Assembly: GCF_009914755.1 (NCBI RefSeq)
Contig: NC_060940.1
Origin: the human T2T-CHM13v2.0 reference genome, Homo sapiens
DNA length: 64,000 bases
Direction: 5' to 3' (one strand)
A model generated the notes under the pieces. The model was given only the letters and a program-made list of their open reading frames with translations. It ran no database searches and was not told the origin of the DNA. The translations under genes and the position numbers were made by a program. This document shows, piece after piece, positions 1-64,000 of the stretch (positions are counted from its first letter, which is position 1; each line of letters begins with the position of its first letter).

Positions 1-651
1 GCGGTGAGACAGCTCTGACACAACCGGATCGGGGCCTCACCTGATGATGGTCAGGATGCCACCTGTATGTGCATGCTGGCGTTACTCTCCATCAGCTTCT
101 GTCTCAGGTGGCTGTACCTTGGGCTGCCAGGACAGTGTCCGGCAGAAAGGATGGCCCCCTCCCTGAGCCAGGTGGCATGATTCTGACAGGCCATCTGGGG
201 ATGGGGTTGGGGTCACTTCAATGGGACCGCGTGAATGAAGAGGTTGGGTGGGTCCTCAGGTTGATTGCCTGACTTACATACACGCCCCATTCAGTTTGTG
301 AGCCTGTCTTCCCCATGAGATTGGAGGTGTCTTGAGAATGGAAGTTTTTATTTTTTAGAAGTTAATAGATGTTTGGTGAGCACCTACTGTGTGCCGGGCC
401 CTGTGCTGGGCTCCAGAGATGCAGGAGTGATAAAAACAGCCCAGTCCTTGCTCTCTCAGGCTAATGGTCTGGCAGGGATGAGAGACATCGCCTTACTCCA
501 AGTGTTTCTTGCTTTTGACCTGTTCCTGCTTATGTAACATTGGCTGGGATGTAGTTGGTGGTTGGTGAATGCTGGCTCAGTGAATCAATCAGCAAGGATG
601 GCCGCTCCCCACCTCACCCCATGGCCCACTGTCAGGGAAGCTCAGTCCACA

Positions 652-863
652 CAGTGTTTCTCAAAGAGTTGGGGTGTGAGGACTGATCCTGTTGTATTTG
701 GATGTTGAACTTCCCTGGTCTCTACCCACTGCATGTCTGTCTGGGACCCTAAGTCATTGTAACAATCAAAAATAACATCCCTGCCCCAGGACACACACTT
801 TTTCAAACCCTCTCTGGTCAGGGTATGGGGTGAAGCGTCACTGTCCTTCACTGAGAAGCACTG
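652..863. mobile_element. hAT-Charlie MITE, MER20-like
   Basis: TIR-like ends cagtgtttctca...tgagaagcactg; internal ctggtctctacccact motif. Confidence 0.6.
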
Positions 864-2417
864 AGGAGGTTTGAGCACATAAGGAAATCAGTGTAGTATT
901 TTGTGATGAGTGCTACAAAGGGATTGGTCAGGCAGGGTGGTGGAGGGTGAGTAGCTCTCCAGGGAAACGGATGGGGAATTTGGACCAGGCAGTAGGGGAA
1001 CACAGGTCTGCAGCAACTTCTCCTTGCCCTCTACATATTTGTAAAGTGCCTCTCCTGTGCCAGGCACTGTTCTGGGCTCTGGGGATGTGTAATGAACTTC
1101 TGGATAGATTTCCCCAGTAGAGGAGAAACACCTGCTTTCAAATCCACAAAGGAAGTGTTGAGTTGTTGCCCGGCTGTGATTGGTGGAAGGCATCTCTTGG
1201 GCAGTGAAGCTGAGACCTCAGGCTGTGGCCGTGGCATCCACGCTCCAGGAGGATGGAAGATGCAACTCGTATTCCAGACCTGTTCCCATCTCCCCTTCTG
1301 ATTCTCTTTTCTCCCAGGGAAGTTAGTTGTGGGTTGATTTCATTTATGTTTTCCAAACCATTCACTTACTGAGTCCTGCCTGAGTGCCAGACACTGTGCC
1401 GACAGCTTACCCTGAATAAGCTAATAGACGATGATCCTAATGCTCCCCATGCGACGGGTTGTGGATCCCCGATGCTGTGGATCGGGAAGCTGAGGCTTAG
1501 GGGTCCCCTGTGGAAGGAGCCGGAACCTGACCTTGGCTCTGTACCTCGGCACCCCAGAGCCCCCCTGCCTGCCCTGAGGAGCTCTTATAAAAAGTTTTAA
1601 AATTAATTTTTAATTACATGAATATTGCAGGAGGATATTCTCTCTATAAAAAATTAAGACATTACAGTGAAGGCTAAAGCCCCCTGTGGTCCTTCTAATC
1701 TCAGTAGAGAGGTCCTGGTAGAAAGCACAGTTTTCTAGCTGGTGTGTCCATCCAGACATTTAAAAAATATGTACATATTTATACATGTCTGTATCTATGG
1801 AAAATATATGGTGCCATTTTGTGTCTGGGTATTTTCATTCTATTTTTAGAAAATACAAATGGGAACATTCTGCAGCTTTTCTACTCAGCAGTGTTTCTTT
1901 TCTTTCCTCTGTTTTTTTAGAAGGAATAAATATTTAATAAAATATCACTGGAAATAAACCACTGAAGCAGAAGTCTTCTAGCATTTTGTTTTTACAGGAC
2001 TTTTTGACGAAATCGCTTAAAGCAATATATTTTTTTTTTCAAAAGACTGGAAATCCTTTTTTAAAAAAAGAAAAAAAACAACGTTTTTTAAAAAAAGAAA
2101 AAAATAAATATTTTAAAACAAAAAGTCTCTCTATAGTGCAAAAAATGCCTTTTCTTGATTTTTTTCCCTGCCATGCAAAATTGTTAAATGAGCAGTATGC
2201 CCATAGAAACGATGCCTCTAGATGCTTTTCCTAATTTATTTAATTGACAAATAAAAGTTGTTTATATGTATCATGTACAACATGGTGTTTTGAAATATGT
2301 ATACATGGTGAAATGGCTAAATTGAGATAATAACATATACACACACTTAACCATTTTTTTTTTGTGTGTGGTGAGACTTAAAGTCTACCCTCAGCAATTT
2401 TCAAGAATACAGGACAT

Positions 2418-2723
<306 letters not shown>

Positions 2724-3460
2724 TGACTATAGTCCCTATGCTGTACCATAGATCTCTTGCACTTACTCCTCTTGTCTAACTGAAATTTTGTATCCTTTGA
2801 CCAACATATCCCCAACACTCCCTACCTCCCCCTGCCCCGGACCCTGGTAACCACCATTCTACTCTCCACTTCCGTGAGTTTAAACCTTTTTAGGTTTCAC
2901 GTATGAGATCCTGTGGTATTTGTTTTTCTGTGCCTGGTTTATTTCACACAGCACAATGTCCTCCAGGTTCATCCATGCTGTTGCAAATGACAGGCTTTCC
3001 TTTTTTTTTTTTTTTTAAAGCAAATGGTATTCCATTATGTAAATGTACCACATTTTCTTTATCCATTTATCTGTTGATGGGCAGGCTGATTCTACACCTT
3101 GGCTATGGTGAATGGTGCTATGAACATGGGAGTGCAGCTTTCTCTTTGACATATTGATTTCCTTTCCTTCAGATATATACCGAGAAGTGGGATTGCTAGA
3201 TCCCATGGTGTTCTATTTTTAATTTTTTGAGGAACCTCTGTACTGTTTTCCATAGTGGCTATGCTAATTTACAGTCCCACCCACCAGGTGCAGGGGTCCC
3301 CTTTTCTCCACATCCCCACCAGCACTTCTCCTTTAGCTAATAGCCATTCTAACAGGTGTGAGGTGACATCTCATAGTGGTTTTAATTTGCATTTATCTGA
3401 TGATTAGTGATGCTGAACATTTTTTACGTAACTGTTGGCCATTTATGTATCTTCCTTTGA

Positions 3461-3833
<373 letters not shown>

Positions 3834-4743
3834 TGAGCTGTTTGACTTCCTTATATATTTTGGATATTGACCCCTTACCAGATGTTCAGTTTGCAGATGT
3901 TTTTCCCATTCTGTAGGTTGTTTATTTACTCTGTTGATTCTTTCCTTGGCTATGTAGAAGCCTCTTAGTTTGATAAAATCCCATTTATCCACTTTCACTT
4001 TTGTTGCCTGTGCTTTTGGGGTCATATCTGAAAAATAATTGCCCAGACCAATGCTACGGAGGTTTTCCTCTCTGTTTTCTTCTAGTAGTTTTACAGTTTC
4101 AGGTCTTATGTTTAAGTCTTTAATCCATTTTGAGCTGCTTTTTTTGTTTATGGTGTGAGATAATGGTCTAGTTTTCTTCTTTCGAAATTGCTATTATTTC
4201 TATATAGGAATTTATTTCAAAATTCTTTTAATTTTTTTAAATCTAGGTTTCCCAACCCTACTTATTTAACAGACTGTCCTTTCCCCCTGGTGTGTTCTAG
4301 ACATCTTTATTGAAGATCAGTTGACTGTAAATGCATGGATTTATTTCTTGGCTATCTATTCTGTTCCACTGGTCTGTGTGTCTGTTTTTATGCCACTGTT
4401 GTGCTATTTTTATTACTATAGCTTTGTAGTATATTTTGAAGTAAGATAGTGTGCTATCTGCAGCTTTGTTATTTTTGCTCAAAATTGCTTTGGCTATTTG
4501 GGGTAGACATTTTTAAAAAGACCCTCTTGGCTGTAAACTTAGGGTCAAAAATATTTTTCCAGATGTTTCTGTCTTGCTGATAAAAGCTAATAAAACCAAG
4601 GAGGCTCTTCTGTTTTGGATTTTTTCTGCTTCATGTTTCAAACAGATGAAGGAATGAAAGACTTGTTTCTTTTTTTTTTTAAAAAAAGTCACTGTTTTGC
4701 TAGTTGAGTCACCGAAGACAAGATTTAATAATTTTGAGGTGGG

Positions 4744-4955
4744 GGGGATTGGCAAACATTTTCTGTGAAGGACCACAGAGTGAATATTTTAGGTTTTGCA
4801 GGCCATATGGTCTCTGTTGCAGCTACACAACTCTGCTGTTACAGTGTGAAAACAGTCCCAGACAATGTATAAACAAATGAACTGTAGCTGTGTTTCAATA
4901 AAGCTTTATTTATAAAAGCAGGTGGTGGGACACATTTGGCGTACTCTTGACCTAG
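4744..4955. mobile_element. MER58A-like hAT MITE
   Basis: ggcaaacattttctgtgaagg...aatattttaggttttgcaggccatatggtctctgttgca...caataaagctttattta resembles recalled MER58 consensus. Confidence 0.7.
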
Positions 4956-5198
4956 TTCCCTAGGAAGCTCCTAAAGTCAAGTCCTGTAGTTGGGGAGGAG
5001 AGGAAGGGTAAGAGGAGCTGTTGAGTCACTCGGCCATATTTCTTCTGAGAGACAGATTCTTCTAGATCTGTTTTGAAAATACCCACATCATTGTTTTCTT
5101 ATTGTCTTGTATTCCATAGGAGGACTATACCCTGTTTATTTACCCACTTCTCTAAGGCTGGATAACTAGGTTGTATCTAATCAGTAGGGTTTGTGTAA

Positions 5199-5477
<279 letters not shown>

Positions 5478-5499
5478 TGAGGTTGTAACTCATCTGTTC

Positions 5500-6470
5500 A
5501 TGAATTCAGCAAACCTCTGAGTATTCACCATGTGTCTGATACTGCTGTAGGTCCTGGGGATACAAATTGAGCACAACAAAGACCCTGCCGTTGTGCTGCT
5601 TATAGTGTAGTGTTGGGGAGATGCAACAAATGACATTTAAAATATCCATAGCATGTGCCAGATGGTGATGAGTGCTATGGAGAAAAACACTGGGCAGGTG
5701 GATAAGAGGATACAGAGTGATGGGGAAGGGGTTGAAGTTTTCAGAGGGTGGTCTAGGAAGATCTCACTGAAAAGGAATGAGCCATGTGGGTATGTTCTGG
5801 AGGAAGAGAGGATAGCATGCGCAAAGGTCCTGAGGTAGAAGCCTGCCTGGAGGCACCAAGAGGAAGTCAGCATGGCCGGAATCAAGCCAGCCCAGGTGGG
5901 GGTAGAGCTAAATAAGGATGAGGGTTCACAGGTGACTTATCATGCAGGGGCTCATAGGCCATTGTAAGGCCCTGGCTTTTTCTCTGAGTCATTGGAGAGT
6001 TCTGGGTGCAGGAGAGACCTGATGTGGTTACTTTGTCTCCATTCCTACCACATAGATCATTAATTTATTGAAGAGAGATTTATGGCATCCCGATCATGTG
6101 CCAAGGACTGTTCTAGATACTAGGAGTACTGTGGAACAAAATCTGCTTTGGGAAATTTAGGTTCTGGAGAGGAGAGACAGATAATATACACAATTAAGAT
6201 GTTTTCAGGTAGCATGAAATATAATAAAGCAAAGAAAACAGGATAGTGTGAAAAGGGGTGGACACTACCTTAGGCTGTGGGAGTGGAGATCAGAGAAGGC
6301 CACCTTAAAAGGGGAGAAATGTGAGCCGAAACATGGAAGATAGCAGTGAATGGGATCTGGGGAGAAGTGAATGAAGGGGTGACTCTAGGTACAGGAGTGG
6401 CCACATCACAAGCCCTAAGGTGACATGAGGAACAGAAAGAAGAGTTAGAGAGGAACAGAGAGGTGGTGGG
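5500..6470. mobile_element. L2 fragments
   Basis: typical L2 3' motifs (tgagtattcaccatgtgtctgatactg, gcaaaggtcctgagg, gtgccaaggactgttctag). Confidence 0.55.
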
Positions 6471-6482
6471 GGTGGATCTTGT

Positions 6483-6693
6483 CAGTGGTGTGCTAGTAAA
6501 TGTTCAAACAGCTCTCAGCGGGGTAGGGGAAGGCACTGGTTTGTAGCATTTGCCAGTTTCCATGGTGTAAATACTTCCATGGAGGTCAGTTTCAAGTTGT
6601 TGATGTGCTGTCGTTGAACCTGGAACGTGGAGTCAGGAAGTGATGTACACAGTGGGCTTTTGTGAGCCGGGAGGTCACTCCAGCACACCATCG
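6483..6693. mobile_element. MER63-like hAT-Blackjack MITE
   Basis: terminal inverted repeats cagtggtgtgct...agcacacca. Confidence 0.6.
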
Positions 6694-6967
6694 CATCTTA
6701 GGATTTGTGCTTTTACAAAGGAACGCAGTGCCTGGCACGCAGCAGGCCAGGACAGGGCCTCTCTGATTTTGGGTTAGTTTCCAAGTCTGGGGACCTTCTT
6801 TATAGCTTCTTCCTGTGTCTACTCATGGGCCAAAAGAAAATTCTATGAGGTTTCAACTCCTCTATCAAAGGATAGGTAACCATAAGGAAGCCTAGAACCC
6901 TTGTTATATGTAAGGGCTATTCCAGGAGCATGGATTATTCCATTTCTTTCTTTGTTTTTTTTTCCAG

Positions 6968-7039
6968 GAAAGAGATATAAACTCCCTCTACGACGTCAGC
7001 AGAATGTATGTGGATCCCAGTGAAATCAATCCGTCCATG
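6968..7039 (+). CDS. PLCG2: PLCG2 exon 21 (72 nt), SH2-SH3 linker with Y753 and Y759
   Basis: long T tract + ccAG acceptor, ATG|GTACGG donor; ERDINSLYDVSRMYVDPSEINPSM. Confidence 0.97.
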
Positions 7040-8039
7040 GTACGGTGCCGAACCTCCAATTCACATGATTTTGGAGTCACGAGGCTGATGTGGATTCCAT
7101 CTTGTTCCCATGGCAGTTATAACAGGGCAAGGGAAGACTTTGGAAAACCTGGCCAAAATAATTTTTTTTTTTTTTTGAGAAGAAAGGATGATTGATAATA
7201 TCAAGCCTAGTTTCAGGGAAAATGTTAATAGAATTCCATCCAAATGCAACAGTGTTTTGCTAAAATTCTGAGGTTTGACGAACCACCTTTGGGCCAAATG
7301 GCTTCTAATGAAAAGTCTTTCAAATGTTTTTGGCTCGCTGACAGAGCCTGTGGTGTTTATAAATTCCATTTGGTTCACTGACCTCCTTGCAGTGCAAATG
7401 CTGTCTCATATTCCCACCCTGACTCTGTTGTGTAATTTCATGCAGGTAGGGATGGATTTTACTTTCAGCCCTCGGCTCCTCCTTGCCATGCTTTCATCTC
7501 AAATTTAGTTTGAGCCGGCAGAGGAAGAACCGCAGCGAATTTTCTGTTTGGGGGCCATGTGGCACACAATTAGTGTACAACGCTCACTTAGGAAGGGGCC
7601 CTGCTTGTGGGCTCTGTTGAAATCCAGAGATGACTTTCTTTTTCAAAAATTTATAATCCATGGCCAATGCAGATCTGTTTCAGAAAGAAATGAAATCTTG
7701 AAAAGTTGTGGGCAAATTGAGCTGTGTGTGAAATGCATTAAGAGACCTTAGTAGCAAAAACTTTTGTTAGTAGTGAAGGATGTTTTGGCGATGAGAACAG
7801 TCACCTCTCTAACTGATGACTTTTCCTTCCTGTGGCCTTGGAGACTGGCTGGTCCTTATATCCACCCTTGAAGCAGGATACGCAAGTAGAGGCTGCTCTG
7901 TTTGCAGGTGGGGGAGAGAAAGGCAAGGGTACTGCTTAGCCTCTGGCCTCCAGCTGCAGATCCCTGTGGCAGAGCTCCTAGAACCCACATTGCTTCTTAT
8001 GAAACATCATGCACTATGGCACTAACTCACATTGATGGA

Positions 8040-8440
8040 TCCAGTTCTGGGCTGAGCCACTTAAAACAGCTGGTCGATGTGGGGCAAATTACTTTCTCTC
8101 TCTGCATCTCAGTTTTCTCATCTGCAAAATGGGCATACTCATATAACTACTTACCTGTTATGGTTGCTTAAGGATTAAAGGAGATACCTTAAGGCTTGGA
8201 ATAATGCTTTAGCGATACTATAGTTAGCACTTAAGAAGTGCAAGCTGTTGTCAGTTTTATCATTATACACATGATCTCATTTAGTAGTCTTAACAACCCT
8301 GTGAAATATATAAAAATTTAATTCCCATTTCACAGACGGGGGAACTGAGGATCAGAGAGACTCAAACTTATATCATTATTCAAGGGCAGAGCAATGATTT
8401 GAACCTACATATCTGACTCTGTAGCCTGTGTTCTGAGGAA
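8040..8440. mobile_element. two MIR fragments in opposite orientation
   Basis: ctcagttttctcatctgcaaaatggg and cccatttcacagacgggggaactgagg MIR core motifs. Confidence 0.65.
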
Positions 8441-8943
8441 ATATTTTACTGGGTTCCCTGTGAAATTCCTGTTCCCATTTCCTTTGGGTGGGAGGAGAAG
8501 GAAGCTGCTCATTTAAACAGGTTTGACAACGTCAGAGCTTTTCCCACTAACATTTGCTTGCCGTGTGGGTGTTCATTTATGCCCGCCAGGCAGAAAGCAT
8601 GAAAGCAAATTCATTGAAGAAAATTTCTAACCAAGGAAGTTCTATCTTATTTAGTTCTGTGAACAGAGACCACCTTTTGATGAATTTCATGGAGGAGAAG
8701 CTCAGTTACTCTTGCAAAATGTCAGGGTCCTGCAGGAGTGTAGATAGGGGACTGCTGACCTACAAAAACAGAGCAATGAGGCCCTCAGGACAGGCAGGAA
8801 GAATGGGGTTGCCCTTGAGCTTCTGGGAGGCTTGCTGAGCACCGGCACTGTGATGACAGTCTTGGCTTAATCTAAAAGGCATGTCCTTTCTTTGTTGAGG
8901 AAATTGAGCAATATTGTGTCACTACAATATAGGGTCACTCCCA

Positions 8944-9030
8944 CCCTAACCCTAAGCCTAACCCTAACCCCAGCGCTAAACCCTAGCCCCAAACCCTAAC
9001 TCCTAACCCCTAACCCTTAACCCCAACCCA
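8944..9030. repeat. degenerate interstitial telomere-like repeat (CCCTAA)n, about 14 units
   Basis: ccctaaccctaagcctaaccctaacccc...ccctaactcctaacccctaacccttaaccccaaccca. Confidence 0.9.
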
Positions 9031-9251
9031 GGTACCCTTGGCTCTGACTAGGCCAGTTCTCCTTCACTCCCTGGTGGCTTTTTGGGGCCTTGGATCCTTT
9101 GCAATGCCAGTCCCTCTCCAGCAGATGACTTTGTAACCTTGGCCTGAAGCCTCCTGCTCCCCAATGAGAAGAACCAAATGGTACCTGGGAACGCAGCCGC
9201 CTCCCTCCCCTCCTGTCCCTGGCCTGACCTTTTCCTTCTTGTTTTCCCTGA

Positions 9252-9365
<114 letters not shown>

Positions 9366-11375
9366 TAAGGCTGAGTGGAGGCTGGGCTGCTCGGCAGGTG
9401 GGCTTGACTTGTCCCTTCTTGGTGATAAGACTCAGGTGCTGGCCAAGTCTGACCCCCTTTGTCATCCGGGGCTGGCTTTGACCTCTTGTGTTAAGTCCCT
9501 TCTTAGGAAGGTGGCTTGGTGCATGCTCTATTTGAGAAAATGGATAAACAACAATATTAACAGGTATCGACATATCATATCATATATTGTATATTATTAT
9601 AATTACAACAGCAGCTACCATTTATTGAAGTCTTTCTAAGTGGCAAGCAGTCTGCTAATTGCTTTCCATGCATCGTCTAACCAAATCTTCAACCAAATCT
9701 TCATTACTCCCTGTGACAAAAGATGCGGCAAATGAGACTTTCCAAGTCACACAAATAAATACTAAATACTAAATAGTGCAGGCGCTTTCCAATACACAAG
9801 ACTGTGTGTTATTTCCAATTCAAATTCGTATGCTGTTCCATAGTCCCGTGCTGTGTGCAATGGCCACATCCTGAATTGAAGACAATACGTTTTTCGTGCA
9901 AAGGTACCTGGGTATGCTAGGGTTTAGTTACCACTTCGCTTTTTAACCTTAGAAGAAAAATTCACTGCCCACTGATAGGTTTCTGGGCAAGTGGTTTTGT
10001 GGGGTGACTTCTGTCTGAGAGCAATAAGAACTTGCTCATAATAGTGAGCACTGGTTTAAGCACCTCATAGACTGGCATTTCTGCCTCCCACAAGATAACT
10101 GGACCTGGCTTAGGAATCTGAATAGCAGCATGCATGGAGTGCTTCTATGTGTCAAGCACTGTTTTAAGCACGTTTGAAATAACTCACTTCATTTGAAATA
10201 ACTGAGTCTACATGATGACTGTAAAAGGTTGGTTCTGTTGTTACCTGCATTTTACCGATGAGGAAACTGAAGCCTTCAGAAGTGCAGTCACTTGTCCAGG
10301 GCCACATAGCAGGCTGAGATTTGAACCGCCAGGCCTTCTGACTCCAGAGCTTACACTCTTAACTCCATTCATCTGCTAAGTCCTTCCCTGTCCTCTTGCA
10401 AGATGCCTTAATCCAGGGATTATCAAACTTTTTCTTAAAATCAGGAGAACCTCATTGCAAACCAATTCATACCTAGATTCCACAGAATCAAAGATGCAGC
10501 CGAGTTACCCATTGAGCTGGAGTGGGGGCGTAGAATTGCCCTGTTTGGCCTCCTTGCTGACATTGCTGTTCCTACTGCAGCCTCTGATGCTTCCCCTTGG
10601 AGGCTCCCAGACCCAGTTGGGCAACCACAGTGTTGTCCGTCTGCTTCTCCCAGTTCAGAGGCTCGGCTTTGCCGAAGTCCCTCCACTCGAAGTGGCACAG
10701 AGTTGAGGTCTCTTCCAGGCACACTGGCGTTCCCTCACTGGGCTCCTGTCCCTGCCTTGGTCAACATCCTGGTGCGCACTGGGTGGGTGACTAACAACAT
10801 TTTTGGAGTTGTGGCTGGAGCCCAGGTGACTACTCCAAATCACGGTTTTCCATTCTGTGTGAGATGGCCTCATGCCTTTCTATGCCTCTGACAGGCAGTT
10901 CTCTGAATTTCGAAGGCTCTTGTCTTAAGAGACTGTCAGAAGTCCCTTTGGCAAGGGACTGTGGGCAAACCGCCCAGCGGCTGTGGTCAATTCCTCTCTC
11001 TGATGGCAGTAGTGCTACCTAGGGGGCCGCCTGGGTGAAACGGGCTTTTTTGCATACTTCCAAACTGGTTCCCTGTAGCTAGGGGACCAAACAATTATTG
11101 TCTGAACCAAGATGCTCCTGAGAGTGAAGAGAATGTAAAGTGCTCAGTCCTGGACAGATGGTATATATGATCGCCGTAAATACAGCCAGCCCTTGCCAGA
11201 AGTGGGTCTGGAGAAATGGTGCGGGGGGGCGTGAAAAGGGCTTACAACCCGCAGTCCTGTGTCTCTGCTAGGTGAATTGGTAGCATCAGTCCTCACTCTG
11301 CTTATTCAGACCAAAAAATTGTTAAGTTCTTCCCACCACCACGGAGCACAGACTTGATTAAGATCCAGAAAGGTC

Positions 11376-11676
11376 AGCCGGGTGCAGTGACTTGCGCCTG
11401 TAATCCCAGCACTTTGGGAGGCCGAGGCGGGTGGCTCACTTGAGGTCAGGAGTTTGAGACCAGCCTGGCCAACCTGGTAAAACCCTGTCTCTACTAAAAA
11501 TACAAAAATTAGCCAGGCATGGTGGCCCATGCCATAATCCCAGCTACTGGCGGGGCTGAGGCAGGAGAATTGCTTGAACCCGGGAGGCGAAGGTTGCAGT
11601 GAGCTGAGATCGTGCCATGCACTCCAGCCTGGGGGACAGAGTGAGACTCTGTCTCAAAAAAAAAGAAAAAAAAAAA
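11376..11676 (+). mobile_element. AluS
   Basis: full dimer with A tail; TSD aagatccagaaag/aaaatccagaaag. Confidence 0.93.
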
Positions 11677-12792
11677 ATCCAGAAAGATATCATATAGAGG
11701 GGAAGACAGATGTATAATTATACGTTAAGTATAAGATGTGGCTGCTCAGATGACTGTGGGGACAGGATGCCAGGGGACCACAGAGGAAGAGTGCTCAGCC
11801 TAGGGGGCAGTCAGGGAAGACTCCGTGGGAGAGGAAATGCCCAAGCTGAGTCTTAAATTAGTGGGGGGAAGTTGGGTACCAAGGGCATGGGCCAAGGCAT
11901 GGAAGCTAGGCAGCATGGCAGGGGCATGATAGGGACGACGGGCCAGCTGGAGTCAACATCATGGAGAGTTAGGAGGTGATGTCTGGGAGTCCTGGGGTCA
12001 GACTGTGCTGGGCCGTGGCTGCCATGTTGAAGAGTCTGGGCTGGATTCTGGAGGCCCTGGGGAGCCATCATGTGGTGTGGTCAGAGGTGCATTTTGGAGA
12101 GTCCCTGGCTGCGGAAAATGGCTCAAGAGATGGGCAGGTTGAAGGAGGGGGTTTGCATGTCTGGGCACGGCCTTGCCGGGAGGAATCTTAGAGGTGCTCA
12201 CCGTCTGGTGGGGTCCAGGAACATTCATAGATGGATTATGTCCCGTGTTGTTAGTGTTGTTATAAAGATAGGGAACAATGTTTTAGCTGAATAATAATAA
12301 GAGCTAACACTATTGAGTATTTACTGTGTACTAGGTAGGCGCTGTCCCAAGCACTCAGCTTATGTTAGTTTAGAGTCCTAATAAAACCCTCTGAGGGAAG
12401 CACTCACGTTTATGCATTTTTCAGATGGAGGGTTGGAGGCACAGAAAGCCTCCACCATCAGTGGTAGAGCTGGAGTTTAATTCCAGCCTGTCTGCCTCCA
12501 GAACCACCTTCTCTCTAAATTCACAACCTCCCTGAAATAGGGGTGAACTTTTGTCTTGTATGGTCTCTGACTTCCACGTAAAGCATGGAAACTTTTGACT
12601 TGTGATCTTTGATTAAACATTAAGATCATGTGATGGGGGTAAAATCAGCCCCCAGTAACTCATTCGTAATTAAAAAATAAAAAGACAGCAGTTGCCTTTG
12701 AGATGCTCCATTGTCACAGATAGTGACACTGGTCACTTGGCCACTTGCTGTCTGTCCCCATCAGAATTGAGCCAGCAGCCGGGTGCAGATGA

Positions 12793-13092
<300 letters not shown>

Positions 13093-14326
13093 TGATGATA
13101 GGGAAATTGAGATTGAGTTGTTGTGCGTGAGTTGCTGTGACAAGCCGGCCGTGTTTTAATCAGGTTGTGCTGGGCTTGGAAGGATTTGAATATGCAGGAG
13201 AATTCCCGCTGGAGTGAAAGTGACCAAATGGGGAATTTGTCCTTTGCTTAAGCAACTTGCAGATGAAACACATTTATATTGGACAGCCAGACATTGAGAA
13301 CGTGCTTGGGGCGAGTAAGCAAGTGGGCCTAACCAGAGGTGAGATGAGGCCTTCCTGGTGACTTTGCAAACCTGGTGGTTGTTCCCTCGCCGCCTCTTGT
13401 TTAGAGAGCAGCCACTTTCAGCGTGCTGGCACCCCACCAAGGATGATATCTTTGTAATGAGGATTTTAAGATCCCGTTAGACCCCCAGGTGTTTATTTTC
13501 TAAGGGAGGTAGGGCAATCTGGGAAGGCTTCCTGGAGGAAGGAGTATTTGACCCTTAAAAGTCAAGTTAGAGTTCAACAGCAAGAGACTGGCAGAAGAGA
13601 GGTGCAAGTGGGAGGTACAGTCTAAGCAAAGGTGTGGCAGTGGGAATGTGGTTGTGTTCCGTGTGCTTGGGCTGAGGCAGAGACTGGAAGCCCTTGCTTC
13701 CTCTGTACTGAGTTGCCCTTACCTGTACATCAGCATTTACCTGGTGCAGGGGGTGGGGGTTGGGGTGGTGCAGGCAAGGAGTGGATGCCTGGTTCTGCCA
13801 CCTCTCCCCCAGGATATTCTTCATCTCAGCCAGACCCTGGGATGGTTCAAGGGTGCAATGGGAGGCAGAGCTGGAAAGGGTGATGGGGGCTCTGAAAGTC
13901 TTAAAAGCCAGGTCATAGAGCATGGGTGTTGCTTCCACAGGACATGGGGAGCCACAGAAGGTTCTTGAGCCGGGCTTTAGTAGGCAAAATAGTCTCATTT
14001 TCTAATAAGGTCAGATAAATAGTCTAGGATGTGTTTTGAAACCAGATCTGAGGAAGCATTATGAAACCTGTTCTAGAATTCACAAGGCACGTTTTTACGG
14101 ATTGGAAAATGAAACTCCGAACCTCCTGGCACCCTCTCCCCGCCAGGTCCCTATCAGCTCCATGCTTCATTATTTAGCTCTCTCCCCATGGACGTATCTG
14201 GTAATGAAAATGCATTTTAAACAGTTCCACAGGCCGTATCTCTGCTAAACGGTGTGCTTTGGAAACGGGTTTTCTTTTTATTATTCCCGTTACAACTAAC
14301 GTGAGTTATGTCTTGTTTCTTCACAG

Positions 14327-14393
14327 ATTATTGAAGACAATCCCTTAGGGTCTCTTTGCAGAGGAATATTGGACCTCAATACCTATAACGTCG
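14327..14393 (+). CDS. PLCG2: PLCG2 exon 24 (67 nt), start of C-terminal half of split PH
   Basis: ttcttcacAG acceptor, G|GTACGT donor; [22 protein letters not shown]; absent from the ORF track but phases fit both neighbours. Confidence 0.96.
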
Positions 14394-15160
14394 GTACGTG
14401 CACACATCATCTTAGCCTGGATTTCCACCCCTATCCCCCATGGGCTGACCTCAGCCCCGCCCTACACAGGGAGGTGGCTGACACAGGGTCCTGTCTTGAA
14501 TGCCAGCTCCTTCCCTGGCTGAAGCTGAGTATTTAGGTCAGGCTGGTCAGTGAGTATGATGCTATGTCTGCTATTAATCTCTACTAAAACTGTAAGTGCT
14601 AAAACAAGGTCTCGTACATAAGTGCTAGATGGTGGTTAGCGGATATTATTACCAGCGTCACTCTTATTATTTCAGGATCCATCTGTGTTTCCCATGCGTT
14701 GCGAAGGAAAGCTGAGCTGTCAGCCTGGCTGAAATGCCGCGTGGAGTTGGGAGTCTTGGGTTCTAAACCCAGCTCTGCCTCTCTCTCGCTATGAGACTAC
14801 AGGCCTGTCACTTCTCCTCTTTGAACCTCTGCTTCCTGGTTGCTCGGCTGGGGCCCAGGAAACCCAGCCCGCCCACGTTGACCATGCTGCAACGGGATGT
14901 GAAGGCGTGGCCCCAAGGCTAGGCTTGTCCAGTGGTGGCCAGGGTCTGATGTGTGCTGGGTTTCCTGGGTCTTGAGCCTGCCTGCTTTGAAGTGGGTGTG
15001 GTGCAGCTCCCATGTGAAGGGACTCTGTAGCGGGCCTCCTTGTTCTGGGCAGCCCATGACCCTCCCTGGGCAGGCACGGGCATGCTCCCCTAGGACTCAG
15101 GTGACAGCAGCCCCAGGAACTTCCTGCTTCTATTGCCAATGCTCTGCTTTACACATTCAT

Positions 15161-15464
15161 TCATTTATTATTATTTCTTTTCGCGATAGAGTCTCGCTGT
15201 GTCACCCAGGCTGGAGTGCAGTGGCGTGATCTTGGCTCACTGCAACCTCTGCCTCCTGGATTCAAGTGATTCTCCTGCCTCAGCCTCCTGAGTAGCCGGG
15301 ACTACAGGCATGGGCCACCGTGCCTGGCTAATTTTTGTATTTTTAGTAGAGCTAGGGTTTCGCCATGTGGGCCAGGCTGGTCTCAAACTGCTGACCTCAA
15401 GTGATCTGCCTGCCTTAGCCTCCCAAAGTGCTGGGATTACAGGCATGTGCCACCATGCCCAGCC
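15161..15464 (-). mobile_element. AluS
   Basis: full reverse-complement Alu; degenerate TSD tgctttacacatt/tgctttccacatt. Confidence 0.92.
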
Positions 15465-15835
15465 TGCTTTCCACATTTATAACCTGCTTCTTTACCTTTA
15501 CAATGATCCAGCAGGATAGGTAGGAGAGGGATTCTTTGCTCCGATTACCAGATGGGAAAATCAAGGTCCTAAGTGACCGACCACCACATGTGCTGAGGTC
15601 CTTTGGGCAGGGGGGTGCAGGATCCCTGCATCCACTTCTGGTGCTCTTTGTATCATCTTCCCCCATCCCTGTATCTGCAGAGCAGAGGCACATGGCTCAT
15701 TGGTTCTGAGTAGAAATCTTGGAGTCAGGTTTGAACTGAGCCTCAGTTTTACTACTACTAGCTGTATGACTTTCCACATGTTACTTTCTCTTAATGAGCC
15801 TCAGTTTTGCCTCCTGCAAAATGGGCCTAGCAAAA

Positions 15836-15961
15836 GCAGGGTGCCTTTAGTCTCAGCTACTCAGGAGGCTGAGGTGGGTGGATCCCTTGAGCCCCAAGAG
15901 TTTGAGACCAGCCTGGATAATGTAGCAAGAGCTCAAAATTAAAAAAATAAAATAAAATAAA
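15836..15961 (+). mobile_element. Alu monomer (FLAM-like)
   Basis: single arm with A-rich tail. Confidence 0.7.
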
Positions 15962-16234
15962 GATGCAGTACATGTAATCTGCTTAGAATATTGCCTGGTA
16001 TATAAGAGCTCAGAAATCTTAGCTACTAATATTATTTGGCAGATAAGTTTCCCTGTCATAATCTTTTCTTCTCTGTAAGATCCTTTCTCTGTGTCTGGAG
16101 AACCCACGCCACATTTCTCTCCTAGTTTCTGGTGACTCTTTGGTGTTTTTGGCTCATGGCTGCATTCTTCAGTCTCCACATTTGCCTGCACATGGCTTTC
16201 TCCCTTGTGTCTGCATCTGTTTTTAAAGCCATTT

Positions 16235-16534
16235 AGCTGGGTGTGGTGGCTCATTCCTGTAATCCCAGCACTTTGGGAGGCCAAGGTGAGTGGATCGCTT
16301 GAGCTCAGGAGTTCGAGACCAGCCCTGGGCAACATGGCGAAACCCCTCTCTACAAAAAATACAAAAATTAGCCAGGCTTTGTGGTGTGCACCTGTGGTCT
16401 CAGCTACTAGGGAGGCTGAGGTGGGAGGATCGCATGAACTTGGAAGGTGGAGGCTGCAGGGAGCCAAGATCGCACCACTGCACTTCAGCCTGGGTGACAG
16501 AGTGCCACCCTGTCTCAAAAAAAAAAAAAAAAAA
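16235..16534 (+). mobile_element. AluJ, lying between MLT1-like LTR fragments (about 16070-16230 and 16885-17080)
   Basis: full dimer with AluJ diagnostics (ggaggatcgc..tga); TSD aaagccattt. Confidence 0.88.
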
Positions 16535-17267
16535 GCCATTTAAATTATTTATTCTTTATATGTAAAAGATTATATGTAACAACATAGAAAATTATGCACA
16601 ATATGCTAAGTGAAACAGTTCACAAAATTTTATGTATTGTATGTAAACATTTTGTAAAAATGCCAAGTTGCTTAGCTATATTTTAAATATTTTTAAAATG
16701 AACACGTATTGTTTTAGTAATTTGTAAAAAATATTTATGATGAGTGTAAAAAGCATTTTCTAATTGGTCAACCAAAAAGATATTCAGTGTTTCTTTTGAT
16801 CAAGACGAACACATGTCTATAACTAAAGTGGACAAGAGGGTATTTTTTTCAGGTTCTCTCATGCATTTTAATGTTTGTTTTTTTTTCCTGCATCTTAAGT
16901 GTCCCTCTCCTTTCTCTTATAAGGATACTCATACTTGTTGGATGTTGGAATTGCCCTAAATCCAGGATAATCTCATATTGAGATCCTTAACCTAAGTACA
17001 TCTGCAACGACCCTATAAGGTCCCATTCACAGGTACTGGTGACCTGACACATCTTTTCGGAGGACCCTACTGAATCTACTGCATCCCTTGAGTAGTCATC
17101 TGTGATGTGTACTTACCCCGATGGAAAGTAGACGTCCCCATCAGTGCTAACCGTGGTCATAGCAGTGGTGGTTGGTCCATGAGAGAAACAGCTCAGGCAG
17201 GGTGCAGTCTGGTCTTTGTGGCCCTCTAATAGGCTGATTGGGACATTTCTTATTCTCTTACCCCAAG

Positions 17268-17425
17268 TGAAAGCCCCTCAGGGAAAAAACCAGAAGTCCT
17301 TTGTCTTCATCCTGGAGCCCAAGCAGCAGGGCGATCCTCCGGTGGAGTTTGCCACAGACAGGGTGGAGGAGCTCTTTGAGTGGTTTCAGAGCATCCGAGA
17401 GATCACCTGGAAGATTGACACCAAG
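17268..17425 (+). CDS. PLCG2: PLCG2 exon 25 (158 nt), split PH C-half
   Basis: ccccaAG acceptor, AAG|GTAGGC donor; KAPQGKNQKSFVFILEPKQQGDPPVEFATDRVEELFEWFQSIREITWKIDTK. Confidence 0.97.
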
Positions 17426-19957
17426 GTAGGCACCTGCTCACCCGGGTGCAGGTGGGCCTGGCATTCTGAGGGCTTTGGTGCTCAGTTGGGACTGTGGGTG
17501 GGTCCAGGCAGCAGGATGAGCAGGCCCAGGTCCTACTCAGAATTCAGGAAGGAGACCAGGTGGATTCAGACAATTGGAGCACCTCTTGTTAGAGAGAGGC
17601 AGGGATAGTGGAGGTGCCCTGGGAAGGTGGGTCTGGTTGTCTGGTTCGAACCTTCAGAAGGCTGAGTGCCTGCAGCAATGCTCATTGATGATGTCTTTGC
17701 GGCCCTACATATCTTACCAAGGAAGTTACTGCCTTCCTCATTTTGAATATTTTCTTTCTAAGTATCATATAAAGCAGTCTGGATACTCCTGACAGAAAAC
17801 GTTCACTGAGCTCACCTGCCTGGAGCTGGAATGGGCTCTGGGAACATAGCAAATCAGCGAGACCCGGTTCTTTCCGGTGGAGGAACTTCCCCTCTAGATG
17901 GGAGTGACCTTTTCAGGGCTGTCCTACCTGAAGTACTAGTCTCTGGCTGGAAGTGTTTTGGGAAGGTGTGAGCTTCTGGATAAGAATAGGAGGTCTGGAA
18001 TTGGGCAGACTGGAGTTTGCATCCTGGCAGGGGCTGGACCCTGGGCAAGTAACCACACTTCTCTGGGCCTCAGTTTCCTTGTCTGCAAAATGAGGAGCCA
18101 AATTCCTAACTCACAAGTACTTAATCACTGCCTTATCATTATATCAGAGCGACATGGGAAAGTGCCACCCTGTCTTCGATGATGGAGTAAGGGCTGTCTG
18201 TTCTTGTGGCTGCAGAACTGGAAAGAAATTGTAGGGTTTCCCATGCACCCATTTGTTTCTAAGGTAGAACTTGACCCAAAGGGCTGATTAAAGCCTTCCT
18301 GGGGCCTCTTGTGCCCTCTGACTTCTGGCTAGAGTCAGTGAGTCTCTCCTCCAAGATAGTCGCCCACCAGTGGCCAGGTCATTTTTTTCCCCTTGGGAGG
18401 GCCTCACATCTTGGCCAGTCCCTGGTCACGAGAGGATCCTTGACTCACTCAACTCTTCTGCAGGGAAGTGTCCTCTTTAGGAGACTTTGCAGAGGGGACT
18501 GGTCCATGGGTGCCCTCGCTGGTGGGGCATCGTCTTTCTCTGACCCAGGAACTCCTGGGGGCCTTCCCTAGGGCTCCTAATTCTTCCCATGGCTTTTCAC
18601 ACCACCAGCCATGGGGGAGGAACCATGAGCTTGTAGCCAGCTGCGCTGTCCTTCTGGCTTTCCCAGTGAAACCATCTCTTCTGCCCTCCAGTGTCTCTGA
18701 TGCCACAGTACAGCTCTGAGGCACAGGGGGGTGCCACGACCCTGAGGTTTATTTAAAAAATCTCCAAATAGTGCACTCCAGCTCTCTCTACTTTGCTTAA
18801 TGTGGAAAAGTGTTATTTCCCTAGAAGGCTCTGTCTCTCCCCTGCCTCACACCTCCTCTCCTGCCGCGTGAAGGTTCCTGAAATGAAGCTGAGCTGTTCA
18901 AGGTTGCTGTTGGCGGCCTTTGGTCTGCATTCCTCTCTAACTGGTTTTTATATTTACTGAGATTTCATGAGAATGATTTTTAAAGTCCTGTTATTACATC
19001 TGAGGGGTAAAAAAACTGGGACAGTAGAGTTGACGGAGTTCCCACACTGGGCACAGCTACCCCTTTTGCGGAGCTGGTGTTGGGGAGCAAAGGAAGAAGG
19101 CCCCATCCCACTCTTGGGAAACCAGCGGCGGATAAACTCTTTGTCACTGCCAGGACCTCTGCCTGTCCCTAAGTGCCCGCATTGTTACACGGTCTGTAGC
19201 CACCTCATTGATGGCAGAGGGCAGTCACAAAATCCTTCTAGTTAGTGGGTTTCCAGAGCCTCACCAACTGTATTGTGACTTCCCATTCTGAGATGGCTTG
19301 AGGGGTGACAGCTGCAGGCCTGGAGAGTAATTGTCATGCTGTTTTTTGTTTTTTTTTTTTGAGACAGAGTCTCACTCTGTTGCCCAGGCTACTCAACTTC
19401 TTTGTTAAATGGAGATAATTCTCCCTGTCAGGGTGTGGATTGACTTAGGTAATATCCCTCAAGTGCTTAGCCTGTGACGGCTAGAGCTAAGCACCCCCCA
19501 AACAGTGACCATTATTATCTAAATATTCTCTCAAGGTCCCCCCTTGGCCAATAAAAGTCTGATAGAATTTGGGGAGGCCCAACAGGGTTGCCTGCTTTGG
19601 GGTGAAGTGAGAAGCTCATCCTTACATGCAAGGAGTTAGATTTGATGGTGGGTCTTCTGAAGGGAGGTACCTCCTGAGTCCATGGCACATGGCCTGGGCA
19701 CTGGGTAGTGGTCCCCTTGGACAGAGCCCTGATGGGCAGTCAGAGCTGGGGAGCAGGTGTGCAGGTTTTGAGGGTGCAGGGGATAGAGAGTTATGACGAG
19801 GATGCTGGGGTCCACAGAGCCCCCGAGGATTTGAAGAACTAGAATTTGAGACACTCTAACAGTGTGGCTTTAGGGGAGGGGACAGGAGGCAGAGTTAAAG
19901 ACAGAGGGGTGGTGACAGAGAAGAGCCCCCTTCCATCCTGACCTCACCTATATTTGA

Positions 19958-20365
<408 letters not shown>

Positions 20366-20481
20366 TGATATTTTCAGAGGGGGCAGAGAGTGCATTCTCT
20401 CATTCTTAACTACTCCCAGTAGATGGCCCCACCTTGGGTTTGTCCTCCGAGTGAGGGAGCTGGTGGCAGAAGCTTTTTTGG

Positions 20482-20811
20482 TGTATTAGTCCATTTTCAT
20501 GCTGCTGATAAAGACATACCCAAGACTGAGTAATTTATAAGGAAAAAGAGGTTTAATGGACTCACAGTTCCACGTGGAGGAGGCCTCACAATTATGGCAG
20601 CAGAGGAGAGAGAATGAGAAGCAAGTGAAAGGGGAAACCCTTATAAAACCATCAGATCTCGCGAGACTTATTCAGTACCACAACAACGGTACAGGGGAAA
20701 CCACCCCCATGATTCAATTATCTCCTATCGGGTCCCTCCCATAACACGTGGGAATTATGGGAGCTACAATTCAAGGTGAGATTTGGGTGGGGACACAGCC
20801 AAACCATATCA
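20482..20811 (-). mobile_element. THE1 solo LTR (ERVL-MaLR)
   Basis: tgtattagtccattttcatgctgctgataaagacatacc...cagccaaaccatatca. Confidence 0.9.
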
Positions 20812-20829
20812 CCCACTTAGTGGGTGGAT

Positions 20830-21222
20830 TTAGTTCTTACTGCCATTACCACAAACTTGGTGGCTGAAAACAACATTTATTCTTGCACAGTCCTGGAGGC
20901 CAGAGTCTGAAATCAGTATCATGAGGTCAACATCAGGGTGCCAGCAGGGCTGTGCTCCCTCCGGAGGGGAAAGCCATTCCCTTCTTCCAGTTTCTGGGGG
21001 CTGCTGGCATTCCTCGGCCTTCTCCTCTTCTGCTTCCCTATTATAAGGACCCTTGTGATGCATTAGGTCCACCTGGATATTCCAGAATAAGCCTCCCATT
21101 TCAAGCTCCTTAATCACACCTGCAAAGTCTGTTCTGCCATATAAAGTGACATGCACAGGCTCCAGATATTAGGGCCTGGACATCTTTGGGGGCCATTTAA
21201 AAAAAAAAAGACCTTCTACCAC
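20830..21222 (-). mobile_element. MLT1 solo LTR
   Basis: ttaccacaaacttggtggctgaaaacaac...ttataaggacccttgtgatgcattagg... Confidence 0.75.
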
Positions 21223-21921
21223 ATTCTCCAGGTAGCAAGCTTTTTGATGATGCTGTACGTATTTTTTTCTTTGGGTGTTTTGAGCTGCTTCCATATCTTT
21301 CATCTTAGAACAGAAGACCAGCCAGACAATACTAGACCCCTCAGTTAACTTACCGGGAGGCCAGTCCCTAGGAACTTCTACCTTCAGGGACTCAGCAGGC
21401 TCAGCATGTTGACTGCCGGGCTATCCCACCACAGCTGGATGGGAGAGAAGATGAGGCCTGTCCCCTTCCCTCTCCTCCTGTTCTCCCTTCCCTGCACAGG
21501 CACCCACATTGCAACCCTACCTGTGGGCTTTGGCAGGTGATTCTCAGTTTGTTCATCTTGTGTCTGTGGTCTCTCTGGATCTTCCCCTCCCAAGATCTTC
21601 TCCTACCCAAAACCATTCCCATTCTCCCTCTTCTATAACTGTACCACTTTTGTGTTTTCTTGTTCAAGGATGGTGATAGTTTAAAAAAAAAAGTAAATTA
21701 CAGTAATTCTAGCCTAAAAGGTGGTGGGAAAACTAGGCCCCTTTTTAATACTTGGAACCCCCAGAGGGCAAGAGTCCACAGTGATACCAATTGGGACAAT
21801 ATCATCAGAACCCCTTGAATGTCAAAGAGGGAGATTCCTGGTTTCCTTTTATAATCTGAGCATCCAGCCATTGCAGCAAACATTAAGAAAATGCACAGAT
21901 GAGACACAGAAGTACTGATGA

Positions 21922-22251
<330 letters not shown>

Positions 22252-23529
22252 TGAGTGATTTGTCCGAGGGACTGCACGGTTCAGCAGAGTAATGGTTAGT
22301 ATGAGGTCCAGCAGCTGAATGGAGGGATGAGAGGACCGAAGGCTGCTTGGCTTAGGCAGGCTTCGTGATTGTAAGTAAGTGACAGAGGCTGAGTTAGTCT
22401 GGCTTAGAAAAAGAAAATGCATTAGTTCATGTAATTAAAGCATCTTTGGAGTTCTCTTCTCCAGGCCTGTTGCTGTGTGAGGGCTTTCTGCTCAGACTTT
22501 CTTCCAGAGACATTTACATACTGGCATAACTACCATACACAAACTTCTGGACACAAAGTGATCGCATAAATCACGGGGCTTTGTGCTTTTGTTGTTGTTA
22601 TTTAAGACCTCTTTTGAGGGATCTATTCATCAGTAGCCTCCTTTACATTCTTTTTATAGCCGCATCGGATTCCACAGAATGGAACAATCATTTATTTAAT
22701 AAGTCCCCGTGGAGGCACATGTAGGTATTCCCCATTATTTGCTGTCATAGACAGCACTGCCTTCTGTACCCTGACGTGAGCGCCATTCCACAGATGTAGG
22801 AATATGTCTATGGGACAGAATTCTCAGAAAGGCAGGGTGGGTCAAACAGCGCTTGCATTTTGATCAACTTTGCCCTGAGGAAAACCACTGAAGACGTGCC
22901 TGAGCTAAGCCACACTGCCAAACTGCCCTCCACAGAGATCGTGGGCGGGGATGCAAATAGGTGGAGGTTGGAGTACGCTCTTTTGGTATGACTTCGCTGA
23001 GTTTTGTTGAACTTTTTGCCGTTTGCACAACTGAGAGGTGAAAACTGATACATCGTCGTCCATTAGAGCTTCTTCTTGTAAGGGACATTAACCAGTTTTT
23101 CCCTCATTTAGGGAGCAGTGGCATTTTCTTTTCTGGGAACTATTTGTGCTTCTTACCTGATGTATCTACTGCAGTAGGTATTTATAGCATAGATGTATCA
23201 GAACTAAGAGGTTAAAAATTTATATTCACATATTTGTCATTTGAATTAAAATTGCCTATGCAATTTATTGCTACATAGACACTTTTAGCAAGTTTGAATC
23301 TTTTCTTTTATGATTCGGGATTTGGTGACATACTTGGAAAGGTGTTCCCCAGTCTGGGAGTTTGCTGTCTAGAAACCCTATATTTTCTTTGAGTGAGATA
23401 CCTATTTGAACAGCTGCCTCACATTAATTTGGGGAAAAGGTGAAATTCATTCCCCACCTAGAAACTCCTGGCCTAGGGGGCCAGCGTGCTCATGCCTGAC
23501 TTACAGCAGGCGTTCACTTTCCTTCCCAG

Positions 23530-23675
23530 ATAAGTACATGCAGATGAATCACGCATTGTTTTCTCTCAACGGGCGCACGGGCTACGTTCTGCAGCCTGAG
23601 AGCATGAGGACAGAGAAATATGACCCGATGCCACCCGAGTCCCAGAGGAAGATCCTGATGACGCTGACAGTCAAG
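23530..23675 (+). CDS. PLCG2: PLCG2 exon 28 (146 nt), end of Y box / start of C2
   Basis: ccttcccAG acceptor, AAG|GTAAAG donor; [48 protein letters not shown]. Confidence 0.98.
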
Positions 23676-24572
23676 GTAAAGCCAGCCCTCCCTTCCTGCC
23701 AGGGGAGCCAGCCGCCCTCCCTGGGGGCTGGGCCGATGCTGTCTTGAGAGCAGGGAACCCATGTCTAGGGAGGCTGGTTGTCTTGTTTAAACGATCCCCA
23801 TTCAGGCAGTGTTTGAGGATCTTTCTTTCTTACAGTACACTCCGGGGTCGTTCTGGGAGAAGAGGGAAGAGAGGGGAAACCTCCTCAAACCCACTTCCCC
23901 TTGTCCTCTGTGGGGGTGAGGTATGACCCTATCTTTCTGGGGTCCTGGTGAGGTCAGCCTCTGGCCGGAAAGAGAAAGAAAACATGGGAAACAGCCATTT
24001 GGTCTTAATGGAGAAGTTTTTTCCCTTACTTTGTCCAATTCCAGGGCTTTTTAAAATTCATCTGACTTTCAGAGAAAGTGTTGTTGCTTTGTAAGAATTT
24101 TTGAAAAGTAGAGAAATGAATTGCATTTCTCCTAAGGTTAAGGGCGGGCGGGTGGTAGGGGGAAGAAGCATACGTAAACACAGGCCTTTAAATAAACAGC
24201 AGTTATAAAAAGAATGCCACACTGTTCCTCAGCCTTTCCTAGGGGTGTGGAAATCCAGTGATTAAGCTCTGCCTTGATCAGAGGCACCTGCTTGGGCATG
24301 GATGTGTGCATTCATGAGCTCAGGTGAGTTTTACCTGTTGAGTCAGGTGGCATATGGGGCCGAGACCCAGGCTGATGCTGAGGAACTGTGGGATCTACCA
24401 CAGTCCACCTTCATCCACTGCAGAAGGTTGCTCCGGCTTTTCCAGTGAAGCTAGGAAAATTAGGGCTGGCATTGAACTCATCCAGTGTCACTCTAGAACC
24501 CAGCTGCAATCCACGCTAGGCTGCCTGTTCAGGACCCCAGGGGGGTTCCAATGCTTCCCTTTGGTGTCCCAG

Positions 24573-24687
24573 GTTCTCGGTGCTCGCCATCTCCCCAAAC
24601 TTGGACGAAGTATTGCCTGTCCCTTTGTAGAAGTGGAGATCTGTGGAGCCGAGTATGACAACAACAAGTTCAAGACGACGGTTGTGA
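24573..24687 (+). CDS. PLCG2: PLCG2 exon 29 (115 nt), C2 domain
   Basis: gtcccAG acceptor, GA|GTAAGT donor; VLGARHLPKLGRSIACPFVEVEICGAEYDNNKFKTTVV. Confidence 0.98.
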
Positions 24688-25590
24688 GTAAGTCAGTCAC
24701 CTTGGCCCCTCTGCTTTTAAACGTCCGGCCAGTGAATCCTTTGTGGGAGTGCTCTTCGTGGGGGATTTTGCAATGCTCTTTAGTTGTCCCAGGGTTTTCT
24801 TTCCTCCCTCTTGCCCACATGGTTCAGCTTGAGGAGGGGATACATACAAAGGGCCACTTTCTGAAATCCTTAGACTTTCCCCAGTGCTGTTTGCCTGCCT
24901 GTAACTCAAGTCCGGAATCGTAGGTGAGGCCCTGACACTAGGTTGGTCCTCTCTGTGCAACAGCCCAATCTGATTAATCTCCTGAGTCAAAGGCCAAGAG
25001 GCAGAGACACAGAGAGAGGGGGTGAACCTACGTGGCTGACCTGACCCAGAGGATCAGCCTAACCTGGGGGATCTTAGCCCCTAGAGGGCAGGAGGGACAA
25101 GAGGAATGCTTGCTCTTCCAGGAAAAGCCAGGAGGGAACCGTGATTGGTGGGCCTTCTAAAGCACAGGATCCTTGCCCCTGGTAAAAAGTAGCCCAATGA
25201 ACAACTCAGATGCTGACCAAATAAACTGGCATTTATGGAGAGTGGCAGGATTGCTGCTTGCCTGCTCTGTGAGGCTGGGCTCTCCCCTGCCAGCTGTAGA
25301 ACCCCCTGCTGGTGGATGTGGCTCCCAGGCTCTCCTCCCCTTTTGTCTTTTCCAAAATCCACCTTCCTGCTCTGCAAACAAACACCTCCCCCGTTCCCTT
25401 GTCCCTGATCCTGGGGCGGGGAGATGGGAGGTGGTCTCCTTCCTCTGCTCACCAAGGGACCAGCCTGCAACAGCAGCTTCCAGGATTGCTCAAGGTGGGG
25501 TGGGGGAGTGAAGATAATTATTCAGATTTTCTTAGATCTTGGCATAGATGCATATTTATTTACATGGTTGCTAAGGGGATTCACAGCTGA

Positions 25591-25848
<258 letters not shown>

Positions 25849-27016
25849 TAAGATGTTCGATTTGGGCTGGCGTTGTACTTTGGTTTGGCTGCTGGCTTCA
25901 AAAAGAATGAAAAATGATTTTTCCTGGTTTGGATGGAATCACTGTAAAACCGATTGGGTGGCTTGGAGAGCAGGTGTACAGCCTGTCGTGTAGCACACAG
26001 GTGGGAGGAAGTGGGTGACAGGGGAGGCTATGCCCCTCAAAGTGGGATGTTTACAAGCAAAACTGGATTGTTAGTGGATCCTCAACCTGGCACTGCAGTT
26101 TGATTTCATTTTGAAATATTACATGCGGTTTGCTTCTCCCTAGCTAGGGCTAAGTCTGGTTTGATCTCCCCCTCCTGCTCTCTGGCTGGCAGTGTGAGAG
26201 GGTGGCAAGGGAGAGACCTTTGGCATCTTGGGGGGGGAGTAACAATCTCGAGGGTCCAACTCCCCAAACCCTTCAGAATTCACCTTCTTCTTCTATAAAA
26301 TTGGGTGGGTTAATTTACTTCTTTGAGTTGTTACAGTTTTCTTCCCTGCTGAAGAAAACACAAGATCCCTTCATGGTATAAGAAGGGTCATTTTGTATTT
26401 TTCTGCAACCAAGCCAAGCTGGGTCATAAGACCAGCTCTTAAGAACCCTGCTGAATCCCAGATGACTGAGCCCTTCCTACACAGCTGAGATAGACACTTC
26501 CAGGTGAGGGGATTTGGGACCCTGCTGCTTCTAGAGCCAGTCATTTACAAAAACAAAAAAAACTGGCTCTCCTTAGCTTCTATATAGTTTCTCTAGTTTA
26601 CTTTCCCACTGGATCTTTCCCACTGGATTTTAGGTATAATATTTGACAAATAGGCCCTTGCTGGATGTTGAATTTTCCTTCTTCCTCTTCCTTTAGTATT
26701 TCTGATGCATGGTGCATGAGATATGAGATCATAGATTCTTCTGGATTCCTCAAGAGGTCACTGTTCCCTTGTTTTCTGAGGATCATTTTTCAAGAGAAAG
26801 ATGACTGTCATTTTAGTTACTTACATAAAAAAATACAGTCTTTTGATATTGTTTGGAAACGTGGGGCTCAATGAAGAGCTGAATTGGATCTTTTTTGTTT
26901 TCAGACATTCCCTCAACTTCCACCTTTTTTTGTATAATATCATAAACCTGACCATTTCTGCTACTGGGCAGGAGCCCAGTTTCTGAGCAGCAGGCATGCT
27001 AGAAAATCCAGGTGCT

Positions 27017-27122
27017 GGCCGGGCACGGTGGCTCACTCCTGTAATCATAATCCCAGCTACTTGGAAGGCTGAGGTTGCACCACTGCACTCCAGCCTGGGT
27101 GACAGAGCAAGACTCAGAAGAA
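27017..27122 (+). mobile_element. internally deleted Alu inside a MER5-like remnant
   Basis: Alu 5' end fused to right-arm pieces in about 105 nt. Confidence 0.75.
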
Positions 27123-27475
27123 AGTGCAGGTTCCTGGACCCACCACAGGGTGATGAGTCAGCCCAGGGTGGGGCCAAGGAATCTGCATCTTTAGGCAGCT
27201 CCCCAGATGGTGCTTGGATGGCACTTTGACAGAACCAAACTATGTCAAGGCTGCCTATCTTACCATTGAGGAAATGAATTCCTTAGCAAGTTACTAGATG
27301 AAACAAGACTTTGGGAAAATGTTTAAAGTTTCTGATTTTTTTTTTTTTTTGTACTCTAGAAATGTTCATTTTCATGAACATTGCTACTCTAGCAATAATA
27401 ATGAGTATTCATTTGTAAGAGGCCTGATATTTGGCAACCCTTCTGGGTTAACTCACCCACACTGTAAACTCCCCC

Positions 27476-27697
27476 TTTTTTTTTTTTGAGATGGAGTCTT
27501 GCTCTGTCGCTCAGGCTGGAGTGCAGTGGGTGATCTCGGCTCACTGTAACCTCTGCCTCAGCCTCCTCAGTAGCTGGGACTACAGGTGTACACTACCACA
27601 TCTGGCTAATTTTTGTATTTTTAGTAGAGACGGGGTTTTGCCATGTTGGTCTGAAAAAAAGTGATGGGATTAAAGGAGTGAACCACTGTGCCTGGCC
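27476..27697 (-). mobile_element. AluS with internal deletions
   Basis: poly-T + Alu reverse complement, about 220 nt. Confidence 0.82.
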
Positions 27698-28954
27698 TAT
27701 AAACTACTTTAAACCCGGCACTGATCAGGGCTGTGATTCCTTAATTTGCTTCTTTTAGATTAGTCTAATAAGGCTTAGGAATGACACCAATTCTTCTGGT
27801 GCAGGAAGTGTAGCTTTTGGTACACCTTTACGTTCCTAGCCTTGACGCTGTAACAGATTTCTTTTTATGGTAACTGCCTGCCAGTTCCTCTACTGAACTC
27901 ATCCAGCAGAGAGGGGCAGCTGTGCTGAAACCCCTTGGTTACCCCGACGTCCTCTTGAAGGATGAGGGCCTTGAGCCTCATAACCCCTCCCAGTGCCGTG
28001 CAGAGATGTCAGAGTTGATGATAAAACCTCGTTACCTTAATGGGCATCAAAGTGTGTCAATTCATCTGCAGAATGCAATGACTTAGCTTGGAGATTTAGA
28101 AAAAACAAAGGTCAAAACCTCAAGGGAGATGAAAAATGTGACCTTGTCCTCCCCCGACTGTGAGATACTCTCAGCAGGGACCTTTCCTCACTTCTTTCTA
28201 GCTCCTAGCAGTGCCTGGCACATCCATATTCATGGGAGGAATGAAATAGAATGAACAGGAGGCATTGAGGGTCTTCCATACTGAAAAAATAAACTTCACC
28301 CATTGTCATTAGAGATGCACTGAAGCTTTTAAACCAGTTGGAGCGCAGGAAGGAAAGCAGCAGCCTTTATTGTGTTAGGTACCTTAAACTCTTTCTCTTT
28401 TAATCCTCACAGTAATCCTGTGAAAGGGGTTTTATCTTTGGTTTTAAAATTCTGAGCACTTTGAGGCCGAGAGACTATGACTTAACTTGCTCAAGGTCAC
28501 ACACCTGTAGGACCAGAGCTGAGATTCAAACCCAGGAATGTCTAATTAATTTCGAACCCCGTGTTCCTCCTCTGCAGGCTGCCCTCTCACTGGGTGCTCA
28601 AAGCCAGATGCATTGATCTTACTTTAAAAGGTGTCTGTATTTCCCTTTCCCCAGTGAAATGACTAGAAACAAGAAGAAGAAAAACAATTATTTTTTTTTT
28701 TTTTATACAAGGAGGGCTGCCCAGTGCATAAAAATGGGACTTGGGCAGCGAGAGAAGGTACATAGAGCTGGAGACAGCTGGTCATGAGGGCAGAGCTCAT
28801 GTCTCCGATTTAAGAGGCACACGCCTAGTGTCAGATAGTACTGTCCAGCCTGGAACCATGCTATTGGAGTGTAGGGGCTACCTGATAGCCTCCCGGAACG
28901 CCATGGAGCAAACAGTCATTCCAGTTCATTCTAACAGTCAATCAGCAGCTAGAC

Positions 28955-29336
28955 TGTATTAGTCCGTTCTCACACTGCTATAAAGACATACCTGAGACTG
29001 GGTAATTTATAAAGAAAAGAGGTTTGATTGGCTCACAGTTCTGCAGGCTGTACAGGCTTTTGTTTCTGGGGAGGCCTCAGGAAATTTACAATCCTGGTAG
29101 AAGGGGAACAAGCACATATTTACATGGCCAGCAGGAGGAAAAGAGAGCTAGTGAAGGGGGAGGTACTACACACTTTTATTAAACAACCCCATCTCGTGAG
29201 AACTCACTATCATGAGAACAGCAAGTGGGAAGTCCACCCCCATTATCCAGTCACCTCCCACCCGGCCCCAGCTCCAACAGTGGAGATCACAATTCAACAT
29301 GAGATTTGGGTGGGGACACAGAGCCAAACCATAACA
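28955..29336 (-). mobile_element. MSTA/THE1D-type solo LTR (MaLR)
   Basis: TG...CA ends, 5-bp TSD tagac/tagat. Confidence 0.88.
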
Positions 29337-30020
29337 TAGATTTCTTCACCACTGTCCACAGATTAGCTCATTAGAGATGCAGAATCTCAGGCCTCACCCC
29401 AGACTTCCCAAGTCAGAATCTGCATTTTAACAAGATTCACAGGTGATTCACATTTGCATTAATGTTGGCATATCACTGGGCTAGTCTGCAAGAATTCTGA
29501 GTCTCTATCAAGGCAAAAAACAAACTAGCAACAAAAATCACATTGTAGCGATAGGGAAAAATAGGTCAGAAAACTTCTTTACAGCAGTATATTCAATGAG
29601 AGCAATGTCCCCATAAACCCTACGAGGAAATGAGTGGGTATAAAACATTCAGGTTTTATACCCCCTCAAACTGTCACTCAAGTATAAAATCAAAGGATGG
29701 ATGCTCTCAAACATGCACAGCTCAGGAATTCTGTGTCCCATGGGCTCATTTTGAAGAGAACAAAAGAGGACAAATTTAGCCAATGAAGGCATCCACGGAA
29801 TTCAGTAAGATGATGAGCATCCAGCCATTAAAAAATATAAATTTGTACATTTCCTTATGTATAAAATTGTGTATCAGAAGAGGAACACTGTAAAGTAATA
29901 CTGAGCTGTGGGTGGTGAGATGCATGCTGGGGAAAGTATATTGATGTCTTTGTCATACTTTGAATTGTATACATAAATAAGATGGATTGATGGGTAGATA
30001 AATCCATGACAAAACAAGTA

Positions 30021-30643
<623 letters not shown>

Positions 30644-31946
30644 TAGAGTAAAAGTTTCGTACAATCTAGGTGGTGGGTATACAAGTAATCCTTGTAATTT
30701 TTTTTAGTGTTGCTGTATGTTTAAGAATTTTATATTAAAATGCCAGAAAAACATAAGCCTCCCTTTGTGGGAGAATTATGGTTACAAAATGGAATGCAAA
30801 TATTATATACCATGTCCATACAGAAATGACAATACACCTTAGGGGTGTAAAAGGAGAAATTGGGGAGAGAAAAGGAACAGGTTTGTGTAAGAATGTGACC
30901 TTCCTCTTCATAAGCAGCGGAAAGTGAGAGATTCAGTGGATATTGTTTGAAGGTGATAAAGCAACTGAGAGTATAAAATGTTCCAAGAGAAATAAGCCCA
31001 AAATCTGAATGGTGGAAGGCACAGAGGAAACAGTGGGAGTGTCCTATTTTGGGCATTACTTGGAGAATCAGTAGATATGATATAAATGCTTTCAAGACAA
31101 ACTAGGACCACAGAAACCATCTCTGAGATACAATGCTAACTGGGTAAGGCACTATCATTTGTGATTAAAAGCAACTCAAACATATGCATAGGCAATCTTG
31201 GGAAAGATACTGTTAACCGTGGTTCCTTTTAGGACAGAGAGGAGGATTGGGTGGGAGTGACCGTTCTGTTTCAGCCCTGTGTTCTTTTATACTAAAACAA
31301 GCCAGCAAACCAACCTTTGAGATGTGTTGCCTTAAACATTACTGAATGGGGGTGGGGGAGATTCGGCTCCAACTTGCCCCCCTCAGCCCCAAATAAAAAG
31401 AAACATTTAAATGACTGTGAAAGACAGGTCCTAATTGTAAAGAGGGAATGGCTTTAGGAGGAGGAAGATCAATACTGCTATGAACTACTAAGGGACAGAA
31501 AGATTTCCTCCCATTGGAAATCTTTAAAGATAAAACACACTCCCTGGTCCTGTGCTTTGTAAGGCTGTAAGTGGAGGAAATGGATGAGGATTCACTACTC
31601 TTTTGGTCTCAGGAGTATTTAAGGAATTGAACCACAGCTGCAATCACTACACTCAATGTGGAATGTTCTGTGGGTTTTAATTTCTTCTGAGTGAATCATT
31701 TTTATTTCTAGATGGTAGATATTTTTAACCTTGCTTCCCTGTATGGACCAGTCAGTCATGGCTGCCGGCCTCTGTCCCTAACCATCAGGATAGGACCTCT
31801 GGCTTCCACAAAGTCAGCCCCCAGCATGGGGCACTGACTTCTCTACCCTTTGAACTAGGCCTATGATCCCGAGGTAGCCTCCAAAAAAAATCTAAGGTCT
31901 GACATTAATTACCTGCCTTTGCATTTTCCTCCTTGTTCTGCTTCAG

Positions 31947-32035
31947 GATTCAGGTCCGTTCCTCTGAAGAATGGGTACAGCGAGGACATAGAGCTGGCTT
32001 CCCTCCTGGTTTTCTGTGAGATGCGGCCAGTCCTG
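31947..32035 (+). CDS. PLCG2: PLCG2 exon 31 (89 nt), end of C2
   Basis: ttctgcttcAG acceptor, CTG|GTGAGT donor; [29 protein letters not shown]. Confidence 0.97.
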
Positions 32036-34549
32036 GTGAGTGGAGAAACACCAGTTAAGGGTTCCCTGAGCTATGCCTGCTGGTGAGGGTAGAAACGGCC
32101 CGTGAATACAATTGGCAGATGGACTTAAGCCCATTCAGAATTGTCTAGCCCAAGCATGAGACATCATACAAGAATTCCTTTTTGCCAATTCCCCAGAGTG
32201 TCCTGGGTTTTCCCTCCCAGCATCCTCCTTTCCTGGAGAATGCTGTGTGATTCTGTGTAGGCAGTGTAGGAAAGGGTGCCGGTACTTGTAAGTTCCCCAT
32301 AGTTTCACTTCAGCAAGAGCCAGGCCAGATGATGCCTTCCTAGATAGACTCATCCTTTCTGGATGCTTTTTGGTGCCAGTGCATCTTTAGGAATCCTATC
32401 AAAAAGTCTGATAGCCTCCAATCAAGTAGAATGACCATAAATTAATCACCCCCCAAGCTGAGCATTTAGATGGAATCCATTTACAAATAAGGCGATCATG
32501 CACAGCTTTAGGTGAGTACCTTTTTCCTCCTTTACGCCAGAATTCTTTCCTTAGGATCAATACTCAGATATAGAATTAGTGGGATCAATTAATTTAGCTG
32601 AATGTTAAAACTGTAAAACCTGGGCTTTAGCAGAAGCCTTAAACCAGTGAGCATGAAGACCCTTTGCTTAGTGAAGCTTATCCCTCCCCAGCTCACTGAA
32701 GATCTGGGATTTGTGCATCTATTGCCCGGGGAAAGGGAACCAGTGCTGCTTCTCTCTATACATAAAACCCCTCCGCAGACACTTCACAGAAAAGTCAAGT
32801 GATAAAAATGGTTTTAGATTGTGGTAGGGCAGCATTTGCCTAGGCCCGCTGCTCTGCAAGGCTGTTGTAAACAACCGGAAACATTGTAAATAATTTAAGT
32901 GATTAGGTATCACCAGCAGCAGAGAAAATTAGTATATTTAAAAGAAAATTGTGTTGATGCAGATTTGACTTCCTTGATGAGGGAAGCTTAATGCCGGGGC
33001 TGCCACTGTAGGGAGCCAGGGGCGTTGTGTGGGGTTCTAAATGGAAAGTCGACGCTCACAAATCTGCTTTCTGAAAGTTTTCTTTAGTTCAGCTGCTAGG
33101 TCTTGAGATTTCATTTAATTCCACATCTGTCACCTGGTTCTGTGCCACTCACAGGTGCAGCTCGGCATTTCTGTCCACACTGGGATGAAGAGTCGCTCTT
33201 GGAAGCCGAGCTGAATTGCATTCGGTAGACCTGGGCTTTCTCCTTAATGCCCACGGTCATACCTTTTATTTATCACCATATCCTCTGGAAGCCAGGGAGA
33301 AACTCTGGTAAACAGCCTCAATGCAGACTTTTCTGAGCAAATGATTGATCCAGTAAGGGCTAAGATGGAGTTTACTCATAAAACCTTTGCTGAGATAGAG
33401 TTTACAGCCCCAGAAAACTGTCAATAAGCACTTTACACACCTTCTGAAGAAGCCATTTACATGTCACAATTACTTTATCAAGTCGCAGTCCTTTACTTTG
33501 CTAGCAGTATGTTTGTTTAGTTTATAAAGAGTATTTTTAGCACCATTTTATTACCTACTGTATTTTATTTAAGATGTAAGAAAGGTGGGGGAGTTGAAAA
33601 GAGTCCCCCAGATAGCCTGTATCTAACGACCGTTACCATCTTGGTAGATTTCCATTGCCTTATGATTTTTTGTATATGATATTTCCATAGTCAGATTCAT
33701 ACAGGTGCCCTTTTCTACTTCACAGACGACTTTAAATGATTTTCAAAGCCATTGATGCCTGTTTCATCAGGTATGGGTCCCTAATTCACTTATGCTCCTA
33801 CTAACGGAGAGTCAAGTCGTTGGCAGTTCTTTACTTTATAAATAATATAGGTCTTCATGTAATATTTTCTGATTAAAAATTATTTCCCAAGGCTAGATAT
33901 TTAGCAATGGAATAATAAATCAAAGAAAAAAGGACCATGTATTTTTATCTGCATGTCAAATTGTTCTCTGCAAGTAAATAGTTTCTCTTAAGTTGTCGTA
34001 TTATATCCCATCTTGCCATTAACTGGAATAGGCCTCCACTGGAATGATTTAACATGGTGAGATCCCGAAGAATGGGACTGGGGAAAATAGGAAAGCTTAA
34101 ATAGTCATCATCTTCCATGGGCAAACTGGCCGTTTCTGGAGGGCACATTTGAGAAAACTGGCTGCCCCACGACCTGTTTAGTACTGATCCTGGGTGGACT
34201 GGGTTCTGTTTTGTGCTGGGTAGGAGCTAACCTGCAAGGGGTGGAGAGGCCCTTCTTTAGAGTGGAAGAAAACCCAGGATGTTGTGCACTAGATTAAGGC
34301 TTATCCTAGAGCAGATGCTTGAATCCCTTTGTAGAAGATTGCACACTTTAGAATCCTGGAGGTCCAGGACTGGGAGCTGCACTCTGGCACTGAGCTGGTC
34401 CTGGTTTTTGAGGTTGGGAAAGATTTCCTTACACCTAGGGAGACCTGGAGGGACACAAAGGCCCTCCTTATGCCTCATCAGCTAAAGTTGGTCAGTTTGC
34501 CTAATGCTGGCTCCAAAGAGCAAAAACTGCTGTGTTTAACATCCATGAC

Positions 34550-37500
34550 CCAAGAGTGTGACATGACTACTGAACACACAAAACCATGAGCATGCAGTGG
34601 AAAAAGAGGAAGACAGACTAAGGTACACACCTGGAACAGATGGCTGGCAGTTGAAACTGAGCCAGTGGAAACCTCAGATGATGAGAACTGTAACACATAA
34701 CTCATAGGATCTTTCAAAGACATCCAAGGAGAGCACTGGAGAAAGCTTTCTGGAATTCAGAGAATAGACGTGATTTGTTGCATTAAAAAATTCAGTATAT
34801 AAAGAGATCTGCATTAGTGACACCAAAGATAATGTGAAGGAAAAGTCTCACAATCTAGGGCAACCCCACCATGAGATGGAAAGAAAGGAAAAGGTGGGCT
34901 GGGAGGACAGATGCCAAGGACCTAATATGAAAGCATGTCCCAAAGGACAAAGTTAAACAGACGGTGGAGAGCTATTAATGAAATAGCGAATAAAGGAAGT
35001 GTTTCTCTAATCTGCTGCTTCTGAGGGCCCACTTGGTTGCAGGTGAGATGAATAGAAAACACATCCATACCCTCAGTAATATTTCAGTAAAAATGTTAAG
35101 TTCCAAGGATAAATTTAAAAACCTGGACTTCCAGCACACTAGTTGTGTATAAAGGAAACTGAATAAGTCTAATATCAGACTTGTCCTCTTTGGTGCTGAA
35201 AACTAAAAGACTCCCAAAGTGGGTAGAATGTGGACTAGGAAGACAGAATAATTCAGTGTCCAGCCCCCGACATGTCAAGGAATTTCAAGGTATGCAATAT
35301 TTTAGATATATCATGTATCCTACTCAAGGGAAATCTTGAGGCAGCCCCTGAATCGATGATTATTTTAGTCAGAAAAGAAAACTTTTAGATAGGGAGGTGA
35401 AGAGAGGGAAACCAGTGAATAATTAATTTTGCAGTACAGTTACATCTTACAGGATGATGACAGTGTGATAAAAATTTTGTCATGGTAAATATCAAATAAG
35501 GATTTTTGAATTGGAAGAAATATACCATGATAAAAAATGACAATCAAAAGCTAAAAAATAATCAAGTATCAACAAAGCAAAGGCATGGAAAGGTAAAATA
35601 AAGGTATGCTAAAGGTTATTTCAACTTTGACGACTAGGGAATCAGTCAGTAAATAAACTATACTGCAGAGGGAGATTTAATGCTACATCTGATGTTAAAG
35701 GAAACTGTGATTTTAGTTAGCATTGTTAGACTGAGGGTAACCACTGTCAGAATTGAAAAACAGACAAGAAATAAGGAGGAAAAAAGGAGATCAACATAAA
35801 CTTGACCAAGAGAGTAAAAATAATGTAAAGAATCAGAATAAGTTAAAGCAAGGTAAAATGTGTAGTAATTGAAGTGAAATGGATAAGAACTTACATTTAA
35901 TTTGGTGAATAGGCTGAATCCTCCTATTAGAAAAGAAATCTACCTGCAGTGTTTACAACAAGAGGCCTAAAGGCAAGGTAAATAAAACAAATAGGAATGG
36001 ATGGAAGAGTTACTGGGAAAATTGGGAAGGAAAAGTTAACATCAATCTAGAATTTACGATCAGAAGTACTACAGTGTATTAAGACGAACAATATGTGATG
36101 ATAAAATGCTTGTTTTCTAAAGGGATATAAAAGTCATTAGCAAATAGCATAGTACCTAAGTATATAAGACAAAAATTCCTACATATACAAAGACAACTGT
36201 ATAAAGAGAAAATCTTTCAGAATTTGGAAAGTCTTGTATATAAGAAATCAGCAAAGACATAATATCAAAATAATTTGCCTTAAGAAATATACAACTTTGT
36301 GTCCTACAAATGGATAACATACACTATTTTCTTCTGTCTCAAACTTCATAAATTTGATTGCATTCGTTAGAAAACTTTAATACATTTTTTAAAAATAATG
36401 ATTTCCTAAGTCATTGGCTGTAACTGGACTAGATTCAAAAGACACAAAAAGATGGCAAAATTGCTCACAATTTGAAGATAATAATTTTCTAAATATACTA
36501 AAACAAGTAAATTACTTAGAAAGTAAAACATTTATGCCATAGTTACATTTAGAAGAGGAAAGTGCTTGCCTTAAAACTTCACAAAGAATGAAGACGTATG
36601 TACTACTAAGTATTCATCTTCAGAACTTTTAAAACACCAATAAAATAGAACAAAGGAATAAAAGAGATAGAAACCAACTGAATAAAACACAAATAAAAAT
36701 AAAAGGATAAAAAGAATAAAACATTCTGGTTTATCAAAAAGGCCAAATTTTGTTTTGAGACAGTGTTTTTTTCTGTCACCCAGCCTGGAATACAGTGGTG
36801 TGATCATGGCTCACTGCAGCCTTGACCTCCTGGGCTCAAGTGATCTTCCTGAGTAGCTGGGACTACAGGCATATGCCACCATGCCTGGCTAATTTAAAAT
36901 TTGTGTGTGTGTGTGGAGACAGGGCCCTGCTTTGCTGCCTAGGCTGCTCTCAGATCCTCCTGCCTTAGCCTCCCCAAGTGCTGGAATTACACGTGTCAGC
37001 CACTGTGTCCAGCCCTCAAAAGACCAGTTAAACTCTTTGCCTACTTAATAAAAGAATAAAGAGGAAAAACATGTAAGAGTAAATACTGGAAAGGAGACTG
37101 AACCCCAAATAATAAACTACAGCAAATGGATGATTACCTTAAAGAATGTAAATAGGCTAAAATTGTTCTGAAAAGCAGTAGAAAAGTTAAAACACCTATT
37201 AGATAAAACAGGTTTAGGATCTAGATGGTTTTATAGCTTAGTTTTGTCTTCATTTAAATAACGTAATTCCAATTTCACTCCACCAAAGTAAGAAGAACAA
37301 TGGAAATCCTTCTTCTGTCTTGAAGCTATACAACTTTCATATCAAAACTGGAGAAAGATAGTACTCCTAGCTTTCCCCTAACCTCATTCAGCCGTAGACC
37401 AATGTCATGTGTGAATATAGATGTTAAACTTCAAAAAATAGCAAATATCCAGCTGTTTACTAGAAGAGCAATATATTACAACTAAGCATTTATTCTGGAA

Positions 37501-39210
37501 TGCAAGGATGGTTTAACACCAGCACAGTTAGCAACAAATTAAATATGAAAAAAGCATAAACTAGTAGATGCCATAAATGTAAACAGCCAAATGAAATAAT
37601 CAGTATAATTTTAGAAAAAAGGTCGAGTGATCTCTATTGTATACAAATTTAAACTGTACAAATTCTGATTGTATAGTTTACAAAACAGGAAGACTTCAAT
37701 TTTAAAGAGACTGATGTTTATTTTTCTTGTATTTATTGAACGTAACCACTTCTGTCTGTTCTAGAAGTAACAAACAGAAATGTGGTGTGGGAGGAAGGGA
37801 CAAATGGGACATCCCATTTGTGATACTGACAAAAACCATAACACATTTAGGAGTAATTTAAATAAAGGTACAGAACTTATATAAGAAAAAAACATAAAAT
37901 CTTATTAAAAAACAAAACACCATGTGAACAAGTAGAAATTTATACCAACCCTTCCAAAATTAATGTTGGATTGGAATTGGAGGTATCAATATAAACTCAA
38001 GTTACATATATATTTATATATATATATTCACACGTAGATGAATAAATGTGTGTGTTTACATGTTACTACAAATACATACATATCCTAGCTCACTCTGCTG
38101 AGTGCCTAGAACTTATGACACCCCAGTCATTGGATTCTCAATTCCAGATATTGCTAAATATCATATGCCAATAAAAAGAAATCAGGGCTCCTTAGACAAG
38201 TGGTTGATTTCCAGACATGGGATAAATAAAATATAAAAAGGACCTGGAGCATCTTAACATTTCAGTAAATAAAGAAGTGCTGAAAAAATGGTGGAAGCAC
38301 ATCAAAGGGGCCTAGGAACCAACCAGGGAGCGCTCCCAATGGCCACAGCTGGAACCATTTGCATAGCAAAATAATGATAATATCAGATTCTAGCACACAG
38401 AATGAAATAGCCACATGTCTGTGAATGAATGAATACATGACAGAGAAGAGATAGCTCTTCCTTACAAATGAATTCTGATTAATAAATGTAGAAGGAATGA
38501 GGGAACTAGAAAATCACTATTGAAACAGCATAGTACTAACTGCTGCAGTAAGACCTACTGATGAATGCAAAATGAAAGTTGGAGGAGAAATATATTTCCA
38601 TTGTCCCAAAAGTGTCTTCCGCCAAGAAATTTATCAATTAGAAAGAAAAAAATAGCAGCTTTACAGCGGATAGACCCTGCAGGTACCATCTTAATCAGAT
38701 GATCAACGTTACCAACCACCTGGAATAACGCAGGTTGAAATCACGTACTTCCTGAGGTGAGACGCTGAGAAGGGTACATTGCTTCTGTGACATTCTTGCC
38801 AAAACTGCATCGCCTCAAACAAATTATAAGAAGACACCAGACAAAAGTTGCTGGACATTCATACAAAATAACTGACTAGTATTCTTCCAAAGTGTCCTGA
38901 GGGAGGAATGAGGAAACCATACAGATTGTAGGAGACTAAGGCAGCACAATGACTAAAGGTTCTGTGGGATCCCGGATTGGATGTGGGAACAGGAAAAGGA
39001 GACTGGTGGAAAACCCAGTGAAATATGAATAAGATCTGTAGGTTTAGTATTGCACCGATATTAATTTCTTAGTTTTGATACTTGTACTGTGGTTGTGCGA
39101 GATGTTAACACTGTGGAGTCTAGGTGGTTGGGGTATGTGAGAACATTGTACTATTACTGTACCTTTTTTGTAAGCTTAAGCTTCCAACATAAAACAATTT
39201 AAAAGGTATT
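34550..39210 (+). mobile_element. ancient L1M/HAL1-like and L1MC-like fragments, with AluJ (36748-37014, minus)
   Basis: A-rich + strand, L1 ORF2-like motifs (ggaatgcaaggatggtttaac) and L1MC-type 3' UTR motifs. Confidence 0.6.
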
Positions 39211-39781
39211 GGTGGGGGAAAAACTTTATTTTTTTGTGTATTTTTCCCCCCAACAAACAGGAGAAAAACTAAAGGCAGAGAGTGCCATAAAGATTTTGTC
39301 TCAGGCCAGGTAAAACTTATTACCAAAAGCTTCATTTTCTAATAAAACAAACTAAATTTTTAAGTGAAAACTCAGACTCAAAAGAAATCCAGGAAATAAG
39401 TATCACAAAATGCTTTCTCTTGACTAGAGTGGTGGTTCCTCAAGTCAAGAGGGCTGGTTCATTTGCTGTAGAGTTATTCACTAAACTGTTTCTATCTTTT
39501 ACGTTCTTTTCTGAATGTGCATTATATCTCATATATATACAGTGTACCCAGGACTACAGTATGTAATATAGCTGCAAATATTTTGGCACTCAGGAAAGGT
39601 GATAAAGGGTTGCAGTTATAGAAGCATTCATAGAAAAGGTGAATTTTGAACTTGCGCCCGAATAACAAATACCCATTATATAGAATAAAACAACAGAAGC
39701 CATTTTCTTCTAGGTGCAGAAAAGGGAAAGAGAGACCTTTCATGGTATAGTATTAAGACTTAAATGGGGTTTTCATTTTGC

Positions 39782-40071
39782 TTTATTTTTTGAGACAGGG
39801 TCTCATTGTCTTGCCCAGGCTGGAGTACAGTGGCATGATCGTGGCTCACTGCAGCCTTAACCTCCTGGGCTCATGTGATCTTACCCTCTCAGCCTCCTGA
39901 ATAGCTGGGAGTACAGGGTATGCCACCATGCCTGGCTAATTTCTTTCATTTTTTATAGTAACAGGGTCCCGCTATGTTGCCCAGGCTGGTCTTGAACTCC
40001 TGGTCAAGCAATCCTCCCACCTCAGCCTCCCAAAGTGCTGGGGATTACATGCCTGAGGCACTGCGCCCGGC
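39782..40071 (-). mobile_element. AluJ
   Basis: full reverse-complement Alu with J diagnostics. Confidence 0.88.
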
Positions 40072-40084
40072 GACTTGATTCTTT

Positions 40085-40772
40085 TCTTTTCTTTTTCCTT
40101 TTCTCTGAACTTTATTCTGTAAAATTTTACTTTAAGTTCCAGGATACAAGTGCAGGACGTGTAGGTTTGTTACATAGGTATACGTGTGCCATGGTGGTTT
40201 GCTGTACTCGTCAACCTGTCATCTAGGTTTTAAGTCCCACATGCATTCCCCATCCGCCAACTAGCCATGGTGTGTGTTGTTGCCCTCCCTGTGTCCTCAT
40301 TGTTCAACTCCCACTTATGAGTGAGAACATATGGTATTTGGTTTTCCATTCCTGTGTTAGTTTGCTGGCTGAGGATGATGGCTTCCAGCTTCATCCATGT
40401 CCCTGCAAAGGACATTACTTCATTCATTTTTGTGGCTGCATAGTATTCCATGGTGTATATGTACCACATTTTCTTTATCTAGTCTATCACTGATGGGCAT
40501 TTGGGTTGGTTCCATGTCTTTGCTGTTGTACATGGTGCTGCAGTAAACTTACATGTGCGTGGGTCTTTATAGTAGAATGATTTATATTCCTTTGGGTACA
40601 TACCCAGTAATGGGATTGCTGGGTCAAATGGTATTGCTGGTTCTAGATCCTTGAGGAACCACCATACTGTCTTCCACAATGGTTGAACTAATTTTCATTC
40701 CCACCGACAGTGTAAAAGTGTTCCTATTTCTCCACAGCCTCGCCAGCATCTATTGTTTCCTGACTTTTTAAT
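40085..40772 (-). mobile_element. 5'-truncated L1PA (intermediate age) 3' end
   Basis: minus-strand ORF2 end MWKTVWWFLKDLEPAIPFDPAIPLLG and MWYIYTMEYYAA, plus L1PA 3' UTR. Confidence 0.9.
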
Positions 40773-42409
40773 ATGCTTTATTCTTAATAGGGAGGAAAGT
40801 CATTACTAAGTGAAGTCATTACTGACTCTTCCCAATGCCTCACTTGATACATTCACTTAATCACCAAGGACAGCCCATTTTACCTCTGCTTACTCTTCAA
40901 CCTTTGCAAACAGCTGGAATAATCATCTTCTGTCCCCCTTCTCCAAAGTCACAGTTCCAGCTGTTACCCTGGGGACTGTTTTGTTAGGTCATTAAAGGAG
41001 GAAAAAACCTTGCAGAGTATGGTCTGAGTCCGTGTTTTCCTAAAAGTAAATGACAAAGGATCTTGTTTGTGCACCTCAACAGATGTTTTTGTAGCACAGG
41101 AGTCTTTCACTTGAACTCCATCGGGAAAGGCCAATTGACTTGACCCTCCTGCAAAGCCAAGCTTCACAGAGTAGTCAGGGATCCTCTGAAACAGATGAGG
41201 CAAAACATCCTCATCCTCCCCCTGCATTGAAACCCAAACTCCCTACCCTGAGTGGCTTTTGTCTTTTTTTCTCCCCTAGCATAATGGACTATTTTGGTTC
41301 CTGCAACTGAAAAGTTTAGGGGTAGGTCTTGTTTCAGTCATGGCTGAATCTCTGTGCTCACTCAGTGGCTGTTTTCCTCTTTTTCTGGCACATTCCAAAC
41401 TTCTTGACTCAATAGCAACGTGGCCATGACAGGACCACACTTACTCTTTCAGCTGATCCCAAGAAAAGAAACTCTACCAAGAGCACCAACGAAAGTCCCA
41501 CGGATGCGTCTAGTTGGCCTTGCTTGGGTCATGTGCCTGGAGGTTGTACTGGTGGGGGAAGTAGAAATCATTACTGGCTACAGGTGAGGCACATGCCCAT
41601 CTCTGCAAGATGTAATTTATGATACCTTGACTTTTTTGGGTAACAGCTTTGAGAGATAATTCATATAACCACATATCATATAATCACTCATTTAAAGTGT
41701 ACAATTCAATGGTTTATAGCCTATTACGTGTTGTACAGTCATGGCCACAATCAATTTTAGAACATTTCCAACACCCAAAAAGAAACCTCACGCTCATTAG
41801 CTGCTGCCACTCACTCCATCCCCCAGACCCCGGTGACCTTTAACCTACTTTGTCTCTGTGATTTTGCTAGTTCTGGACACTTCATATAAATGGCATCGTG
41901 TGATTTGTGATCTTTTAGAGTTGGGCTCATTCACTTAGCATAATGTTTTCAAGGTTCATCCACCTTGCAGCTTGTTACCTTGCCTTTTAAGGCCCTTAAA
42001 AGATTTTAAATTATCTGCCTCCTGCCTGCCTTTTAGTTCTCATGTCATGCTGTTTTTTTCTCCTCTGCTGGGTTCCACTTTAAGCGTGCAGCTGCTTAGA
42101 CACTTTTGCAGTCAGGTAAAGGCCAGAAGGTGACATGTAGACCAAAGGAAAACCGGGTTAGATTAAGAAATAGGATCTACAGGAAATGCAGTCATTATTT
42201 CAATGTTTTGCAATAAATCAACAGTGTAAAGACCAAGCACTTTTTAAACTGCTTGCTTCCCACACAATAAATAATTGTGTTTTATCTTTCTTTGGTTAAA
42301 ATAGGCCCTGGCTCTTCTGGGCTAATCCAAGTTGCAAAACTTCTGCCCCATGCTCCCTTTGGGCATGCTTGTGAGATGCCAGGTTCACATTTTGGTTTGG
42401 AAGGTGTAG

Positions 42410-42631
<222 letters not shown>

Positions 42632-42746
42632 TAGGTCAGCCCCTCCACCTGCAAAAACTTTTGGGGGGTCTCTAGGCACGGTGATGATGGGCACCACGGG
42701 CCAGGCTTCTGGAAAGCCCTCTGAGTTGCTTTCTTCAGAAATCCTT

Positions 42747-43077
42747 GGCCGGGCATGGTGGCTCACAGGCCAGGCATGGTGGCTCATGCCTGTAATCCCA
42801 GCACTTTGGGAGGCTGAGGAGGTTGGATCACCTGAGGTCAGGAGTTCAAGACCAGCGTGCCCAACATGGAGAAACCCTGTCTCTACTAAAAATACAAAAA
42901 TTAGCTGGGCATGGTCGTGGGCGCCTGTAATCCCAGCTACTTGGGAGGCTGAGGCAGGAGAATCATTTCAACCTGGGAGGCAGAGGTTGCAGTGAGCCGA
43001 GATCACACCATTGCACTCCAGCCTGGGCACCAGAGGGAGACTCTGTCAAACAAACAAACAAACAAACAAACAAAAAA
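42747..43077 (+). mobile_element. AluS with duplicated 5' end and (CAAA)n tail
   Basis: full dimer; TSD aaatcctt. Confidence 0.92.
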
Positions 43078-43706
43078 TCCTTTGGCACCCTTGACTCTAG
43101 TTCTCTTTGTTCTAGAAATTAACCTACAGTAATACCTTAGGCGCTTGCCACTTCCCCTAAGTAGAACTGTTTCCTCTAGAAGGACACTTCAATTTAATAG
43201 CGAAAATAAATGATGACCACTGACTTTTAAGGAGTACTTATTGTGTTTCCAAGAATGGGCTAGTCCAGCGGCTCTAGACTGGGTCAAGATCCCCCAACAG
43301 GGATGCTTGTGGTTGTGCTACAGGCATGTAATGGGGTGCGGGGCGGCCGGGGTTGCCAAGTGTTTCATAATATGTCTAAATCTTCTAAGAAAGAATCATC
43401 CAGACAAAAATCCTAATAGTAGCCACCAACGAGAAACTGTGCTGCCTCCCTTACTCACATTATTCTCATTTAATCTTCATGTCAGCCTGCAGAGTAGCTC
43501 TTACTCTGTTTTACCATTGAGGAGATTTAACCTCTCTGAGTCTCAACGTCTTACCAGGAACTTGGAGTCTGCCTCTCTGACACTCAGCCCTATACCATCC
43601 AGCTATGAATGACTGGCAAATGTACAGAAAGAGAAATGTTACAGAGTTCAGCACGCAGCCCATTTCTCATGGCCCACTGCTGATGGTGAAATCTGTTTTA
43701 TTTCAG

Positions 43707-43749
43707 GTTAAGAGAGAAGAGAGTCAGCAACAGCAAGTTTTACTCATAG
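43707..43749 (+). CDS. PLCG2: PLCG2 exon 33 coding part, ends ...LREKRVSNSKFYS-TAG
   Basis: ttttatttcAG acceptor; with exon 20 starting in codon 685, the summed exon lengths end at codon 1265 + stop, the recalled protein length. Confidence 0.97.
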
Positions 43750-44022
43750 AAGCTGGGGTATGTGTGTAAGGGTATTGTGTGTGTGCGCATGTGTGTTTGC
43801 ATGTAGGAGAACGTGCCCTATTCACACTCTGGGAAGACGCTAATCTGTGACATCTTTTCTTCAAGCCTGCCATCAAGGACATTTCTTAAGACCCAACTGG
43901 CATGAGTTGGGGTAATTTCCTATTATTTTCATCTTGGACAACTTTCTTAACTTATATTCTTTATAGAGGATTCCCCAAAATGTGCTCCTCATTTTTGGCC
44001 TCTCATGTTCCAAACCTCATTG

Positions 44023-44028
44023 AATAAA
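44023..44028 (+). terminator. proximal polyadenylation signal AATAAA
   Basis: first canonical hexamer after the stop, about 270 nt downstream. Confidence 0.75.
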
Positions 44029-47000
44029 AGCAATGAAAACCTTGATCAATTAAGCCTTCTGTTGCACGACCTGTGCAGTGAACAGGATTTCTTTTCTGGC
44101 CAAGAAGATTCTACCTCTAATGATCCAGGTAACTGATGTCCATGGAGGATGAGCTGGAAATGTAAGAAACTATTCATGAGATTCTGAAAAGGATTTTAAC
44201 TCAAAGGCAAATGATTCCATAAGGGCCCAAAGAGAAGCCCTACCCACAGGCAGCCTGCTCAGTTCAATGTACTTTAACTACCACCGGCTGCCTGCTGCAG
44301 TCCACAAGAAAATGGCTGAGTGATGGGATCTGTTCATTAAGACAATTTCTAATTAATGGTGACAGCTTGTTTTGTGACTAGAGTTACTGGGATGGAGGGT
44401 AGGAATCTTGGGGCCTCTTTGTTTTAAAAAGCCCATCAGAGAGACCAGAGCCGTGCTGCAGGGGCAGGTTCTCACTTGCCCCTGGCTCTGCCAGCTGCTG
44501 GGAGGCTCTGGCCCCACTAGTCCCTCATGGCCCTACTGAACTGGCTGGGAGGCTGCTGGAATGGCCCTTGGTCCACAGCTCTCCACAGGCAAGAGGTCAA
44601 CTGCTGCTTGAAAGAGGTAGACAAAAGTTAGGTTGATGGCGAAATGTCTCTGGGTTACCCAGTCTTCTGGAGCAGCAAGCTGAGCTTTAATGGGCTAAGC
44701 ATTAGGGTGTTACAGAAAATTTCAAATGCAGCCATCTCCCTTGGGGCAGATCTACCTAGTTCATGACAGTATGTGCGGCTGGCCAGGGCTTTACACCTCT
44801 GCATCTTAAGTTGTTAATACATACCAATAATGTAATATGGCTTTTTAAAGGAGAGGAGAGTGCTGGGTTGGGAAGGGAGGTGGTTGGTAGAGTCACAACT
44901 TCTCAATGAGTGAATTTACAGCTGATGGGAAAAGGAGTGTAACTGTGAAAAACGATGGCTGTGGTGGGGAAGAACAAACCAGCAGTAAGCCTGATGTTTG
45001 ATGTGGATGGAACTGGCCCCTAGAAACCCATCTGACCCTCCTCTTGTTACCTGAAATGCTGGGCTTAGTATGCATGTACTGCTGAAAAGCAGGGCAGAAC
45101 AAATCAGGCTCTGACCAGAAGATCCTTCTGGTCCCTTCACTCTACAAAAACTTACTGATCACCTCCACATGCCAAATACAGTGCCAAGATTTGGGGGTGT
45201 GGATGTTTAAACAAAAAGCTGTGGGTCTCATCAATCATCTCCATCCACAAGCTCCTAAAAGAAAGCCATTTACCTCGCTTGAAGCCAGGAACACAGGGAA
45301 CAGCAGTCTGGCCAAGGAAGGGCTGTTATCTGGTGCTATCACTCCAGTTACTCCTCCAACTGGGAGCTGCTATTTTATTTGGCAGTCAGCAACTGAAGAA
45401 AGAACATTCCTCTTAGTGGCAGATGTTCAAAGCAACTTTCAAGAAAGGCTAGGTGAGAAAGGCACTGGGATGAGTGCTGCAGGCACTCTGTAGCCAGGGC
45501 CCCATTAGCCTTTGGCCAGGTAGCCACCAGAACCTATTTATTGCACCTGGCATCTCCCCCAACCCCTCTCAGCTCTGTTAGGACTTCCACACAGCAGAGC
45601 TCAGGTGTTGCTGTCATTACCTCCTTTCAGCTCCTCACTTCATTCTACTTTAAAGCCACAGTGCTAAGGCCTGCATCCCCTTTCTGCCCAAATGGGTTTT
45701 TTGCTACCATATCAAAGAACCTGACATATGGCGGCATAGGAAGCAGAAGCTAAGCCTCTCTCCAGCTGCTGCTGTGTAAAATCCATGCGTGGCCAAAGAG
45801 AAGTCAGGGGATTATGACATAAATGGTGCTGGGAAGAACCCTCTGCCTAAAACTGTCTCCTTCTCCTGGTGCTACAACCGGAATCCACCATGAGAGAGTA
45901 CTTTCTTCGGTTCTTTCCTCCTGTCCTTGACAGAGTAACACGTTAATCTGGTTCTTGGTGGTGTTAGGGACTGATTCTCTCAGGAAAGGCACACATGGTA
46001 TGATGGCTCTTCCCAGAGTCTATGTGATGCTACATAACTTCAGTATCTAGCTGAGACATGCTTCCTACATGACTGTTAAAGCACAGCCAATCCAGGCCAA
46101 GAAGACTAGTAACAGGCACGTTCTGAAAGATGGAAGCAGCACTGATAGATCAAAACCACCACTGCATATGTATTACACTGTTTTTGTTCACCATTTTCCT
46201 AAGTGTGTTATTTAGAATATTGGTTATTACAAGGAAAAATAAAGTGGGGAGGCTGGTTAGGCCTTGTGAGTTTGGGAAACTTAGGTTATAAAAACTAAAT
46301 AAAGTTTTTCTACTGTGAGACTAGATGTGCAGGAGTGAAAGGTGTAGAGGGTCTTGTTTTCCAAATTCGATCTCAGAATCTTTTTGCCAGAAGTGTCTCA
46401 TGGGACTTATCTATAGTGGAACACATTTGAAGACCTACTGCTCTATTAAGAAGGCAGCCGGACAACATGTTCTAATACTTCGTATGCTTTGTGACCTAGT
46501 TAAAATCTAAACTTAAGTCGCCATGGCCAGTGGCCTTTAGATTAAGCTAGCCTTACCCCTGGGAGTATACCAGAGCTTTCCAAGGAATACACAGACTCCA
46601 GTACTCTCAGGGGAGCAGTGTTCAGAGCCTCATCTTCCTGTTATATTCTTCTCTAAGATTCATCTGCCTGAGAAAATGCCCTTTTCTCACCTTACAAAAG
46701 AAAATATGGCTGTCTCCACCTCTAGTCTTACTGTAGAGCATGTCCCAAGGTGTAAAAATTCAAAATGTGGATATTTGGAAAGTGAAAGACTTATCAACAG
46801 GGCACAAATCTTTTTGCAAATGGATTTTCCAAGTTTTTCTGGTGGTTCCAAATTTTTTGCTTTCAACAAAGTGGGAGGAACAGCCTGTAGATTTCTGAGT
46901 CTCTTAGCATGTAACTACAAAGGGGTTGGAAGAATTCAGTGATTCTGCTATCATAAAGCTTCCGTTCCCATTGATGTATCTGTGTGAACAAGGATCAACA

Positions 47001-47676
47001 TCTCCATAAATGAAATTGAAAACGGAAAATAGAATTGATGATGAACTTTGGCTCAATCTTAAGATGTTATCAATCTACATAGATGAAATAATTGTGGAGA
47101 AAAGCCCTCTTTATCTCATTAAGTGATACATTTCCAAAGAAGTTTTACTATGTTTAATAATTTAGTGAAATTTGGGCTATGTGTTTATTGATTCAGCTCA
47201 ATCCAGAGGAAAATTTTAAAGGCTTACAGCCTTAGGATTATAGGATACTATATAATACTTTTGGTACAGAGATAGAATTAAATAACATAAAAATCAAAAA
47301 TTTATTAGGCTAAAATTTTGAGGGAGAAGTGGTATGAAAATACAAATTCAAGGAGTAAAAGGAAAAGTGGGGCATTCCTTGCTACTAAAAATTGCCTTGT
47401 TCCAGGTAAGACTGATCATAAAAAAATGGCCCTGTTCATAAAATTTTTAAAAAGATCATAGTATCTATCAAATAACTTATATTAAGAACCTCCTGGGCTA
47501 AATTTAAAAAGTAATACAACAGTTTTATTTAAACATGTAGTGTCTACGGTATGCCAGCACTTTGCAGCTATTTATAATGAGAAATTTTAGATGTCAATAT
47601 AGCAATGTGCAAGAAGATAGAGATTTTCAAAATTCACTTAAGAGTATCTGAGCATAAAATGTTAAGATTGCTGATC

Positions 47677-47916
47677 GGATGTGAGGGCGATCTGGCTGCG
47701 ACATCTGTCACCCCATTGATCGCCAGGGTTGATTCGGCTGATCTGGCTGGCTAGGTGGGTGTCCCCTTCCTACCTCACCGCTCCATGTGCGTCCCTCCCG
47801 AAGCTGCGCGCTCCGTCGAAGAGGACGACCAACCCCGATAGAGGAGGACCGGTCTTCGGTCAAGGGTATACGAGTAGCTGCGCTCCCCTGCTGGAACCTC
47901 CAAACAAGCTCTCAAG
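47677..47916 (+). pseudogene. 7SK snRNA processed pseudogene (RN7SKP family), nt 1-240, 3'-truncated and tailless
   Basis: starts GGATGTGAGGGCGATCTGGCTGCGACATCTG (7SK 5' end) and follows the recalled 7SK sequence to CAAGCTCTCAAG with about 5 mismatches; perfect 13-bp direct repeat AAGATTGCTGATC at 47664-47676 and 47914-47926. Confidence 0.96.
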
Positions 47917-48401
47917 ATTGCTGATCTAGGGCCACTAAGTGATGAAGCAAAAAGGATGGCTAAAAAGGACCTCAACCCTTTTGACTTTAAAAGGAAAATA
48001 GCTTAACCTTCAACCTGTGTGACATTTAACTTTTTGAACCCAACCGTAAAAGCTATCTTCTAACCAACAAAAAGTTAATAATTACATTTGGAATTATACA
48101 GAATTAGAAAATTGGCATTTAAAAATACTCAATAATTTGTCCCTGGTTTTTAATTTTCAAAATATTTTCTTTTTGAAGAGCCAGATTCCAGTGATCCTGC
48201 CTCTCAGAAATTTCCACATTTCTTATTTTTCATTAGGCCTTAAGAAGCTGCATTTGTAAACTTGTGTTTCATTATTAAAGCTTAATTTATTTTTTATATA
48301 AATAGTATGTGCTTTGTGTACATAGAGAATTAAGTGAATGAGTCACACAGATGTTGGCTGTTGTTAATGTGAAAATTAAACAGCTGTATCACATTTTGAA
48401 A

Positions 48402-48407
48402 AATAAA
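48402..48407 (+). terminator. distal polyadenylation signal AATAAA
   Basis: canonical hexamer preceded by ATTAAA (48375), several TGTA (CFIm) motifs and U-rich sequence. Confidence 0.7.
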
Positions 48408-49518
48408 AGTTTCATCTGAATGAATATAGCAATCTGCCCAGAACTTTTTTTAAAAACTGCTATTCACCTTTTATATTCCCAAATAAAACACACACACACA
48501 TACAATAATTTAGTCATGAGATAGGTAGAGTTACAGTTATTTTTTGAAATGTGTTTTACTATCCTATTTATCCCACGTTTCTTTGGGTTACAGGTTTATC
48601 TTCAGCAAAAACTCACTCTGTGTTGAAACTCAAGTTTGTACGATTAATACTTGAGTGCTCTTCAATTTATCAGTTTTGAAAGAATGTTTAGTGTTGGAAG
48701 GAGCGAGGACCTTATAGTAAGTCCCTGTATTTCTCAGCTGAGTGATAGGCTCCCTAGAACTGTCAATCACTGCGTTTCTTGCCAACAATCCCTGGTCCAC
48801 AGGAAGCCATGTTGTATCTCATACCTCTGACCCCCAACCCCCAGCCCCCAGTGGTTGGATTAGTTACCCTGGTCCAAAGATTTAATAATAGCCTATGACA
48901 AACCTCTGCATTAGAAGATGAGCAAGGAATAGTAAAAAGCAAAGATGAAATTAGAACTGCCAAATGACCACTTTTTAAATGGATACAACCATAACTCTCA
49001 TAAAGATATATAATGAACATATGTCAGAAATCTTATTAATTAACAAAGGAACCAGTGAGATGTTCCAGCTTGTTTAAAGGAGAATGCAGAGAACAATATA
49101 TATACATACAGTATAGGTTATCCGCTATCCAGATTATCTGATTTTATACGGTTTCTCCACGTTTTATTGTCCGAATAATGCAAATTATTCCTGTCCGTAG
49201 AAATGCAAACTGTGTCCTGTGGAGATTCCATTGATCATTCCCTTGTGGATACTGATCACTGGTTTTACCAGTTTTATATCTATTAAATTTATTTCAGCAT
49301 CGCTGATGGATGTGAAATCTGACTCCTATCTTACTCCACACACAAAAATCAAGTCAGTTAGATTATAGATCAAAATATGAAAGATAAAACAATATTTCTA
49401 GAAGGTCTTCACAACATCGGCGTAGGGAAAGGTTACTTAAACAAAACTACAAAAGCAGCATCCCTGAAGGAAGACTGCTAAATTTGACTCCCCTAAAATT
49501 CAAAACTGGTTTTTATCA

Positions 49519-49913
<395 letters not shown>

Positions 49914-50761
49914 TCACTCATTATTCCTATGGGAAAAATGAAAATTAGAACCATGAGATACCACTACACACTTACTAGAGTGGCAAAAATTAAAAGCCTA
50001 ATGTGTTAGCAAGAATGTAGAGCACCTGGCACACTTGTGTAAATTAGTACAAAACTACATTGTAAAAAATGTATGACATTCTCTGCTGAAATTAAACATA
50101 TACACACCCTGCAACCCATCAATTCCACTCCTAAATATATACCTAATACTGAAGCATATATATGCACACCAAAAGACATATACAGAGTGTTCGTAGTACT
50201 GTTATTCACAATAGGCAAAAACTGAAAAGAGCCTTAAATGTCCGTCTACGGAAGAGTTGATATACACATACAAATGCGCATTTCTACAATAGAGCACCAT
50301 ACAGCAATGACAAATGACTGAGCTGCAACTACAGTAACTGCGTGGATGGATCACACCCATACAAGTTGAGTGAAAGCAGCCACACACACACACACACAGC
50401 AAAGAGAAGAGTGAAATGGTATGAATTAGTAGAGAGACATATAGATAAAATGCGGGATATGTGTAAGACGGAATAGTATAAGGAGGTAAAGTGGAGTGGA
50501 ACAGAGCCCATATATGTAACATGGATACGTTTACACAATATCGTGTGAGAAAAGGGAAAATACAGAACAGTGCTACCCAGTGACGCCATTTACACATATT
50601 TAAAAACTGCACATAAAACTGCTTCCAACATACACACAGCTAAGTAGATAATACAGGTATAAAAATGGACTGAAAGGAACATCTTAATGTCAAGACAAGG
50701 ATTGAGTCACATAGCGGGGAAGGCAAAGGCCATGTGACCGAGGCAGGGAGAGGTAGTTTCA

Positions 50762-51369
<608 letters not shown>

Positions 51370-51370
<1 letters not shown>

Positions 51371-51490
51371 ACGAGAGAGAGGGGAGGAGGGAAATGAGAG
51401 GGGAAAGGCGGGGCGGAGGTGAGAGGGGTGGCGGAGTGGGGAAGAAGGCGGTGGGGAAGATGGCAGGGGCGAGGGAGTGGGAAGAAAGAC
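51370..51490 (+). repeat. G/A-rich low-complexity tract with G-quadruplex potential
   Basis: multiple GGG/GGGG runs (ggggcggaggtgagaggggtggcggagtgggg...). Confidence 0.7.
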
Positions 51491-52699
51491 TAAAACGGCA
51501 CAAAATGTTACCCAATTATTCTGGAGAGTGAAAAGTGGCTGTTATATTATTCTTTCCTTTTTTCATTTTTATTTTCAAAAAAAGCAACAAAAAACAAAGT
51601 TATATAAAAAACGTATCAGGCAGATTCTAATACAAATAAAGCTGCTGCAGCATTGCTAATATCAGACAAGTTACAAAATCAAGGTTGATATCGCTAAGAA
51701 GGGCAATGTTTTACAATTCTAACAGTAATACTGCACCAGCCAATTGTGAAGGACCCAAGCTTTTGCGTGTCTCACAACATAGCTTCGAGAAGCACAGAGC
51801 AGAGTGGGAGAACAAAAATCAACAAGTTAACAATTATAGATGGAGATCAGAGTGTTTTCTCACAACAGCACAGATTAAGAAGGCACAAAACAAGGATAAG
51901 GAGAATCTGAAAAACACAAGTCACCAGCCTGATCAAAGGTACATTAGGCTTCTGCAAACACAGAGTAAATTTTGGATCCAGAAAATACAAATTTTCTTCA
52001 AACACAGGACATTTACAAATATTGACTGTACAACAAGCCACAGAGCGGGAAACAATTTTAATTGCTCTAATACAAGATTAAACTTGGCGCCACATGAAAA
52101 TCACAAACAAAAAGATGCTCCCCAAAAGTCCTATGATCGCAAAGTTTAAAAGCTATTTCTAAAATATTTTTAGGGAATATGTTAGGGAAGGGACAAAAGT
52201 ATTTCAGGAAAGGGACAGAACTGCCCAGAAAAAAAATACTAGAATTTTAAATGCATTTATTGTAAAATGAGAAAAAGTGACAATAAATGATCTACGCTTT
52301 AACTTAGAAGCTAGGGAAAACACTCTAAAGAGGGTAAAAAACAAGAAAATCCAAAAAACAAAACTAAAATTGATAAAATGGTTCTTTTAAAAGTCAAGGG
52401 GAAAAAAAGCAGCACAAATCAACACTACCAGGAGTAAAAATAATTTTATAGTAAGACTTTTGGAAGCCTAGACAAAATAGGTAATATTATATTAAAATAA
52501 AAACGACCAAATGTCTAAGAATCACTAAAAATATGACTATTCCAATTATCATCCAAGAAATAGAAAAAACAAATAAGACTAATCCAATTATCATCCAAGA
52601 AATAGAAAAAACAAAGACATGCACCTCCCACCCCATGGCATCAATTTCAGATGATTTCATGGGCAACTTCTACCAAACATTCCAGAGAAAGTTTTTTTT

Positions 52700-57990
<5,291 letters not shown>

Positions 57991-58004
57991 AAGTCTGTGA
58001 GGCT

Positions 58005-58207
58005 TTTTTCTCTTCCTCTTCCTTCCTTCTGTTCTTCCTTCCTTCTCCTTCCCTCATCTTCCTCTTCCTCTCCTTCCCCCTCCTCTTACCTCTCCCTTCT
58101 TCCCCCTCCCCCCACTTCTCTTCTTCTTCCTGTTTTTGCTCCTCTGGCTGGATAATTTCAATGATCTGTGTCTGGGCTTTCTGTTCCCAAAAGAGAAGGA
58201 ACACACG

Positions 58208-58250
<43 letters not shown>
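58005..58250. repeat. CT-rich polypyrimidine tract followed by (CA)n of about 20 units; AluJ (about 58258-58545, minus) adjoins
   Basis: directly visible simple repeats. Confidence 0.9.
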
Positions 58251-58253
<3 letters not shown>

Positions 58254-58929
58254 AAAGCTTTCTGAGTCAGGGTCTTGCTCATGTCACCCTGGCTGGGGTG
58301 CAATGTTAGGGTCACAACTCACTGTAACTTTGAACGCCTAGGCTCAGATGATCCTCCCACCTCAGCCACCTAAATACCTGGGACTAAAGGCATGCAGCCA
58401 CATGCCTGGATAATTTATTTTTTATTTTCTGTAGAGATGGGGTCTTGCTATGTTGCCCAGGCTGTTTTCAAACTTGGCCTCAAGCTATCTCCTGCCTTGG
58501 CCTCCCAAAGTGCTGGGATTACAGGCATGAACCACTATTCCTGACTACAGAATATATTTTTATTGAATAAAAATTATAAGGTGACAGACCAAAAAAAAGA
58601 GACCTCCTAAGCTCATTTTAGGAGGGTAGAGGACAATCAAGGAAGAGAGGGAAAATCAAGAAAAGTGAAAGGAACAGAGAGAAAGGGAGGGAGGATGATG
58701 CCAATCTCACTGTTAAATAGAGTAGAAATCCTGAAAAATATTTGCAAACCAATGTTCACTTGTTCATAACGTAGAGTTAATCTCAGGAATCCAGTAATGG
58801 TTTAATATTGGAAAACCTATCAATGCAGTTCTCTACATTAATAGATTATGCTTTTCCATAAGGAAATTGATAATATGAAACACATATGCCACATAAAAGC
58901 TTTTAGTGAATTAGTGTTTTTTTTTTTTC

Positions 58930-61900
58930 CAAGGTGGTGGATTAGAGGTTTTTAACATGCCTCAGCCACTTGGAAATAGCAAAGTAGTGCCTAAACTCTC
59001 TGAGCTTTAATTGGAGAAGGAAAATTGGAATCCACTAGAATTGTAAAGAAAACCTCAGATCCTGGGTAGAAGAACACAGGCAAACAGCCCCTGTGATGAT
59101 GTCTAGTTCATAAAAAGATTGTAGTGCCCCAGGGCCTTCTCTGGTTGACACCCAGGCAGATCTCCACTGACCTGGATCAGCAGCCGGAGTTGCCCCACTC
59201 TTCCTCTGCAGAAATTGTGGTGAAACAGGGCCCTCTCCGCTCCATGCCCAGGCAGATGTCCAGGCATTCAGAGCACCTCCTTGCCTGAATGAGTAGTCTG
59301 AGCCAGCCCACCCTTCCTGTGTAGAGACGATGGTAAAGCGAGGACCTCTCTGTCCCATGCCCAGGCATATCTCTAGGCAGCTGAAGCACCCACTCTCCTG
59401 AATTAGGAATTTAGGCTGACCCCTGATCTGTACAGATAACTTGGGGCTGAGGAGGTTTTCCAGCTCCATGCCTAGGCCCACCTCTGGGTATCTGGTGGCT
59501 GCCCACTGGATTCTCCCTCAGCACTGGTGCTTGTGCCTGCCACTGGGGGACCTGTAGGTAGGCCTACCTGGTCTGGTCCTGCCCATCATGCCCCCCTCTT
59601 CCTGGGGCTAAGCAGGAAGCTCAGAGGACTGTGCATTCCATGCATCAGCCCATTTCCTGAGGCAACGGCGAGCTTCTAGTAGTAAACAAAGGGCAAGTAT
59701 ATACCCAGCATGTTGGCTGCAGCTGCCTCTTACCCTTAAGTACCCTCTACTGGTTTGTAAGTCAAACCACAAAGCCTAATACAAAACCTGCCAAAAGTAG
59801 TGCATAGGGTTATAGAAGCAAAGCCAAAAGACCCTACCCACATTCTCTACAGTCACAACTCCTGGGGGCAGTAGCGGGGGTGGTGTGGGGAAGGGAAAGG
59901 GAAAGAAGAAAAAACCGGTAATATTATAGAGAAAGAAAAAGAAAAGAAATCCTACCCACATGAAAATAATTACAAGAATTAGAAGAGTCAGCATCTCCAG
60001 ATGAGAAGGAACTAGCACAAGAATTCTGGCACCATGAAAAATCTGAATTTAGTGGTATCACACTAGCTCTCCAGCAATGGTCCCTAACCAAAATGGAAAT
60101 GCAGAAATGACAGAGAAAGAATTCAATACATGAATTACAAGGAAGCTCAACAAGATCCATGGCAAGACTGAAAATCAACACAAAGAAACTTCTAAATCAA
60201 TCCAGTAAATTAAGGAAGAGATAAACATCTTAAAAAGAAATCAGGCCGGGTGCGGTGGCTCACACCTATAATCCCAGCTTTGGGAGGCTGAGGCGGGCAG
60301 ATCATGAGGTCAGGAGATTGAGACAATCCTGGCTAATATAGTGAAACCACGTCTCTACTAAAAATGCCAAAAAATTAGCTGGGCGTGGTGGCAGGCACCT
60401 GTAGTCCCAGCTACTCTGGAGGCTGAGGCAGAATGGTGTGAACCTGCAGGACAGAGCTTGCAGTGAGCCAAGATCATAACACTGTACTCCAGCCAGGGAA
60501 ACAGGGTGAGACACTGTCACAAAAAAAAAAAAAAAAAAAAAAAAAATCAATCAATCAGAACTTCTGGAATTGAAAAACTCACTTAAGGAATTTCAAAATA
60601 CAATTGCAAACTTTGTCAATAAATTGGCCCATATGGAAGAAAGAATTTCAGAGCTTGAAGACTGGTCTTTCAAACTAATCTAGTAAGACAAAAATAAAAA
60701 ACAATTTTAACGAATGAACAAAAAACCTTTGAGAAATATAAGATTATGTAAAGTGACCAAACCTATGAATTACTGGTATTCCCGAGAGAAAAGGAGAAAA
60801 AATAAGCAAGCTGGAAAATATATTTAAGGGAGTAATTCAAGTAAATTTCCCTAACCTTGCTAAAGAAGTAGACATCCAGATTTTAAAAATCCAGAGAATA
60901 CCTGTGAGATACTATACAAGACAAACATCAGCAAGCCATATAGTCACCAGATTGTTCAATGTCAATGCTAGAGAAAAAAAATCTTAAAGGCAGCTAGAAA
61001 AAAATGTCACATCATGTACAAAGGAAACCCCATCAGGCTAACAGCAGACTTGCAGCAGAAACCTTACAAGCCAGGAGAGATTGGGGGCCCATTTTCAGTA
61101 TTCTTAAAGAAATTCCCACCAAGATTTTCATATTGCACCCATCTAAGCTTTATGAGTAAAGGAGAAAATAAAATCTTTTACAGACAAGCAAGCAGTAAGG
61201 GAATTTGTTACCATTAGATCAGCCTTACAAGAGAATCTTAAGGGAGTTTTAAACATAGAAACAAAAGAAATATACCTCCTACCCAAGAAACACACTTAAG
61301 GACATAGCCCACAGACCCTATAAAGCAAGCACACAAGTAAAAACTACAAAGCAACCAGCTAAAAACCTCATGACAGGATCAAAACCTTACACTTCAATAT
61401 TAATCTTGAATGTAAATGTCTAAATGCCCCACTTTAAAGGCACACACTTGTAAATTGCATTAAAAAACAAGACCCATACATCTGTTGTCTTTAAGACACC
61501 CACCTCACACGTAAGCACACCCAGTGGCTCAAAGTAAAGAGATGGAGAAAGATCTGTCATGTAAATGGAAAACAACAAACAGTAGGGGGTCACTATTCTT
61601 AGATAAAACAGACATTAAACCAGCAACAACAAAAGGACAAAAAGGCATTACATGATAAAGGGTTCAATGTAACAAGAAGACTTATCTGTCCTAAATGCAT
61701 ATGCACCCAACACTGGAGCACCCAGATTTATTAAAAAACAAACAAACAAAAATAAAACCTACTACTAGACCTTTGAAAAGACTTAGCCACATGATAATAC
61801 TGGGAGGCTTCAATACTCCACTAACAGTGTTAGACATATCATCAAGGCAGAAAATAAATTCTAGACTTAAATTTGACACTGGACCAACTCGATCTCAGAC

Positions 61901-63068
61901 ATTTACAGAACACTCCACCTGTTAACCACAGAACATACATATTTTTCAACTGCACATGGAGCATATTCCAAGATCAACCACATGCTCAGCCATAAAATGA
62001 GTCTCAATAAATTCAAAAAAATTGAAATCATACCAGCCATACTTTCAGAACAGAGTGGAATAAAATTATTAATCAATACCAAGAGGATATCCCCAAACCA
62101 CACAACCACATGGAAATTAAACAATTTGCTCCCAGATTACTTTTGAATAAACAACAAAATTAAGGCAGAAATCCAAAAATTATTTGAAATAAACAAAAAC
62201 AGAGACACAACATAAAATTTCTGAGATGTAGCAAAAGCAGTGTCAAGACCAAAGTCTGTAGCTCTAAATGCCTACCTCAAAAAGTAAGAAAGATCTCACA
62301 GAGATTTTTAATTTAACATCACGTCTTGAGGAACTAGAAAAACCAGAACAAACTAACTCCAAAGATAGCAGAAGAAAACTAAAATCAGAGCAGAACTGAA
62401 TGAGACCCAAAAATTCACATAAAGAATCAATGAAACCAAAAGCGTGTGTTTTTATTTTTGTTTTTTTTTTTTTTTTTTGAGACAGAGTCTCACTCTGTCA
62501 TCCAGGCTGGATGACGATGGCATGGTCTTGGCTCACTGCAACCTCTGCCTCCTGGGTTCCAGCAATTATCCCGCCTCAGCCTCTTGAGTAGCTGGGACTA
62601 CAGGCGTGTGCCACCACACACGGCTAATTTTTGTATTTTTAGTAGAGATGGGGTTTCACTATGTTGGTCAGGCTGGTCTCGAACTCCTGACCTCATGACC
62701 CACCCGCCTCGGCCTCCCAAAGTGTTGCAATTACAGGTGTGAGCCACTGCACCCGGCCTGAAAACTGGGTTCTTTGAAAGGATAAACATGACTGACAGAC
62801 TGCTAGCTGGATTAACAAAAAATGAGAGAAGATCAAACTAAGCACAAGCAGAAATGACAAAGGTGACATTACAACCAATCCCACAGAAGTACAAAAGATA
62901 CTCAGAGACTATTATGAACACCTTTATGCATACAAACCAGAAAATCCAGAGGAAATGGATAAATTTCTGGAAATACATAAACTCCCAAGATAAAATCAGA
63001 AAGACATTGAAACTCTGAACAGACCAATATTTTTTTCTGAAATTGAATCAGTAATAAAAATCCTATCA
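58930..63068 (+). mobile_element. old L1 (L1PB/L1MA-like) with 5' UTR, decayed ORF1 and ORF2 start (ATG 61370); contains Alus at 60244-60546 (+) and about 62450-62758 (-)
   Basis: ORF1 remnant YKGNPIRLTADL; endonuclease remnants (ATGACAGGATCAAA..., IILGGFNTPLTVLD). Confidence 0.85.
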
Positions 63069-64000
63069 GGGGGAGGAGCCAAGATGGCCGAATAGGAACA
63101 GCTCTGGTCTACAGCTCCCAGCGTGAGCAACGCAGAAGACAGCTGATTTCTGCATTTCCATCTGAGGTACCGGGTTCATCTCACTAGGGAGTGCCAGACA
63201 GTGGGCGCAGGTCAGTGGGTGCGTGCACCATGCGCGAGCCGAAGCAGGGCGAGGCATTGCCTCACTCTGGAAGCGCAAGGGGTCAGGGAGTTCCCTTTCC
63301 TAGTCAAAGAAAGGGGTGACGGATGGCACCTGGAAAATCAGGCCACTCCCACCCGAATACTGCGCTTTTCTGACGGGCTTAAAAAACGGCGCACCACGAG
63401 ATTATATCCCGCACCTGGCTCAGAGGGTCCTACGACCACGGAGTCTCGCTGATTGCTAGCACAGCAGTCTGAGATCAATCTGCAAGGCAGCAGCGAGGCT
63501 GGGGGAGGGGCGCCTGCCATTGCCCAGGCTGGCTTAGGTAAACAAAGCAGCCGGGAAGCTCCAACTGGGTGGAGCCCACCACAGCTCAAGGAGGCCTGCC
63601 TGCCTCTGTAGGCTCCACCTCTGGGGGCAGGGCACAGACAAACAAAAAGACAGCAGTAACCTCTGCAGACTTAAATGTCCCTGTCTGACAGCTTTGAAGA
63701 GAGCAGTGGTTCTCCCAGTACGCAGCTGGAGATCTGAGAAGGGGCAGACTGCCTCCTCAAGTGGGTGCCTGACCCCTGACCTCTGAGCAGCCTAACTGGG
63801 AGGCAACCTCCAACGGGGGCACACTGACACCTCACACGGCAGGGTACTCCAGCAGACCTGCAGCTGAGGGTCCTGTTTGTTAGAAGGAAAACTAAGAAAC
63901 AGAAAGGACATCCACACCAAAAACCCATCTGTACATTACCATCATCAAAGACCAAAAGTAGATAAAACCACAAAGATGGGGAAAAACAGAACAGAAAAAC
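63069..64000 (+). mobile_element. young L1PA (PA2/PA3-like) with complete 5' UTR, running off the window; ORF1 ATG at 63976
   Basis: GGGGGAGGAGCCAAGATGGCCGAATAGGAACAGC start with intact YY1 site; 907-nt CpG-rich UTR; ATGGGGAAAAACAGAAC ORF1 start. Confidence 0.95.
63338..63520 (-). pseudogene. L1 ORF0, prematurely stopped at 60 aa
   Basis: MAGAPPPASLLPCRLISDCCASNQRDSVVVGPSEPGAGYNLVVRRFLSPSEKRSIRVGVA* matches recalled primate L1 ORF0 (71 aa when intact). Confidence 0.8.

What the first reader, a model, noticed from the sequence alone, without database searches (positions are those of the whole stretch)
47664..47926. Near-intact 7SK HEXIM-binding module embedded, in sense orientation, in the long PLCG2 3' UTR
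Seen: 240 nt of 7SK (nt 1-240) sit in sense orientation between the proximal (44023) and distal (48402) poly(A) signals, so only long-UTR mRNA would carry them. Against the recalled 7SK sequence there are only about 5 differences (nt 80, 96, 138, 156, 217). Both GAUC motifs (47718-47721, 47740-47743) and the flanking U bulges are intact. The single change in the nt 24-87 hairpin (C80T) turns G31-C80 into a G-U wobble and so preserves the stem. The 3' hairpin and U tail are missing. Established: the 5' hairpin binds HEXIM1/2 and HIV Tat; the 3' hairpin and U tail bind LARP7; 7SK uses an external type-3 Pol III promoter, so a retrocopy has no promoter of its own. Inference: alternative polyadenylation could add or remove a HEXIM/P-TEFb or hnRNP docking site on PLCG2 mRNA, affecting retention, stability or local 3' end processing. 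This is the best candidate here for an undescribed system, but nothing in the sequence shows function.
Basis: partly seen in the sequence, partly recalled or inferred. Interest (0 to 1): 0.85.

Follow-up and report, generated by a model that had tools for sequence, protein, structure and literature searches.

The report
Known 7SK pseudogene in PLCG2 3' UTR
This is an ordinary, already catalogued dead copy of the 7SK RNA that a jumping-gene enzyme pasted into the tail of the PLCG2 gene, and nothing found here shows that it does anything.

Summary
Window 47677-47916 (+) is nt 1-240 of 7SK, 235/240 identical to the real RN7SK gene. The five changes are at nt 80, 96, 138, 156 and 217. It is flanked by a perfect 13-bp target-site duplication and lies in the annotated long PLCG2 3' UTR.

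It is RN7SKP176, a "tailless retropseudogene". It is 5'-complete, cut off in the SL3 loop, has no A tail, and its duplication overlaps the 7SK end by 3 nt. 27 of 39 sampled genomic 7SK copies have this form. Noll et al. 2015 list 139, apparently including this one. A 2025 preprint already notes that it overlaps the PLCG2 3' UTR.

There is no sign of constraint:
- SL1 carries 1/64 changes against 4/176 elsewhere (p=1).
- All five copies at 97% identity or more keep the HEXIM motifs.
- Three changes break consensus pairs and none is compensated.
- Folding predicts that C80U shifts the copy to the weak-binding GAUC1/GAUC2 conformer (P 0.956 against 0.005).
- The LARP7/P-TEFb hairpin, the free 5' end and a promoter are absent.

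One unexplained lead remains: PLCG2 mRNA was among 317 of 16,538 mRNAs in a Tat RIP-chip.

Verdict: a neutral passenger that is already known.

The parts
47664..47676 (+). 5' target-site duplication AAGATTGCTGATC; preceded by TGTT, so the top strand reads TT|AAGA, a one-base variant of the L1 endonuclease site TT|AAAA
   Evidence: 13/13 identical to 47914-47926; for the flank; the TT|AAAA consensus is as cited in Noll 2015
47677..47916 (+). RN7SKP176: 7SK nt 1-240, 235/240 identical to RN7SK. Substitutions at 47756 (C80T), 47772 (C96A), 47814 (G138C), 47832 (T156A) and 47893 (A217G)
   Evidence: hub annotation
47689..47692 (+). GAUC1 (7SK nt 13-16), the partner of GAUC2 in the alternative SL1alt conformer
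   Evidence: (10-nt internal repeat GATCTGGCTG at 47689-47698 and 47740-47749)
47700..47763 (+). 7SK 5' hairpin region nt 24-87, with GAUC2 at 47718-47721, GAUC3 at 47740-47743, and U40/U41/U63 intact. It carries one change, C80T, giving G31-U80
47914..47926 (+). 3' target-site duplication. Its first 3 nt (AAG) are also 7SK nt 238-240, which is microhomology at the priming point. There is no A tail
43707..48424 (+). Host: last exon of PLCG2 NM_002661.5 (stop at 43749, 4675-nt 3' UTR). The copy lies 3928 nt after the stop and 508 nt before the annotated 3' end
   Evidence: hub annotation
44023..44028 (+). Proximal AATAAA, 22 nt before the annotated short-isoform end at 44045
   Evidence: hub annotation
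48402..48407 (+). Distal AATAAA, 22 nt before the annotated end at 48424
   Evidence: hub annotation

Best explanation
RN7SKP176 is a tailless retropseudogene of 7SK RNA.

How it arose (inferred from the anatomy, and the same mechanism published for the class): L1 endonuclease nicked the PLCG2 3' UTR at TT|AAGA. The freed ...CTT-3' end annealed to the AAG at nt 238-240, in the single-stranded apical loop of 7SK stem-loop 3. L1 reverse transcriptase then copied 7SK from there to its 5' end. This left nt 1-240 with no A tail between 13-bp duplications.

Age: divergence of 2.1% suggests the insertion happened roughly in the ape or catarrhine ancestor. This is an inference from recalled rates.

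Since insertion it has decayed neutrally. It has no promoter, no terminator, no 3' hairpin and no free 5' end, so it is transcribed only as a passive part of the long-UTR PLCG2 mRNA. It most likely has no function of its own.

Its practical importance is as a source of ambiguity in read assignment between PLCG2, RN7SKP176 and 7SK.
For: Identity and anatomy:
- 7SK nt 1-240, 235/240 identical.
- Perfect 13-nt TSD whose 3' copy overlaps the 7SK end by 3 nt.
- No A run after the copy.
- The end point lies in the loop of the Rfam consensus hairpin, model positions 233-245.

Class membership:
- 27 of 39 pseudogene hits scored in the human assembly end at nt 237-247; 11 are near full length and 1 ends at nt 270 (40 of 273 candidates were scored).
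- Of the 16 distinct truncated copies I held as loci, none has an A tail. An exact-match search found a TSD of 10 nt or more in 11 of them, and in 10 of those 11 the TSD starts 2-8 nt inside the 7SK homology.
- The 12 full-length copies are older (87-92% identity), and most carry A-rich tails.
- Noll et al. 2015 (abstract, passages and Table S2 read) describe exactly this class, with internal priming at single-stranded A-rich sites. They count 139 from 7SK. 126 of the 140 table rows are 225-250 nt long, median 239. One row, hg19 chr16:81995531-81995772, matches this copy by arithmetic from a recalled coordinate.

No constraint:
- 1/64 changes in nt 24-87 against 4/176 elsewhere, Fisher p=1.
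- The ratio of the two rates is 0.68. The pooled ratio for the 16 truncated copies is 0.65 (42/1024 against 174/2768; my arithmetic on the table).
- 16/18 CpGs are kept, within the range 14-18/18 of the other four copies at 97% identity or more. All five of those copies keep both GAUC motifs plus U40, U41 and U63.
- Three of the five changes make consensus pairs non-canonical (11-96, 123-138, 149-156). One gives a wobble, one is unpaired, and none is compensated.

No autonomy:
- The upstream 260 nt show no similarity to the RN7SK promoter region (score 17; 144 of 200 shuffles score at least as high).

Folding:
- The copy is no more stable than shuffled sequence (z +1.27 and +1.48).
- The predicted probability of the HEXIM Site1 helix is 0.005 alone and 0.001-0.096 with 100-400 nt of UTR on each side. 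Native values are 0.44-0.64.
- HEXIM1 dimer binds linear SL1 at 73 nM but SL1alt at about 2 uM (passages).
Against: - All sequence letters known to matter for HEXIM1/Tat Site1 are intact: GAUC2, GAUC3, U40, U41, U63 and the A39-U68 pair.
- HEXIM1 bound 7SK(10-48) and generic dsRNA in vitro (abstract and passages), so some binding to the embedded RNA is plausible in either conformer.
- PLCG2 is named among Tat-associated mRNAs in a Tat RIP-chip in CEM T cells, where 317 of 16,538 mRNAs were enriched in both IPs. Tat binds 7SK SL1 Site1. That paper never mentions the pseudogene, and I could not read its probe-level supplement.
- With only five substitutions and no primate genomes to hand, the constraint tests have almost no power.
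- Nearest-neighbour ensemble predictions are rough, and proteins can capture minor conformers.
Confidence: 0.85

Rival explanations
1. Cis-acting HEXIM1 (or Tat-like ARM protein) dock. The embedded 7SK 5' domain recruits HEXIM1 to long-UTR PLCG2 mRNA or pre-mRNA, so that poly(A)-site choice adds or removes a regulatory handle.
For: - Site1 letters are intact.
- The 5' hairpin is the HEXIM and Tat site (introduction read).
- HEXIM1 is partly cytoplasmic and binds RNAs other than 7SK (abstract).
- PLCG2 mRNA appears in the Tat RIP-chip list.
- Both short and long 3' ends are annotated (hub).
Against: - No constraint signal.
- The predicted ensemble favours the weak-binding SL1alt-like pairing.
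- Three mismatches in SL1 abolished the binding-competent state in experiments (preprint passages).
- HEXIM1 dimer autoinhibition disfavours single or weak sites.
- There is no 3' hairpin for LARP7/P-TEFb and no 5' end for MePCE.
- 7SK itself is very abundant, about 20,000 particles per cell as stated in the paper. It should therefore outcompete a rare mRNA (inference).
- On this idea the same module in well over a hundred other loci would have to act alike.
- No paper in the library holds RN7SKP* together with HEXIM1.
Confidence: 0.05
2. Generic structured, GC-rich UTR insert. Whatever its origin, a 240-nt stretch of 61% GC in a 41% GC UTR alters local structure, RBP or m6A occupancy, or use of nearby poly(A) signals, with a small HEXIM-independent effect on PLCG2 mRNA.
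For: - GC is 0.608 in the copy against 0.409 in the rest of the UTR. The copy lies 508 nt upstream of the distal cleavage site.
- A preprint reports a microglial signal at this spot.
Against: - Folding is not more stable than shuffled sequence.
- There is no evidence of selection.
- Nothing specific is predicted. Any insertion would qualify.
Confidence: 0.07
3. Autonomously transcribed 7SK-like small RNA made by Pol III from this locus.
For: - A TATA-like CATAAAAT lies about 18-24 nt upstream of nt 1.
- A T4 run follows at 47979-47982.
Against: - No similarity to the RN7SK upstream region, and no PSE-like block at -66 to -47 (the PSE position is recalled).
- The TSD abuts nt 1, so no promoter was carried along.
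- The TATA-like run is closer to the start than in the real gene.
Confidence: 0.01

Closest known systems
Tailless retropseudogenes (Schmitz et al. 2004, seen only as a reference; Noll et al. 2015, GBE, PMC5322556, abstract, passages and Table S2 read)
   Same: 5'-complete. 3'-truncated at a defined single-stranded position. No oligo(A). TSDs present. The target site is complementary to the RNA at the break. L1-type target. 7SK is a named source, with 139 cases, most about 240 nt long.
   Different: Nothing of substance. The L1 site is TT|AAGA rather than the class consensus TT/WAAAA. The overlap with the RNA is short, at 3 nt.
Functional RN7SK gene and the 7SK snRNP
   Same: 97.9% identical over nt 1-240. 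It carries GAUC1-3, the U bulges and SL2.
   Different: Lacks nt 241-331: half of SL3, SL4 and the U tail, which give LARP7 and P-TEFb contacts. It also lacks the external type-3 promoter, the terminator and a free 5' triphosphate for MePCE. C80U and C96A weaken linear SL1.
Protein-binding RNA hairpins inside Pol II transcripts that engage the HEXIM1/Tat arginine-rich motif: HIV-1 TAR; 'HEXIM1-binding elements on mRNAs' (Fujimoto et al. 2012, seen only as a reference; the paper is not held); NEAT1-HEXIM1 (reference only)
   Different: For this copy no binding has been shown, and it is predicted to prefer the weak-binding conformer. It arose by chance retroposition and shows no constraint.
Full-length, A-tailed 7SK processed pseudogenes
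   Same: Same source RNA and same L1 machinery.
   Different: Those end at nt 322-331 with A-rich tails and are older in my sample (87-92% identity). This one was primed internally.

Membership tests
Tailless retropseudogene (Noll 2015 criteria, methods passage) | 5' end (almost) complete, at most 5 nt missing | tested here: met
   The alignment starts at 7SK nt 1.
Tailless retropseudogene | 3' truncation of at least 10 nt and no oligo(A) tail | tested here: met
   Ends at nt 240 of 331. It is followed directly by ATTGCTGATC.
Tailless retropseudogene | Flanking TSD of 8-35 nt, at least 70% identical | tested here: met
   13 nt, 13/13 identical.
Tailless retropseudogene | Break point in a single-stranded region of the source RNA, with target-site complementarity | tested here: met
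   nt 238-240 lie in the hairpin loop of the Rfam consensus structure. AAG is shared between the RNA end and the TSD. 10 of the 11 sister copies with a TSD of 10 nt or more show the same overlap.
Tailless retropseudogene | L1 endonuclease-type target (TT/AAAA-like) | tested here: inconclusive
   TT|AAGA is one base off the consensus. That such variants are commonly used is recalled, not tested here.
Functional 7SK gene (RF00100 / 7SK snRNP RNA) | Sequence and structure match to the family model | tested here: met
   259.3 bits against a gathering score of 35. However, the 3' third aligns with low posterior probability and broken pairs.
Functional 7SK gene | 3' hairpin and U tail (LARP7 and P-TEFb contacts) | tested here: not met
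   Homology ends at nt 240. The role of the 3' hairpin is.
Functional 7SK gene | External type-3 Pol III promoter | tested here: not met
   No upstream similarity to RN7SK; 144 of 200 shuffles score at least as high.
HEXIM1-binding linear SL1 module | GAUC2/GAUC3, U40, U41, U63 and the A39-U68 pair present | tested here: met
   None of the five differences touches them. The requirement is.
HEXIM1-binding linear SL1 module | RNA adopts the linear SL1 fold (GAUC2 paired with GAUC3) rather than SL1alt | tested here: not met
   Prediction only. P = 0.005 for the copy against 0.64 for native nt 1-240. The GAUC1/GAUC2 alternative has P = 0.956. Reverting C80T in silico restores 0.56.
HEXIM1-binding linear SL1 module | Measured HEXIM1 binding | not testable with these tools
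   Needs EMSA, ITC or CLIP.

The most novel reading that the evidence does not exclude
The 7SK 5' domain carried by long-UTR PLCG2 mRNA really is bound in cells by arginine-rich-motif proteins: HEXIM1 normally, and Tat in HIV-infected cells. That would explain why PLCG2 mRNA came down in a Tat RIP-chip. Poly(A)-site choice would then tune PLCG2 output in microglia, B cells and NK cells. By extension, the 140 or so tailless 7SK copies that sit in sense inside Pol II transcripts would form a dispersed family of HEXIM1/Tat docking sites.
Probability: 0.06. Interest if true: 0.6.

Novelty: already known. Interest (0 to 1): 0.18.

Why it matters
The value is mainly practical. PLCG2 is a disease gene, which I state from recall: Alzheimer's risk or protection, APLAID, and ibrutinib resistance. 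Its canonical 3' UTR holds 240 nt that are 98% identical to one of the most abundant nuclear RNAs.

The copy lies 508-748 nt from the mRNA 3' end, where 3'-tag single-cell reads pile up. It is also annotated as a separate same-strand gene, RN7SKP176. Read assignment, eQTL or co-expression work and CLIP or RIP interpretation at PLCG2 can therefore be distorted. A 2025 preprint already suspected this.

If the Tat RIP-chip hit on PLCG2 were shown to depend on the insert, it would be a neat case of a pseudogene lending an mRNA a viral or host protein handle. That remains untested.

Tried and rejected
- **Autonomous Pol III unit.** Rejected: no promoter similarity.
- **Unusual thermodynamic stability.** Rejected: z +1.27 for the copy (182 of 200 shuffles fold at least as well) and z +1.48 with 100-nt flanks.
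- **Shared diagnostic substitutions pointing to a variant source gene.** T156A is unique to this copy. C80T (6 others) and position 138 (9 others) are CpG sites hit repeatedly. A217G is shared with one old copy. No subfamily signal emerges.
- **Constraint on SL1.** No signal, but almost no power.
- **DNA-level duplication.** Rejected because of the TSD and the exact start at nt 1.
- **Other Rfam families in the UTR.** Only two matches below threshold, likely chance.
- **Fujimoto 2012.** Not held.
- **Literature searches for the functional idea.**
  - 'RN7SKP176': 2 papers, one work.
  - 'PLCG2' + '7SK': 6 papers. I opened two; only the Tat paper was relevant, and the other four I saw only as listings.
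  - '7SK pseudogene' + 'HEXIM1': 4 papers. The passages I saw in three of them and the listing of the fourth showed nothing about embedded copies.
  - 'RN7SKP' + 'HEXIM1': 0 papers.
  - '7SK' + 'pseudogene' + '3 UTR' + 'HEXIM1': 0 papers, though the phrase '3 UTR' may not match the printed form.
- **Primate presence/absence and rate tests.** No primate genome is available here.
- **Gene context of the sister copies.** No genome-wide annotation is available here.

Full report
**1. Observation**

- Rfam's 7SK model (RF00100) matches window 47677-47982 on the + strand at 259.3 bits (E 3.9e-73). It is the only family above its gathering score in the whole window.
- The window's own assembly could be searched, which gave the real RN7SK gene (chr6, 403.5 bits).
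- An ungapped local alignment to that gene covers 7SK nt 1-240 = window 47677-47916 with 235/240 identities.
- Both GATC motifs (47718-47721, 47740-47743) and U40, U41 and U63 are intact.
- nt 31 pairs with nt 80 in the hairpin fold of the native sequence, so C80T gives G-U.
- AATAAA is present at 44023 and 48402.
- The hub annotation places the copy in the last exon of the selected PLCG2 transcript. It lies 3928 nt after the stop codon and 508 nt before the annotated 3' end.

**2. Anatomy**

- A perfect 13-nt direct repeat, AAGATTGCTGATC, flanks the copy at 47664-47676 and 47914-47926.
- The 5' repeat abuts 7SK nt 1.
- The 3' repeat begins inside the 7SK homology: its first three bases, AAG, are also 7SK nt 238-240.
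- There is no A tail. The real gene continues GTCCATT..., while the window continues ATTGCTGATC.
- The target reads TGTT|AAGATT, that is TT|AAGA, one base off the L1 endonuclease consensus TT|AAAA.
- nt 238-240 lie in the loop of the Rfam consensus hairpin, model positions 233-245.
- The simplest reading is internal priming. The nicked bottom strand (...CTT-3') annealed to AAG in the SL3 loop, and L1 reverse transcriptase copied from there to the 5' end. This step is inferred from the junction, not observed.

**3. It is one of many**

- A DNA search of the assembly with the real gene scored 40 of 273 first-look candidates. Of the 39 pseudogene hits, 27 end at query nt 237-247, 11 are near full length (322-331) and 1 ends at nt 270.
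- I held 29 distinct copies as loci: 16 truncated, 12 full length and 1 other.
  - None of the 16 truncated copies has an A tail.
  - An exact-match search found a TSD of 10 nt or more in 11 of the 16. In 10 of those 11 it starts 2-8 nt inside the 7SK homology.
  - Older copies with mutated TSDs would be missed by that search.
  - The full-length copies mostly carry A-rich tails and are older, at 87-92% identity.
- This class is in print. Noll et al. 2015 (PMC5322556; abstract, passages and Table S2 read) describe 'tailless retropseudogenes'.
  - They are primed internally at single-stranded, A-rich positions, with target-site complementarity.
  - 139 derive from 7SK.
  - In their table 126 of 140 7SK rows are 225-250 nt long, median 239.
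  - One row is hg19 chr16:81995531-81995772. I could not lift coordinates over.
  - I recall that the older RefSeq PLCG2 model ended at hg19 81,991,899, which corresponds to window 44045. Adding 47677-44045 = 3632 gives exactly 81,995,531. The row is therefore very probably this copy, but this rests on a recalled number.

**4. Is the 'near-intact HEXIM module' special?**

No.
- The copy is simply young. It is one of five sampled copies at 97% identity or more, and all five keep both GAUC motifs, U40, U41 and U63.
- Among the 16 truncated copies, 9 keep both GAUC motifs.
- The hairpin nt 24-87 has 1 change in 64 positions against 4 in 176 elsewhere (Fisher p=1).
- The ratio of these rates is 0.68. 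The pooled ratio of the 16 truncated copies is 0.65 (42/1024 against 174/2768; my arithmetic on the table). That pooled ratio probably reflects where the CpGs lie.
- 16 of 18 CpGs survive. The other four young copies keep 14-18 of 18.
- Of the five changes, three make Rfam consensus pairs non-canonical (11-96, 123-138, 149-156). One makes a wobble and one is unpaired. None is compensated.
- This is the pattern of neutral decay. With five events, however, no test has real power.
- Age: 2.1% divergence from a source that is itself conserved suggests an insertion roughly in the ape or catarrhine ancestor. With 5 events the range is wide, and the rates are recalled, not computed here.

**5. Would it fold as a HEXIM site?**

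- 7SK has three GAUC elements. It switches between linear SL1 (GAUC2 paired with GAUC3, binding-competent) and SL1alt (GAUC1 paired with GAUC2). Sources are Brogie and Price 2017 (abstract and passage), the Olson et al. 2021 preprint (passages) and Yang et al. 2026 (passages).
- ViennaRNA partition functions give the following:

| Sequence | P(GAUC2/GAUC3) | P(GAUC1/GAUC2) |
|---|---|---|
| Native 7SK, full length | 0.44 | 0.46 |
| Native nt 1-240 | 0.64 | 0.22 |
| The copy, alone | 0.005 | 0.956 |
| The copy with 100-400 nt of UTR on each side | 0.001-0.096 | not computed |

- The native values reproduce the known balance between the two conformers.
- The canonical hairpin structure costs 5.5 kcal/mol more on the copy.
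- Placing C80T alone on the native sequence drops the Site1 helix to 0.14. Reverting it in the copy restores 0.56. C96A adds to the effect.
- Only 2 of the 16 natural truncated copies keep P>0.5.
- Experiments point the same way. Three mismatches in SL1 abolished the binding-competent state. HEXIM1 dimer binds linear SL1 at 73 nM but SL1alt at about 2 uM.
- So 'C80T preserves the stem' is formally true, but the prediction is that it tips a finely balanced switch.
- Caveats: nearest-neighbour ensembles are rough, and HEXIM1 bound 7SK(10-48) and plain dsRNA in vitro.

**6. What else is missing**

- The 3' hairpin, which contributes to P-TEFb and LARP7 binding, and the U tail are absent. SL3 is cut in its loop.
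- An embedded copy has no 5' triphosphate for MePCE (inference).
- The upstream 260 nt have no similarity to the RN7SK promoter region; 144 of 200 shuffles score at least as high.
- The copy folds no better than shuffled sequence.

**7. What is in print about this locus**

- A 2025 bioRxiv preprint (10.1101/2025.09.08.674970; passages read) states that RN7SKP176 overlaps the PLCG2 3' UTR. [quoted passage not shown]
  - The copy lies 508-748 nt from the mRNA end, and microglia are a PLCG2-expressing cell type (recalled).
  - The simplest reading is therefore that those reads are PLCG2 long-UTR reads counted under a second same-strand annotation. This is my inference.
  - If so, it also indicates that the long UTR is used there.
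- Bouwman et al. [quoted passage not shown] They name PLCG2 among Tat-associated RNAs.
  - Tat binds 7SK SL1 Site1, and the paper does not mention the pseudogene.
  - It may still be chance (1.9% background). It may also reflect other GC-rich stem-loops, which the authors propose. A third possibility is cross-hybridisation of co-precipitated 7SK, which was 9-fold enriched, although labelling was oligo-dT primed.
  - The probe-level supplement could not be opened.
- No paper in the library holds RN7SKP* with HEXIM1.
- The 4 papers holding '7SK pseudogene' with HEXIM1 showed nothing about embedded copies as docks in what I saw of them: passages of three and the listing of the fourth.

**8. Verdict**

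The element is real and correctly described, but it is ordinary.
- It is an annotated, catalogued tailless 7SK retropseudogene of the commonest shape.
- It was inserted by L1 into the PLCG2 3' UTR and is decaying neutrally.
- It is transcribed only as part of the host mRNA.
- The proposed HEXIM/P-TEFb docking function has no support from sequence, family comparison or predicted folding. It is weakened by the loss of the P-TEFb/LARP7 hairpin and the predicted shift to the weak-binding conformer.
- It is not excluded, and the Tat RIP-chip coincidence is worth one look at existing data.
- The main practical point is ambiguity in read assignment at a disease gene.

Noticed in passing
window 46238-46243, 46298-46303, 47277-47282, 48274-48279, 48375-48380: Further poly(A)-signal hexamers lie inside the PLCG2 3' UTR: AATAAA twice near 46.2-46.3 kb, and ATTAAA three times. 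Ends at the first three would also exclude the 7SK copy. No annotated transcript end matches them.
   Followed up: no
L044 and L045 (G000 C22:21958884-21959121 minus strand; C22:21802737-21802974 plus strand): Two truncated 7SK copies on chr22, about 156 kb apart and in opposite orientation, have identical matched sequence, both nt 1-238 at 92%. They are probably one old insertion carried in an inverted segmental duplication.
   Followed up: no
window 47653-47660: A TATA-like CATAAAAT lies about 18-24 nt upstream of nt 1 of the copy. No PSE-like block or other similarity to the RN7SK promoter accompanies it, so it looks like chance in an AT-rich UTR.
   Followed up: partly
window about 48488-48502: A short (CA)n run follows an AATAAA at 48482, just past the annotated PLCG2 3' end.
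   Followed up: no
L009 (G000 C22:43045881-43046195): A 7SK copy ends at nt 270 (96.6% identical) and is preceded by a long A run upstream. It fits neither the nt 240 class nor the full-length class.
   Followed up: no
all 16 truncated copies: The native 7SK sequence is predicted to sit close to a 50:50 balance between the GAUC2/GAUC3 and GAUC1/GAUC2 pairings. Nearly any pseudogene substitution tips it: only 2 of the 16 natural copies keep P>0.5 for the HEXIM-site helix. This illustrates how finely poised the known 7SK switch is.
   Followed up: partly

What the first reader, a model, noticed from the sequence alone, without database searches (positions are those of the whole stretch)
47677..47916. 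The 7SK copy may inflate apparent PLCG2 expression in RNA-seq and single-cell data
Seen: stretches identical to recalled 7SK of 79 nt (nt 1-79), 41 nt and 60 nt lie on the sense strand of a probable terminal exon. Established: 7SK is extremely abundant and nuclear, and some pipelines drop small-RNA biotypes from the annotation and assign ambiguous reads to the annotated exonic locus. Inference: true 7SK reads could be counted as PLCG2, giving spurious PLCG2-high cells or samples, especially in nuclear, damaged-cell or total-RNA libraries.
Basis: inference. Interest (0 to 1): 0.75.

Follow-up and report, generated by a model that had tools for sequence, protein, structure and literature searches.

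The report
7SK pseudogene inside PLCG2 3' UTR
A dead copy of the very abundant nuclear 7SK RNA sits in the tail of the PLCG2 gene, and short reads from real 7SK can be counted as PLCG2 by common single-cell software, which may explain puzzling "PLCG2-high" cells.

Summary
Window 47677-47916 (+) is 7SK nt 1-240 (Rfam 259 bits). It differs from the real RN7SK gene on chr6 at five bases, leaving identical runs of 79, 41 and 60 nt. It is a promoter-less, 3'-truncated retrocopy with a perfect 13-nt target-site duplication, lying sense in the annotated PLCG2 terminal exon (RN7SKP176).

The artefact idea is plausible but narrower than stated. In a STAR-like simulation on 53 7SK-like loci, reads of 91 nt or more never tie with the PLCG2 copy. 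Reads of 80 nt or less from the 7SK 5' end do, usually with only RN7SK and one chr14 pseudogene. Cell Ranger promotes a lone exonic locus among multimappers.

A 2025 preprint reports human cerebellar PLCG2 signal "primarily driven by" RN7SKP176. In 8 of 9 papers read, PLCG2 is listed together with MTRNR2L12, often in non-immune cells or across all cell types.

No read data could be examined, so the size of the effect is not shown. It is a new instance of a known kind of artefact, with practical weight for an Alzheimer's and cancer gene.

The parts
47677..47916 (+). 7SK retrocopy (RN7SKP176), equal to 7SK nt 1-240 and lacking the 3' 91 nt
   Evidence: Rfam RF00100 259.3 bits. 235 of 240 identical to the chr6 gene.
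47664..47676 (+). 5' copy of the 13-nt target-site duplication AAGATTGCTGATC
   Evidence: Perfect direct repeat, spacing 250.
47914..47926 (+). 3' copy of the target-site duplication. Its first 3 nt (AAG) are also 7SK nt 238-240, so the junction is ambiguous by 3 nt (microhomology).
47677..47755 (+). 79-nt run identical to the 5' end of real 7SK. This is the interval on which misassigned reads are expected.
   Evidence: Exact at only 3 loci among the 40 scored of 231 candidates.
47773..47813 (+). 41-nt identical run (7SK nt 97-137). Matters only for reads of about 40 nt or less.
47833..47892 (+). 60-nt identical run (7SK nt 157-216). Matters for reads of about 61 nt or less.
47756..47893 (+). 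Span holding the five diagnostic differences from 7SK: 47756 C>T, 47772 C>A, 47814 G>C, 47832 T>A, 47893 A>G (7SK base first).
43707..48424 (+). PLCG2 terminal exon. The 3' UTR starts at 43750, and the copy lies 508-747 nt upstream of the annotated 3' end.
   Evidence: Hub gene table. AATAAA at 48402 and at 44023, the latter 22 nt upstream of the end (44045) of the hub table's shorter exon 43707-44045.

Best explanation
The interval is RN7SKP176, a retrocopy of 7SK RNA. It was made by reverse transcription primed inside the RNA near nt 238-240 and inserted sense into what is now the long PLCG2 3' UTR. It has no 7SK promoter and no 3' hairpin, so it is not a 7SK gene and is transcribed only as part of PLCG2 (inferred).

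Its practical effect is technical. The first 79 nt are letter-for-letter 7SK. Among the loci scored, that run is shared only with RN7SK itself and one chr14 pseudogene. A read carrying 80 nt or less of the 7SK 5' end therefore maps equally well to about three places.

Such reads include a 90-98-nt 10x read 2 that begins with the template-switch oligo and keeps about 60-68 nt of 7SK. They also include 36-75-nt reads in general. Cell Ranger and Space Ranger count with a gene table that omits RN7SK (recalled). They promote the one exonic locus among multimappers, which here is PLCG2.

Because 7SK is far more abundant than PLCG2 mRNA in most cells (recalled), a small leak could dominate PLCG2 counts in non-B, non-myeloid cells. 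It would then track nuclear or non-polyadenylated RNA capture. Transcript-only indices without RN7SK would capture still more.

Shown here: the anatomy, the uniqueness of the 79-mer among scored loci, the tie behaviour in simulation, and the pipeline rule in print. Inferred: that such reads are numerous in real libraries and explain published PLCG2 signals.
For: Identity and anatomy.

Genome: the 79-mer is 100% identical at C6, C16 and C14 only, among 40 loci scored of 231 candidates.

Simulation on 53 distinct loci, counting read starts that tie with the PLCG2 copy: 80 of 296 at 36 nt, 44 of 282 at 50 nt, 22 of 271 at 61 nt, 6 of 257 at 75 nt, 1 of 252 at 80 nt. Tie sets hold 3-4 loci at 50 nt or more, below the recalled STAR limit of 10.

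Sharing: 90 of 301 7SK 31-mers are present in the terminal exon.

Pipeline rule: a read aligning to one exonic locus and to other loci is given to the exonic locus with MAPQ 255 (PMC7903994 methods, passage).

Print: bioRxiv 10.1101/2025.09.08.674970 says the human cerebellar single-nucleus signal at PLCG2 was 'primarily driven by' RN7SKP176 (passage).

Co-listing: in 8 of the 9 papers read (of 15 that name both genes), PLCG2 is listed in the same comparison as MTRNR2L12/L8. The settings are an SCLC cluster, fallopian tube epithelium and stroma with Cell Ranger 7.0.1, reference GRCh38-2020-A and 90-nt read 2, valve interstitial cells, astrocytes, retinoblastoma, cholangiocyte organoids and PBMC across all cell types. 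In the last, PLCG2 was detected in 0.81-0.98 of CD8 T cells.
Against: Reads of 91, 98, 100, 125 or 150 nt from real 7SK never tie with this copy (0 of 241, 234, 232, 207 and 182 starts). Standard full-length reads are therefore safe, and the route needs shortened reads.

I saw no alignments, coverage or counts. The preprint's figure S11 is not held, and its methods are not in the held text.

The paper tally is biased, because the search required both gene names, and it has no control gene.

Some studies back PLCG2 by other means: antibody staining, immunoblots and knock-out or over-expression in SCLC, and RNAscope in neurons.

Whether the chr14 locus lies in an annotated exon could not be checked. 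If it does, the read would not be given to PLCG2.

Only 53 loci were held, from candidate lists of 231 to 273 in the DNA searches.

The omission of RN7SK from 10x references, trimming of the template-switch oligo and its length, and the copy numbers of 7SK are recalled, not from a call.
Confidence: 0.6

Rival explanations
1. The copy is real but harmless for quantification. Five mismatches are enough for modern aligners, 7SK is barely captured by oligo-dT, and PLCG2 counts are essentially true.
For: No ties for reads of 91 nt or more. Paired or long reads always cover a diagnostic base (every 91-nt read inside the copy has 1-4 mismatches). Protein-level and in-situ support for PLCG2 exists in some studies.
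Against: The preprint locates the human signal on the pseudogene itself. PLCG2 is detected in 0.81-0.98 of CD8 T cells and shifts across all cell types together with MTRNR2L12. It appears in stromal, epithelial and glial cells. RN7SK does appear as a cluster marker in a human brain dataset summarised in a review, so 7SK reads exist in such data.
Confidence: 0.2
2. Reads over the copy come from genuine PLCG2 transcripts with the long 3' UTR, or from a stable 3' UTR fragment protected by the 7SK-like fold. The signal is then biological PLCG2 expression.
For: The copy is part of the annotated exon (hub table). PLCG2 is truly expressed in B, NK and myeloid cells (recalled).
Against: The copy lies 508-747 nt upstream of the annotated 3' end, and no AATAAA or ATTAAA lies between 47277 and 48274. 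3'-tag reads of real mRNA should therefore fall mostly downstream of it (typical insert sizes recalled). This reading does not explain co-variation with MTRNR2L12, MALAT1 and NEAT1 in unrelated cell types. Isolated folding gives no sign of special stability (z 0.09).
Confidence: 0.12
3. RN7SKP176 is transcribed on its own (Pol III or otherwise) and is up-regulated in human. This is how the 2025 preprint words it.
For: The preprint's statement of 'human-specific upregulation'. A run of four T follows at 47978-47981.
Against: The 300 nt upstream do not align with the real gene's promoter, giving only scattered chance matches. The insertion is bounded by a target-site duplication, so no upstream element came with it. 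7SK's promoter is entirely upstream (recalled).
Confidence: 0.04
4. The embedded 7SK 5' domain is functional in the mRNA. It would bind HEXIM1/P-TEFb or HIV Tat, or retain the long-UTR PLCG2 mRNA in the nucleus.
For: 7SK nt 1-79 are intact, and the covariance-model alignment flags only two non-standard pairs in nt 1-108. A Tat RIP-chip study that enriched 7SK lists PLCG2 among Tat-associated mRNAs (passages).
Against: The minimum-energy fold of the copy's first 108 nt differs from that of real 7SK, and neither beats shuffles. Array cross-hybridisation with 7SK would give the same RIP result. Five substitutions look like neutral decay.
Confidence: 0.04

Closest known systems
MTRNR2L12 / MTRNR2L8 (nuclear copies of mitochondrial 16S rRNA) as single-cell 'marker genes'
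   Same: An annotated locus carries a near-exact copy of a very abundant non-coding RNA. The locus appears as a marker of odd clusters or batches. PLCG2 is listed beside these genes in 8 of 9 papers read.
   Different: That these genes collect MT-RNR2 reads is recalled, not tested here. In PLCG2 the copy is a small part of a real protein-coding gene's 3' UTR, so true and spurious signal are mixed. The exact run is only 79 nt, so only shortened reads are at risk.
RN7SKP family: 3'-truncated 7SK retropseudogenes
   Same: It ends at nt 240, like 37 of the 53 loci examined, which end at nt 236-246. It is flanked by a target-site duplication and has no poly(A).
   Different: It is one of the least diverged: 5 mismatches, third after chr14 (3) and chr2 (4) among the 53. 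It lies sense inside an annotated exon of a disease gene (hub table).
Functional 7SK RNA gene (RN7SK, chr6)
   Same: The 5' 240 nt are 98% identical, including the 5' hairpin region.
   Different: It has no upstream promoter homology and no 3' 91 nt. It is embedded in a Pol II transcript.
Cell Ranger MAPQ adjustment (a lone exonic locus is preferred among multimappers)
   Same: This is the rule that would turn a three-way tie into a confident PLCG2 count.
   Different: The rule is general. Its application to 7SK and PLCG2 is not stated in any paper found.

Membership tests
7SK RNA (Rfam RF00100), functional gene | Sequence and structure match above the gathering score | tested here: met
   259.3 bits against 35.
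7SK RNA (Rfam RF00100), functional gene | Full length, including the 3' terminal hairpin (nt ~296-331) | tested here: not met
   Homology stops at nt 240. The rest aligns only as gapped, low-probability flank.
7SK RNA (Rfam RF00100), functional gene | Upstream type-3 Pol III promoter as in the chr6 gene | tested here: not met
   The 300 nt upstream do not align with those of the real gene.
Retrotransposed small-RNA pseudogene (L1-mediated) | Target-site duplication flanking the copy exactly | tested here: met
   13-nt perfect repeat at 47664-47676 and 47914-47926.
Retrotransposed small-RNA pseudogene (L1-mediated) | Endonuclease-like target site (T-rich / AA on the bottom strand; consensus recalled) | tested here: met
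   The top strand reads TT|AAGATT at the 5' junction, so the bottom strand is TCTT/AA. The judgement was made by eye.
Retrotransposed small-RNA pseudogene (L1-mediated) | 3' poly(A) tail | tested here: not met
   The copy passes directly into the duplicated target sequence. The same truncation point is seen in 37 of 53 loci.
Read-misassignment artefact from an abundant RNA to an annotated exon | Exact shared sequence at least one read long, on the sense strand of the exon | tested here: inconclusive
   Met for reads of 80 nt or less (ties at 1 of 252 to 80 of 296 starts). Not met for 91 nt or more (0 ties).
Read-misassignment artefact from an abundant RNA to an annotated exon | Few enough equal loci for the aligner to report them, and only one of them exonic | tested here: inconclusive
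   Tie sets hold 3-4 loci at 50 nt or more. The annotation of the chr14 and other loci could not be seen.
Read-misassignment artefact from an abundant RNA to an annotated exon | Source gene absent from the counting annotation, and a pipeline rule favouring the exon | tested here: inconclusive
   The rule is found in print. The omission of RN7SK's biotype from 10x references is recalled only. A study with the pattern used GRCh38-2020-A.
Read-misassignment artefact from an abundant RNA to an annotated exon | Real data show a pile confined to the copy, and counts fall on masking | not testable with these tools
   There is only a verbal report that the signal is driven by RN7SKP176. No reads were available.

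The most novel reading that the evidence does not exclude
Much of the recurrent 'PLCG2-high' or 'PLCG2 with MTRNR2L12' signal reported in human droplet and spatial transcriptomes of non-B, non-myeloid cells is a read-out of how much 7SK RNA a library captured, not of PLCG2 expression. The settings include tumour sub-clones, epithelia, stroma, astrocytes, T cells, and the 'human-specific' cerebellar signal at an Alzheimer's risk gene. Disease enrichments and cell states built on it would need re-derivation.
Probability: 0.4. Interest if true: 0.7.

Novelty: new member of a known kind. Interest (0 to 1): 0.55.

Why it matters
PLCG2 is an Alzheimer's risk and protection gene, an immune-deficiency and drug-resistance gene, and the named marker of a reported pro-metastatic small-cell lung cancer state. 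If part of its single-cell or short-read signal is 7SK, several kinds of result inherit a technical variable: cell-type enrichment of GWAS genes, eQTL and co-expression results, cross-species 'human-specific' calls, and PLCG2-high cell states. That variable is nuclear or non-polyadenylated RNA capture and read length.

The check is cheap: inspect the NH tags and positions of PLCG2-tagged reads, then mask 240 nt or add RN7SK to the gene table. The same logic applies to other 7SK pseudogenes that share even longer exact runs with 7SK.

Tried and rejected
(1) Independent Pol III gene. Rejected: no promoter homology, and a target-site duplication bounds the copy.

(2) Thermodynamic folding of the first 108 nt of the copy and of real 7SK. 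The folds differ and both z-scores are near 0, so this says nothing for or against a retained 5' hairpin.

(3) Literature searches:
- 'exonic locus is prioritized' returned 0 papers. It was replaced by 'single exonic locus', which returned 10.
- RN7SK with MTRNR2L12 returned 3 papers, listing only, none relevant.
- PLCG2 with HIST1H4C returned 8 papers, and only the fallopian tube preprint was relevant.
- RN7SK with Cell Ranger and biotype returned 3 papers, listing only, no statement on the reference filter.
- PMC8458545 lists PLCG2 and RN7SKP5 in one microarray table without any link, so it was dropped.
- PMC10560453 gave only marker tables.

The simulation therefore rests on 53 loci.

(5) Earlier findings of this scan were not open.

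(6) Presence of the insertion in other primates, human polymorphism at the five sites, and GRCh38 against T2T differences were not testable. No such genomes were held.

(7) No supplementary files were opened, and bioRxiv supplements are closed. Marker tables there may bear on the tally.

Full report
**What is there**

Window 47677-47982 (+) matches the Rfam 7SK model at 259.3 bits, E 4.1e-73, against a gathering score of 35. A search of the window's own genome with the same model found the real gene at G000:C6:52835189-52835519 (403.5 bits). The window's copy ranked 17th of the 20 matches scored.

Aligned to the real gene, 47677-47916 equals 7SK nt 1-240 with 235 of 240 identical. After nt 240 the two sequences are unrelated. 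The differences are at 7SK nt 80 (C>T), 96 (C>A), 138 (G>C), 156 (T>A) and 217 (A>G). These are window 47756, 47772, 47814, 47832 and 47893. The identical runs are 79, 15, 41, 17, 60 and 23 nt.

All shared 19-mers in the 64-kb window lie at 47677-47898 on the + strand. No 7SK 31-mer occurs on the antisense strand of the terminal exon. By the hub's table the interval is annotated as RN7SKP176. It lies in the PLCG2 terminal exon 43707-48424, 508-747 nt upstream of the annotated 3' end.

**How it arose**

A perfect 13-nt direct repeat, AAGATTGCTGATC, flanks the copy at 47664-47676 and 47914-47926. Its first three bases at the 3' side are also 7SK nt 238-240, so the junction shows 3-nt microhomology.

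- There is no poly(A) tail.
- The target reads TT|AAGATT, which on the other strand is TCTT/AA. This resembles the L1 endonuclease site (consensus recalled).
- The 300 nt upstream do not align with the real gene's upstream region.

I read this as target-primed reverse transcription that started inside 7SK RNA near nt 238-240 (inference).

The truncation point is shared. Of 53 distinct 7SK-like loci fetched, 37 end at nt 236-246, 13 are near full length (including the gene), and 3 end elsewhere. The queries that fetched these loci were the Rfam model, nt 1-240 of the copy and nt 1-79 of the gene, so the sample is not random.

Five changes in 240 nt (2.1%) suggest an age of roughly 15-20 million years at recalled hominoid rates. 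By my own Poisson arithmetic (no call), five or more changes would be expected only about 3 times in 100 for an insertion younger than the human-chimpanzee split. The insertion is therefore probably not human-specific. I could not test this.

**Is it a 7SK gene?**

No. It passes the sequence and structure score. It lacks the 3' 91 nt with the terminal hairpin and the upstream promoter. Folding the first 108 nt alone gave different minimum-energy structures for the copy and the gene, and neither beat shuffled controls (z 0.09 and -0.07). That test says nothing either way about the 5' hairpin.

**Can real 7SK reads be taken for PLCG2?**

The 79-nt 5' run of the gene is 100% identical at three places among the 40 loci scored of 231 candidates: the gene (C6), the PLCG2 copy (C16) and a pseudogene at C14:83936334. 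Among the 53 loci, the PLCG2 copy is the third closest to the gene over nt 1-240. It has 5 mismatches, against 3 for C14 and 4 for C2:76451952.

I tiled the real 7SK into reads of 13 lengths. Each read was scored against the 53 loci with STAR-like local scoring: +1/-1, soft clipping, ties within 1, and a minimum of 0.66 of read length. The parameters are recalled. The model is ungapped along the alignment diagonals.

| Read length (nt) | Starts tying with the PLCG2 copy |
|---|---|
| 25 | 113 of 307 |
| 30 | 98 of 302 |
| 36 | 80 of 296 |
| 40 | 68 of 292 |
| 50 | 44 of 282 |
| 61 | 22 of 271 |
| 75 | 6 of 257 |
| 80 | 1 of 252 |
| 91 | 0 of 241 |
| 98 | 0 of 234 |
| 100 | 0 of 232 |
| 125 | 0 of 207 |
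| 150 | 0 of 182 |

At 50-80 nt the tie sets hold three or four loci, mostly {RN7SK, C14, PLCG2}.

Genome-wide alignment of full-length modern reads therefore separates the copy from the gene. Only reads carrying 80 nt or less of 7SK sequence are ambiguous, and they come chiefly from nt 1-79.

Such reads do exist (recalled practice):
- A 10x read 2 that begins at the cDNA end carries the roughly 30-nt template-switch oligo. This leaves about 60-68 nt of the RNA's 5' end from a 90-98-nt read.
- Some 10x runs use reads of about 55-60 nt.
- Older bulk, CLIP, RIP and footprint libraries use 25-50 nt.

If the index holds no RN7SK at all, more is captured. In that case 90 of 301 7SK 31-mers are in the PLCG2 exon. 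Every read lying within nt 1-240 aligns with at most 5 mismatches, for example 141 of 232 starts at 100 nt.

**The pipeline rule**

A methods passage describing Cell Ranger states the rule. A read aligning to one exonic locus and also to other loci is assigned to the exonic locus with MAPQ 255 (PMC7903994, passage). The phrase 'single exonic locus' occurs in 10 papers. That 10x reference gene tables leave out RN7SK's biotype is my recollection. No call confirmed it (one search gave nothing).

If the C14 copy is not exonic, the three-way tie resolves to PLCG2. I could not see annotation outside the window.

**What is in print**

Searches for PLCG2 with RN7SK found 14 papers (12 listed), with 7SK found 6, and RN7SKP176 alone found 2 held copies of one work. 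I judged the rest from the listings. I read passages only in PMC4086691, PMC8458545 and PMC10560453, none of which links the two.

Only one work links the two: bioRxiv 10.1101/2025.09.08.674970 (passages). It reports that the human-specific microglial enrichment of Alzheimer's genes in cerebellar single-nucleus data 'was primarily driven by' RN7SKP176. [quoted passage not shown] It treats this as up-regulation of the pseudogene, not as misassigned 7SK reads. Its figure S11 is not held, and its methods are not in the held text.

No paper found states the misassignment mechanism, within this library and these three searches.

**Circumstantial pattern**

Fifteen papers name both PLCG2 and MTRNR2L12. 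I read passages in nine; six were not read. In eight of the nine the two genes appear in the same marker list or comparison.

- The SCLC recurrent cluster has PLCG2 as top gene, and its high-PLCG2 module includes MTRNR2L8 and MTRNR2L12. The pipeline was SEQC with 'multi-mapping read resolution'.
[quoted passage not shown] The study used 10x v3.1, a 90-nt read 2, Cell Ranger 7.0.1 and GRCh38-2020-A.
- Aortic valve interstitial cluster VIC9.
- An astrocyte list that also contains NEAT1.
- A retinoblastoma cluster with MALAT1.
- Cholangiocyte organoids.
- Vaccine PBMC classifiers.
- Spaceflight PBMC, where both genes move 'across all cell types' and PLCG2 is detected in 0.81-0.98 of CD8 T cells.

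The ninth paper (Parkinson's brain) lists the two genes in different cell types, and it validated PLCG2 by RNAscope.

This tally is biased by the search itself and has no control gene. Its weight lies in the cell types involved, not in the count. That MTRNR2L12 collects mitochondrial rRNA reads is recalled. The SCLC study also shows PLCG2 protein by staining and blots, and effects of knock-out and over-expression. These stand apart from the RNA counts.

**Verdict**

The element is an annotated, ordinary 7SK retropseudogene.

It also needs narrowing. The expected pile is on 47677-47755, made of multimapping reads without mismatches. Full-length reads of 90 nt or more mapped to a whole genome are not at risk.

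I put 0.6 on the artefact being real and material in default 10x-type pipelines. I put about 0.4 on it accounting for much of the published non-immune 'PLCG2-high' signal.

It is a new instance of a known kind of artefact, partly noticed in one preprint. It has practical consequences for a well-studied disease gene.

Noticed in passing
L001-L080 (53 distinct loci of G000): 37 of 53 7SK-like loci end at 7SK nt 236-246, the same truncation point as the PLCG2 copy. This suggests a preferred internal priming site for reverse transcription.
   Followed up: partly
L011 (G000:C14:83936334-83936573); L016 (C12:112243985-112244223); L010 (C2:76451952-76452192); L009 (C22:43045927-43046194): These pseudogenes share longer exact runs with real 7SK than the PLCG2 copy does. 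C14 is identical over nt 1-162 and C12 over nt 88-232. They tie with RN7SK for whole 91-100-nt reads. If any lies sense in an annotated exon, that gene would be more exposed than PLCG2. Their annotation could not be seen.
   Followed up: partly
G000:C22:21958884-21959121 (-) and C22:21802737-21802974 (+): Two 7SK pseudogene copies have identical scores and extent. They look like one insertion carried in an inverted segmental duplication.
   Followed up: no
window 49671-49820: An Alu-like element gives sub-threshold hits to Metazoa_SRP (48.4 bits against 70), mir-1268 and mir-3135 models.
   Followed up: no
window 47677-47784: A Tat RNA-immunoprecipitation array study that enriched 7SK lists PLCG2 among Tat-associated mRNAs (PMC4086691, passages). 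The 7SK copy could explain this by real binding or by cross-hybridisation.
   Followed up: partly
window 43707-48500: Poly(A) signal hexamers in the terminal exon: AATAAA at 44023, 46238, 46298 and 48402; ATTAAA at 47277, 48274 and 48375. None lies between 47277 and 48274, so no obvious 3' end is placed just after the 7SK copy.
   Followed up: yes
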